Positions 1 through 64,000 of a stretch of DNA of 64,000 nucleotides are shown in pieces. Source of the stretch: Sphyrna mokarran (lineage: Eukaryota); assembly GCA_024679065.1 (NCBI GenBank), contig JAGIQG010000001.1:153698001-153762000 (forward strand), in the 5' to 3' direction. Position 1 is the stretch's first letter. Each line of letters starts with the position of its first letter. Both the position numbers and the translations under genes were made by a program. The notes under the pieces were generated by a model. The model ran no database searches. It was not told the DNA's origin and saw nothing but the letters and a program-made list of their open reading frames with translations.

Positions 1-670
1 GCAGGAAGTAAAAGGGGGGAGAAGATGGAGAAATCACACTGTGGCGCGTGAGAAACTCCCCCGTGCTATCTTCTGCCAAGTTAATTTCATTCCACTGTGA
101 TATTACTGTGATATTAATACTTTTTTTATGTTTAAGAGGGATTGGTTTAAGATTCTGTGTTTTTTTGCAAGCAGCTGGTTTGTCAGGAAGGAATGTATCA
201 GATGTTGGAAAGCAGGATTATTACTCATTTTAGCTTTATATTTATTCAGCAGAAAGTTTAATGGGATTTTCTTTTGATTATAGGGCCTGTTTCCTGTGCT
301 ATTTTGTTCTTTATTGTTCTTTGTTCTCTCTGAAAGCTTCAAAGCTGTTACCCAAATCAAAACAAGTATATCTGTATCTGCTAATTATGCTTAAAGTGGG
401 ATTTAAGTCTATCAGAGAAATATTGTTTAATTGGAAATAAACTAGAAGAGTTATTTCTTTTCGTGTTTAAAAATTGTTCAGCGGTTAAGAAGAAGTTATT
501 TCATTTTGTTAGTGGTACAGTTTAGCTGTGTTATGAATAAAACTTGTTCTGATAAAAAAAAATTACCCTGAGGCAAAGCACCTTTCTTCACTTTTATGCC
601 AAAATAAAAGAATGTTGGTGTCTAGTCTGGCTTCATAATATAACTTGGGGCTTTAGTGTGGCACCCTAAC
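1..670 (+). mobile_element. Possible LTR (3' part, truncated by the window edge)
   Basis: T-rich body with AATAAA at about 536, ending abruptly in ...cctaaCA at 670. Resembles solo LTR architecture; no partner LTR or PBS seen. Confidence 0.3.
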
Positions 671-1134
671 ACCACAAGCAAATTTTTCTTGGCAGAATTA
701 CCCCAGCTCTGTCATTTCAGCCAACAGCCACAATAATATGAGATACCAACCAATTAGAGCTTGCTTTAGCCATTTATTAACATCCACATCAGCATTCTTG
801 CTTGCAACGACTGTAGGACTGTTCAGGACCAGAAACTGTGTTAACTTTTCCCTACCTTTCCCAATGTCAGCAGCTAGTCTCACTGGTGTCCATTTTGAAT
901 TCATTCAACATCACCAATGATTAAATCTATTTTAAGAATGAAAATTACAGTTTTTGATGATATTCAAATTATGCACCATGCTTTGATACTTGTAATTAAC
1001 CCACCAATCATTAAGGACAAGACCAATATCTTTTGAAAACTGCATAAATGTGCTTGAAACTTAGTCAATGCATATTTAATCCAGTTTTAATGGATCAGGA
1101 GCTGAACAGCTGGCAATGTAAACAGATGGGTAAA

Positions 1135-1460
1135 TCTTAGAATCCCTACACTGTAGAAGCAGGCCATTTGGTCCATCAAGTTTGCACTGACTCTCTGGCA
1201 GACTGTTTTAACCAGACCCACCACCCTGCCCCACCCCATGGCTAATCCATCTAGCCTACACATTATAGGAATGTAAAGGACAAATTAGCACGGCCAATCA
1301 ACCTAACCTGCACTTCTTTGGACTATGGGAAGAAACCAAAGCACCAAGAGGAAACCCATGCAGGCAAGGGAAGATTGTGCAAACTCACATAGGCAGTGGA
1401 CCAAGGCCAGAATAGAATGAAGGATCCAGGACAGCTAACCACTGTGTCACTATGCCACCC
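1135..1460 (-). mobile_element. HE1-type V-SINE (tRNA head, V domain, CR1-like tail)
   Basis: Reverse complement shows GTGGCATAGTG head, V-domain GAGTTTGCAC..TGCATGGGTTTCCTC..GGTTT, and tail ..GGCCAAATGGCCTGCTTCTACAGTGTAGGGATTCTA. Confidence 0.85.
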
Positions 1461-1899
1461 TATGGTTAGCTACCTGTCTGACTATCAGTCATGCAAATTA
1501 GGAAGCTTCCTACATTCAATTCAGCATATTTTTCTCTTTCTGCTCTCCCTAATCTTGATTTTAACAATGCAGGCTCACCATTACGATTTTTACAATTACA
1601 ATTACCTTTGAACTTCTCAACTGAATGGTTTTATCATTAATTTTAACTTAGGAAGTTTAACATTTGAAAGTTTTGATAATTGTATCACTAAAGGTGATTG
1701 ATATCAGTAATGGAGAATTGCAACACTTATTTGTACCCTACCAAGTTGGATTTTAGCTTTTTTTTGTGCACTCCACTTCCTCATAGGCATTAACAGAGCA
1801 TCGGCGTGCTCCCTCTTCCCAACATTGGCACCATCCCACTTCCCTTGACAGGCCCCATCCCCAATGCAGGCATAAATGCCAACCCCCTCCCCCCTTTCC

Positions 1900-2440
1900 T
1901 TTAGTAATCAGTAGTTAACGAGTGGAATGTTCACCTAAGAAGCTCCATGTTAATGGTCATGAGTTCCATGGGTTCTTGCATGGCAGATGAACCTGATTCT
2001 AGAGTAATATCTTTGACTGTACACTTGGCAGATGTTTCTGGGAGTGGGCTCGGTCCTTGGACTCGGGATTGCTGGAATTCTTTTCTCAGGTTCCTTTTCT
2101 GGACCTCCTCGTGCCATTGGATGTTCTTGAAGAATTGTGCCTCTTCAATCAAGAGGCACCTCCCGGTCAGTTCCTTCTGAACAAGGGTCTCCCAGGTGTT
2201 GAAGTCTGTGTTGCATTTCTTAAGATAAGCCTTCAAGGTGTCTTCCTTTGTCCTCATTTTGTTCAAGGGCCTTCCTTGAGCTGGGTGAAGAAGATTTGCT
2301 TTGACAGTGGGGACTCTGACGTCCTAAACACATGACTGTCTCAGCGAAGTTTGTTTCGGATGATCTTGGCCTCATTGCTGGTGCTTTTAGTTCCTTCAAG
2401 GTTGCTGATGTTAGTGTCCTCCCAGCTGATGAGCAGAGTC
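1900..2440 (-). mobile_element. RTE-clade (BovB-like) LINE, decayed 3' end of the ORF
   Basis: Minus-strand translation LLISWEDTNISNLE..IIRNKLR*DSHVFRTSESPLSKQIFFTQLKEG..GQRK / DTLKAYLKKCNTDFNTWETL matches the RTE post-RT C-terminal motif series. Confidence 0.75.
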
Positions 2441-3228
2441 TATCTCAGACCCCAGGGTCTCGAGGTGGTTCCCAATTGGGCTCCCCAGACTGCCTGCCCT
2501 CCCCATTGCCACTGTGCCCAGCCCTGCCCAGCCATCTCACCCGGGGGCTATATCTCTCTGCCCCCAATGTCTTCATGACTGATTTTTACGTTTGCTTCCT
2601 GAGTTTGGACAGGAAGCAATTGCTTAACAGGACAGGGATATCAGAGGACATCTTGTGGAGCTTATTTTGATAAAGGGCGTGCAATTTTTCCGCAGAGTAT
2701 TGGATCAAGTGAGAAAAGCTGTGTGAAACTTGCCAGTGTCACATATGCCTTAAGAACGTCCCAAGCTCAAAGTTAAGCCACACCCCCTCACCCCCACCCC
2801 ACTCCATGGAGACCCCAACTGATATTGGAACACCCCTCGTTTCCCTGTCAGAGATTGGAACCCCAGTGGACAAAGGGAAAATTTCCCAACCCCCACATGC
2901 AGAAGGGGAACTCTTCCCCCCGTCCCCCACTTGTAGATGGTGATAACACTCCGCCATTGTCCTGTACAGAAGTGTTGAAAAGCTAATGGGTAGGAGTTCA
3001 GCATCTCCCATCCTAAGCCAACAGTTACGATAGCCACAATAGTGCACCCCCACCAATTCCACTACCTTCTTGGGGGGTATTAACAGCCCATGACCAGTTT
3101 CCCACATTATGATTTTGCATGGCTTGCCAAGATAAAAGCAAAATATCACAACATGCAATCAGCAATTCCAAGCAAACTATCACTGTGCATGTTTTGGGAG
3201 AGAAGTGTAAGTTGCTGCTTACACAGTA

Positions 3229-5415
3229 AGCTGCTGGCCCAATTGCCTCTCTAACAGGCAGCTGGCCCAATTGCCTCCCGAACAGGCTGCTGGCCCAATT
3301 GCCTCTCTAACAGGAAGCTGGCCCAGTTGCCTCCCGAACAGGCAGCTGGCCCAATTGCCTCCCCAACAGGCAGCTGGCCCAATTGCCTCCCGAAAGGCAG
3401 CTGGCCCAATTGCCTCCTAACAGGCAGCTGGCCCAGTTGCCTCCAACAGGCGCTGGCCATTGCCTACCACCCCAAAGCGCGCCATTGCCCGAACAGGCAG
3501 CTGGCCCAATTGCCTCCCCAACAGGCGCTGGCCCATCCTCCAAAGCTGGCCCAATTGCCTCCACAGGCTGCTGGCCCAATTGCCTCCTAACAGGCGCTGG
3601 CCCATGCTCAGCTGGCCAATTCCTCCTAACAGGCTGGCCCATTGCCTCCCAACAGGCACTGGCCCAATTGCCTCCCCAACAGGCAGCTGGCCCAATTGCC
3701 TCCCGAAAGGCAGCTGGCCCAATTGCCTCCTAACAGGCAGCTGGCCCAATTGCCTCTCTAACAGGCTGCTGGCCCAGTTGCCTCTCTAACAGGCAGCTGG
3801 CCCAGTTGCCTCTCTAACAGGCTGCTGGCCCAATTGCCTCTCTAACAGGCAGCTGGCCCAATTGCCTCCCGAACAGGCAGCTGGCCCAATTGCCTCCCCA
3901 ACAGGCTGCTGGCCCAATTGCCTCTCTAACAGGCTGCTGGCCCAATTGCCTCCCCAGCAGAGCTGGCCCAATTGCCTCCTAACAGGCTGCTGGCCCAATT
4001 GCCTCCCCAACAGGCAGTGCCTTGCCTCCAAAGGCGCTGGCCCAATTGCCTCCCCACAGGCTGGCCCATTGCCTCCTAACAGGCTGCTGGCCCAATTGCC
4101 TCCCGAACAGGCAGCTGGCCCAATTGCCTCTCTAACAGGCTGCTGGCCCAATTGCCTCCCCAACAGGCAGCTGGCCCAGTTGCCTCTCTAACAGGCTGCT
4201 GGCCCAATTGCCTCCCCAACAGGCAGCTGGCCCAATTGCCTCTCTAACAGGCTGCTGGCCCAATTGCCTCCCCAACAGGCAGCTGGCCCAATTGCCTCTC
4301 TAACAGGCTGCTGGCCCAATTGCCTCCCCAACAGGCAGCTGGCCCAATTGCCTCTCTAACAGGCTGCTGGCCCAGTTGCCTCCCCAGCAGGCAGCTGGCC
4401 CAATTGCCTCTCTAACAGGCTGCTGGCCCAGTTGCCTCCCCAACAGGCAGCTGGCCCAATTGCCTCTCTAACAGGCTGCTGGCCCAGTTGCCTCCCCAAC
4501 AGGCAGCTGGCCCAGTTGCCTCTCTAACAGGCTGCTGGCCCAATTGCCTCCCAAACAGGCAGCTGGCCCAGTTGCCTCTCTAACAGGCTGCTGGCCCAAT
4601 TGCCTCCCCAACAGGCAGCTGGCCCAATTGCCTCCCCAACAGGCAGCTGGCCCAATTGCCTCCCGAACAGGCTGCTGGCCCAATTGCCTCCCTAACAGGC
4701 TGCTGGCCCAATTGCCTCTCTAACAGGCTGCTGGCCCAGTTGCCTCCCCAGCAGGTAGCTGGCCCATTGCCTCTCAACAGGCTGCTGGCCCAGTTGCCTC
4801 CCCAGCAGGTAGCTGGCCCAATTGCCTCTCTAACAGGCTGCTGGCCCATTGCCTCCCAGCAGGTAGCTGCCAGTTGCCTCTCTAACAGGCTGCTGGCCCA
4901 ATTGCCTCCCGAACAGGCAGCTGGCCCAATTGCCTCTCTAACAGGCTGCTGGCCCAGTTGCCTCCCCAGCAGGTAGCTGGCCCAGTTGCCTCTCTAACAG
5001 GCTGCTGGCCCAGTTGCCTCCCCAGCAGGTAGCTGGCCCAATTGCCTCTCTAACAGGCTGCTGGCCCAGTTGCCTCCCCAGCAGGTAGCTGGCCCAGTTG
5101 CCTCTCTAACAGGCTGCTGGCCCAATTGCCTCCCAAACAGGCAGCTGGCCCAGTTGCCTCTCTAACAGGCTGCTGGCCCAATTGCCTCCCCAACAGGCAG
5201 CTGGCCCAATTGCCTCCCCAACAGGCAGCTGGCCCAATTGCCTCCCGAACAGGCTGCTGGCCCAATTGCCTCCCTAACAGGCTGCTGGCCCAGTTGCCTC
5301 CCCAACAGGTTGCTGGGCCAGTTGTCTCCCCAGCAGGCAGCTGGCTTAGTTATCTTTCCAACGGGCTTTTGACCCACTTGCCTCCACAACAGCCTGTTGA
5401 CCAGTTGCCTCTCCC
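3229..5415. repeat. Minisatellite, 28-bp unit CTGGCCCARTTGCCTC(TCT/CCC)AACAGGCWG, about 75-78 copies
   Basis: Direct periodicity (GGCCC at 4201, 4229, 4257). Alternating variants give a 56-bp higher order; the array decays at its right end. Confidence 0.97.
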
Positions 5416-6334
5416 GCCATGAGTCTTACAGATTAAACGTGGGTAGAAGCAATGGAAGTAAATTTCTTTCCTTTCCTGACCTTGTATTATTACATATTCT
5501 CTGGCTTGATATGATGATCTCCAGGATGAGATTTATTCACTCAACCTGTTCACCACCTAACTCCAGGCACTCTTCCATAATACTAGACAAAGTAACCAGG
5601 CTCCTCCACCTTACTTCAGTTTCACAGGAAGAAGAGCTGAAAGTGCCCATCCACAAAGCTATAGGTTCTCTTGACCATCCTTTGCCACCCATCTACAGGG
5701 CTCAAAAATTACAAAATAGTTTCACACTGCTTGACATATTGCCTCGGAGTGATTCGAATTACTCACTAGCCAATGCAGAAATAGTTCAAATCAATATGCA
5801 CACAGTTCTAATTCAAATCATTACATGCTTTTAAAAGTCTTGCATTTTTCAAATCAGCTAAATGAATGCAGTTTTTAAAAAGAAATCAATTTCCATCACT
5901 CTAAAAAGTGATGTATTAATAAATTTAAATTTATGTACGTCAATTGGATCAATATAGTTGGTTAAATCAATGTGCATAGTGCTCAGTTTTAAATCATTCA
6001 CTACAGCTCTGGAAACCCATATCTTAAAAGCAATCAGCTAAATCAGGCCAAATGGCAGATTTTGTAGAGAGGCATATCTGCTTTTCACTCTGAAGGAAGA
6101 ATTAAGCAGTTTTTATGTAAGGTCCCTCCAGATTTTGGAGACCTCAGTGCTTCTGCTGTCAGTCACTAATCACTAACGCATGTTTGCATTGTTCCACCGC
6201 CCTGACTTAAAGAAATTTCACACGTATTCAAATGAGCTTGGGAAGAAACCTGAACCACAACTTTTCATTTGGAAATCAGTGCTATTTCAAACAAACTTTC
6301 CATTTGAACCCAGGTAGAAATTGATCCCTATGTA

Positions 6335-6530
6335 GAGGTGAGTGGGGTAAGTTCTTTTACACAGAGAGTGATGGGGACCTGAATTGCTAAGTGAGGCTTA
6401 GTTGGATAGACACATGAACAGGGAATAGAGGGATACAGGCGGTTGGTCTAGATAGGGCAACGTGATCAGTGCAGGCTTAGAGGGAAGAAGGGCCTATTCC
6501 TGTGCTGTGTGGTTCTTTATTCTTCGATTT
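6335..6530 (+). mobile_element. CR1 LINE 3' terminal fragment
   Basis: TTTTACACAGAGAGTG (FTQRV) followed by the terminal motif GAAGGGCCTATTCCTGTGCTG and a ttct tail. Confidence 0.75.
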
Positions 6531-6749
6531 CTTACCCCTCTTCATTCAGTGGATGGGTTTGCCAATTTAGCGCAACTTAAACAATAGCCAGTAACAACAG
6601 AATGCAAAATGTGTCTTAAACTTGGTTTAAGGTGGATGAATGAGACATGGCTACAAACCAAAGTCCCAGATGTGTATATGTAACATTCCATTGCAATCCA
6701 CATATGGTCTGCTCAAAGACAACCCCTTGTTTGTCCTTTTTTGTCGTTG

Positions 6750-6898
6750 ATGGTTTGCCATTGCCTTCCTCTTTCAGGGCCAGGCTAGGAAGGCAGGTCC
6801 CAAGTCTATCTCAGCTGGAATGGGAATCAAATCCATGCTATTGGCATTATTCCGAATTGCAAGTCTGTCACCCAGCCAAATGAGCTTACCAGCACCCC
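6750..6898 (-). mobile_element. Old tRNA-derived SINE fragment
   Basis: Reverse complement has A-box-like AAGCTCATTTGG and B-box-like GATTTGATTCC, both degenerate. Confidence 0.4.
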
Positions 6899-7182
6899 AT
6901 GTTACACGGACAACAATGTGGAATTATATCCAATGTAAAGCATTGCAACAAATCCGATGTGAACAGGTCGGAGATTAATCAAAAGAAACCAGCAACAGGA
7001 ATGAAAATCACAAAACTGTGTAACTGAAAAAGCACAAAATCAAAAAAATGGGTAGCAATGGTTATCAACAATCCCTCCAGACTTTGTGAAATGCTTTGTG
7101 ACCACCAAGTCCATTGAGCATGTAATGTTGGAAATGATGATCTGAAATGTACAAGAGAACCATAAAACTTATCCATACAATA

Positions 7183-8168
7183 TGGGGGATGATTCTTCCA
7201 GCCCGCTGCACCACACTAGCAGTGCAGCAGGCTGGGAAACATCAGCAGAGACCGTTCAGCTGTGTTCTCCGCTGGGTACCACAGCCTCCACACATCTCTG
7301 GGTCTAAGATTTTTGGAATTGTCATCTCCACATTTGAAATCGGAGCGGAGTTGTTTACAATATTTAAATAAGTATTTTCATCCCATTAGTGGGCTCAGGA
7401 CTGCAGTTTCCAGGCTTGTTAATGTCTCCCACCCCACCAGGAATTGTTCACTCCAGTGGGGTTTACAACTACTATCCATGAACGGGGAGCAGGGAGCCCA
7501 ATCCGCTGGAAGAAATGGAGGCCCCCCCCCCCCCCCCCCCAGGAGGTCACGCATAAAGGGAGTACCCCCAGACAGTGCCAGCCTGGCCCACTGCCCAAGC
7601 AGCAAACTGGCAATGTCCAAGGGGCACCTTGGTACTGCCCACCAGGCATCAGACAGCTCCACGGGGGTGGAACCAGAGGGGGCAGGGCCTATAGGGGGGC
7701 GATTGATGGGGCTGGGTTTGGGGTTCCCACTGCCACTCTGTTAGAGGATCACTGGGAGAGGAGGGAAGGGGGTGATCAGGACAGGCCATCCTGATGGGGC
7801 AGGGGGTATCTAGGAGATTGTGATTGGCCTGGAGAGGTCCTGGAAGCCAGCGATTGGGGTGGTACAGAGGGGTATCAATGCAAGGTCTGGGGGCTGGCCA
7901 GCGATCAGGATCCAGGGTTGCGGAGGTACTGCACATGTGCTGATCTCAACTGATAGATTTGCGCATGTGCAGGGGTCTGCTCAACGCTGTGCTGCCAACC
8001 TCTCCAGGGGGAATAGGCCTCACCCCTAGATTTTCAGAGGGAATCCTGCTAGGTTAGTCCGCAGTGCTCACAGTGTGGGAGATCCATTTTGAAAAGCCCG
8101 CTGAAAAAAAATAGACAGGAGTTACTCCAGTTTTCACGTGAATTCTGCACTTGGAATTTTTTGGAAAT
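7183..8168. mobile_element. GC-rich non-autonomous DNA-transposon-like element
   Basis: Sharp GC-rich island in AT-rich DNA, starting GGGGGATGATTCTTCC and ending ..TTTTTTGGAAATT. No coding similarity; internal poly-C run at about 7522-7540. Confidence 0.4.
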
Positions 8169-8299
8169 TAGAACTGAATTGTCTCCAAGCTGTTTGAACT
8201 GCCTGTAATGAATATTTTTCTATTGGAGGCCCATATGAGAAGGTTTAAAGGACAGACCATTCAGCTAAGTTGAAGTTGACGTTATGTTCCTTTCAATCC

Positions 8300-9720
8300 T
8301 TCTCCCATCTTTCCTCATCTCACTCTAGCAACAAAATATTCTATTCCCTGCTTCTTGATCTGCTCATCTAGCTTCCCTTCCCTTAACTGCATCTATAATA
8401 TTCGCCTCAAGTTGTCCCAGCGAGTTCTATGCACTCATCAATCTCACTACAGTTTTCTTCTAAACTTCCTATTAGATTTTTTGGCATCTATTTTATATTG
8501 AAGACTTCTACTTTTGTTATTCCTTGCAAAGAAGACTATCAAAGCCTCTCTCATTTGAAAGACTCAGGGCCGGATTCTCTGACCTGGCCGGCAGCTGGGA
8601 TTCTCCTGTTCTGCTGCAGTAAAAAAGGATTTGATTGAGCACCGTTCCCTCTGGCACCGGCAGCAGGGCATAAACTGTCAGAGTTCTGGCCTTAGTGACA
8701 CTTCTCAGCCTTCCCTTTGCAGACAAAAAAGACCCAACTTGTCCCTGACTTTTTGAAGTGCATAATTTCACAATTTTGTCGTCATCCCTGTAATTTCCCC
8801 CACCTCCATTTTTTCAGTGCCTTTATTTTGTTCTAGTAATATGCTGATCATAAATATATAGTACTCCAAATATGTTCTAAGATATAATTTCTATTTTTCT
8901 ACAAATAAATTGTCTGCATGGTTTGTTTTATTTAATGGTCTTAATTTGTGTCACCATTTTTAATGCACTCCCAATTAGTTTGTTTTTAGATTCCACACCC
9001 CCTGCCCTCCCCTAGTAATAAGATTTAATCTTTCTGAACAAAATGTAATATCTCACTCTTAACGTTGAAATATAATTGTCAATTATATATCCAATCTGCA
9101 AATTTATTAGTGCCTTGTAATTTGTGCAATTCTCAATCTTGACTATCACTCAAAATTGGTGTCATCTGCAAATTGTGTTTTGATGTAGTGAAGAACATTG
9201 GTCACAGCACTGATTACTAATGTACCCCACTGGCTACCTTCTGCCACTCTGAAAAGTTACGCTTTATCTCTAAACTGTTTTGAAACCAGTTACTGCTGCT
9301 ATTTCTCTGACTCTGCAGGCTTAGGGCTTATTCTGTTTGAAAATCTAGAGATATACATCTGCCACATTATCCTCATCTTCTCTCTGTTACCTCAAAGAAT
9401 TCAATGAGGTTAGTCAAGCAAGACCTTCCCTTCTGAAATCCACGCTGACCGTTACTGTATTTTTTGGTTTCTAGATTATTTTAAATTATCTTCATTTTCC
9501 TTTATCTTCCCGATCACTGATGTTAAAGCTGTCTGGTAAATACTTCCTTATAATACCCAACCATCCTTCTTAAAACATAGATTGCATTATCCCTATCTGC
9601 CAGTCCTCTGGCACTATATCATTTTCTAATTAATTATTAAGTGTGCAATAGTGCTATCTATTCCCTGGATGGGTGAATGCAATCTGTCTAGATCAGGAGT
9701 TTTAGCCAGGATTTGATTAA
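8300..9720 (-). mobile_element. Highly decayed CR1 ORF2/3' fragments
   Basis: Remnants GGTGTCATCTGCAAATT (reverse: KFADDT) at about 9160 and GGTTAGTCAAGCAAGACCTTCCC (reverse: GRSCLTNL) at about 9410. Confidence 0.7.
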
Positions 9721-10059
9721 TTAATACATAAAATAGGAGAAATATTATGTGAAGCACAGTCATATCATTTCAAATGTATTGATCCATGTTATGTTCACTT
9801 GATCCATCTCCCCTGGTAAATCCTGAAGTAAAATATGCAATACTTTTGCTATTGCTGCCTGTGATTTTATCCTGCAGCGGCCCCTCTTCCTTTTCATGCA
9901 TTGCTGTTAGTCATAGATACTATAGTTAGCAGGTTACAACTGCTAGCACAGAGCTATACATAAGTTACTGTTTTTGGAAGTCATAGTGCATATCAAGACT
10001 TCTAGTTTTCTTATCTCCACACTGGTAAATGGATGAAATTTATTTTGAACACATATATA

Positions 10060-10460
10060 GAACATAAAACATTATAGCACAGTACAGGCCCTTTGGCCCT
10101 CGATGTTGCGCTGACCAGTGGAACCAATCTAATTACCCTCTAACCTAAACTATTCCAATATTATCTATATGTCTATCCACTGACCATTTGAACACCCTTA
10201 AACTTGGCGAGTTCACAACTGCTGCAGGCAGGGCATTCCACACCCTCATTACCCTCTAGGTAAAGAGCCTACCTCTGACATCTGTCCTATAATTATCACC
10301 CCTCAATTTAAAGCTATGTCCCCTTGTGTTAGTCATCACCAGCCGAGGAGAAAGGCTCTCACTATCCACCCTATCTAACCCTCTGATCATCTTGCATGCC
10401 TCAAATAGGTCACCTCTTAAGTTTATTTTCATTAGAGAGAAGGTCGAGTTCCTCAGCCTT
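10060..10460 (-). mobile_element. CR1 LINE 3' end
   Basis: Tail AGAACATAAAACAT, terminal motif AGGCCCTTTGGCCC, and reverse WNALP / RGHSFKLRG motifs. Confidence 0.85.
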
Positions 10461-10619
10461 TAAATACTTCCAGGGGAAACACTTTAAAGGCAGTCAAAGC
10501 AAATGGAATTTAAGTTTTGTATAAAAATGTTGAAGTTGGGATTTGCTTTCAATTCAGGATTTTTTTTTTTCACATATTCAAAACAGTTACATTTATTATA
10601 CAGGCAAGATGAGAATGAC

Positions 10620-11280
10620 GGCCCTTGATATCAAGGCTGAGTGTGGCATCAAGGAGCTCCAACAAAACTGGAGCTCACGGAAATGAGGGGAAAACTCCCC
10701 ACTGGTTGGAGTCATATCTAATAGGGTAATATCAGTCATCTCAGCTCCAGGACATCACTGCAGGAGTTCCTCAGGGAAGTGTGCCACGCTTAACCATTTT
10801 CAGCTGCCCGCCCTTCGCCTGGATGAGTGCAGTTCCAGCAACACAAGTAGCTTGACAGCATTTAGGACAAAGCAGGCTTCTTGACTGGCACCCCTTTCAC
10901 AAAAATAACTTCCTCTGCCACCAACACACCAGTAGCAGGAGTGAATACCATCTATAAGACGTACTTCAAGAACTCACCAAAGCTTCTTAGACAGTACATT
11001 CCGAACCCATGACCACTACCACCAAGGATACGGGCAGCAGATACATGGGAACACAGTTAACTGCAAATTCCCCTCAATGTCACTAGCCATCCTGACTTGA
11101 AACTATAATTGCCATTTCTTCATTGTCATTAGGTTAAAATTCTAAACTCTCTGCCTAACAGAACTCACATGGACTGTAGTGGTTCAACAAGGCAGTTCAC
11201 TTTCCAAGAACAATTAGAGATGGGTGATTAATGCTGGCCTAGCCAGCAAAGTCCATGGACCAAAAAAGTCTTTGAATAAA
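10620..11280 (+). mobile_element. CR1/L2-group LINE, internally deleted RT and 3' end
   Basis: GACATCACTGCAGGAGTTCCTCAGGGAAGTGTG (ITAGVPQGSV), then a 3' region ending ..TGCTGGCCTAGCCAG..GAATAAA. Confidence 0.7.
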
Positions 11281-11281
11281 T

Positions 11282-12457
11282 TTTATTTGTAGCCAAATTT
11301 CAAAAAGTAGAACTAAATTTTGAAGACCATCGTAGAGAAAAGTTATACCCTAGCATTAAACTGTTATAGAGTAGATTTGTTTATGCAAGTGCAATGTGTG
11401 AGGGAATATATTTATCCTTATTAAAAAAAATAATCTATTGCAATTGAAATAAAAATGGCTGGAATTAGTAGTTTCTCCACATGTTCCTGGTATGCCAATG
11501 TGCAAATTTCCTTTATTTAATTTTCCAGAAACCAATCGGGGTTTTTATATACATCTTTCCAAACACCTTCAGGTGAGACACATGCTCTTCCCCACCCTAT
11601 ATTCTATAATTATTATATCATTTTCATAAAGAAGCAACTTCTGACTCACTAGGGTGGGGCTGGAATTCTACAGGAGACGTACAAACTAGTAACATGTCCA
11701 TTTATTTATAGCCAAAAATAATTGAGGCATTTAAGTGTTCAGTGTTTTCCTTAGGGGATGGGGATGGCTGAAAGAAACAAAATGGTTAAAAACCACCTTT
11801 TGGTAAAATCACATTATTAGTTTCAATTCAATTTGACATAACATTGTAGTTTAAACTGTTTTATTAAGGCAAATACATATCGCAAAAATGTAGTATCATT
11901 AGCATATCTCTATACACAAAGGCCACAGGGTGGCATTGACTGGTCAGCACGTACAAAGTTAAGACAATTCACTTTTCTAGTGTTGACATTATATTGCACT
12001 ATTTTTTTTCCTTAATCTAATTTCTGCATTGTACCTAGGTCAAGCCAAACTAAAGGCAACAGCAATACGGAAAATTACATTGACACCCAAACTCAGTATT
12101 AAAACTGTAGCATCCCTTTATAGATTACATTTTCCTACCAAAAACGTAGTGTGCTTTAATAATTATGGAATCATTTTGATATTACTGGGTTTGAGGTATA
12201 TGCTACAACATATTACCAAATATAAATCTGTTAATAAAGGGGCAACAAGCCATATTCAAAATTTCCTAAAAATGCATCTTTACATGACTTGAGGCCACAG
12301 AGGTAAAAAGGGATAAAAAGCAACAGCTTTTTAAAAATCCATTATTCCAGACCAGTCAAGTTTAATTAGTCAGACATCTTAAGAAACAAAACACCCGACA
12401 TTCTAAAAACAGAATATGTACACAGGCCCAAATAGGATGACCAAAGCCCTTTGACCT
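11282..12457 (-). other. SCOC: Probable SCOC 3' UTR with candidate poly(A) signals
   Basis: Repeat-free AT-rich DNA after the stop codon. Minus-strand AATAAA at about 11860-11865, 11701-11706, 11512-11517 and 11282-11287; the site actually used is unknown. Confidence 0.55.
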
Positions 12458-12600
12458 TTACTTTCGTTTGCTTTTTGTGTCTGTTGTCTGGAAAACACTA
12501 GAAGCCGACATAAGATTTTCTATGTATTGCCCAAGAACTTGATTTTCAGACTTTAGTTTCAGATTCTCTTCTTTTACGGCATCCACACGTGCAGACAGCT
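12458..12600 (-). CDS. SCOC: SCOC last coding exon ((E)[46 protein letters not shown])
   Basis: Essentially the vertebrate SCOC C-terminus as recalled. Acceptor ttttgtttactcAG at 12602-12601, stop TAA at 12460-12458, phase 1. Confidence 0.97.
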
Positions 12601-12902
12601 CTGAGTAAACAAAAACAGACACACTGATCACTAGGATATAAAATACAGTAAATCTCAATCCAATCATACCAATCAATATTTTTAAGATGACGCAAAGTAA
12701 CATTGCCAGTTATAAATGAAACGAAAGGATTATTTTTCTAACAGAAACTTCCAAAGTTGCTTCTTTCAGATAGGATAGAATTTCCTCAAGGTGAGAGTAT
12801 ACAATCTTACGCTCAAGACTATCACCCAGTTTAAGCATATTGGTGGGTCCATCCACAAGGATAAAAGGCATGCACTTCAATACTTACAATAAATTCATTT
12901 AC

Positions 12903-12986
12903 CTTCTAAAGTGTGTTGAAGTTCCAACACTTGATTAATCAGTCGTGTCTTCTCTTCTAATTCAACCTGGTTCTCGGGATCAATTA
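12903..12986 (-). CDS. SCOC: SCOC coding exon ((V)IDPENQVELEEKTRLINQVLELQHTLE)
   Basis: 84 nt, phase 1-1. Acceptor tctttcctAG, donor AG/GTAAAT; matches the SCOC coiled coil. Confidence 0.97.
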
Positions 12987-13899
12987 CTAGGAAAGATTAC
13001 ATAACTTTTATAAGTCAAAAATCATGATTTAGAAGTGCTCAAAAAAAAAATTCCAACTCATTGAAAATAAATGTTGCCTTCTTCATTATTTTCCTCTCTC
13101 TTTATTATGTGATACTTTACACAGCCAGTTATGATGCTTGCAAAGTGAAATCTAAAGCTTTTTAGTTTAATTCTTTTTAACCCCAGCAAATCTATGCTGC
13201 ATTCGTTCCTAATATCAAATAGTTGACGTGTTGCAGATTTCCCCTATAATTAAAAGAATTAAATCTGCATACCTTCCCAAACACTGACTGCAATCCCAAA
13301 TTCACTGAGGAAAGCACCAACATTAGTTTGTCCTATTAATAGGAGGGCTGAAATCACTGACCTTCACAGAAAATTGCAATCTCAAGTTACAACACTTTAT
13401 CACCACATTTATTTAAAGTCAAAATGAACATCTGAGATCACCAAGAATCAGTTAACCCCAAAAGATTACAATGCAACCATGGCACCTACACAAAGACCTG
13501 AACCAAACTCTAATGTTCACATCATGACATTTTTATATTAAAAAGAACGATATAAAATTTGTGTACATGTTGAAGGTGCAACACTCGCAGCTCAGATGAC
13601 TCCTCAAGTTTACAAAATCACTCAAATTCAACACAATCAATCAGTAGAGGGATATTTATTCCATTTGCTCGATAATATCAGTATTTTAATTAGGCAAGCT
13701 TTTTAAAAGATTTCCAGAACATTACTGTTATCAAGTTCAATTGCATCTTTGATTTTGACAAACTTTGACTTTGTTTATTTTACATCTGGGCTCAGGCCTA
13801 CAGCACATCCACATAACGGTGTCATTTCCAAAAATTCAACTTTCTGGCGAAGTAATTTATAAAGCTGCAAGTGTAACATTCAAATTTAGGGTCCAGCAC

Positions 13900-14140
13900 A
13901 TATATATAGGAACTACTTTTCATAGAGAGTGGTGAATATGTGGAAATCACTGCTCCATAGTGCAGTGGAGTCTGAATCATTAAATGGTTTTAATAAAGAG
14001 ATAGAAAAAAAAACAGATTAAAAGGGATATGGGAAACAGGTCAGGAGATGGATTTGAGACCAAGGAGAGATCAGCCATGATCTGATTGAACAGGCTGAAA
14101 GGGCTGAATTGTCTACTTCTGCTCCTAATTCCTATATCCA
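13900..14140 (+). mobile_element. CR1 3' fragment in SCOC intron
   Basis: AGAGAGTGGTGAATATGTGGAA and ..GATCAGCCATGATC..GGGCTGAATTGTCTACTTCTGCTCCT terminal motif. Confidence 0.75.
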
Positions 14141-16379
14141 TGTCAACAATTAGCTTCCATTCTCATTGGTGCTATTTGAGGTGCAGCAGGAGAAATTACA
14201 ACTTTTCCACAAAAAGGTAAATGTACAGCATATTACTCAGGGCTGTTTCCACACACATCTTACAATCAATTCTAGAACAGTTATAACAAGAAGCCTCACA
14301 GCAGAGTGCCTGTTGACCTGCTCAGCTGGATGTAGCACAAGACTGGGCATTTTTCATTTAAATGTCTTTTTACGTCCCATTCAACTTCAGGAAAACCTTT
14401 TCCAAAGGTCTCTATATGTTTTTGATTTGAATTCAGATATCCTTTTGTCAATACTTCCAAGTTGTTGAATTAGGTTAGTTAATATAATTTACTTAAAATA
14501 GTATTGGATCCTCATATCTTCAATTTCTGTCTACACCATGTGGATACAAGAAAAGAAAAACAAGATATCAAATAAAAAGTCAAATACCTACATTGGATCT
14601 TAATACTCACTTGATTATAAAGCATGTACTCCATTTCTACAGCAGAATTGCTTCCATTGAAGTCATACCTTTGCTGTTATTTGTACCTCATTAACCGTGC
14701 CAGAAAATTAGTGCCTTCAGTGTTAAGTACAGGAGTAACAAAGCTGGAGGATAGGTACAAAATAAACTTGAAAAGCTAGCCCAGAAGTTATTTTGGAGTT
14801 GTACAAGGCCCAGGTTAGACCTCATTTAGCTGTTGTGAAATGTATCTTAGGAAGAATATATAGTATATATATTAGGGACTACAAGGATTCAAGAAGGTGT
14901 CTCACCATCAGCTTCGAGGACAATTTGGAATGGACATCAAAAATGCTGGTCTAGACAGTGATACCCACATTCCATGAAAGAATAAAAAGAATTTAAAGGA
15001 TAAAGTATTTAACATTTATTAAAGGATTTGACAGTTCTATTTTATTGATTTTATTATCTGTGGTAGAAGAGTATAGGATAGGAGTGGGTGGTGGGAATAA
15101 CTTTAGGATTAGAGCCAGGATGCACCTTTTCAGATAAAAAAAGGTAGTGAAAACGGGAAAAAATCTCCTTCAAAAACTGTTGCAACTAAGTTGATGGAAA
15201 GTTTCAAAACAATTGCTAGATTTGTATTAGGCAACAGTGCAGTAACTCCTTGCTTAACATTTTAGTTGTGTTTTTGAAAAGTGCAACTTAAATTAATCAA
15301 GTAAATCACATTTTCCCATTCCAATCAACGTAAAAGATGTAATTAGCTTCTGTAGCACCTTTCTCATCAGAAAATATGAAAACATTATACCATGCAAGTT
15401 TAAATACCGTATATTACAAAATTTGTGCTTGAAAATATTAGCATATTTTAATTCTATTTGTCTCCCACTTGCTAACCATTTTGCTTGTGCCCTTGAACCC
15501 TTGCTGACAGCTCGCTTGGGAGAGAAGTAGCAAGAGGTAGGAAGCAAGTGAGGGAGTGAGTGAAGTGGCCAGCAGAAAAATGGGGGCAATGGTGACAGGC
15601 AGTCAGCAGGAGGATTGGCGAGTTGCATGGGCGACAAGCAGAAAGGTCAGGGAGTATAGCAGCAAGCGAGAGAATCAGGGGACCAGTTGGACAGTGAGCT
15701 GAACACTCTGGGAACAGGGGCTAAGTCCAGAACAGGAGGGGCCACTCCAAAATAGCACCAAACAGGTCATGCATTACTTAGACCCCCAGCAAAAAACACT
15801 AAAATGAAAATCCTGATGTTAAATTCACATACTGGCTGATTACATCCATGAATTTAAAGTAGAATAACTGGGGCATTTACAGAACCAAGCTGAATAGATG
15901 GGAGCTACGATACACATCAGCCAGCCGTGAACTAACTTAATGGTGGACCAGGCTGGAGGAGCTGCATGGTCTACTCCTGATCCTGTGCTCCACAGACCAG
16001 CTATTCTTAAATTGCTCGCTTGTGGTGGAATTCAAACTGGCAGACCTATCTTCAGATCACCAATAAACATTATAATTTTGCTAGAAATCAGAGTCAAAGG
16101 TAACACACAGTCTTTTAGGGGGAACTCTGATGCCACTACCCACAACTATTACCAGGTTGAATTTATCGGATTGTGTCAAAAAGTCCTCTTATCTCATAGA
16201 TAGTCTGATGGATAAATTGACTTTTCTAAAAGCGAATGAAGGAGATAGCTCTACATTTGCATCTCAGTCTTATCTTTCCATTTTTGCCTTTGAACTGCTG
16301 ATTGCAGACAACTTACAAGGTTCAATTTGTCTCCTCTAATTGGATAAATAAAGATCTCTCAGCACTTCAAAAAAAGTAT

Positions 16380-17235
16380 AAGTTTGGAAATTAGGAGGAG
16401 TGAATCAAGGATAATGGAATAATGGGAGACGTTAATGCTCAAAAAGCCAGGGTAAACCAAATAAGCAAAAGCAGCTTGGAAATCAAGGTCCTAATATATT
16501 ATTTGAGACAGATTTCTAAAACAATTTGTTATGGTAGAGAACAGGTTATTTAGCTCTAGAATTGTATAATGAGGCAAGTTCATTAGTAAATTTTATAAGA
16601 TGTCCTCTTGAGAAGTATCATAATATTAAGAATGTTATATTAAGTCGAATGGTGATTAATTCCAAAATTAGGGTAATAAATCTAAACAAAGTTAATTACA
16701 AACAAATCAGAGGCAGTCGGATCAGTGAGATTGGGAATTTAGATTTAAAAAAAATGATGGAAGATAAAGGTACAGCAGACATTTAAAGAAAAAAATACCA
16801 AAAAATATATGTTCCAAAAACCACGACTGGATAAACAGTTCAATCATGTATCTTAGAGAAGTTAAGGATGGCATCAGATTAAAAAAAGAGGCAGATTACA
16901 ACATTGCTAAAAAAAATTCAAAGTCTATAAACTTAAGGAATGCCAAAGAATTTATAAATGAAAAACCAAGATTTTAAATGAGTGATTAATTGATAAGGAA
17001 ACATACAAGAGAAACTAACAGAACCAAAAGTCAATTAATTCCCTGACTAGATGACCAAGCAACATGCCCATGTTTGCTGACAATACAAAACAAGGTGGGA
17101 AAGTAAAGTCAGCTGTGAGAAGAGAAACAGACCACAGAGGTATAGGCTGGTTAAGTGTCTAGGCAAGAAGATGGCAGATGAAGCAAAATATGGGAAATAC
17201 TTTGGTAAGAATTAATAAAAATTAATAATAGAAAT
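16380..17235 (+). mobile_element. Highly decayed CR1 ORF2 fragment
   Basis: TTTGCTGACAATACAAAA (FAD.TK) and GATGGCAGATG (WQM) remnants. Confidence 0.55.
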
Positions 17236-17254
17236 GCAGATTTTTTTTTAAAAA

Positions 17255-17545
17255 AAAATCATAAAATCCCTAGAGAGAAGGAAGCCTGCACCAACAAATG
17301 GGCCTCATCTCCATAACTCCACCTATTCACCCTGTTAAAGCCCCTGATACTGAGGGGCAATTTACCATGGCCAATCAACCCAACTTGCACATCTTTGGGC
17401 AGGAGAAGGAAACCAGAGCACCCTGAGGAAACCCACACCACGCAGGCACCAAGGAGAACATGCAAACTCCACACAGTCACCTGAGGCTGGAATTAAATCC
17501 AGGCCATTGGCACTGAGGCAACAGAGCTAACCAATGTGCCACACA
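17255..17545 (-). mobile_element. HE1-type V-SINE
   Basis: Reverse V-domain GTGTGGAGTTTGCATGTTCTCC..GGGTTTCCTCAGGGTGCTCTGGTTTCC, with tRNA-like head and CR1 tail. Confidence 0.85.
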
Positions 17546-17599
17546 TTGAACATTAGGGTATTCTTCAACATGAAACTGATGAAGTGTGAAGTGCAAAAG

Positions 17600-20340
17600 T
17601 TTGGGGAGGAGAGGAGGGAAGTACTCTCTCTTTTTACTTTTTCACCTTGTAGGAATTAATTTCTGCTCTAGTACAGGGAAGGAAGTGAGCTGTTGGTGAA
17701 TAACTGGTCAAGATTCATTTTCCTAAGGTTTAATATAGTACTGGAATTTATAATAATATTAATAAATATATAAAAGAAAATATGTTGAATAAAATAATTC
17801 AGTATTTAATTCAGGAGGCGATTACACCCTTTAGGAAAGGATCTCCTGGTTGGAAAGTGGTCAGGGACAGAAAGGTGCAGGTAAGGGAACCGAAGGGCAG
17901 GAGTGTCAACTTCTGCAACTGTCCAACACAACTGAATGTTTTTCCAGCTTGTTTGGATGGGTCTGAGGGCTGCAGAGTGGATAAGCTGACTGACCATGGC
18001 ACTTAACAACAGGAGCCATTTAAATGGCAGGAGGACACAAAAACGTAGTGGAGTAGTTGACATTGTCCTCTATAGCATGGCTTTGTTGTCCTGAATCCTG
18101 ACACCAGACAGACATCTACTCAGGGCTAAAGAATCTACTCAGGGCAGTAGGAGAAGGATCCAGTGCTTTTGCTCCATGTGGGTACCAATGACATAGGCAG
18201 AATGAGGAAAAGGTTTTGCATAGTCATTTTGAAGAGCTAGGCACCAAATTGAAAGAGTCTCAAAAGATAATAGTTTGTGGAAAATGTTGTAGACCAGTTC
18301 AAAGCCCTGTAAGGACTTAGCAAGCCAATGCCTGAGATAGACCCACATTTGGACAGCCCTATCCAAGTACAAATCGAAGAATAAATCAGCAAAGAAGGCT
18401 GGATACCTTAAAAATAAAGAGGACAAAACTAAAAGTTCTGCATCCAAATACACATTGCATTAGAAATAAAACAGATGAACTGATAGTAAGACATTATGGA
18501 GAAAAGGCTTTAGAATAACAAAGATTGAGATCTGAATATTGAGATTATGCAACATTGGGGAAGGACAAGAAGTTAGGAAAAGTTGGAGGGATGGCTCTGT
18601 TAACTAATGATGGTATTGGTGCATTGGACAGAAATGCATCAAGTTCAGGAAATCACAATATAGAAGTAGTGTGTGTTAAGATGAGAACTGATAAAATCAA
18701 GAAGTCATTTGTGGCAGTAGTATACAGGCCTCCTTTTAACTAAAGCTTAGCGCAGAGACAATGGGAACTTGTGATAATCAGACGGGATTTTAATCTACAT
18801 AAAGACTGAATGTCAGGTGAGCAAAAATGATGTAAATGAGGAATTAATAGAATGTTTCTGGGATAGTTTCTGTTGCCAGGACTTGAGAAACTGAGTTATA
18901 GAGAAAGGTTGAAAAGGTTAGGACTTAATTTCCTGGAGTGCAGAAGAATGAGGGGAGATTTGATAGATAGAGTGAATGCAAGCAGGCTTTTTCCACTGAG
19001 ACTAGAGGAAAACAAAGTAGAGGGCATGGGTTAAAAGTGAAGAGGGAAAAAATTTAAGGGGAATATTAGAGGGGGCTTCTACACAGAGTGATGAGAGGGG
19101 TGTGTTGGGATATGGTCCAGGTGAGGTCAGTGGGACTAGGCAGAAAAATGGTTCAGCACAGCCAAGAAGGGCCACAAAGCCTGTTTCTGTGCTGTAATGT
19201 TCCACGGTTCTAAGAAAATGTTCTGGAGCCAACCAGAAGGCAGGCTGTATGAGACCTGGTATTGTGCAATGAGATAGGATTAATTGATAATCTCAGTGAA
19301 GGCACTCCTAAGTAGTAGCAGCACTCACAACATGATTAAATTTTACTTTTAGTTTCAGGAAGGTAAGATACAGGGAGTTGGCATAAATGGGTATTTTTCT
19401 GGTTGGCAGGATGTGACAAGTGGTATGCCGCAGGGATCAGTGCCAGGGCCTCAACTTTTTAAAATTTATATAAATGACTTGGATGAAGGTATGGTTGCTA
19501 AATACGATGGTGACACAAAGATAAATAAGGAAGTAAACTGAGGTAAAGAGGCGACAGACAGACAGATAACTTAAGAGAACAGGCAAAAATCTGACAAATT
19601 CAGTATAATATGGGTAAATACAAAATTATCTATTTTGGCAGAAGAATAAAAAAGCTCTTACTTTAATGGTGAGAGATTGTAATGCTCTGAGGTGTAGAAG
19701 GATCTGTATCCTAGTACATTAATCATAAAAGGCTAGTCTACGACAACAGTAAGTAATTAGGAAGCTAATAGAATGATATTGTTTACTGTGAGGGGAATTG
19801 ATTATAAAAGTAGGGAGATTACGCTTCCGTTGTGCAGGGCATTAGTGAGATCATAACTAGAGTACTGGTCTCCTTATTTAAGGAATTATGTAAATATGTT
19901 AAAAGCACTTCACAGAACGTTTACTAGATTAATACCAGAAAGATCTTATGACAAGAGGTTCGAGAGGTTAGGTTTGTATTCATTAGAGTTTAGACAGGCA
20001 AGAGGCAACTTGATTAAAATTTTAAGATCTTGATGGATACTGAAAGGGTGGATGTGGAAAGAATATTTGCTCAGATAATCTAGAATTAGAGGTTGTTCAT
20101 TTAAGGTAGAGATAAAAAAAATTTTCAATTCTTTCTGGAACACTGCTTTTTGAGGAAGAGTATTTGAATTTTTTTTAAGACAGAATTCAATAGGTTCTTG
20201 ATTAACAAGGGATGAAGGGTCATCAGGTGTAGGCAGAAATGTGAGGCTGGGGTTACAATCAAATCAGCCATGATTTTATTGAATGGTGGAACAGACCTGA
20301 GGGGCTGAGTGGCCTACTTCTGCTCTTAGTTTGCATGTAA
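17600..20340 (+). mobile_element. Decayed long CR1 (ORF1 remnant, APE, RT, 3' end) with a CR1 3' fragment nested at about 18872-19215
   Basis: APE motifs KVGGMALL and VVYRPP (ORF 18555-18743), RT remnant VTSGMPQGSV at about 19415, terminal motif GGCCTACTTCTGCTC at about 20315. Confidence 0.75.
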
Positions 20341-20344
20341 CACT

Positions 20345-20980
20345 GACAGTTAAGATGCAGCTACTGCAAACTATTAGGAAGGCAAATAAATGTTAGTTTT
20401 TTTGACAAGAGAGTACTGATGTACATTAACAAGGAAGTTTTACTGAGACCACATCTAGAATACTATTTTGGTCACCTTACTGGAAGGATATATTTGCCTT
20501 AAGCAAGGATGCAAAAAAAAAAAAAATCACTAGGCTGACTTTCGGAATGAGAGGGTTGTCCAACAAGAAAAGTTGAGGAGAATGGGTGTCTATTCTCTGG
20601 CATTCAGAAGAATGAGAAGTGATCTTACTGAAACCGAAAATTGAGGGTTTGCCAGGGATAATGTTGAGAGGTTGTTTCCCTTTAACAGGAGGGTCTAGAT
20701 TTAGGGGCATAGACTCAAACAAAGGGGTTGGCCGTTTAGGCCTGAGGCCAGGAAAAATGTCTTCAGAGGCTTGTGAATCATTGTAATTCTCTATCTCGTA
20801 CAGCTGTGGGTGCTGAGTTATTGAATATATTCACTATGGAAATCAACAGATTTTGGAACAACAGTGGAATCAACAGATGTGGACAGGGCAGGAAAGTAAA
20901 ACTGATCTTACCTTGATCTGACTGAAGAGCAGAGCAGCTGCAAGAGGCTTAACGGCCTATTCCTGCACCTATTTATTTTG
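20345..20980 (+). mobile_element. CR1 3' fragment
   Basis: GAGACCACATCTAGAATACT (RPHLEY) and terminal GGCCTATTCCTGC. Confidence 0.7.
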
Positions 20981-21456
20981 TCAACAATCCTTCCTCATTC
21001 AACTTTTTTAAAAAAATGACTAGGTTATTCATTTCCTTGCTGTTTATCAGATCTTGTCAAGTCCAAAACTCCTTAGTATATAAAGGTAGACAATTTTTAG
21101 AGACCAGTTTTTGCCTGGACATCACTACTTAAGCAGCACTACTGTGCTGCTTAAGGATTGACTAGCAAGCTGCTAATTTGAACTTCACATTCCACTAGCA
21201 ATCTAAAGCATCAGAGTCCATCCTGGGCTCAGATAAAAGACTTGGTCGCTGAAAGGTAATTTTTGGGCCAAGGAATGGCAAAGGATATCAGCTGCTTTTG
21301 TATGAACTTTGACAATTCCAACCTCCATCCATTTAAGAAAAGATGCTTGGATGAAGGGAGTAGTAGTAAATGCGCTTCTTTTTGAGGAAGTACATTACAG
21401 GAAGAAGGGGATTGGATTGAACTTTGAAAGTCAATAATAGCCAATTTATATCATAC

Positions 21457-21528
21457 CTTCCATATCTGCATTCATCATGAATTGTTCACAGTCGGGTTTT
21501 GAATCAGAAATGGTCAATCCAGAATCTA
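21457..21528 (-). CDS. SCOC: SCOC coding exon ((V)DSGLTISDSKPDCEQFMMNADME); holds the ATG of the short isoform at 21478
   Basis: 72 nt, phase 1-1. Acceptor ttttttcatcAG, donor AG/GTATGA; MMNADM is the known start of the short SCOC form. Confidence 0.93.
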
Positions 21529-21589
21529 CTGATGAAAAAAATTAAAGATATAAAATGATACAGATAGCAGAAAATTTTACATCAGTTTC

Positions 21590-21995
21590 TCTAAGTGCTC
21601 AAGTGGCAAATATCCCACCATGTAGTCCTTATAAAAGGACAAAAGTCCTTGGTTTAATCCCTAGTCTCTGCTAAATTAACAGACTTTAATACTAAAGCAG
21701 TGATGGAAGTATTGTTTTCAAATATCATTTGGAACAGCAGTTGAATTCAGCATCTATATTGAGGGAGAGAAAATCATTAACAATTGTTGCCCACTCCTGA
21801 TCACTATCCAATAGCTCTTGCTGGAATGTGTTGAGAAGTATCAGGTGACAACAGGATTCAGCTGTGGTGTCCTCTTCACATCAAAAAGCCTGTCAACACC
21901 CACTATCTAGACTCAAACTAATGCCAGCTGGGAAGTTACCAAAATGTCTTCTACTTCTTGGCAGACTCAAATCTCAGCCAGCACCTTGAATAAAA
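21590..21995 (+). mobile_element. Ancient tRNA-derived SINE-like element
   Basis: A-box-like TGCTCAAGTGG and B-box-like GGTTTAATCCC, followed by a degenerate body (CTCCTGATCACTATCCA). Confidence 0.4.
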
Positions 21996-22924
21996 GAGGA
22001 ATGTTAGTTTTCTATAACATGAAGTGGTGGACTTTCTTAAAAAAATTACTTTTCAAAGCCAAATAGGCATTGAAATCACACTAGCGCTAATCAACATAGC
22101 TCCTCGTCTCCAAAAGGAAAGTGGCAACAAACTCCAGAGGAATAAAATCATTAATAACACTTCAAATATAAGCATTAAAAAAAAATGAATCAACTAGCAG
22201 AGACCAGGAGGGTGGGGAATAAGTTTTAGTTCATTCAGCAAACAACTATCCACCACATGGAAATAAATGTTGTTCTGTCAATGCCTGCAGCAGATCTGCA
22301 AGCAAGTACCTAGCCTAGCTTCTAGATCTAACAGGGGGTTGGCGCAGATTAGTCAACTGATTAAAAAGTTATGATTCTCTCTCATCAGGTACAAGATTAA
22401 AAACAAACCACTTGTTTGCAAAATGAAAAAAGGTTCTTTGATCCACAAATATTCCACTGGTTCTTCTGGAAGTGGATTCTGAAAATTAAATTGCTGAGTT
22501 TGAGTAGAAAAGAATGTTAACATCATCCTATTGTCTATGGAGTACACGTTTAAAAATACAATAGCAATAATCCTAAAGTGAAAGTATCCATTTAGCATGG
22601 ACAAACTTCAATGTTAATTTTGTGTTATCTTGAATCATGTCGTTGTCTTAGTCAGTGAATTACTTCCATTCCCAGATTCTGCTGCTTAGTTTTCATCCTT
22701 CCATACTTGTCTCATATAACACTACACCAGCCTTCCAAACAAAAAACCTTTATTCCCTTCAATATCTGCTCCACCAAAACTGGTTGCGAAAACCTTTAAG
22801 AAAAATGGTAGGTAAGTTAGTGCAAGACAATAAATCAAATACTCAGGGAAACCACTACTCATACACGCGCATTGGAATGATCAGCAGCAAGAAATCCCAT
22901 AACACCAGTTTATTTCTTTCTGTT

Positions 22925-22960
22925 TTACCCCAGTCTAACGCTGGCATCTCCACATCATGA
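22925..22960 (+). mobile_element. Terminal fragment of the Penelope-derived element family
   Basis: TTACCCCAGTCTAACGCTGGCATCTCCACATCAT is the near reverse complement of 54622-54655. Confidence 0.6.
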
Positions 22961-25261
22961 CCTGTCAGCACCATTTTTCCCGCACTAGAGCTTGCAAACG
23001 GGAGAGAACATTGCTCCCAATATAAAACAGGTCACCTCAGCTACCAGACAGAAACAGAAGGAGTAGGTGTTTAAAATGGAATGTCTGCTGATACTAAAGG
23101 TTCATGTATTAGTCATTAGGTTTACATTAACACTGCAATAAAGTTACTGTGAAAATCCCCTAGTCGCCATGCTCCAGCATCTGTAAATCTGCTGATGTGT
23201 TTTTGTGCAGAGGTAACATGCCTCATGAGCCAATTATGGAAGTCAAGCTTTCAAATGCAACTTTCCATTGCTTTCCTTTAGAATGGTGATTAGATTAGTT
23301 AACTCACTCATTTGCATATGATCAGAAAGAACACAAACAATAAACAAAGAGGGTTTAACAAATCAGCAGACGATTACAACATTCAAGGAAGGAGGGGATG
23401 TAATCTAGCATTTTGTAGTACAAGAGTTCTTCAGTACCAATAATTTATGAAGAAATATTGAAGAAAACATTAGTGCGTTGTTTTGGTTTAGTATAAAAGC
23501 TCACCCTCCATCTGGCTCATTGGATTGCATACTTATTGTAACCAAGGTCCAATTAGGTTTTATCACCTCAAACATTTAACTTGCAAGACCTTTATTTAAT
23601 ACTAAAATGCATGAAGCATTAAAATACCTGATTTGCTGACAGAATGCACATTTTCTGCTTACTCTTGAACAGAATGCTCAGGAGAGGAATAGGTCAACTG
23701 AATTCTGATGTATTTCAGCTTGCCGCAAACTCAAAAACTGGAGGACACGAACTTAAGCTTAGCAGGAAGCTGCACCTACAAGTTTAGGCTTAATTACTTT
23801 ATTCAGGGGGTGGTGTGCTGAATAACAATGAAAATAGATTATATGCAAAAAGATTGAAGGAATAATTGATCACCTGAGGGAGGTTGGGTGGGGGGCGGTT
23901 TGGACAAGAGAGCAATTAGCTTTTTTGAGTTTGCCCAGATAATCTATATTTTCCCCAGCAGGAACCAGCCACCACAGAGAGTCTGCAAAGGGTAGAATGG
24001 AAATCTGAACATTGATGTGTTGTTGAACTGTATTTGTCTGGAATATGTCACTGATGGAAGAGCACAGGAGGATGAAAGAGTTAATGCTGAAGGTTTCTGG
24101 TTGGGCAATAAAAGTTTTCAGAGGATCACAGGAATTGATTTCTTTTTTTGTATTCTCGACATGCAGCCACATCCAAGATAATTTTTAAAAGTGGATTCCC
24201 CTTTCCTGCTTCACTCGTCTCACTATCATCCCTCATACCAACTCTTAAAAGGATAGTGCTCTATAGATACCGTGAGACTTTCAAGATAAAGAAGTGGTGG
24301 GAGCTCAGTGGAGTCCGATCCTCACCTCTCTTGTCCACATGCACCTTGAAGCAGGAGCTGACTTCTCCTCCCTGGAAGAATCAGGTGAAACAAAGGCTGG
24401 ACAGGGGAGGCATGATTGTTAATGTTGAGTTCCTGGGGGTAAGAGAGGTGCTGAACTCACAGTACTGGTAATAGGAGGGGACAGTGATTTTCAGATGGGG
24501 AAGCAAGATGAGGGAGGGTGGTAGGTCCAGGATGAAAGTCTAGTAAGTGAAGATTTCATCAAGTGACTTGGATAATGGGAGGGGGCAGGGCCATAGTGAC
24601 CATGGGGAAAGTAATGGGTGTTTGTACTGAGGGAGGGATGTCATGCAGATTATGGTGGGATCCAGAGTGGTGGTGGTGGGGGCGCAGGGGAAGAAAGTTC
24701 AAGTGTTACACAGCAGACAGGAATAGTGATCTTATGTGGATCTATAGTGATTGTGAGCAAGGGGTTGCCAAAATTGACAAGCAATTTTCCAAACTGACCT
24801 TGACCACACAGTTAGTCAGTCAGCATGATCCCTGGAGATGAGTGGATTGAAGATAGTTGACTGAAGAGACACTCTCAAAATCAATGAGGCAACAGGATGT
24901 CAAAGTTGCCCAGTTGTCTTCTCCTCTCAATTGTAATGCCCACATTGTAGTCAGTTTTTTCCCCTGACTCATGGATCCCATCACACTCCAGAAAAGCGTG
25001 GAGCTGCCGTTCATTTTTGCTTTGCCATTATGTCAGTCAGAGGCAGAAATGAAGAGAAATAGAATGGCTCAAATGGAAGGACAGCCAATTCATAATTCTG
25101 AACCTCCATCGTCAGGGGTAAAATGATCACGCAGTTAGGTTTTTATACTGCCAAGTTAGTGGTCTACGGAATTGGAGAGTGTTGAGAAAACAGAGAAGTA
25201 TCCACATGAGACTTCTTGCAATTGGTGCTCATCACCCTGGCCAAAGCAATGTCACATTAAG

Positions 25262-25400
25262 AAATCTCACAGCACCAGGTTAAAGTCTAACACATTTATT
25301 TGGTAGCACAAGCTTTCGGAGCACTGCCCCTTCAAATAAACCTGTTGGACTTTAACCTGGTGTTGTGAGACTTACTGTGCCCACTCCAGCATCTCAACAT
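25262..25400. mobile_element. Penelope-derived foldback element
   Basis: 38-bp inverted arms (25265-25302 / 25333-25370, 34/38 matched) around a partial hammerhead. Confidence 0.75.
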
Positions 25401-26260
25401 TAAAGAAACATCTCCATATGCATTCATGTATGTTCACAAATCTCTGGTTCTCCACCAGGGAACCTTTACTTGGAAGGAATGGGGTGAGTATATCAATGCA
25501 TAGGATTTATGGCAGGAAACTTATAAAGAATACGTTCACTTCAATTTGTTTACACATCCTCTGAGGAGTTGATGAGAAGCTGCACAAATTTCTGTCTTGG
25601 TAATGGCTTGCACTCAGATGAGGAGGAGGAGGACCTCGTCACCAATTGGCACAAGGCCAGGAGGAGAAAGAGCCTGTGCAGCAAGAAGCAGCACAGCCTC
25701 CATAAAGTCAGGAGACTGGTGAACATGTACCAAAGCAACGGCAAGCATTGACCCCATCACACACATGTTGCCATTGGTGTTTTTATGAACAAAAGGTAAC
25801 ACTCAAGAACCCTTCTATGTCCTGGGATGTGGTTGTTCACATCAGCTATGTTCTCCACTGTAAGCTGCAGCCACAAGGACTCCAGATGGTAATCCGAACC
25901 TCCTGAACTGCACTGAGCGTATGGCTGTCTAGGAGTTATTTAAATATGGCATCGGGACTTTTGACCCCATGAGGTAACAGCAGGGTGACTCCTTGCCCAC
26001 CCAGTCATAAAATTCACTGAGCTCCTCACAAATGCATAATCGATTAGCTTAGAAGATCGGGTGTTCACCTACTCCACCACTCAGCAAGAATCGTGCCAGC
26101 TATCCTGTCTGCCGAAACTCCACAATGGACAATTCCACCCAATCTACACAAATTTAATCACCACCTTGCCTGAGATCAGTTAGAAGCACAGATAGGAAGA
26201 TGATGCCTTGGGCTTTACTGCTCAAGATATCTCAGCTGCTCACAACACTACACCCCCATT

Positions 26261-26420
26261 ATCACTTCTTGGCCTTTTGGGTCAGGAGTAAGCCTGCGAT
26301 CAGATGCAATGCCTGTTCCTGTCATATCTCTCTTGTGGGACCATGAATGGGATTCACTTTGATTTTGAATTGGTTTCTGGAGTAAGCAAGGTAGATTAAG
26401 GGTTGCCCTATCCACTCTGG
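26261..26420 (+). pseudogene. Diverged U2 snRNA homologue / U2-derived element
   Basis: First 20 nt match the U2 5' end at 18/20. 26298-26324 matches U2 GATCAAGTGTAGTATCTGTTCTTATCA at 19/27. The Sm-site and stem III region is collinear up to TCCACTC at 26417. Confidence 0.75.
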
Positions 26421-26429
26421 CTTTGTAAC

Positions 26430-26900
26430 TCTGAGAAAAGAATAAAATTTAAATTAAAAAAAAAATACACACCCTATAAATACATTGTAAAGAAAAGGAT
26501 AGAACAGTCAGAGGGAATAGCAATTAAAAAACACACACACCCTAATTATAGAAAAAAGGGTAGAAAACAATGTGAAGGAATAAAATTTAAATTAAAAACA
26601 CACATACCCCCCATTAATGAAAAAAAAATGGAATACACTGTCTAAGGGAATAAAATTTAAAAATACACACCCCATTAATAAATTGTAAAAAGGCTTGAAC
26701 AGTCTGAGGGAATAGGAATTAAAACACACATACACACCCATTAACAAAAAGGATGGAATAGTCAGTCTAAGAGAATAACATTTAAAAAAAAACACACACC
26801 CCATTAAATGAAGAAAAAGGATGGAATAGTCAGTCTGAAGGAACAACATTTAAAAAACACACGCCCCATTAATAAAAAGGTGGAACAGATAGTCTGAGGG
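26430..26900. repeat. Degenerate A-rich tandem repeat, 60-69-bp unit, about 7-8 copies
   Basis: Recurring CAGTCTGAGGGAATA..TTAAAA..CACAC..CCCATTAA..AAAAAGG..GAA at about 26504, 26568, 26637, 26700, 26763, 26831, 26890. Confidence 0.85.
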
Positions 26901-27221
26901 CCAAAACTTCCTTTTTAAAGCTAGCCATGGTTTGTATTGAATCTAGACAAATAAACACACAGACAGCAGGCTGTTTAAATGCTCAGTCAGTTTCCAGCTC
27001 TCTCTCTCTCTATGGAGAGCTTGTGATATTATCCCAGGAGTTTATATTTAATCCAGTTTTCCCTCCTGGTCTGCAGGCTGTCTAAAGGCCTAACCTTCTC
27101 CACAGCCACCAGCAATTTCCTAAACAGCCTCTTCCTCGGCAAAAGGGAGGAGGGAGGGAGGGAGCTTCTTGTAGGAAGGGAGGGAAAAAAAACCCTTAAA
27201 GCGACCAGAGCCGACACTTAC

Positions 27222-27360
27222 CTTATCCACACCGAGCAGCTGGTATTTATTGCCGGATGGCAGTCCTGAATCAAAGAGGATTTAAAGAGAGAGGGTGGGG
27301 AGGGGAAGAAACGCGGCGCCCAGTCACTTCAGCCTGCAAGGAGCAAGATGGCCACCAGAG
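27222..27360 (-). promoter_or_regulatory. SCOC: Candidate alternative promoter and non-coding first exon of SCOC
   Basis: Consensus donor AAG/GTAAGT at 27222/27221. Local CpG enrichment (ACGCGGCGCC at 27311) and YY1-like CAAGATGGC at 27344-27352, in non-repeat DNA. Confidence 0.55.
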
Positions 27361-28324
27361 GGAGAGTGAGACAGGAAGGCAGAGACAGGTCAACCCAACT
27401 GAGGCAGTCTGCCTCATATACCAAATAATCACCTCAAAATCAAACATAATAAGCTCCTTACAAACCTTTCTCTACACAGGTTTACCCCCCAAAACACCTC
27501 ACATTCATTTTTCATTAACTTGAAAAACACATGTTCAAAATAAGCTCACAAACCATCAAAATCATCAATTAAAACACATCTGGACATGTTCAGAACTACA
27601 TCAAAATCCTGAGTCTCCAAATTAAAACATTTCAAAATCTTGATTTTTTTCTAAATTAAATACATTTGGCCAAGTTCACAGATGCATCAATTTTTTTTCA
27701 TTGATTTACATATTGCATTCTACCTTCTTAACGTTCGTTTCCAAAGTCAACTCAAAAGTCACAAAGCAGAAGAGAAACACAAACGCATACTGTTTGTAAC
27801 TGCTGTATAACACCCCAAATCCACTCCTTCTGAACCCCAAAAAAGTTATTTTTCCCCCCAACAGCAATCTTTGCAGTCAGCCACATGAATATGATGGAAA
27901 CAGGAATAAAAGATGAACTAGTTGACACAAGCCAAAAGGTTGACATGAGCATTGCTGAGTTGCAGCTCTCGTGAGTTCACACATACCTGTGGACAGGTAT
28001 AAACACAGTCTGATCATCAGGCAGAGTGATTCACTTAAATGTACTGAAAGTATTGTCACCGAAACAGATTAAGACCAAAATTTTTTTTTTTAAAAAAAAC
28101 TGTTCCTTACATGCACAATCATATTTTCGATACTGTCCCACCTGATTCTTAGAAATAAGATTTCTTGCACCAAACGAGCAGACATAATGATCCAAGGGCA
28201 TTAAAAACAAAACAACCAGACACCTTGATCATTAATTTAAAATCCATTTGTCGAAGCAGCAGAAAGAAATTTCAACAACCTCTGCATTCCCCCTCCCCCT
28301 GCATGTTAATCATTAACTTTTTAC

Positions 28325-28391
28325 CTAAATCATCAGCTAGAGAAATGGTCGTGAATGTGCCGTCTTCTTCTGTACTCTCATTTTGATCCAT
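28325..28391 (-). CDS. SCOC: SCOC first coding exon (MDQNESTEEDGTFTTISLADDL), LIR-containing N-terminus
   Basis: Homologous to the recalled human SCOC N-terminus MDGSRKEEEEDSTFTNISLADDI. ATG context AGTATGG; donor AG/GTAAAA in phase 1, joining in frame to 21528. Confidence 0.92.
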
Positions 28392-29134
28392 ACTCTTCTA
28401 AGCTGGAGCGAACAATGTCCTAATTACTAAAGTGGAGCCTCAGAAATTACTTATTTAAAATGTGCCGGTCTTATTACATCTGAATGGGTGCCCCAGAACG
28501 GAGTAATTGAAATTTGACCTTCTACCTTAACTTGATACCTGATCTACTGCACACAGGGTTGAGCTCTTCCGGAAATTGTTTAAGGATAAAGAATAAATTT
28601 AATGACTCAGAAAATCTCAACTAAGCAAAACAAAACTGTACTTTCGGTATCCTCCCTTAGTTTCTCCTGCCTTCAGTTGGACGGTAAATTAATACTGGCA
28701 TTTATAATTTGATGACAAGGTTTCATTTTCTGCTATTTTCTTCAAAAAATTATCTTTTGCTAAGTTAAAACTAGGACATATGCCAGCATAAACATGAAAT
28801 ATTTGGTCATTTATGCAGAAATGATCACTTGGAAAAAGTCTGTTCATCTTTTATACCATCATTCAGGTGTCTATTCAGTTCCCACACCCTTTAAGCAACC
28901 AGATTCTACCTAAACAATGCACATATTACATTATAATATTCATTCTTTAAAAGCTACATTTGATGATTTAATTACATACTAACGTTAAAAAAGATCAGCA
29001 TTTTGAAATAAAGGCAATTATTTCTGCTGTTACATTTTCAAAGCCGGTGTCTGTTTAAAGGCCATCATTTACAATAACCAAGTTACATGCTGTTTTTATT
29101 ATATGAGATTTGTAATTTTCTTACTGGTGTTTTG

Positions 29135-29432
29135 CAGAAATCCCTACAATGGAGAAGGAGGTAATTTAGCCCATCAAGCCTGCACCAACAACAATTCCAC
29201 ACAGGCCCTATCCCATATATTTATCCTGCTATTCCCCCTGTTTCTAATAGTCAATTTAACATGGTCAATCAACCTAACCCACACAGCGTTGGACTATGGA
29301 AGGAATCCAGAGCACCTTCAGGAAACCATGCAGACACAAAAAGAATACGCAAACTCTACACAGACGGTCGCTCAAACTGGAATCGAATCCAAGACCCAGG
29401 CACTGTGAGGCAGCAGTGCTAATCACTGTGCC
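29135..29432 (-). mobile_element. HE1-type V-SINE
   Basis: Reverse GGCACAGTGATTAGCACTGCTGCCTCACAG head, V domain and GTAGGGATTTCT tail. Confidence 0.85.
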
Positions 29433-29617
29433 ATATATTGCTGATAATCCCACAATTTAATTCATATTTTCCCATTAAAAGACTTCTCAGGTCAACAGCT
29501 ACACTTATTAGATATGTTCTGTCATCAGACTATTCTGCCAGCTGGAATATTATTACTAATTATTTTCTTAATGATTTTTCTGTACATTTATTGTTCTACT
29601 TGAGTCTAACACTCATA

Positions 29618-30175
29618 AGAATTAACCTATGTACATGTTAAATGCCAGGGGAATTAGCCTATGTACATGTTAAAATGCAACAGGAATTTGCCCATCTATA
29701 TGTTAAAATGCAAGAAGAATTTGCCCATGCACATGTTAAAATGCAAGGGGAATTAGTCCACATACATATTAAAATGCAAGGGGAATTAGCCCACGTACAT
29801 GTTAAAACGCAAGATGAATTAGCCCATGTACATGTTAAAGTGCAAGGGGAATTAGCCCATGTACATGTTAAAATGCAAGGGGAATTAGCTCACATACATG
29901 TTAAAATGCAAAGAAATTAGCCCTCATACATGTTAAAATGCAAGGGGAATTAGCCCATGTACATGTTAAAATGCAAGGGGAATTAGCTCACATACATGTT
30001 AAAATGCAAAGAAATTAGCCCTCATACATGTTAAAATGCAAGGGGAATTAGCCCATGTACATATTAAAATGCAAGGGGAATTAGCCCGCGTATATGTTAA
30101 AATGTAATGGGAATTAGCCCACGTACATGTTAAAATGCAAGGGGAATTAGCCCATGTACATGTTAAATTGCAAGG
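29618..30175. repeat. Minisatellite, 33-bp unit GAATTAGCCCATGTACATGTTAAAATGCAAGGG, about 17 copies
   Basis: Direct periodicity; 11-aa repeat ELAHVHVKMQG in ORF 29642-29920. Confidence 0.96.
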
Positions 30176-30192
30176 ACAATAAAAACAGAAAC

Positions 30193-32886
30193 CAGGTTGT
30201 TGACGTCGAGGTAGGAGAGCAGGTGTCAAATAGTGATCACAACTCTGTCTGCTTTAGGATATTAATGGAAAAGGACGAGACCGGCCCAAAAGGGAGGGTA
30301 TTTAACTGGGGGAGGGCTAGATATGGCCAGATTAGGCAAGATCTTAAAGATACCGACTGGGATAAGCTTTTTGAGGGCAGGTCGACGAGGTACATGTGGG
30401 ATTCTTTCAAGGGAAAACTAAACTCTCTGCAGGAAAGATACGTGCCGGCAAGGAGGAAGGATGGGAAAGGTAGGATTAGAGAACCTTGGCTTACCAGGGA
30501 GATTGAGAACTTGATCAAGGAAAAGCGAGAGGCTTACATTTGATCTAGGCAACTAGGGACTGAGACAGCGCTGGAAGCTTATAGAGAGTGTAGACGGGAT
30601 CTTAAAAGGGGTATTAGAAAGGCAAAAAGGGGCCACGAGGTGGCTCTGGCAGGTAGGATTAAGGAAACTCCAAAGGCATTTTACACCTATGTAAGGAGCA
30701 AAAGGATGGTTAGAGGCAAGATTGGACCTCTTAGGGACAGAGGAGGGGGATCTATGCTTAGAGCCTGAGGGAATGGGGGAGATCCTGAATGAATACTTTG
30801 CGTCGGTATTCACGCAGGAGACTGGACAGATGTCTGTGCCTGATGTTGACAAAGTTGAGGATCGGTTGAGGAAAATAAGGATTACGAGGAAAGAGGTGTT
30901 GGGGCTGTTAGGCAGCTTAAAGACATATAAAGCTCCGGGGCCTGATGGCATTTACCCAGGCTGCTAAGGGAGTTGAGGGAAGACTTGGCTGGGCCTCTGA
31001 CGCAAATCTTTGTCTCTTCCCTGGACACAGGTGAGGGCCCAGAGGACTGGAGGATAGCAAACGTAGTACCGTTGTTTAAAAAAGGTCAGAGGGATCACCC
31101 AGGGAACTATAGGCCGGTGAGCTTGACTTCAGTTATAGGTAAGCTAATGGAGAGGATCCTTAGAGACAGGATGTATGAGCATCTGGAGCGCTGCGATCTG
31201 ATCAGGGATACGCAGCATGGCTTCGTCAAGGGGAAGTCTTGTCTTACGAATCTAGTGGAATTTTTTGAAGAAGTGACAAAAACAGTTGATGAAGACAGGC
31301 TGTTGATGTCGTCTACATGGATTTCAGTAAGGTGTTTGACAAGGTTCCTCATGGTAGACTGATAGAGAAGGTGAAGGCACATGGGATACAGGGTCGGGTA
31401 TGTAGATGGGTCGAAAACTGGCTCGGAAGGAGGAGACAGAGGGTAGTAGTGGAAGGCTCTTTTTTCCGGCTGGAAGCCTGTCACTAGTGGAGTGCCACAA
31501 GGCTCAGTACTAGGTCCTCTTCTATTTGTGGTCTACATAAACGACTTGGAAGTAGGGGTAGGTGGTGAGATCAGCAAATTTGCTGATGACACCAAGATGC
31601 TTGGATTGGCGGGTACAGAAGAGCAGTGTCAGGCAATACAACAGGACATAGACAGGTTGGTAGATTGGGCAGATAGATGGCAAATGGAATTTAATCCGGA
31701 TAAATGCGAGGTGATGCATTTTGGCCGGAAAAATGTAGAAGAGAGTTATAGGATAAAAGGTAAAACTATACGGAGCATCGAGACGCAGAGAGACTTGGAG
31801 GTGCAGGTTCACAAGTCTCTGAAGGTGTCCTCACAGGTGGAGAAGGTGATAAAGAAGGCGTATATTATGTTAGCTTTCATAGAAAAGGGTATAGAATACA
31901 AGAGTAGGAGTTTGATGTTGCAGTTGTATAGAACGTTGGTTAGGCCTCACTTGGAATACTGCGTCCAGTTCTGGTCGCCGTACTATCGGAAGGATGTGGA
32001 GTCCTTGGAGAGAGTGCAGAGGAGGTTTACCAGGATGCTGCCTGGTATGGAAGGACTGTCCTATGAGGAACGATTAGATAGACTGGGGTTGTTTTCCCTT
32101 GAAAGACGTCGGCTTAGAGGGGATCTCATAGAGGTGTATAAGATTATAAGGGGTATAGATAGAGTAAATGGAGGTAAACTTTTTCCACCTTTAGAAATGG
32201 ATAGGACGAGAGGTCATGGCCATAGGGTGAGGGGGGCTATGTATAGGACGAATATTAGAGGGCAGTTTTTCACACAAAGGGTAGTGGGGGTGTGGAATGC
32301 ACTGCCGAGTAAGGTGGTGGGAGCAGGCACGCTGGGGCTGTTTAAGGGTCTCTTGGACAGCCACATGAGCGGTATGCAGATAGAGGGATATATTAGGACT
32401 GTTTAACTACGGCTTTTTTCCACAGGTAATTCGGTCCATACTTGACCAACATTGAGCATGCATTCGGCAGGTGGTGCGGGTACGGCTCTTGGATGTTGAT
32501 TCATGGGTTGCCTGGTACCTCATGTCGTAAATGAGTGCTTTATGTGGACCATCTGAAGGGCACCATGACAGCTCAGAGACTATCGATGTGGCTGTGCAGA
32601 CACTTGGAATTGGGCCGGTGTCTGCGGGAGTTTGCGCGTTCTCCCCGTGGTAGCGTGGGTTTTCTCCGGGCACTCCGGTTTCCTCCCACAACCCAAAAAT
32701 TCGCTCTTAGGCTGATTGGGAAACAAATTGTCCTATGGTGAGAATTTTCCATATTAGGAATAATATATATATTATTATATAGGAATATTAAAATAGGATA
32801 ATGGATTTGCTACTATATAGTATGACGGCGGCGCGGGCTCGTTGGGCCGAAGGGCCTGTTTCCCGTGCTGTGTTGCTTAAAAAAAA
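30193..32886 (+). mobile_element. 5'-truncated young CR1 LINE (end of APE, RT, long 3' UTR containing a V domain, A-tail)
   Basis: SDHN, KAPGPDGI, YRPVSLTS, QHGF, PQGSVLGP, KFADDTK, RPHLEYC, WNALP; ORF2 stop at 32406. Terminal GGGCCGAAGGGCCTGT motif; candidate TSD AGAAAC at 30187-30192 and 32887-32892. Confidence 0.95.
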
Positions 32887-33459
32887 AGAAACAACATTTT
32901 AGATTTGAAAACGGTCAATTATTGAGATTTAAAAAAATGTTAACATGAGATAAGCACTCCTAACGGAGCCTTCTGGAATTACTTTTTCCAACCACTTAGG
33001 GACATGCTGTGGATTTATTTTTCACCCTTAGGGGGCAGAAGTAGCAAGTCACCCACAAAATGACAGCTGAAGATGACATGGCACTGAGTATGTGAGTACT
33101 CCAGGTAGGTTGAAGATCACTTTTGAAGAAAGTAAGCCACTTAATCTTTGGAATAATCTCCTGTTCAGCTATGATATCAGGGTGAGGCAGATGAGAGCGA
33201 GTTCTTTGTTTCCTTCAATGTTCAGCAGTGACTGCAACTGAATTTAAAGTCATTAAATAATTCTGGCATACTCCCATACCTCTACTTCAGAACCCAAATA
33301 GGATGAGCCAGAAAAGAGCTGCACAGGTTAGCTGAAAATGGGCAGAATATTTTTTTAATTTCAAATTGTATTTCTAGGGAATTTAATCAACCCTTATGCC
33401 CATAAGATACTAATAAAAATGTTGTTTGATGTATTCCTCTTATTTTGCTTTGCTTTTAA

Positions 33460-33690
33460 TGTCATAGGATCATAGAATGGTACAGCACAGAAGGAGACCA
33501 TTCGGCCCATTGTATTGTGCCTGTTCTTCAATCGAGCTACCCATCTGATCATACTGCTCCCCTGCTCTTTCTCCATAGTCCTGTAAATCTTTCCCTTCAA
33601 GTATTTATCCAATCCATTTTGAATGTTGTTGTTGAATTGACTTCAACTTTCAGCAGTGGTTTCCAGACTGCAACAATTCAACATGTGAAG
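33460..33690 (-). mobile_element. Old CR1 3' end, first piece of a host element split by later insertions
   Basis: CATAGAATGGTACAGCACAGAAGGAGACCATTCGGCCC terminus; the sequence resumes at about 36700, 37050 and 40600. Confidence 0.75.
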
Positions 33691-33691
33691 A

Positions 33692-36600
33692 CATAGAACA
33701 TAGAACATAGAACACTATAGCACAAACAGGCCCTTCGGCCCACAAGTTGTGCCGAACACATCAAAAACCTACCCAGCCATAGACCTATCTATAACCCCCA
33801 ATCCCATTGGATCCCATATACTCATCCAGAAGTCTTTTAAAAGACCCCAGCGAGTTCGCCTCGACCACCACCGATGGCAGCCGATTCCATTCACTCACCA
33901 CCCTCTGAGGGAAAACCTTCCCCTAGCATCTCCTCTGTACTTGCTTCTCTGCACCTTAAATCTGTGCCCTCTTGTTGCGACCATTTCAGCCCTGGGAAAT
34001 AGTCTCCGAGAGTCCACCCTATCTATTCCTCTCAACATCTTGTAAACCTCTATCAGGTCGCCTCTCAACCTTCGTCTCTCCAGGGAGAACAGTCCCAGCT
34101 CCCTCAACCTGTCTTCATAAGGCATGCCTCCCAATCCAGGCAACATCCTTGTAAATCTCCTCTGCACCCTTTCAATAGCTTCCACGTCCTTCCTATAGTG
34201 AGGCGACCAGAACTGCGCACAGTACTCCAAGTGTGGTCTGACAAGGGTCCTATAAAGCTGCAGCATTACTTCCTGACTCCTGAACTCAATCCCTCGATGA
34301 ATGAAGGCCAGTACACCGTAAGCTTTCTTAACCACATCCTCCACCTGGGAGGCCGATTTGAGAGTCTTATGGACCCGGACCCCAAGATCCCTCTGCTCTT
34401 CCACACAGCTAAGACTCCTACCTTTGATAGTGTACTCATTCATCCCATTGGATCTGCCAAAATGGACCACAACACATTTATCCGCGTTGAAGTCCATCTG
34501 CCACTTCTCCGCCCAGTCTTGCATCCTGTCGATGTCATGCTGCAACTTCTGACATCCCTCCAGACCATCCACAACACCACCGACCTTCGTGTCATCGGCG
34601 AACTTACTCACCCATCCCTCCACTTCCTCATCCAGGTCATTTATGAAAATGACAAACAGCAAGGGTCCTAGAACAGATCCCTGGGGCACTCCACTGGTGA
34701 CCGACCTCCATGCAGAAAAAGAGCCATCCACAACCACCCTCTGCCTTCTGCAGGCAAGCCAGTTCTGGATCCACAAGGCCAAAGCCCCTTGGATCCCATG
34801 GCCTCTCACCTTCTCAAGAAGTCTTGCATGGGGGACCTTGTCAAATGCCTTGCTGAAGTCCATGTACACCACGTCCACTGCTCTTCCTTCGTCAATGTGT
34901 TCAGTCACATTTTCGAAGAACTCAATTAAGCTCGTAAGGCACGACCTGCCTTTTACAAAACCATGCTGACTATTTCTAATCAACCTAAACTTCTCCAAAT
35001 GCTTGTAAATCTTGTCCCTCAGAAGCCTCTCCATCAGCTTACCAACCACCGAGGTCAGACTCACCGGTCGGTAATTTCCAGGACTATCCCTGTTCCCTTT
35101 CTTGAAAATAGGGACCACATCCGCAATCCTCCAATCCTCCGGAACCTCTCCCGTCTCCATCGACGACGCAAAGATCATCGCCAGGGGCTCTGCAATGACA
35201 TCCCTCACCTCCCACAATAACCTGGGGTACATCCCATCTGGTCCCGGAGACTTGTCTATCTTGATAGCATTTAAAAGTTCTAACACATCCGCTTCCTTAA
35301 TATCTACACACTCAATCTTTTCAGTCTGCCGCAAACTTGTAGTGCATCCTCCCAGATCACTTTCCACCGTGAATACTGAGGCAAAGTACTCATTAAGCAC
35401 CTCTGCCATTTCTTCCGGTTCCATACAGACTTTTCCCCCTTCACCTTTTATAGGTCCTATCCCTTCTCTTCTCATCCTTTTACTTTTCACATATTTGTAG
35501 AAGGCCTTGGGATTCTCCTTAATCCTACCAGCCAAGGCCTTCTCATGACCCTTCTGGCTCTCCTAATTTCCTTTTTAAGCTCTCTTCTATAAGCCTTATA
35601 CTTCTCTAGATCCCCAACATCTCCTAGCTCTTTGAACCTTTTATACACCTTTCTTTTCTTCCTGACTATGTTCACCACAGCCTTCGTGCACCACGGTTCC
35701 CGCGTCCTACCAAAACCTCCTTGTCTCACCGGAACGTTGTCGTGCAAAGCTCCAGACAAGCATTCCTTGACTATCTGCCACCTTCCTTCTGTGCTTTTCC
35801 CCAAGAACACCTCCTTCCAGTTTATTCGCCCCCACATCTGCCTGATGTCTTCATATTTCCCCTTATTCCAGACAAACACCTTCCTAGCCTGCCTGATCCT
35901 ATCCTTTTCCAATGCAAGGATGAAGGAGATAGAATTATGATCTCCATCCCCAAGATGCTCTCCTACCAAGAGATCATCACCTGTCCTGGTTCATTAGCTA
36001 GTACCAGGTCCAGTACAGCCTCTCCTCTCGTAGGCTTGTCCACGTGCTGTGTCAGGAACCCCTCCTGAACACACCTAACAACCTCCTCCCCATCCAAACC
36101 CCTTACCCTTGGGATATTCCAGTCGATGTTTGGGAAATTGAAGTCTCCCATCACAACAACTCTATTATTTCTACATCTCTCCAGTATCGGTTTCCCTATC
36201 TGCACCTCAACTTCCCTGTCACTATTGGGCGGCCTATAGAATACACCCAGCAACGTCACCGACCCTTTGCTATTCCTAACGTCCACCCACAGAGACTCCA
36301 TAGACATTCCCTCCTCGGTATCCACCTTCTCTGCAGCCATGACACTGTCCCTGATCAACAGTGCCACTCCACCACCTCTTTTGCCTCCCTCCCTGTCCTT
36401 CCTGAAGGATCTGAATCCCGGGACCTATAGTACCCAGTCCTGTCCCTGAGACATCCAAGTCTCTGTAATGGCCACCACATCACAATCCCAAGCAGCAATC
36501 CACGCCCTAAGTTCATCCACCTTATTTACTACACTCCTGGCATTAAAATAGACACAGCTCAGTCCCTCAGACTGGACATTTCCCTTCTACCCCACTCGTC

Positions 36601-36700
36601 TAACCTGCCTCTCATCCTGCCTAGAGTCCTTCCCTACCTGGGAGCTAACTTCCTTGCTCCCAGTCTCCACATCACTATTCCCTCCCCCTAACCTTTCCTC
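33692..36700 (-). mobile_element. Young CR1 LINE with near-complete ORF2 (APE plus RT), 5'-truncated
   Basis: YFNARS/ITETW, YRPP, GDFN, GDHN; 546-aa open RT stretch at 35535-33895 with FADD; (TTCTATG)n tail at about 33692-33712. Confidence 0.97.
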
Positions 36701-36756
36701 AACATGTTTCCTCATGTTGCCTCTGCTTCTTTAGTCAGTCACCATAAATCTCTGAT

Positions 36757-37048
36757 ATAGAATCCCTACAGTGCAGAAGGAAGCCATTCAGCCCATCGAG
36801 TCTGCACGAACCAGAATCTCACCCAGGCCTTATCCCCATAGCCCCATGCATTTACCCTAGCTAATTCCCCCGACACTAAGGGGCAATTTAGCATGTCCAA
36901 TCCATCCAACCTTCATATCTTTGTGACTGAGGGAGGAAACCAGAGCACCCAGAGGTATAGACACGGGGAAAATATAAAATTCTACACAGGCAGTGACCCG
37001 AGCTGCGAATCAAAGCCAGGTCTCTGGTGTTAACCACTGTGCCACCGT
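36757..37048 (-). mobile_element. HE1-type V-SINE
   Basis: Reverse CGGTGGCACAGTGGTTAACAC head, V domain and GCACTGTAGGGATTCTA tail. Confidence 0.85.
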
Positions 37049-37174
37049 ACCATCCTCTGGTTATCGACCCTTCTGCCACAGGAAATAGTACTTCCTTACT
37101 TAACACCATTTATGATTTTAAACATTCTAACAAATCTACACTTAATTTTTGCTGCTCTAAGGACAACAACCCAG

Positions 37175-40100
37175 ACTGCTGGTGTGTTGCTTGCCTGGTG
37201 CCGGGGTTAAGGACATCTCTGAGCTATTGCAGGAAATTCTTAAGGGTAAGGGTGAACAGCTGGAGGTTGTTGTGCATACTAGTGCCAATGACATAAGTAG
37301 GAAAATGGGTGAGATCCTGAAATGTGAATATAGAGTTAGGCAGAAGGCTAAAGTGCAGGACCTTGAAGGTAGTAATTTCAGGAAACTACTGGTGCCACAT
37401 GCTACTGAGAGTAGGATTAGGAAGATTAGGCAGATGAATGTGTGGCTTGAGAGCTGGTGCAGGGGGCAGGGATTTAGATTTTTGGATCATTGGGATCTTT
37501 TCTGGGGAAGGGCTGACCTATTCAAGAGGGATGGGTTACACCCTGGAGGGGCTAACATCCTGGCAGAGAGATTTGCTAGAGCCATTCGGGAAGAGTTAAA
37601 GTAGTTTGGGGGGTGTGGGGATGAGATCCAAACCAGTAGGGAGACAGAAGAGAAGTTTCAGAACAGCATAGAAGTCAAAGAGAGTGCATTAAGTAGTAAA
37701 GGCAGTGTCAATAATCCTCATACCAGACAGATCAGATCAAACAGAAGCAAGACAGAGAGCAAAGGAAGTCCAGATTAAACTGCATTTATTTCAATGCAAG
37801 AGGCCTGATGGGTTTTCAAGGCAGATGAACTCAGGGCATTGATGGGTACGTGGGACTGGGATATTATAACAATTACTGAAACATGGCTAAGGAACGACAG
37901 GACTGGCAGTTTAGTGTTCCAGGATACAGATGCTATAGGAAAGATAGAACAGGAGGGACGAGAGGAGGGGAAATTGCACTTTTGATTAAGGAAAGCATCA
38001 CGGCCATACTGAGAGGGAATATATCAGAAGGTTCGGCCACTGAGTCTATATCAGTAGAACTGAGAAATAAGAAGGGAGAAATCACTTTGATGGGGTTGTA
38101 CTATAGGCCTCCAAATAGTCAGCGGGAATTTAGGAGCAAATATATAAGGAGATTACAGATAGCTCCATTGATTGGGACAGCCGTAGTATTAGAGGGTCAG
38201 ATGGAGAGAAATTTGTTGATTTTGTATTCAGGAGGAATTTCTCATTCAATGTATGGATGGCCCAACTAGAGAAGGGGCAAAACTTGACCTTCTCTTGGGA
38301 AATAAGATAGAGCAGGTGACAGAAGTGTAGCAAGGGATCACTTTGGGACCAGTGACTATAATTCCTTTAGTTTTAAGATAGCTATGGAGAATGATAGGTC
38401 TGGCCCAAAAGTTAAAATTCTAAATTGAGGAAAGGCCAATTTTGATGCTATCAGGCAGGAACTTTCAAAAGTTAACTGGGGGAATATGTGGGAAGGCAAA
38501 GGGATGTTTGGTAAGTGGCATGCTTTCAAAAGTGCGTTAACCAGGGTTCAGGGTAAACACATTCCTCTTAGAGTGAAGGGCAAAGCTGGCAGAAGTAGGG
38601 AATCCTGGATGACTTGGGATATTGAGGTCCTTGTCAAGAAGAAGAAAGAAGCACATTACATGCAGAGGTAGGTGGGATCAAGTGAATCCCTTGAAGAAGT
38701 AGGGGGTGTAGGAGTAGAGATAAGAAAGAAATCAGGAGAGCAAAAAGGGACTCAAGATTGTTTTTGCAGTCAAGGCAAAGAAGAATCCAAAAATTTCCTA
38801 CAAATACATAAAGGGCAAAAGAGTAACAAGGGAGAGAGTAGGGCCTCTTAAGGATCAACAAGGTCATCTATGTGTGGATCTACAAGAGATGGGTGAAATC
38901 CTAAATGAATATTTTTCATTAGTATTTACTGTTGAGAAAAGCATGGATGTTAGGGAACTTGGAGAAATAAATAGTGATGTCTGGAGGAGTGTACATATTA
39001 CAGAGAAAGAGCTGCTGGAAATCTTAAAACACATCAAGATAGATATATCCTTGGGACCTGACCAAGTGTATCCCAGGATGTTGTGGAAGGCTAAAGAAGA
39101 AATTGCGGATCTCCTAGCTAAGATATTTGAATCATGGATAGTCACGGGTGAGGTGCCTGAAGATTGGAGAGTGACAAATGTTGTGCCTTTGTTTAGAAAG
39201 GGCTGCAGGGAAAAGGGTGGGAACTACAGGCCAGTGAGCCTCACATCTGTGGTATGTAAGTTGTTGGAAGGTATTTTGAGAGACACGATGTACAGGCATT
39301 TAGAGACGCAAAGACTAATTAGGGACAGTCAGCATGGCTTTGTGAGTAGAAAATCATGTTTCACAAATTTGATTGAGTTTTTTGAAGGGGTAACCAAGAA
39401 GGTAGATGAGAGCAACGTAGTTGATGTTGTCTACATGGTCTTTAGCGATACCTTTGACAAAGTACCAGATGGTAGGTTGTTGCATAAATCTCACGGGATT
39501 CAGGGTGATGTATCTAAATGGATACAAAATTGGCTTCTTGACAGAAGCCAGAGGGTGGTTGTAGAGTTGTTTTTCAAACTGGAGGCCTGTGATCAGAGAT
39601 GTGCGTCTGGGATCAGTGCTGGGTCCACTGTTATTTGTCATTTATATTAATGATTTGGATGAGAATATAGGAGGCATGATTAGTAAGTTTGCAGATAACA
39701 CTAAGATTAGTGGCATAGTGGACAATGAAGAAAATTATCTCCAATTACAACAGGATCTCCATCAATTAGGCCAATGGCCTGATGAATGGCAGATAGAATT
39801 TAATTTAGATAAATGCCAGGTGATGCATTTTGGTAGATTGAACCAGGGCAGACTTACTCAGTTAATGATAGGGAGTTGGGGAGAGTTACAAAACAAAGAG
39901 ATCTAGGGGTACATGTTCATAGCTCCTTAAATGAGAGGTGAAGAAGGCATTCGGCATGCTTGAATTCATTGGTCAGGACATTGAATGCAGGCGTTGGAAT
40001 GTCTTTTTGAAGTTTACAAGACATTGGTAAGGCCACACTTGGAAAACTGTGTACAATTCTGGTCACTTTATTATAGAAACGATATTATTAAACTAGAAAG

Positions 40101-40592
40101 AGTGCAGAAAAGATTTACTAGGATGCTACTGGGACTTGATGGATTGAATTTTAAGGACAGGTTGAATAGACTGGGACTTTTTTCTCTGAAGCGTAGGAGG
40201 CTGAGAGGTGATCTTATAGAGGTCTACAAAATAATGCGGGGCATAGATAAAGTAGACAGTCAATATCTTTTCCCAAAGATAGGGGGGTCTAAAACTAGAG
40301 GGCATAGGTTTAAGGTGAGAGGGGAAAGATAGAAAAGTGTCCAGAGGGGCAATTTTTTCAAACAGAGGATGTTGAGTGTCTGGAACAAACTGCCAGAGGT
40401 GGTAGTAGAGGTAGGTACAATTTTGTCTTTTAAAAGCATTTAAATAGTTACATAGGTATGATGAGTATAGATGGATATGAGTCAAATGTGGGTAATTGGG
40501 ATTAGCTTAGGGGTTTAAAAAAAAGGGAGACATGGACAAGTTGGGCTGAAGGGCCTGTTTTCATGTTGTAAACCTCTGTGACTCTGTGACTG
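37175..40592 (+). mobile_element. CR1 LINE with ORF1 C-terminal SGNH-esterase-like domain and decayed ORF2
   Basis: ORF 37182-37604 has CCLPGA..VVVHTSAND..WLESWC..GFRFLDHW..DGLHP. ORF2 motifs YFNAR, YRPP, YRPVSLTS, LGPLLF, with many stops; (CTCTGTGA)n tail. Confidence 0.95.
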
Positions 40593-40599
40593 TATTACT

Positions 40600-40970
40600 G
40601 TTGCAGTCTCTCCACATAATTGAAGGCCTCCAATCTGGCACCATTCTGATCAATCATTTCTGCACCCTCTACAAGGCCCTAGCCTCCTTCCTAAAGCGTG
40701 GTGTTCAGAATTAAAGTACTACAGCTGAAACCCAACCATGGTTTAGCGTAACTTACTTGCTTTTCAGCTGTATTCCTCTATTAATAAAAGCAAGGATCAC
40801 ATTTGTCTTTAAAAACCACCTCCTTAAATTGTCTTGCCACTTTCAAAGATTCAAAGTGCTAGGTTTCTCAGTTCCTGCATTTTAAAGGGGTTCCTCGCTA
40901 TTCCGGAGTTTATTACTCAACGCTTGTTTGTAATAACTTTCATCTGCCACGTATCTGCCTATTTCTTGCC
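40600..40970 (-). mobile_element. Old CR1 fragment, continuation of the host element
   Basis: CAGTCTCTCCACATAA..TTCTGCACCCTCT continues 37050-37172; TTCATCTGCCA (reverse: WQMK). Confidence 0.7.
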
Positions 40971-41741
40971 ACCCAGCGGCAGAAGTCTCCAGTTTAGGTC
41001 CCTCTAATGGAAGGATTCTCCTTCACTACATTGGCGACCTGGGTGGAGAGCAGCGCATGCAGCAGCTCCATACATACAACCATTAATTGCACAGGTTCAC
41101 AGGCCCTTTTACACAGTCTACGAACCATGTCTGCGTTCCATATTATGGGCTTATTATATAAGAAATCTTTTATTGATGTTCTGTTTGCTCTTCATTCCCA
41201 TATTCCTGATTTACGGACACCCAGTGTGGAGGGAAACGGGGAAGTTGGAGGACTTCCTTGCTCCTGGGCCTGGCCAAACTCGCCAAGAACAGGTCCAGGC
41301 TGCAGGCAAACAAGGAGGTTGTCGGACCTGATTGTCTGTCTCTCTGCTGCATTTCCGGAGAGGGAGCATGTGGAGTCCATGGGCACCATTGAGGGTTTCC
41401 GTGCCTTGTGGGCCCCACAGGTGCTGAGGTGTAAAGGTTAAGTTTATTTATTTATTAGTCACAAATAGGTTTACATTAACACTGCAATGAAGTTACTATG
41501 AAAATCCTCTGGTGCCACACTCTGGCTTGTGTCTGTTCTGACCTTTTTAATCACATTTTGGTTTGATGTTTTAAATTTCCTTCACACTTTGTCTTTTGTC
41601 TTGGGTGGTTCCCTTCTTTTAGAGGGCTGCCTTTCTTGTTTTGTCCCTGAGTTTGTTTGATTTACTTTATTTGGTTTGGCCATAAAGAAATTGTTTGCCC
41701 ATTTTTATTTTTATTAGTCCGTGCCTGTCATTGTGGGCAGG

Positions 41742-41742
<1 letters not shown>

Positions 41743-41777
<35 letters not shown>
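41743..41777. repeat. (CA)n microsatellite
   Basis: About 17 CA units. Confidence 0.95.
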
Positions 41778-41779
<2 letters not shown>

Positions 41780-41999
41780 CACCCCCACCACCACTGTGTG
41801 TTTCTCAATGGCGGGAGATGGCCTGACATTGGCTGAAAGTAGGATCTTCTGGCCCTGAATTTCCCAATGAGTTCACCTCCTGCTACTGGGAAACCTGTGG
41901 CGGGAGTGCACCATCAGCAGGACCGGAAGACCCCGCTAGCAGAAAGGGTGGAGAAATCCCACCCAACATTTTTGAGTTTTACATCATCTTCAACCTTTT

Positions 42000-43000
42000 A
42001 AATTATGCTCCATGTACCCAAGTCTAGATACTATCAAAAAATCAGTGGTCCAAGCGTCAACCCCCAGCGAACATATCTGTATACTTTTCTCCAGGCTGAG
42101 AAACAACCATTCTCCTCTACTCTCTGTTTTCTGTCCATTATCCAATCAAGTATTTAAAAGATTGACAGTCATCAAAACAGGAAGGTCACTTGGAATTTAT
42201 CATAGGTTACTGAAAAAGGTGAGATGGAAATTGTAGCACCTCTGGTCACAATCTTTTAATCCTTCTTGGACATAAGAGTGATGCCAAGGGTCTGGAGGAT
42301 TGCAACAATTTACACCTGTTCAAAAAAAAGAACAATCAACCCAGCAAATACAGTCAGTTTGATGTCAATGATGGAAAAGTGTTTAGAGCCAACAAATTGG
42401 AACAAATTAAATTGCATTTGGAAAGCTTTGGCTAATAGCTAATATTGACTCTGCTCCTTTAATCCCATGGCTTTAATTTTGTGATACTTTGTCAAATGTT
42501 TTTTGAAAGTCCATCTTCACAGCATCCATTGAACTACCCTCATCTACATCCATCATTACTTCTTCAAAGAACTTGATCAAGTTACTCAGGTTCTAACCTG
42601 ATCTAAAAATTCTTCTGATGCTTTCGTCTATTAGCCAAAACTTTTGAAATGCAATTTAATTTTGTTCCAGTTTGTTGACTCTAAACACTTTTCCATCATT
42701 GACATTAAACTGACTGTACTTGCTGGGTTGATTGCCCTCCCTTTTTTTGAACAGGTAGATAATAGTTGCAATCCTCCAGTCCCTTGACATCACCCTTATG
42801 TCTAAGGAGGATTAAAAGATTGTGGCTAAAGATATTACAATTTCCATCTCATCTTCTTCAGTAACTTATGATAAATCCCAAGTGACCTTTCTGTTTTGAT
42901 GACTGTCAATCTTTTAACTACTTCCTCTTTTGTTCATACTAATATCACTACTGTCTCCTCCTTTATTGTTATGTTAACAACGTTTTATTCTCTTACGAAG
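42000..43000. mobile_element. Decayed CR1 RT fragments in both orientations
   Basis: Plus-strand CTGGAGGATTGCAA (WRIA) at about 42295; minus-strand TTGCAATCCTCCAGT at about 42770 and GATACTTTGTCAAATG (reverse: FDKVS). Confidence 0.65.
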
Positions 43001-43009
43001 AGTCATTTA

Positions 43010-43325
43010 GAATCATAGAATCCCTACAGTGCAGAAGTAGGCCATTCGACCCATCGAGTCTGCACCAACCATAATCCCACCCATAGGACCTATTCCCCTA
43101 ACTCCACATACTTACCCTGTTAATCCCATGACACCAGGGTCAATTTATTATGGCCAATCAATCTAACCTGCACATCTTTGGACTGGGGAGGAATACGGAG
43201 CATCCGAAGGAAATCCACGTAGACACTGGAAGAATGTGCACATTCCACACAGACAGTGACCCCAGGCCAGAATTAAACCCCGGTCCTTGGAGCTGTGAGG
43301 CAGCAGTTCAAACCACCGTGCCATC
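43010..43325 (-). mobile_element. HE1-type V-SINE
   Basis: Head, V domain and CTGCACTGTAGGGATTCTATGATTCTA tail on the reverse strand. Confidence 0.88.
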
Positions 43326-43376
43326 CCAATTTTTGTTTTGACTTTGACCCCAACTGTACTATCTGCTTTCACAACA

Positions 43377-43506
43377 TATGATGTGGAGTTGCTGGCATTG
43401 GATTGAGGTAGGCACAGTAAGTAGTCTCACAACACCAGGTTAAAATCCAACAGATTTATTTGGTAGCACAAGCTTTCGAAGTGTCGCTTCTTCATCAAGT
43501 GAGTGT
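43377..43506 (-). mobile_element. Penelope-derived pLTR fragment with minimal hammerhead ribozyme motif
   Basis: Reverse CAC-TTGATGA-A-GAAG-CGACA-CTTC-GAAA-GCTT-GTG, followed by AAATAAA and the shared terminus. Confidence 0.75.
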
Positions 43507-43989
43507 TTCACAAGATAATCACTCTTTTAGTTCCTCACCTGCTCCACTTTCCTTTGAGTTCCATTTTATTATCTATGTGTTTGTATAAAACTTCTGAGAT
43601 TCCTTTTATGTTAGTCATTAATCTATTTTTTTCAGATCTCATCTATACTTTTTGTATTCAGCTTAGTTCCCTATTATAATATAAAGTGTACAATTGTCAA
43701 GGCCTCCTTCTTCTGATCTAAATTTATTCATATTAATCACCGAGAGAACTTTAGTTTAGGAGGCCTTTACCTTTGTCCCTCATAAGAATGTATCTATTTT
43801 TGACTAGCAGCATCTTCTCTTTGAAGTCTTTCCATTGTTCACTTATTGTTTTGCTTGATCTATCCTGAGAGTCTCTGCAAGCAGCCTAATGTTCATCCTT
43901 TAGATGGTCAAGCTATTTCTGGACACTTCACAGGCAAGGTGAGCCCCCAGCCTTTTCGCTGGTGCTTGCATTTTCTGAACAATTGTGAT

Positions 43990-44420
43990 TAGAGTTATAG
44001 AGTCATAGAGGTTTACAGCATGGAAACAGGCCCTTTGGCCCAACTTGTCCATGCCACCCAGTTTTTACCACAAGCTAGTTCCAATTGCCTGCATTTGGCC
44101 ATATCCCTCTCTACCATCTTACTCATGTAACTGTCTAAATATTTTTTAAAAGACAAAATTGTACCCACTACTACCAGACACTCACCATTCTCCGTGTGAA
44201 AAAACTGCCCTTCTGGATTCTTATGTATCTCTCCCCCTCGCCTCAACCTATGCCCTCTAGTTTAGACTCCCCTAGATTTGGGAAAAAATGTTGACTATAC
44301 ACCTTCTGTATGGCCCAAATTACATTATACACCTCTCTAATTTCACTCCTAAGCCTCCTATACTCCACAGAAAGAAGTTGCAGTCTATCCAACCTCTCCT
44401 TATAACTCAAACCATCAAGT
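43990..44420 (-). mobile_element. CR1 3' end
   Basis: (AGAGTCAT)-type tail and ACAGGCCCTTTGGCCCAACTTGTCCATG; same terminus type as 40500-40592. Confidence 0.85.
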
Positions 44421-44890
44421 CATATGTTCAAAAATTATGTTTTCAAAAGTAGGCCATAACCAATCTCTATTGCACTGTTTATTTCCATTTGCTTCCATAA
44501 TCTTGGAGGTGTCGAATGACTAGGCGGGACATAAAAACAATCTGGTCCACTGCCACCGACACAAAGTATTCCCCATTCAGGGTATTTTTCCAGGTGCTGA
44601 TCACTGCTTGTGTTTACCCTGTTTAGAGCCATGGAATTATTGCAGAAGGATGTCATTGAGCCCATCGAGTCCATACCAGCCCCCCATAGAGCAACCCAGT
44701 CAGTCCCATTTCCCCACTGTAGCCCTGCAAGTCTATTTCTTTGAATTGCCTAAACAGTTTCCTGTTGAAAACATCCAACATCTCCACTTCCGCCATCCTT
44801 GTTAGCAGTGAGTTCCGGGTCATTACCACTCACTGTGTACAGCCATCCTTCCTCTTATTCCCCCTGCATGTCTTGCCCACAATCTTAAAT
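44340..44890 (+). repeat. Local duplication, copy 1 (about 550 bp)
   Basis: Near-identical to 45909-46460 (offset 1569); paired ORFs 44435/46004 and 44608/46177. Confidence 0.95.
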
Positions 44891-45567
44891 CTATATCCCC
44901 TATTACTTGTATCATCAACCAATGGAAATGGCTTTCCTTTGTCAACATTATCTCAACCTATCATAATCCCATTAATCCTGTACACCCATACATTTTCATT
45001 GTGTTTGCTTTTATTAATACATGCAGCTTTGTATTTCACTGGGAAATCTTGTATGTGTTTCTAGATCAAGTGGGCAGGAAGTTGTTTCATTTTTCCAGTC
45101 TTGTGTGAAATGGAAAATTGTCAGTTAAACTTGAGATTACACAGATTAAATAAATACTGTTGTTAGAAAAATAAATTGTCATGCAATACTTGGCGAGGAC
45201 CACAAGGTGTCAGTAGATGCAAAATTGAAAACTGAAATAAAGTATTGGTCCCAAATTTCAGCTTGAGGGCAGTTTTTAGCCAAGGTGAATTTGGTGTCAG
45301 TTCAGAATTCACCCACTACAACTAAACATAGACCCTGTGTTATTTTAACTTCCAAACCATACTATAATCTCACTTGTGGGTTTTCCCAATCAATTCACTG
45401 AACTCTGAAAATGCTGTCTACTTCAAACTACAATTCCTGACAGATCGTGCTAAAGTCTATTTAAAGCAGGGATGCACTTCTTCAAATGAGGTTGCATTCC
45501 CTTTTACAAGACCTTACATAATAACCAACATTGTTCATGGCCTTTTCCTTGCTTCATACTCCACACA

Positions 45568-45896
45568 ACTTGGCACAGTTAGCACTGCTGCCTCACAGCT
45601 CCAGGGACCTGGGTTCAATTCCTGGTTTGGGTCACTGTCTGTGTGGAGTTTGCACGTTCTCCCTGATCTGCGTATGTTTCCTCCTGGTGTTCCAGTTTTC
45701 TACCCAACATCCAAAGATGTGCGGGTTAGGTTGATTGGCCATGCTAAATTGCCTCTTAGTATTCCTGGGATATGTAGGTTAGAGGGATTAGCAGGATAAA
45801 TGTGTGAGGTTGTGGGATAGGGCTTAGGGTGGGATTGTTGTTGGCGCAGACTTGATGGGCCAAATGGCTTCCTTCTGCACCGTGAGGTTTCTATGA
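45568..45896 (+). mobile_element. HE1-type V-SINE
   Basis: GGCACAGTTAGCACTGCTGCCTCACAG, GGTTCAATTCC B box, V domain, CR1 tail. Confidence 0.9.
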
Positions 45897-45908
45897 CAAC
45901 TGTTTTCT

Positions 45909-46460
45909 ATTTCACTCCTAAGCCTCGTACACTCCACAGAAAGAAGTCCCAGTCTATCCAACCTCTCCTTATAACTCAAACCATCAAGTCATATGTTCAA
46001 AAATTATATTTTCAAAAGTAGGCCATAACCAATCTCTATTACACTGTTTATTTCCATTTGCTTCCATAATCTTGGAGGTGGCAAATGACTAGGCGGGACA
46101 TAAAAACAATCTGGTCCACTGCCACTGACACAAAGTATTCCCCATTCAGGGTATTTTTCCAGGTGCTGATCACTGCTTGTGTTTACCCTGTTTAGAGCCA
46201 TGGAATTATTGCAGAAGGATGTCATTGAGCCCATCGGGTCCATACCAGCCCTCCATAGAGCAACCCAGTCAGTCCCATTTCCCCACTGTAGCCCTGCAAG
46301 TCTATTTCTTTGAATTGCCTAAACAGTTTCCTGTTGAAAACATCCAACATCTCCACTTCCGCCATCCTTGTTAGCAGTGAGTTCCGGGTCATTACCACTC
46401 AGTGTGTACAGCCATCCTTCCTCTTATTCCCCCTGCATCTTTTGTCCACAATCTTAAATC
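45909..46460 (+). repeat. Local duplication, copy 2
   Basis: About 15 substitutions relative to copy 1, counted by eye. Confidence 0.95.
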
Positions 46461-46789
46461 TTCATCCCATGTCCATCTTGATTGTCCAACTTCTCTCTCA
46501 GAGTCTGAACAACAGTCAAGAGCTTCATGCTTTTGAATCCTCCTTTGTATGAGAGACTCACTAACCCTTCCTCTCTCTCTGTTGGACATGATAGTGCACA
46601 ATAGTAAGGAGAGGACAATGATTGGAGGGGATCACTTGGCCCAGTGGAGCGGTGACTCTGTCAGGATCGGAGCTGATGGTTAGTGCACCTGTCATGAGCT
46701 TCAAGAAATATATGAACATGCAGATTGACTGCATCATATGATAGTGGCTAGTCATTAGTCCCCACTCTCTCAGTGTCATGGAAACACCA

Positions 46790-47285
46790 GTCATAGCGTC
46801 ATAGAGGTATATAGTACAGAAAAAGGCCCTTTAGCCCATCTCATCTGCACCAGTGAAAGACCCACCTACCTATTCTAATCCCATTTCTCAGCACCTACTC
46901 CATAGCCTTGTATGCCTTGTGGGTGCAGATCTAAATACTGCTTCAATGTTACAAAGATTTCTGCCTTCACCTGCAGTTCAGACAGTGGGTTCCAGACTCC
47001 CACTCCCTTTGTGTAAAGAGGTTTTCCTCACATCCTCTCTGAACCTCTTGCTCCTTATCTTAAATTTATGCCCCCTGGTCATTTATCCCTCCATCAAGGG
47101 AAATAAAAATCTTCCTGGCTGCTTTATTTATACCTTGCCGAATTTTATACAACCCAATCATATCCCTTCTCAGTCTCCTCTGATCCGAGAAAAACAAGCC
47201 CAGTCTATCAGTCCCTCTTCATAACCAAAACTCTTCAGCTCAGGCAACATCTTAGGAAATCTTCTCTGCAGCTTTCCAGTGCTAA
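46790..47285 (-). mobile_element. CR1 3' end
   Basis: GTCATAG tail, AAGGCCCTTTAGCCC, and TTAAATTTATGCCCCCTGGT (reverse: TRGHKFK). Confidence 0.8.
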
Positions 47286-47441
47286 ATGCTCCCCCACTAA
47301 TACTTCAACCGCAAGTCTGGCTTTGTTACCTAAAACTAAGTCCAGGCTGCCTCCTTTCTTGTAGCAACTTCTATGTACGGACTTAAAAAGTTCTCCTAGA
47401 TGCATTTTAAGAATTACATTCCCTCTAAACCTTCAACACTA

Positions 47442-47855
47442 TGACACTGTTTCACTGTGATACTGACTGTAAAGACACCATTCCCACACTAATGACACTG
47501 ACTGTGAGGATACCATTCCCACACTGAGTCACTGTGACACTGACTGTGAGGATACCATTCCCACACTGCGTCACTGTGACACTGACTGTGAGGATACCAT
47601 TCCCACACTGCGTCACTGTGACACTGACTGTGAGGATACCATTCCCACACTGCGTCACTGTGACACTGACTGTGAGGATACCATTCCCACACTGCGTCAC
47701 TGTGACACTGACTGTGAGGATACCATTCCCACACTGCGTCACTGTGATACTGACTGTGAAGATACCATTCCCACACTGCGTCACTGTGACACTGACTGTG
47801 AGGATACCATTCCCACTCTGCGTCACTGTGACATTGACTGTGGGGGTACCATTCG
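47442..47855. repeat. Minisatellite, 42-bp unit GTCACTGTGACACTGACTGTGAGGATACCATTCCCACACTGC, about 9-10 copies
   Basis: Direct periodicity with identical central copies; 14-aa repeats in the ORF track. Confidence 0.97.
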
Positions 47856-48199
47856 CAGTCTTGTTTGTCTTCCCTCAGGTCATTCCCTATAGCCACTGCC
47901 TCTTGAAGCAGATTCCACAGAGCAGGAGAACCCTTCTGAGGATGCATCATCATTTGCTCTATGAGTCCCAAACATGTGAACAGAAGTTGACACCAGTGGC
48001 AAATATATATCCGCCTGCAGTCAGATGGCAGGTGGAGGACCAAGAACCTTTTTGCTTTATAAGTGGGCTTTGCTGAGGTGGTTTAACTGAGCCAGCTCAT
48101 TGATATCCCGCTTCCAGGTTTCTTGACTGATCACAGAGTGCCGGTATTATGACAAACTGCACTATATCAATGAAGGATCTGTATTTAAAGCTGCCCCGG

Positions 48200-48520
48200 C
48201 AGCAATAAGAATGGTGTAGGAAAGCTCAGTGTGGAAGCTTGCGGAGATAAGGAAATGGAAAGAGGATTTGGGAAGGCTGTCCCTAGTTCTCGCACTCTTC
48301 CCTGGAAGCAATGAGGGTCAAAAGAGGCAGGCTGATTGCTCTGGATGAAAGCCAGAGATGAGCCAACCAAACCAAACAGGCAAGGCTAGAAGCTGTGAGA
48401 CCATGTTAGTCAGCCATTGGCTTAGAAGTTATGTGGCTGTGAGCAGGAGGAGTCTGGAGCTGAGGACCTGGATACACTGTCAGAAAAGATTTAACCATCT
48501 CATTCTATCACTCTGTCTGG
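48200..48520 (+). mobile_element. Remnant of Myb/SANT-like (Harbinger accessory) gene
   Basis: Translation ..VSRRSLELRTWIHCQKRFNHL resembles the trihelix R(S/T)WxQCxKR(F/W)xxL motif; upstream part is frameshifted. Confidence 0.45.
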
Positions 48521-48932
48521 TGACATCCATCACCTTGTGACTTTCCCAGCATTTCTCATGCACAGCACTTCTCTGACCCACACACCTCACAGCTCCACAC
48601 TTCACTCTGTCTCCAACAACTCTTCAAATTTCTGTCTGAACAGCTGCTGCTTACGTTCACTCAAATCCTACTGCACTCCTACTCCAAACCCTCATGATCA
48701 CCCTCTGCAAATGTTCTTATTCCAAACCCGACAGTCATTTCATCTGCCAACTGTGATTAAATGTATTTCTGGAGGTTTCATCACATGACTTGTCCCCACA
48801 TTCCAGCCATCAGTTAACACATCAATCCTTGTGACATCCTGCGCCAATTGGAAAGCAAAAGGACTCTGTCCCAGTTTGGATGGAAAAAAAATAAATATAT
48901 AAATCTCCATTAGTCCTGACTACTTTTTAATA

Positions 48933-49225
48933 TTGGCAGAATGGTTAGCACCGCTGCCTCACGGCACCAGGAATGCAGGTTTGAGTGCTGGTTTGGGTCA
49001 CTGTCTGTGTGGAGTTTGCATGTTCTCCCCATATCAGAGTGGGTTTCCTCCAGGTGCTCCGGTTTCCTCCGGCAGTCCAAAAAACATGCTGGTTAGGTGC
49101 ATTGACCATGCTAATTTCTCCCTCAGTGTACCTGAACAGGTGCCGAGTCTGGCAACTAGGGGATTTTCGGAGTAACTTCATTACAGTGTTAACGTAAGCC
49201 TACTGTGATGCCAATAAATAAACTG
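48933..49225 (+). mobile_element. V-SINE with alternative (non-CR1) tail
   Basis: Same head and V domain as HE1, but tail ACTAGGGGATTTT..AGTAACTTCATT.CAGTGTTAA.GTAAGCCTACT..AATAAATAAA. Confidence 0.85.
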
Positions 49226-49609
49226 TAAAATGGACAATCACAGGCTCTAGCTGATCACGTGCTGGCTGAAAGTGAACAAAGGTTGGCAGTTTCCACTTCT
49301 TGTAACGTAACACTCCTTGCATTAGGTCTCCACCGTTTATTGCTAGCATGTTCCTGTAAAGGGAAATTATCCATTGTATACAATGTGAGTTATGATGGTC
49401 ATTGCGTGTATGTACAGTCCAGCTTTAAAATAGCAATTGGAATATGAGACAGCCAACGTAAGTAGGAACCGTAGTGAAATTATCATGATTGAGAGAAACA
49501 CACTAGTACATCTACACTTAACGTTAACATTTATGAGAAAAATGGAAAAAGAAGCTGTAAATTACTGTTCCTATTTTTGTATTTTCTGAGCATTCGTGGA
49601 GTCACATGT

Positions 49610-49920
49610 CATAGAATAATAAAATCCGACAGTGCAGAAGGAAGCCATTCAGCTTATCGAGTCTGCACCAACTACAATCCCACCAAGGCCCTTTCCCCAT
49701 CCATTTACCCTAGCTAGGCCCCCTGACATTAAGGGGCAATTTAGCCTGGCCAATCCACCTAACCCACACACCTTTGGACTATGGGAGGTAACCAGAGTAC
49801 CTAGAAGAAATGCATACCAACATGGAGAGAATCCACACAGACAGTGACTCAAGCTGGGAATTGAACCCAGGTCCCTGGTGCTGTAAGGAGGCATGCTAAT
49901 CATTGAGACTCTGTGCTGCC
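49610..49920 (-). mobile_element. HE1-type V-SINE
   Basis: B box GGGTTCAATTCCC, V domain and CR1 tail on the reverse strand. Confidence 0.85.
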
Positions 49921-50399
49921 TCAATGGTAAACTTGTACAATTTACCATTAAAAAGTTAAAGTTCAGTTTATAAAATGCCTTCCTTTAAAACAACGTGTTC
50001 CTCAAACTAAGAATTATGGCAACTGAGCTTAGCCAGGGATAGTTTCTGCTTTAATAAAACTTGTGAACAGAGTAATCAAGAATCCTTGGTGATCTGATAA
50101 TGACCAGCTACAACTCCAAGACTCAAAAAGAAAATCATTTCTCGCAACAGGTTAGGAGCAATCATGATCTGCAGTGCTGACATCAATCATTGGCTTATTT
50201 TCCAATGACCCTTTAATTAATTGCTCCTGCCCAAAATAAACATAGTACCAAGACACAGGGCAAGGCCGGAATACTAATTAAGTACTTTATGTTTAACTAA
50301 GGACGAAGGTGCTAACAACATAATCAGTAAATGCACAGATGGTAGAGGCAATGGATGGAGTGAGTATTGAAATGCAATTATACTTGGAGACTGGCTATA

Positions 50400-52670
50400 C
50401 TGAGAGTGGATAGGTCAGCTCACACAACATACTTGCATCCCTGATTATGAAGGGAAGTGGGGGTGGGCACAGTGGGAAGGTTCACCATAATCTTCCAATC
50501 TTCCCTGAATATGGTGTGGAGGTGCCAGGGGGTTGGAAAGTAGTAAACGTGACACCCGTATTCCAGTAAGAGTGTAAAGACTATACCAGTAATTACAAGT
50601 CAATCAGTTTATCATCTGCAGTGGGTAAGATTTTAAAATAACAATCAGGAAAAAATAAACAGTTACATACTTGCAGAGGTTTGAGTTAAGGGAGAACAAG
50701 CAGATATTTATATAAGGCAGATCACATTTGGTGAATTCAATTGAATTCAATGATGAATTAACCAAGAAAATTCACAGAAATACAGAATACTACAGTACCG
50801 GAGAGACCTTTCGGCCCACCGAGTTTGCACCAACACATGAAATGCCTGACCTGCCCACCTAATCCCACTTGCCAGCACTTGGCCCATAGTCTCAAATGTT
50901 ATGGCATGCCAGTACTCATCCAGGTACTTTCTAAAGGATGTGAAGCATCTTGCCTCCACAATCCTTCCAGGCAATGCATTCCAGACTTATGAGTAAAAAT
51001 GTTTTTCCTCAAATCCCCCCTAAACCTCTCCCTTCTCACTTTTAACTTGTGTCCCCTTGTAACTGACTCTTCAAATAAGGAGAACAGTTGCTCCCTCTCC
51101 ACCCTGTCCATGCCCCTCATAATCTTGAGCACCTCAATCACATTGCTCCCTCAGTCTTTTCTGCTCCAATGAAAATAACCCAAGCTTAGCCAACCTCTCT
51201 TGTAACTCTTTGCCACCCCAGTGGCCAGGAAGAGATTAAAAATTTGGATCAGAGCCCCTGCAATTTCCTTTTTTGTTTCCCACAACAGCCTGGGCCATAA
51301 TTCATCCAGATCTGGAGTCTTGTCCACTTTTAAGTTCCAATATCTCCAATACCTTGTAACTCCCTATGATTATTTTCTTTAGAGCCTCACAATCTCTTTC
51401 CCCGAGTTCCATAATTACCTCCTCATTCGCATGGGTAAAAACAGATGTGAAATATTCATTTAACACCCTATCAATGTTCTTTGCCTCCACTCAAAGATTT
51501 CCCCCTTGGTGGCTAATGGGCCTTACTCTTTCCCTGGTCATCCCATCTCCATAGATATAATTGATACAATGAGAAGGAAAAGAGAGGCTTTTAATAAGTA
51601 TAAGGGGAATAAGTTTGTAGAGACATTAGTGGAGTACAGAAAGTGCAAGGTGGAGCTTGAGAAATCATTTAGGAGAGCAAAGAGGGGATATGAAAAAGCT
51701 CTGTCTGATAAAAATAGGGAAAATCCTAAGATATCTATAAATATATCAATGGGCAGAGGAAAATTCATGAAGTTTGAGTTTATTTATTTGTGTCACAAAT
51801 ATGCTTACCTTAATACTGCAATGAAGTTACTGTGAAAATCCCATAGCTGCCACACTCAGATGCCTGTTCAGGTAAACTGAGGGAGAATTTTGCATGATCA
51901 ATGCACCTAACCTGCACATCTTTCAGACTGTGGAGAAAATCCATGATAAGGAATAAGAAATATAGACTTGATGCCACAGTTGTAAAGAATGTGAGTGACA
52001 GCAGAGGGGGGTTTGTGTGCATTGAGCTCTGAAGGTTGCAACACATAATGAGCGAATAGATAGCAAAGCAAATTGCAAAGACAGAGGTATTAAGTAAACC
52101 TTTATAGAACTCTGGTTAGGCCACAACCAGAGCAGTGTGCCCAGTTCTGCTGACCTGACTTTCGGAATGATTGAAGGTCTTTGAGAGGGTGCAGAGGAGA
52201 TTTACCAGCATGGTTCCAGGAATGGAGGTCTTGGGTACAAGGTTAAGTTGGAGATGTTAGGGTTTCTCTCCTTGGAGCAAAGGGGCTTGAGAAGAGATCA
52301 GATTGAGGGGTACAACATTATGATATGTTTATATAAGATAGACAAGAAAGAGCTGTTCCCATTCGCTGAGATATAGGAATAAAGACTAGGGCACATTAAT
52401 TTAAAGTTTTGAGCAAAAATATAGAGGAAATAGAGGAAAAGCATTTTTATACAGGGAGTGGTAATGACCTGGTACTCACTATCTGTGAAGCTGGTGGAAG
52501 TGGAGACAATGAATGATTTCAAAAGGAAATTGAATGGGGATTTGAGAAGAAGAAACCTACATGGCTATGGGGATAGAGTGATGGAATGGAACTGACCAAA
52601 TTGCTCTACCAACAGCCAGCATGGACCCAAATGCTGAATAGCTTCTTCATATGCCATAATGACTCTGGAC
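50400..52670. mobile_element. Mosaic of CR1 fragments in both orientations, plus a V-SINE tail at about 51775-51930
   Basis: Plus-strand RT piece 50400-50760; minus 3' end 50770-51200 (IEVLKIMRGMDRV); minus 51210-51560 (LNEYFTSVFT); plus 51565-51760 and 51940-52670. Confidence 0.8.
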
Positions 52671-54134
52671 TCCATGGCCTGGATCATCACCAAGTTGAGC
52701 TGATTCGGGAAGCATTTAAAAATGGCAGGTGAGTCTCAATTCTGAGATTCCTACCCCCATTCCCATTTCCATCAATTTTCACCAGCACAGGATAGGGGTA
52801 CAGGTAGCCAGCCTGCACACATCACTCCCACTTTTTCCAGTTCCACTGAGATGTTGGACAGTTTAAACTATGAGGGAACATGTAGATACATTGGAGATGC
52901 AAGATGGCATAGGACTGTGGAAATATTGGAGAACACATGGGCATGGCAGAAATGGGGCATTGGATAGGGTATTGGAGAGGGCATGGAAGATACAAAGGGC
53001 CTGTGCTGAGAGGGAACAGAGGGGATTGGGAATTTGAGGGGAAGAAGGGTGTTGTGGAAATATATATGGGGGCATGGGGAGTGAGAGAATGGATAGAGGG
53101 TGTCAGGAGGTGAAGATTTGAAAGCTTGACATTCATGATTACATCTGAGATGATGTCCCAGTAAATAGAATCAGACAGCTAATCTCACCATTCACCCATT
53201 TCCATTGCCACCTCAGGCCTGCTTCCACCACTGGCCTCCAGATGCTAGGCTTCAAGTTCTAGAATTCCTCCTATTTATTCTTCCTATTTAACTCACATCC
53301 CCCCTTTAAGGCAACCTTAAAATCTACAACTTTTATTGAGCATCTTGCCTAATATCTCCTTGCTCAAATTGCCACACTATCAGTAAATAACTAGCCATCT
53401 TTAAAGAGCTCAGAGAGAATAAGAGATGAATCAGGATAGCAATTGCCGGTAGCCCTCCCCTTTCTGAAGGAGGAGCCTCCCTACCTCCCTGATCCAAAAA
53501 TGAACATGAGATACTTATGAGCCCACTATGTAACTTGATGTCAAACATTGGTTGATAATACTCCTGTGAAGCACCTCGAGATGTTAAAAGCGCTATCTAA
53601 ATGCTGTTACCGATATTTAATATAGCAGGATTAATGGGTTAAGTTATAAACTAGTTTGTTTTCAGATGAGTTTGAAGAGTGATTGAAGTGAAGTTTTAAA
53701 ATCCCAAGGATTTAGTAGGATAATTAAGTAGGACCTATTTCCTGTGATGCAGACCTTAGGACGAGAGGGCACTGTATTTGGGTTTTAACCTTCCAGATCA
53801 TTCCAGAGTGAAATCAGGATGCATATTCTCACATAAAGTTTAGTAAGAATTGGAAACTATTTCTTAAAGTTTGTGGATGCTGCAATAATTGGTGGTTTAC
53901 AGAATGAGTTGATAGATTTTTATTGGATAAGTTTGGCAAGGAATACAGATCAAAGTGGAGAAATTGGGCTGGGATACAGATCAACCATGATCTAACTGGA
54001 CAGTGGAATAGGGTCAAGAGACTGAAAGGCCCTCTTCTCTTCCTATGTGCTATATAGTAAGGAAAACCTGAGTGACCAAGGAATGAACCTGTCTCAGGAT
54101 GCCAATTATCTACTATATGATGCTTGTGGTGATC

Positions 54135-54460
54135 CCATAGAAACCATAGAAGCTCTGTACTGCAGAAGAAGGTCATTTGACCCATTGAACGATCCCTCCT
54201 AGTCTTTACTCCTGTAACCTCACATACTTACCCATTAATCCCACTAACCTACGCATACCAGGACATTCAGGGGCAATTTTGCATGGCCAATGCATCTGAC
54301 CTGCACATCTTTGGACTGTGGGAGGAAATTGGAGCGCCCAAAAGAAACCCATGCAAACATGGGAGAATGTGCAAACTCCACATAGACAGTGACCCAAGCC
54401 AGGAATTGAACCCAGGTCCCTGGAGCTGTGAGGCAGCTGTGCTAACCACTGTGCCACCAT
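54135..54460 (-). mobile_element. HE1-type V-SINE
   Basis: Intact head ATGGTGGCACAGTGGTTAGCACAGCTGCCTCACAG, B box, V domain and tail. Confidence 0.9.
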
Positions 54461-54622
54461 GCTACTCTTTTTTTTGTCCCATTGTTCTCATTGTATCTCC
54501 TCAACAGCAGCTAACCCTGATTATTCCAGGTTTCTGCTGCTATTCCTGTTGATCTATCCAAAGGAGTAATCCCATTGATCCATCCAAAAGGATAATCCCA
54601 TATATGGCCCCCATGTTAATTA

Positions 54623-54805
54623 TGATGTAGAGATGCCGGCGTTGGACTGGGGTAAACACAGTATGAAGTCTGACAACACCAGATCTGAGATCAGAACACC
54701 TCATTCACCTGACGAAGACCATAGAGTCGAAACTTGCGAGTTTACTATCAAATAAATTGCTTGGATTTAAACCTGATGTTGTCAGACTTTTTACTGTGTT
54801 TACCT
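54623..54805. mobile_element. Penelope-derived foldback element with hammerhead core and 11-bp TSD
   Basis: 34-bp inverted arms 54649-54682 / 54773-54806 (30/34); CTGACGA..GAAA at 54709-54732; flanking direct repeat CATGTTAATTA at 54612-54622 and 54806-54816. Confidence 0.8.
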
Positions 54806-56219
54806 CATGTTAATTAGCCAGTGCTTAATGATGGCAAGGCCATAAAATAAATTACAAAGAGGCCAACTGAAAACTCAGAAGCAGTTTCAAAATGCACTTC
54901 TCACAATGACATACCTTTCTATGCAGGTACGTGGGTGGCCTTATAAATACAGCTGCCACCTTGTGACTTGGTTTCTGAAGTATTGCCAAGTGAGTTTTCT
55001 ATTGGCTTTATGATGATTTGGACCCTTTATGTGAACCCGTTCAGGAGGCAATTATTGCTTTTCAGTTGGCCCTTTCCTGACCTCAGTTAGATGTGAAGTT
55101 AAAATGGTGGTTGATGAGTTTCTGGTTGGAATGGGATAGCGAATAATTTTTTTTCTATCTCATTTTCCCACCCATTCTATTAACTGCTGTTGGGTTGGGT
55201 TAAAATCAAGGTTAGATGTAAGTTTTTAGTCAACCAGGCTAAGTACAACCTATTATCAATCTCCAGTTTGTTCTCTTCTACATGCCAACTCCCACAATGA
55301 TTAGCCAGCAATTGTCGGGGGTAGGGGTGGGAAGAGATTTTCACCCTGGAGCCCTTGATCCCAAGGAAGACCGCTTAAGTGTTTGACCAGCACTTATTAC
55401 GGTGGGTATTCCTTAAAGGAGGCAACAGGGGTCTTATGCCCAGTGGGTATCACCTGGATTAAATTGTAACCAATCTGTGTAAAGGTGACTTCTAGAAGCA
55501 GAAAATGTTACATCATCTGTAGCGGCTATTCATTAAAGAAGATCCTGATAGATTCAAGACTTGTACTAATGGCATAAAATCTTTCTTTTGGAATAAAGAC
55601 CTCGATATTAATACTCATTTTTAGCTTACTTAGATCAATTGTATTTCTGGTCATTGCTAAAAGATAGAATGTAATAAGTACTGGTGTGGGTTTACATAAA
55701 CACTCAACAAAAGAATCAGATTAAATTGTCTGAGAAAAAACATTAAACGAATAATGTTCCAGTATTAGTGGTAATAAAGACAATAAACTATGACCATTTG
55801 CTGTAATCACTTCTCTAAAACTGACAACAACTTTTCAAGCCCACACATTTTCAGTTAAATATAAAAATCCACAAGTTGCTGCCTGTGAGTTTTCAGTTCT
55901 CCAGAGGGTACTCTGTTGAAGACCCTGCAGGCTGCAATCAATTAGAAATCACTGAACTGATGCAAACTTGCCATTTTGCACTATTAGTCCCACTGTAAAA
56001 AATGCTTGAGTAAGTTGCACTTTGTTGAATAAGATGTAACTGGGGTTTTATTGCAATACTAAGTACATGATTACTGCTAAACAACCTCACTGCAACCGGA
56101 AAACTAATTTTAAATTCATGGATGTCAAATTTTTCCTATAAAATAAAACAATTAGATTTATAAAATATGGTATTGCTTCCTTCATTCTTTGCGTACATCC
56201 AACTGATTTATTTCATACA

Positions 56220-56548
56220 GTTATAGAATCCCTACAGTATAGAAGGGCGCCATTTGGCCCATCAAATCTGTACCGACTACAATCCCACCCAGAATATGTT
56301 GGTACCTATTCCTGTAATCCCACGCATTTACCCTGCTAATACCCCTGACACTAGAGTCAATTTAGCATAACCAATCAACCTAACCCGCATATCTTTTGGA
56401 CTGTGGGAGGAAACCGGAGCACCCGGAGGTAAGCCACACAGACATAAGGAGAAAGTGCAAATTCCACACTTGTGGAGCGACCCGAAGCCAGAATTGAACC
56501 AGGGTCCCTGTGAGGCAGCAGTGCTAATCACTGTTCCACTGTGCTTGC
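56220..56548 (-). mobile_element. HE1-type V-SINE
   Basis: V domain CCTCCGGGTGCTCCGGTTTCCTCCCACAGTCCAAAAG on the reverse strand, with head and tail. Confidence 0.88.
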
Positions 56549-56549
56549 C

Positions 56550-57190
56550 CCTTTAATTCATCTGCCATCACCTTACTTTCCACTGTGAATTTCCCAGATG
56601 TACATTCTATAGCACACTCACTCACTTTGTTAATGTTTTTAAAATTCAATTATCTATATAAACTCTTACTATCCATCTTTATATTAATGGTTAGCTTTCT
56701 CTTGTACCCTAGTTTTCCCCTCCTTATCAATCTTTTTCTCATTCTTTTGTGTTCTTTATATTCTTTTCAATCTTTTAACCTGCCGCTCATCTTTGCGAAA
56801 ATCCATGCTCTTTCTTTCAGTTTAATGCTGTCTTTAACTTTTCCTGTTATCCATGGATGACAGGCCTTCCACTTGGAATTTTTCTTTCTCATTGGAATGA
56901 GTCTATTCTGTTATATCCTTTGAAACATCTGCCACTGCATCTTATTGATTTATCCCTGAAGCACATTTGCCAGTTCATTTTAGCTAACTCCACTTCCATG
57001 CCCTCTTAACTACTCTGATTTAAGATTCAAAAGTGCCTTGGACATACACTTCTCTCCGTCAAACTGAATGTAAAGTATCAATCATATTATGATTGTTGCT
57101 GCCTTGGACTGTATTCATTACGAGGTTATCAAATAATCCTATCTCACTGCACAATACCAGGTCTAGTATAGCTTGGCCTCTGGTTGGCCC
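56550..57190 (-). mobile_element. Decayed CR1 (APE end and linker)
   Basis: CAATACCAGGTCTAGTATAG (reverse: ILDLVL) and ATCCATGG (reverse: PWI) remnants. Confidence 0.6.
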
Positions 57191-57339
57191 CATAACTGTA
57201 AAGTCCTAACTATGATACCAAAAAGAAAAAGACGTGATTTGCACATGTAGATTCAAATAACAAATTACAGGTTTATTGAAAGGAATGTTCTCTGCAAAGA
57301 ACAGATACTGAAACTAAACAGCAGCCTGTGAAACACCCC

Positions 57340-57619
57340 AATGACATCACTATCAAATCATGTGACTGGCTTTTAAAGCAATCATGCAACTGCTTAAAGA
57401 TATAACATCCCTCTCCATTACCTCTGTAGAGATGACAACAAATTACTATAATGGTGTACATACTATCAGTAATACTCTGGACACAGTACTATGTATCATT
57501 AATTATTATACACAATCAATAAGAAAATCAATCAAGAGGATATCTATTCCTAATGACATCACCATCAAATCATGTAACTGGCTCTTAAAGCAATCATGCA
57601 ACTACTTAAATGTATAACA
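57340..57619 (+). repeat. 68-bp direct repeat pair (57340-57407, 57552-57619)
   Basis: AATGACATCACYATCAAATCATGTRACTGGCTYTTAAAGCAATCATGCAACTRCTTAAA..TATAACA occurs twice, offset 212. Confidence 0.9.
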
Positions 57620-57711
57620 ATAATGTATTATTCAAAGATACTGTCCTGAAAACATTCTCTGAGCTCTTCACCTCCACTACCTTAGTCCATCTGACTTTTC
57701 CATTCTATATG

Positions 57712-58375
57712 ACATCACAGGTGGATAGGGTTGTAAAGAGTGCTGTTGGTACATTGGCCTTTATAAATTAGATATTGAGTATAAAAGTTAGAATGTTATG
57801 ATAAGGTTATATAAGGCATTGCTGAGGCTGAATTTAGAGTATTGTGTACAATTTTGGTCACCTAGTTACAGGAAGGATGTAAATACAGTTGAAAGAGTGC
57901 AGAGAAAGTTCACAAGGATGTTGCCGGGACTTGAGAAGCTGAATTACACAGAGAGATTGAAGAGGTTAGGACTTTATTCCCTGGAGCATAGAAGACTGAA
58001 GGGAGATTTGATAGAGATAAGATTTTGATAGGTATAGATAGACTGAATGCAAGCAGGTTTTTTTCCATTGAAGTTAGGGGAGAAAAAAACCAGAGGGCAT
58101 TGGTTAAGGGTGAAAGCAGAAAAGTTTAAAGGGAATATTGTGGCAGGGGAGCTTCTTCACACAGAGAGTGGTGGAAGTGTGGAATGAGCTGCCAGATAAA
58201 GTGGTAAATACAGGGTCACTTTTAACATTTAAGAAAAGTTTGGACAGGTTCATGGATGAGACAGGTATGGAGAGGGGTATGGTTCAAGTGCAGGTCAGTG
58301 GGACAAGGCAAAAATGGTTCGACAAGAAGGGCCAAAAGGCCTCTTTCTGAGCTGTAAGTTTTCTATGATTCTATG
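57712..58375 (+). mobile_element. CR1 3' portion
   Basis: ORF 57798-58028 LYKALLRLNLEYCVQFWSP..ERVQRKFTRMLPGL; FTQRVVEVWNELP; TTCTATGATTCTATG tail. Confidence 0.9.
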
Positions 58376-59170
58376 TGAATTAAAATCTCCCATAATTATC
58401 ACTGTACCTTTCTGATGATTCCCCATGATCCCTCCTTTTATACTCTGTCCTACCATATAATTACTATTAGGGGGCCTGAACACCATTCCCACACGTGACA
58501 TTTTGCTTTTAGCGATACTCATCCTAACAGAAACTACTTCAATATCCTGGTTTCATAAACCTGCATCACCCCTCTCTAATGTGCTAATACCATCATTAAT
58601 TAACAAAGCCACCCCTCCACCTTTCCCTAACTGCTTCCTAAATATTACATACTCTCAATATTTGGGTCCCAATTTATGTCATCCTGTAGTTATGTCTCTG
58701 TAATGGGTACAAAATTCCACTTAATAATTTGTATTTGTGCTATCAGATCACCTGTTTTATTTTGAATGCTACTTGTATTCAGATTCATAATCTTTAGTTT
58801 TGTCCTTTTATTATTTTTGTAGCACCCAACCTTACCTGCTGATTTAGTTTTCTGCTCTTAGTTTTGCACTCTGTGTCCTTTCCTGCTACCATTTATCTTT
58901 TCCTATATTAGTGTTTTTCTCTCTTGCCTTGTCTCTACTTTTCTGATATACTACATCTCCATAAACTTGATGCTTTGCCCTCACTAGTTAGTCTACAATT
59001 CTCTGTATTTCCCTGGTTATGCAGCTCACTAGAACATCAGCCCAGCACGGTTCGTGTGCAGATTGTCCAACAATGAAGATTGCACTTTCCCCAGTAAAGA
59101 TACAAGTGCTCCACAAACTGCACCACAGTTCTCCTAGGCCAGTTTTTGAGCCACACATTCATCTCTCTAA
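58375..59170 (-). mobile_element. Decayed CR1 5' part (ORF1 end and APE)
   Basis: ORF 58295-58522 reads VFRPPNS..IIMGDFN. Confidence 0.7.
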
Positions 59171-59174
59171 TTTT

Positions 59175-59600
59175 ATCATGTGAGGAAAACCTTTATACCC
59201 AGAGGGTGGTGACAGTCTGGAATGTGCTGTCAGGGAGGGCGGTAGAGGAAGGTTGTCTCACAACCTTTAAAAAGTATCTGGATGAGCACTTGGCATATCT
59301 TACCATTCAAGACTATGGGCCAAGTGCTGGTAAATGGGATTAGATGGGAGGTCATGTGTTTCTTCTGTGCTAGGCAGACTCAATGGACCGAAGGGCCTCT
59401 TCTACACTGTATGATTTTACGATTCAGAGATGTGTAGGTCAGGTTGATTGGCCATGCTAAATTGCCCCTTAGTGTTGTGGGGGAGGGGGGGGGCTGGTAG
59501 GGTACATACATGGGTTACAGAGGTTGGATCTGAGTGAGATTATTGTCACTGCAGGCTTGATGGGCCAAACAGCCTTCTTCTACACTGTAGGGATTCTATG
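59175..59600 (+). mobile_element. CR1 3' end followed by the 3' half of an HE1-type SINE
   Basis: YTQRVVTVWNVL with GAAGGGCCTCTTCTACACTG terminus; then GGTTGATTGGCCATGCTAAATTGCCCCTTAGTGT..GTAGGGATTCTATG. Confidence 0.8.
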
Positions 59601-60809
59601 TCCAGCACTTTACGACCTCACTCAGGCCAGACTTGGAAAATCCTGCCCAAGGCTAATGGAGCATTCCATTCTGTAAACTGTGCCTACCCAGATTCCAGGG
59701 TGGGCGTGGTGGTAAAATTCTGGCCCATGGTTCTATTTATCCTATGCTAATTTGTATATGGCTCAGGTAATAATCCAAGAATTATTACCTTTGAGGTTCG
59801 ACTTCTAATTTGGTGTCTATCTCTTCATATTGACTATGCAGAACCTCCTTAGTACCAACATGGACCATAACCACTGGATGCCTGGTTGGGAACTACCGAC
59901 CTACATTATGATAGCTGCACAATGCCGGTAACACATACCAACTGCTTTGCACAACCCCCAAACCCTGCCCTTTACTTTAATGCCTTACATATCTATTATT
60001 TTCAACAGGACTTCACACAGACAGATCAATGGTTAATTTTGTGCTATTGGCCCAAAGAGCACAACTATGTTAACTATGTGGCTCAATATCTAGGTTTCCT
60101 TATGCCCCTGTGCGGTGCCTTTGCAGGCTTTCCTATGTTAACAATGCAATGGAAATGCAAAGCTGTTACAGTACACATGTTGGGGGAAACTGTGTCAAAT
60201 TGCATTCCAGAAAATTCAAATCATAGCAGGAAAAGTATCAATAAAATCTATGCTGTTATATTGACTGAAATAAGAAAAGAATATTAGAAACTCATAAAAT
60301 CAACTAAATGAATTAAACATTGAAATATAATTGAATATCTTCTCATCCACATTATAATACCAGTTCATCTCTTAGCTATGCAACAGCAGAAAGGTTTTAT
60401 GACCTAAAATACTAGCGTGCTTGTAAGTTATTCCCTGGGAGTCGACAAACTGTTGATTTAACACTTTACTTTAGTCCAACAGCCCTATGAGATATTTCCT
60501 ATGCCCTGTCAGTCCTGATACTGATTGGAAATTATCAATGAATGTGCGGGATAATGAAGTCGCAACGCTGATATCATTCATTACATCTGGCTTCAAAACT
60601 GCTGATGTAGCTTTGGTGCCCAGAAAACATTGATGATATGGTAATTGCTGAGAATTTAATGCTGAAATTGCTGTGTCTACCAAAACTTGGTGTTCCAAAA
60701 CGATTCAGTACGATGTCCTTTCAATGATCTGTGCAATCTAATTAGGGAGAAGAGTGACAACAGGGACGTGAATGGACCTGCTGAGAAATAAGACTGTCTA
60801 GCACTAAAT

Positions 60810-61087
60810 AGGGCAGCACGGTGGCACAGTGGTTAACACTGCTGCCTCACAGCACTAGGGACCCAGGTTCGATTCCGGGCTTGGGTCACTGTCTGTGTGG
60901 AGTTTGCACGTTCTCCCTGTGTCTGTGTGGGTTTCCTCTGGGTGCTCTGGTTTCCTCCCACAGTCCAAAGGACGTGCAGATTAGGTGAATTCATCCAACC
61001 AAGTACTGGAATGTGGTGACGAGGGATTTTTATAGTAACTTCATTGTAGAATGAATGTAAGCCTACTTGTGACTAATAAACTTTAAC
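60810..61087 (+). mobile_element. V-SINE with alternative tail, well-preserved head
   Basis: GGGCAGCACGGTGGCACAGTGGTTA (A box), GGTTCGATTCC (B box), V domain, tail AGTAACTTCATTG..GTAAGCCTACTTGTGACTAATAAA. Confidence 0.9.
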
Positions 61088-61939
61088 TATTCCCCTTGCT
61101 GCTGCCTCAGCAGTGCCAATTCTGATTTCAGAACTGGAAGGTTAGTAGGCACTAGTGCCTATAATTGCATTGAGAAATAACCAAGAGATAATCCTTTACC
61201 TCATGTCACTGGAAATGCAGTGCCATTTGTGGGCAGCACCATTGTCTGTTCAGGCCATGAGTTGGGTATGTATTCCAGTGTTTACGCATTTATTCCAACC
61301 ACTAAGCTCATAACCCCGAAAGTGAAAATTGTGATCTTTTTAACACCATTTAACACAGGCAGCAACTTCTGCAAGCACTGTTGTTTTGGTACTGTGGCTG
61401 GTGTTCTAGAATGCATCACAGGACTGCACTCTAGAGATGCTTGAGAAAACAGGGACACAACTATTCCTAAATAAAATAATAATGTTTAATAGGAACAACA
61501 TCATTAGGAAGAAGGGAATCACAACTCAAATTCACCTTGAAGACTAAAGAACAATGTCTCAAGAAAGCTGCAGAAAAAAATAGTGGCTGTTCTTAAAAAG
61601 AAACAGTAAGATTTACTAAGCATTCAGAATCAGAACTGTTCGTGCTGTTAAAATATGGACTCATTCATTTTCCTACTGGTATCCCTCTGTTGATATATGT
61701 GTATTGAAATCTTAACTTGACAAAATGCACAATGCAATTTTCAATACACTAAATCTATCTCTGTCTCACTAAGTGAGAAATAGCATGTTTCGATGGTGTG
61801 TTTCCAAAAGTGTGTTTCCAAAAATAATAAACCTAGAGATCATTTGAACCTTGAACTTCACCAGTAGCACTTACATATTTTAACAATTAGTATTAATCGA
61901 ACAAAGCACTCGGTCATATGCAACTGAAAATAGTTTGCT

Positions 61940-63680
61940 TTTAGCACAATTACTTATGTTTGGTGGTTGTTTTGTCCCATGAGTAGGATGTTGTCTAACA
62001 TCAGTCATGTTCTTCATCTGGGGTATCGATGTCTGAATCAGATACAATGCTTATAAATGGTGTTTTCAGTGTTTTGGAGAATGACGTGTTTAATATGATG
62101 GTTTGTGAAGTGTATTTAGCAGTGATCATTGATTCTTTTGTGTTGGTCACAGCAAAAGGCTGGCGGTCATTAGGGATTGTTAGCTTTCACAAGTTCTTTA
62201 ACACCTGGCTTTATGTTTCATGTTTCATGTTTCACTCTGCAATTATTTGCATTTGCTCCTTCTGTTCTCAATCGTGTTTGGTTGCATGATAGTCATTAAC
62301 TCTGTGGAGTAGATTAGCAATCTGTATGCAGATAGGATGTGCAAAGCTGAGTGTAATTGGTCATTCTCCAACAGTCAATCAAGGAGTCATTCTGTACTCG
62401 CAAAGAAAGTGATGCAGCTCTTATTCCAGTAGTTCCCTATAGCTGTAGCTCTCTGTAGTTTTGTGAGTCAATTGTTTCAAAGTATGTACAAATCTCTCGA
62501 CTTTTCCTTTAGCTCTTGGCCAATAAGATGGGATTTTTCGATGACTGTAGTTCACAACTCCACTGAACTCATTGCTATTGGAAATTGTTGTGGGGGGAAC
62601 ATTGTCACTTCTCCTTGTTTAAAGTCCAAACAAAGACAAAATCTGGTCAGGCTTTGGGACAACTGCGACGATTGAACAAAGGTGAGGTTACACTTTCTAA
62701 GATATAGGCAGATATACAGGTGTGTCGAGATGAAAATGTCCTCACTGATGTTTTCCCTTCAAGACCTTCAAGTGCAGAATGCACCATGTGTTAAAATACT
62801 TCAGCTGCGGTATTGGCTCCAAATTTGAAAAGGTGGAGAATTACATAAGATATCTTGATTTTCCTGCAAGCTCAATATGATGGTGGCACATTGAGGCCAA
62901 AGTGTTTAGTATCATTCACATTCTCTGTGATGTAATTGATTATAGGTCATATGTGTCTTCCCAGTCAAACAGCTTTGGTTTGTTCACTACACAACAACAC
63001 AAATTCTAATCTACGTCTTGCTCTTGGGTTCTGTAGAAGAGGGTTTTCCCCTCAAGGCTATGTAGTGTCCCTAAACCTATGGGTATATGTTTTTATTAGC
63101 CTAATTAGCTCCCCTACAGCAGGTTCCTTGAATGGCTTGTACAGATGAGACACAAGGTGTAGTAGTCTCATTCCCAACTTTCTCTGGCTCGGGGCATTGC
63201 CCACGCTAAATGAATAGCGTACCTGAACAGGTACCGAAGTATGGCGACTAGGAGATTTTCACAGTAACTTCATTGTAGTGTTAATGAAAGCCTACTTGTG
63301 TGGCAATAATAAATAAACTTCTCAATAATGTCAAGTAGCCACTGATGATTCTTTCTCTGTTAGCTATCTGCAATAAAATGGTAGTCATAACTATTGATTT
63401 TATTGTAACTGGGCTTACACTAGGGTCTATCTACATTGCATGTAATACCTTTCAGTTTGACAATGCCAGTGGAGTGGTCAGCATTCAATTCATAAAGATT
63501 GCTGATATGTAGAGGAACTGTAAAAGTGATTGCAATCATGTACAGATCTTTTGCTGAGTGGAAACTGATAAATGTGTCACATTCTTCTGATACAACATGG
63601 AATACAACATTCATTCTAATAAATGAGGTTAGCATTTCCAAAGTCCCAAGAAGTTTCCATAGTTTGTCACTGTTGTGTGC
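61940..63680 (-). mobile_element. Highly decayed Ty3/Gypsy pol (PR-RT linker, integrase core and C-terminus)
   Basis: Minus-strand pieces GIVKLKG/IDPSVSPV (about 63400-63470), SDNVPP..SNEF..HRKI../WPRAKGKVERFVHTLK../LHHFLCEYRMTP (about 62380-62610), KLTIP..QPFAVTNTKESMITAK (about 62110-62190). Confidence 0.7.
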
Positions 63681-63684
63681 AACA

Positions 63685-63975
63685 TGGTGGCACAATGTTT
63701 GACACTACTGCCCCACAGTGCCATGGATCAAGGCTCAGTTCCATCCCCAATATGTGTGGAGTTTGCATATTCTCTCTATATCTATGTGTGTTTCCTTCAG
63801 GTGCTCTGGTTTCCTCCCATTGTCCAAAGATGTTCCGGTGAGGTGGATTGACCATGGTAAGTGCACGGGAATAACATGAGGGTGTGGAACTGGGTGAGAT
63901 GCTGTTTTGGAAAGTCAGTGCAGACTCAATGGGCTGAATTCCCTCCTTCTGTGCTCCTTCTATGGATTCTATGGC
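63685..63975 (+). mobile_element. HE1-type V-SINE
   Basis: TGGTGGCACAATG head, V domain, ..TTCTGTGCT..GGATTCTATG tail. Confidence 0.82.
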
Positions 63976-64000
63976 AAGGGAAGATTTTCATGTTCCCTGG

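What the first reader, a model, noticed from the sequence alone, without database searches (positions are those of the whole stretch)
32407..32892. CR1 LINE whose 3' UTR contains a headless V-SINE core domain
Seen: after the ORF2 stop (32406) come about 210 nt of unique sequence, then a clear V domain at about 32617-32735 (GGTGTCTGCGGGAGTTTGCGCGTTCTCCCCGTGG..GCGTGGGTTTTCTCCGGGCACTCCGGTTTCCTCCCACA). An AT-rich spacer follows, then a single CR1 terminal motif (GGGCCGAAGGGCCTGTTTCCCGTGCTG) and an A-tail. No tRNA head or A/B boxes precede the V domain, and no earlier CR1 terminus is present. The V domain differs from the HE1 copies nearby and keeps its CpGs, as the LINE does. A 6-bp direct repeat (AGAAAC) flanks the whole 2.7-kb unit. 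Other CR1s here have short UTRs and microsatellite tails. Inference: this is a LINE lineage that captured, or donated, the V domain and transposes with it, which bears on the unclear origin and function of SINE central domains.
Basis: partly seen in the sequence, partly recalled or inferred. Interest (0 to 1): 0.72.

Follow-up and report, generated by a model that had tools for sequence, protein, structure and literature searches.

The report
Shark LINE carrying SINE V domain
One young shark-type CR1 retrotransposon copy ends in a headless piece of a SINE, including the ancient V domain that papers say has not been seen in LINEs, but whether a whole family is built this way could not be checked.

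Summary
A 5'-truncated CR1 (30193-32886, +) has a 480-nt 3' region: 203 nt of unmatched sequence, then a V-SINE without its tRNA head (V domain, post-V block, AT-rich spacer), then the only CR1 terminal stem-loop. The ORF2-motif-to-terminus distance is 550 nt, against 140-166 nt in 7 of 8 other CR1 ends here. A 38-nt V core is identical to a published pipefish V-SINE consensus. ORF, spacer, V and tail are all CpG-rich, unlike 12 decayed HE1-type SINEs nearby. AGAAAC sits at both exact ends (chance 0.4%, or 4.7% at A-rich sites). Best reading (0.6): one continuous CR1 transcript whose short UTR was replaced by a captured V-SINE body and tail. Capture fits; donation does not. No sister copy was reachable: no shark DNA collection, closest ORF2 about 80% identical. 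So a one-off chimera remains open (about 0.3). The 'A-tail' may be partly target duplication. If it is a family, it contradicts the published statement that these domains are absent from LINEs.

The parts
30187..30192 (+). 5' copy of target-site duplication AGAAAC (possibly 12 nt, 30181-30192, with one change)
   Evidence: ORF2 homology starts at the next codon, 30193
30193..32406 (+). 5'-truncated CR1 ORF2 (linker, RT, C-terminus); 4 frameshifts and 1 internal stop
   Evidence: Pfam RVT_1; lesions; tree
32407..32609 (+). 203-nt unmatched UTR segment, CpG-rich, no tRNA head, T6 run at 32414, possible long hairpin at about 32446-32548
32610..32737 (+). V domain plus post-V block of vertebrate V-SINEs, starting at the head/body border
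   Evidence: 32653-32690 identical to Ac1_SA consensus by eye
32738..32823 (+). AT-rich spacer at the position of the GT-rich spacer of the neighbouring SINEs
32824..32878 (+). CR1/HE1-type terminal two-part stem-loop, lineage-specific outer stem
32879..32886 (+). A run (tail, or partly duplicated target)
32887..32892 (+). 3' copy of target-site duplication AGAAAC

Best explanation
This is one 5'-truncated copy of a CR1 sub-lineage whose master transcript carries a captured, headless V-SINE as its 3' end. How it moved (inferred from stringent-LINE biology): ORF2 protein bound the terminal stem-loop of its own RNA, nicked an A-rich target, copied tail, spacer, V domain, the 203-nt segment and 2.2 kb of ORF2 in one pass, stopped early, and left a short duplication. 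How it arose (inferred): a template switch or recombination replaced the usual UTR of about 50 nt and the terminus with the body and tail of a V-SINE. That SINE's tail is CR1-derived and so already carried a usable recognition stem-loop. The tRNA head was left behind at the head/body border. The tail is the essential part. The V domain most likely rides along as a folded RNA module; whether it helps mobility is not shown. Shown: anatomy, single terminus, young age throughout, V identity. Not shown: a second copy.
For: Single terminal motif. ORF-motif-to-terminus distance 550 nt vs 140-166 nt in 7 of 8 other CR1 ends (where two matches were printed I took the one in that range; the eighth copy has a deletion there). 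Duplication at the exact 5' homology border: 0.4% of 3000 random positions, 4.7% of 1183 A-rich positions. CpG counts: unique segment 7, reached by 0 of 272 background windows (median 2); V 9, 0 of 433; whole UTR 23, 0 of 113; ORF windows of the same element 1-7 (element, neighbouring young CR1 and one minisatellite excluded from background). V segment has 8 CpG vs 0-3 in 12 of 12 HE1-type copies yet differs from their majority at 23 of 107 other sites (3 of the 23 are likely CpG sites that decayed in the neighbours), so it is not a decayed HE1. Its distinctive letters occur in a published family consensus (38 of 38 nt with Ac1_SA; 1 of 22 consensuses read). Tail forms all 13 pairs of the shared stem-loop with changed letters; across 15 tails 13 cells change on both sides vs 5.3 +/- 2.2 shuffled (relatedness inflates this). 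ORF, V variant and tail are each single in the window. Stringent LINEs bind their own 3' stem-loop (PMC4176376 abstract, zebrafish L2-clade elements). In 113 human Alu/L1 chimeras the pipeline looked 5' of L1 and the Alu is mostly full-length (10.1101/2025.02.02.635956 passages), unlike this order.
Against: n = 1. No sister: best ORF2 relative is 80% identical over 69% of the query, best long relative among 120 listed is 69%; the unique segment finds no protein-level look-alike; the V variant is absent from GTDB contigs. A CR1 end followed directly by a headless HE1 fragment occurs by chance in this same window (59188-59602), though there the CR1 keeps its own terminus. A 6-nt A-rich duplication is weak alone. 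The unique segment shows more TpG/CpA excess than the ORF (o/e 1.41 and 1.78 vs 0.94 and 1.15). Folding support is modest: the 203-nt segment as a whole is not more stable than shuffles (z -0.48). A systematic Repbase LINE-SINE comparison reported no conserved SINE body in LINEs (PMC5786205).
Confidence: 0.6

Rival explanations
1. One-off chimera: reverse transcription began on the RNA of a young, non-HE1 V-SINE and switched to a CR1 mRNA at this insertion only. The 203-nt segment belongs to one of the two parents.
For: Template switching is the accepted route for module exchange (PMC4758252; PMC5499810). Explains the single duplication, single terminus and equal age. No second copy found.
Against: Needs two unseen things: a young V-SINE family with no copy here (0 other matches within 3 mismatches, beside 12 HE1-type copies) and a parent with the 203-nt segment. 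The join falls at the head/body border. An 8-bp perfect stem pairs the unique segment with the V start (32596-32603 with 32618-32625; 0.26% with random upstream sequence, found post hoc).
Confidence: 0.17
2. An independent non-autonomous element of about 440-480 nt with an unknown, non-tRNA head inserted into or recombined with the end of a CR1 and removed the CR1's own terminus.
For: CAACATT repeat at 32447 and 32892 could frame a 438-nt insert. SINEs with non-tRNA heads exist (PMC4758252; Ante has a 5S head with CORE+V, PMC5804259). CR1 homology stops at 32392.
Against: That repeat is chance-level (40%). No remnant of a CR1 terminus on either side. No B-box or Rfam head. T6 run at 32414 would end a Pol III transcript starting upstream of it (terminator rule from PMC4758252). 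The outer AGAAAC pair would then be coincidence.
Confidence: 0.1
3. Small transduction lineage: a CR1 that had lost its terminus read through about 200 nt of neighbouring DNA into a truncated young V-SINE, and that composite locus made only a few daughters.
For: Explains the unmatched 203 nt simply; CR1 and truncated SINE tandems occur here (59188-59602).
Against: The 203-nt segment is as CpG-rich as the ORF and unlike 272 of 272 background windows, so it is not ordinary old host DNA.
Confidence: 0.1
4. Donation: CR1 3' UTRs like this one are the ancestral source of V; SINEs arose by adding a tRNA head.
For: Homology starts exactly where the head ends; LINE-derived SINE bodies are known for RTE and Vingi 5' UTRs (PMC5786205).
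Against: V is shared by cnidarians, molluscs, arthropods and vertebrates. This ORF2 is nested among elasmobranch CR1s (16-row clade, 100/98), and 7 of 8 other CR1 ends here are short. The segment has the vertebrate post-V block.
Confidence: 0.03

Closest known systems
HER1 / elasmobranch CR1 LINEs (partner of HE1; table in PMC3747384; original paper not held, details recalled)
   Same: CR1-type ORF2 (RVT_1), nested among shark and ray CR1 proteins; same terminal stem-loop core; 5' truncation.
   Different: About 390 nt longer 3' region holding a V domain; no TCTATG-like microsatellite end, which 14 of 14 other motif matches here show by eye; ORF2 only 65% identical to the neighbouring young CR1.
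V-SINEs: HE1 of sharks, Ac1-like SINEs of bony fish, anuran V-SINEs
   Same: V domain, post-V block, spacer, LINE-derived tail in the same order; 38-nt core identical to Ac1_SA.
   Different: No tRNA head or Pol III boxes; spacer AT-rich rather than GT-rich; joined to ORF2.
MER6 / MER6A MITE (PMC6887750, parts 1-3 of 5 read)
   Same: A headless V-SINE (body plus tail) carried and spread by another mobile element.
   Different: MER6 is a non-autonomous DNA transposon in which the SINE tail is idle; here the carrier is a LINE and the SINE tail is the only possible priming end. No terminal inverted repeats frame the segment.
Ceph domain / RTE 5' UTR link, Ingi-3_AC and R4-1_ADi (PMC5786205)
   Same: SINE-body-like sequence found within a LINE UTR.
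   Different: Those cases are 5' UTRs of RTE, Vingi, Ingi or R4 and concern the RTE-derived half of Ceph; none concerns V, CR1 or a 3' UTR.

Membership tests
CR1-clade LINE | ORF2 with RT domain grouping with CR1 proteins | tested here: met
   (25 rows; 16-row elasmobranch-type clade 100/98)
CR1-clade LINE | AP endonuclease domain and ORF1 | not testable with these tools
   copy is 5'-truncated at 30193, downstream of the endonuclease; no sister copy available
CR1-clade LINE | 3' terminal stem-loop | tested here: met
   (z -2.65)
CR1-clade LINE | short 3' UTR ending in a microsatellite (as in neighbours) | tested here: not met
   550 vs 140-166 nt; no TCTATG-like repeat
CR1-clade LINE | integration signature (5' truncation, short duplication) | tested here: met
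   chance 0.4% to 4.7%; empty site not available
V-SINE | V conserved domain | tested here: met
V-SINE | tRNA-derived head with A and B boxes | tested here: not met
   Rfam control insensitive
V-SINE | LINE-derived 3' tail | tested here: met
V-SINE | short, non-coding, independently inserted unit | tested here: inconclusive
   no convincing inner duplication; CAACATT is chance-level; free copies cannot be sought genome-wide
HE1 subfamily seen in this window | HE1 letters in V, GT-rich spacer, HE1 tail, CpG decay of its age class | tested here: not met
   V tree unresolved (0 of 10 inner branches starred)
MER6-like MITE | terminal inverted repeats and TA duplication around the V segment | tested here: not met
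   none among the 25 longest of 103 inverted pairs listed
A V-bearing CR1 family (the new claim) | several independent loci with the same ORF2-UTR-V-tail order | not testable with these tools
   no shark genome collection; indirect searches empty

The most novel reading that the evidence does not exclude
An autonomous CR1 family of sharks has carried a V domain in its 3' UTR through many replication cycles, keeping the V core intact while spacer and flanks changed. That would be a SINE highly conserved domain working in cis within a LINE transcript, without a Pol III promoter, and would point to a role for V in the retroposition RNA itself rather than in the host. It could also reseed V-SINEs by head addition.
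Probability: 0.45. Interest if true: 0.8.

Novelty: new variant of a known kind. Interest (0 to 1): 0.56.

Why it matters
Why SINE central domains have stayed conserved for hundreds of millions of years is an open question. [quoted passage not shown] A V-bearing CR1 family would remove that argument. It would also make V function directly testable: delete or scramble V in a LINE retrotransposition reporter, where promoter effects of the SINE head play no part. If it is a one-off chimera it is a minor example of module exchange running from SINE to LINE.

Tried and rejected
Sister copies by DNA: window BLAST, plasmids, phages and E. coli, GTDB pattern for this V variant: nothing. GTDB scan with an ORF2 alignment: 33 stretches matched, 7 loci at 34-56% identity, contaminant-like and distant; 6 of 7 examined, none with V; L007 left unexamined. 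Sister copies by protein: ORF2 searches top out at 80% and 69% among the 120 listed in each. The antisense 99-codon frame across V and the unique segment gave no candidate for the unique part and 73 weak hits anchored mainly on the V part; 9 of 73 reach residue 50-69 at 40-57% identity, none beyond; their sequences were not examined, so a distant link there is not excluded. Rfam: nothing; insensitive control. tRNA scan: 0. Bacterial promoter scan: not relevant. V-domain tree of 13 rows: unresolved, and its query alignment was off in the 3' part, redone pairwise. RNA structure: whole UTR z -3.36, -2.61 with segment-wise shuffling (0 of 60); best 120-nt window z -3.5 of 19, against minima of -2.58 in 35 ORF and -3.02 in 60 random windows: suggestive only. 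The paired/unpaired split of V differences (7 of 54 vs 22 of 65 columns) is circular and not used. T4 runs within V as evidence against a SINE: rejected, since published V-SINEs have them. Horizontal transfer from bony fish: not supported; ORF2 groups with elasmobranch CR1s and the V match lies in a hyperconserved core. Literature: ten searches (40 of 46 V-SINE papers listed by title and abstract start) showed no report of a V domain in a LINE. Repbase, Dfam, the 1999 and 2002 Ogiwara papers and the SINEBase supplements were not available and may hold such an entry.

Full report
Setting. The window is repeat-rich animal DNA. It holds 12 near-full-length tRNA-headed V-SINEs and many CR1 pieces. 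An elasmobranch host is inferred from the ORF2 tree and from the SINE type; the name HE1 is recalled and agrees with the table in PMC3747384 (passages).

Anatomy. ORF2 homology starts at 30193, in the linker downstream of the endonuclease; the codons before it do not match two neighbouring CR1s. The reading frame has 4 frameshifts and 1 stop in 2.2 kb and ends at 32406. A profile of 8 other CR1 ends follows the element to 32392 and resumes only at 32826-32871. From the conserved W-N-x-L-P codons to the terminal motif is 550 nt, against 140-166 nt in 7 of 8 neighbours (where two matches were printed I took the one in that range; the eighth has a deletion). Between them lie 203 nt with no match in the window, then a stretch that aligns to model positions 92-332 of a 360-position profile of 11 in-window SINEs, E 1.8e-24. 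So the last 260 nt are a whole V-SINE minus its head: V domain, post-V block, spacer, tail. A head-only profile finds 12 of 12 SINE heads in the window and nothing upstream of this V; no B-box within one mismatch. Rfam is silent but also misses a true head. One terminus only.

Is it really V, and is it HE1? The 38 nt at 32653-32690 are identical, by eye, to the pipefish Ac1_SA consensus in the supplement of PMC6887750 (1 of 22 consensuses read), and no other site in the window comes within 3 mismatches. The segment differs from the neighbours' majority at 23 of 107 sites outside the called CpG columns (3 of them probably further CpG sites), while the neighbours differ by 11-18%. Yet it keeps 8 CpG where they keep 0-3. 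Divergence without CpG loss marks a separately replicating lineage, not a decayed HE1. The V tree was unresolved.

Did it arrive in one event? AGAAAC ends at the base before the ORF homology and recurs after the A run. Such a match arises at 0.4% of 3000 random positions and 4.7% of 1183 A-rich ones. It extends to 11 of 12 nt, so the A-tail may be mostly target. A rival 7-nt repeat (32447, 32892) is chance-level, 40%. Age is uniform: the unique segment has 7 CpG (0 of 272 background windows reach that), V has 9 (0 of 433), the whole UTR 23 (0 of 113), similar to or above ORF windows. Against this, the unique segment shows more TpG/CpA excess than the ORF. The tail folds into the two-part stem-loop shared by 15 in-window tails, with its own outer-stem letters still paired. 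The other 14 motif matches end in TCTATG-like repeats by eye; this one does not. An 8-bp stem links the unique segment to the V start (0.26%, post hoc), and a long hairpin near 32427-32546 scores z -3.5; both are hints, not proof, and the 203-nt segment as a whole is unremarkable.

Is it a family? Not testable here. The nearest ORF2 is P0049 (unnamed record), 80% identical, sister to the query at 100/98 and ending at the same position; it shows that the sub-lineage exists elsewhere but gives no DNA. All else listed is 69% or less. Searches with the UTR, its antisense frame and its V variant found no sister; GTDB gave 7 distant CR1 contaminants, 6 examined, none with V. None of these collections is a shark genome, so the blanks weigh little.

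Mechanism. Most likely (0.6) the template was one continuous CR1 RNA. Stringent LINE proteins bind their own 3' stem-loop (PMC4176376, abstract; shown for zebrafish elements, extended here by inference), and the only such structure is at the far end, so copying must have passed through V to reach ORF2. The founder probably arose when a V-SINE body and tail replaced the short UTR by template switch or recombination, the route proposed for SINE module exchange (PMC4758252, passages and section 11 part 1; PMC5499810, parts 1-3 of 6). Because the SINE tail is CR1-derived, the hybrid stays mobile. Direction is capture: V spans cnidarians to vertebrates (PMC4824008 passages; PMC5804259 passages and supplement), whereas this ORF2 is a twig among short-UTR elasmobranch CR1s. 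Rivals: a one-off switch (0.17), an independent element with an unknown head (0.10), a small read-through lineage (0.10), donation (0.03). The window itself holds a chance tandem of CR1 end plus headless SINE at 59188-59602, which shows that such neighbours occur, but that CR1 keeps its own terminus.

Comparison with what is known. It works like a CR1 and is one by ORF2 and tail, but fails the short-UTR, microsatellite pattern. It is not a V-SINE (no head). The closest precedent is MER6, a DNA MITE carrying a headless V-SINE (PMC6887750, parts 1-3 of 5). LINE-SINE body links are described for RTE and Vingi 5' UTRs only (PMC5786205, parts 1-4 of 5). [quoted passage not shown] Passages of PMC11481361, PMC7245038, PMC3531059, PMC13295347 and 10.1101/2025.02.02.635956 gave no counter-example. 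Ten searches found no report of V in a LINE, but Repbase, Dfam, the two Ogiwara papers and the SINEBase supplements were out of reach and could already hold one.

Verdict. Observation confirmed; interpretation partly supported. A real, young, composite CR1 copy with a well-kept V module; new variant of a known kind. Interest 0.56, held down by a sample of one; 0.8 if a constrained family is shown, which a single genome-wide BLAST would decide.

Noticed in passing
window 59188-59602 (+): A decayed CR1 3' end with its own terminus is followed directly by a 5'-truncated HE1-type SINE: an ordinary tandem, useful as the contrast case.
   Followed up: partly
window 48915-49229 (+), 60798-61150 (+), 51796-51939 (-): V-SINE copies with the usual head and V but a different 3' tail from the other copies, i.e. 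tail exchange within the family.
   Followed up: no
window 32596-32625: Perfect 8-bp inverted repeat spanning the unique/V junction; either co-adapted RNA structure or a fold-back trace of the joining event.
   Followed up: partly
window 29619-30175: 33-bp minisatellite, 17 copies, ending 11 nt before the 5' duplication of the element.
   Followed up: no
window 33690-36570 (-): A second young CR1 with endonuclease and RT, CpG o/e 0.45, short UTR and (TTCTATG)n end, apparently inserted just upstream of an older CR1 terminus at 33467-33512.
   Followed up: partly
window 44435-44749 and 46004-46318 (-): Two near-identical stretches about 1.6 kb apart, suggesting a local duplication.
   Followed up: no
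window 3233-5345 and 47444-47854: Further minisatellites: 28-bp unit x77 and 42-bp unit x9; the latter weakly resembles the SINE head profile.
   Followed up: no
P0002, P0004, P0258; loci L001-L006: Vertebrate CR1 sequences deposited under bacterial names (Klebsiella, Proteus, Carnobacterium, Chitinophaga, Nocardia, Streptomyces, Fredinandcohnia): assembly contamination.
   Followed up: partly
window 32412-32428: Just after the ORF2 stop, a pyrimidine run followed by CAG and then GTAA looks like adjacent splice acceptor and donor motifs; probably chance.
   Followed up: no
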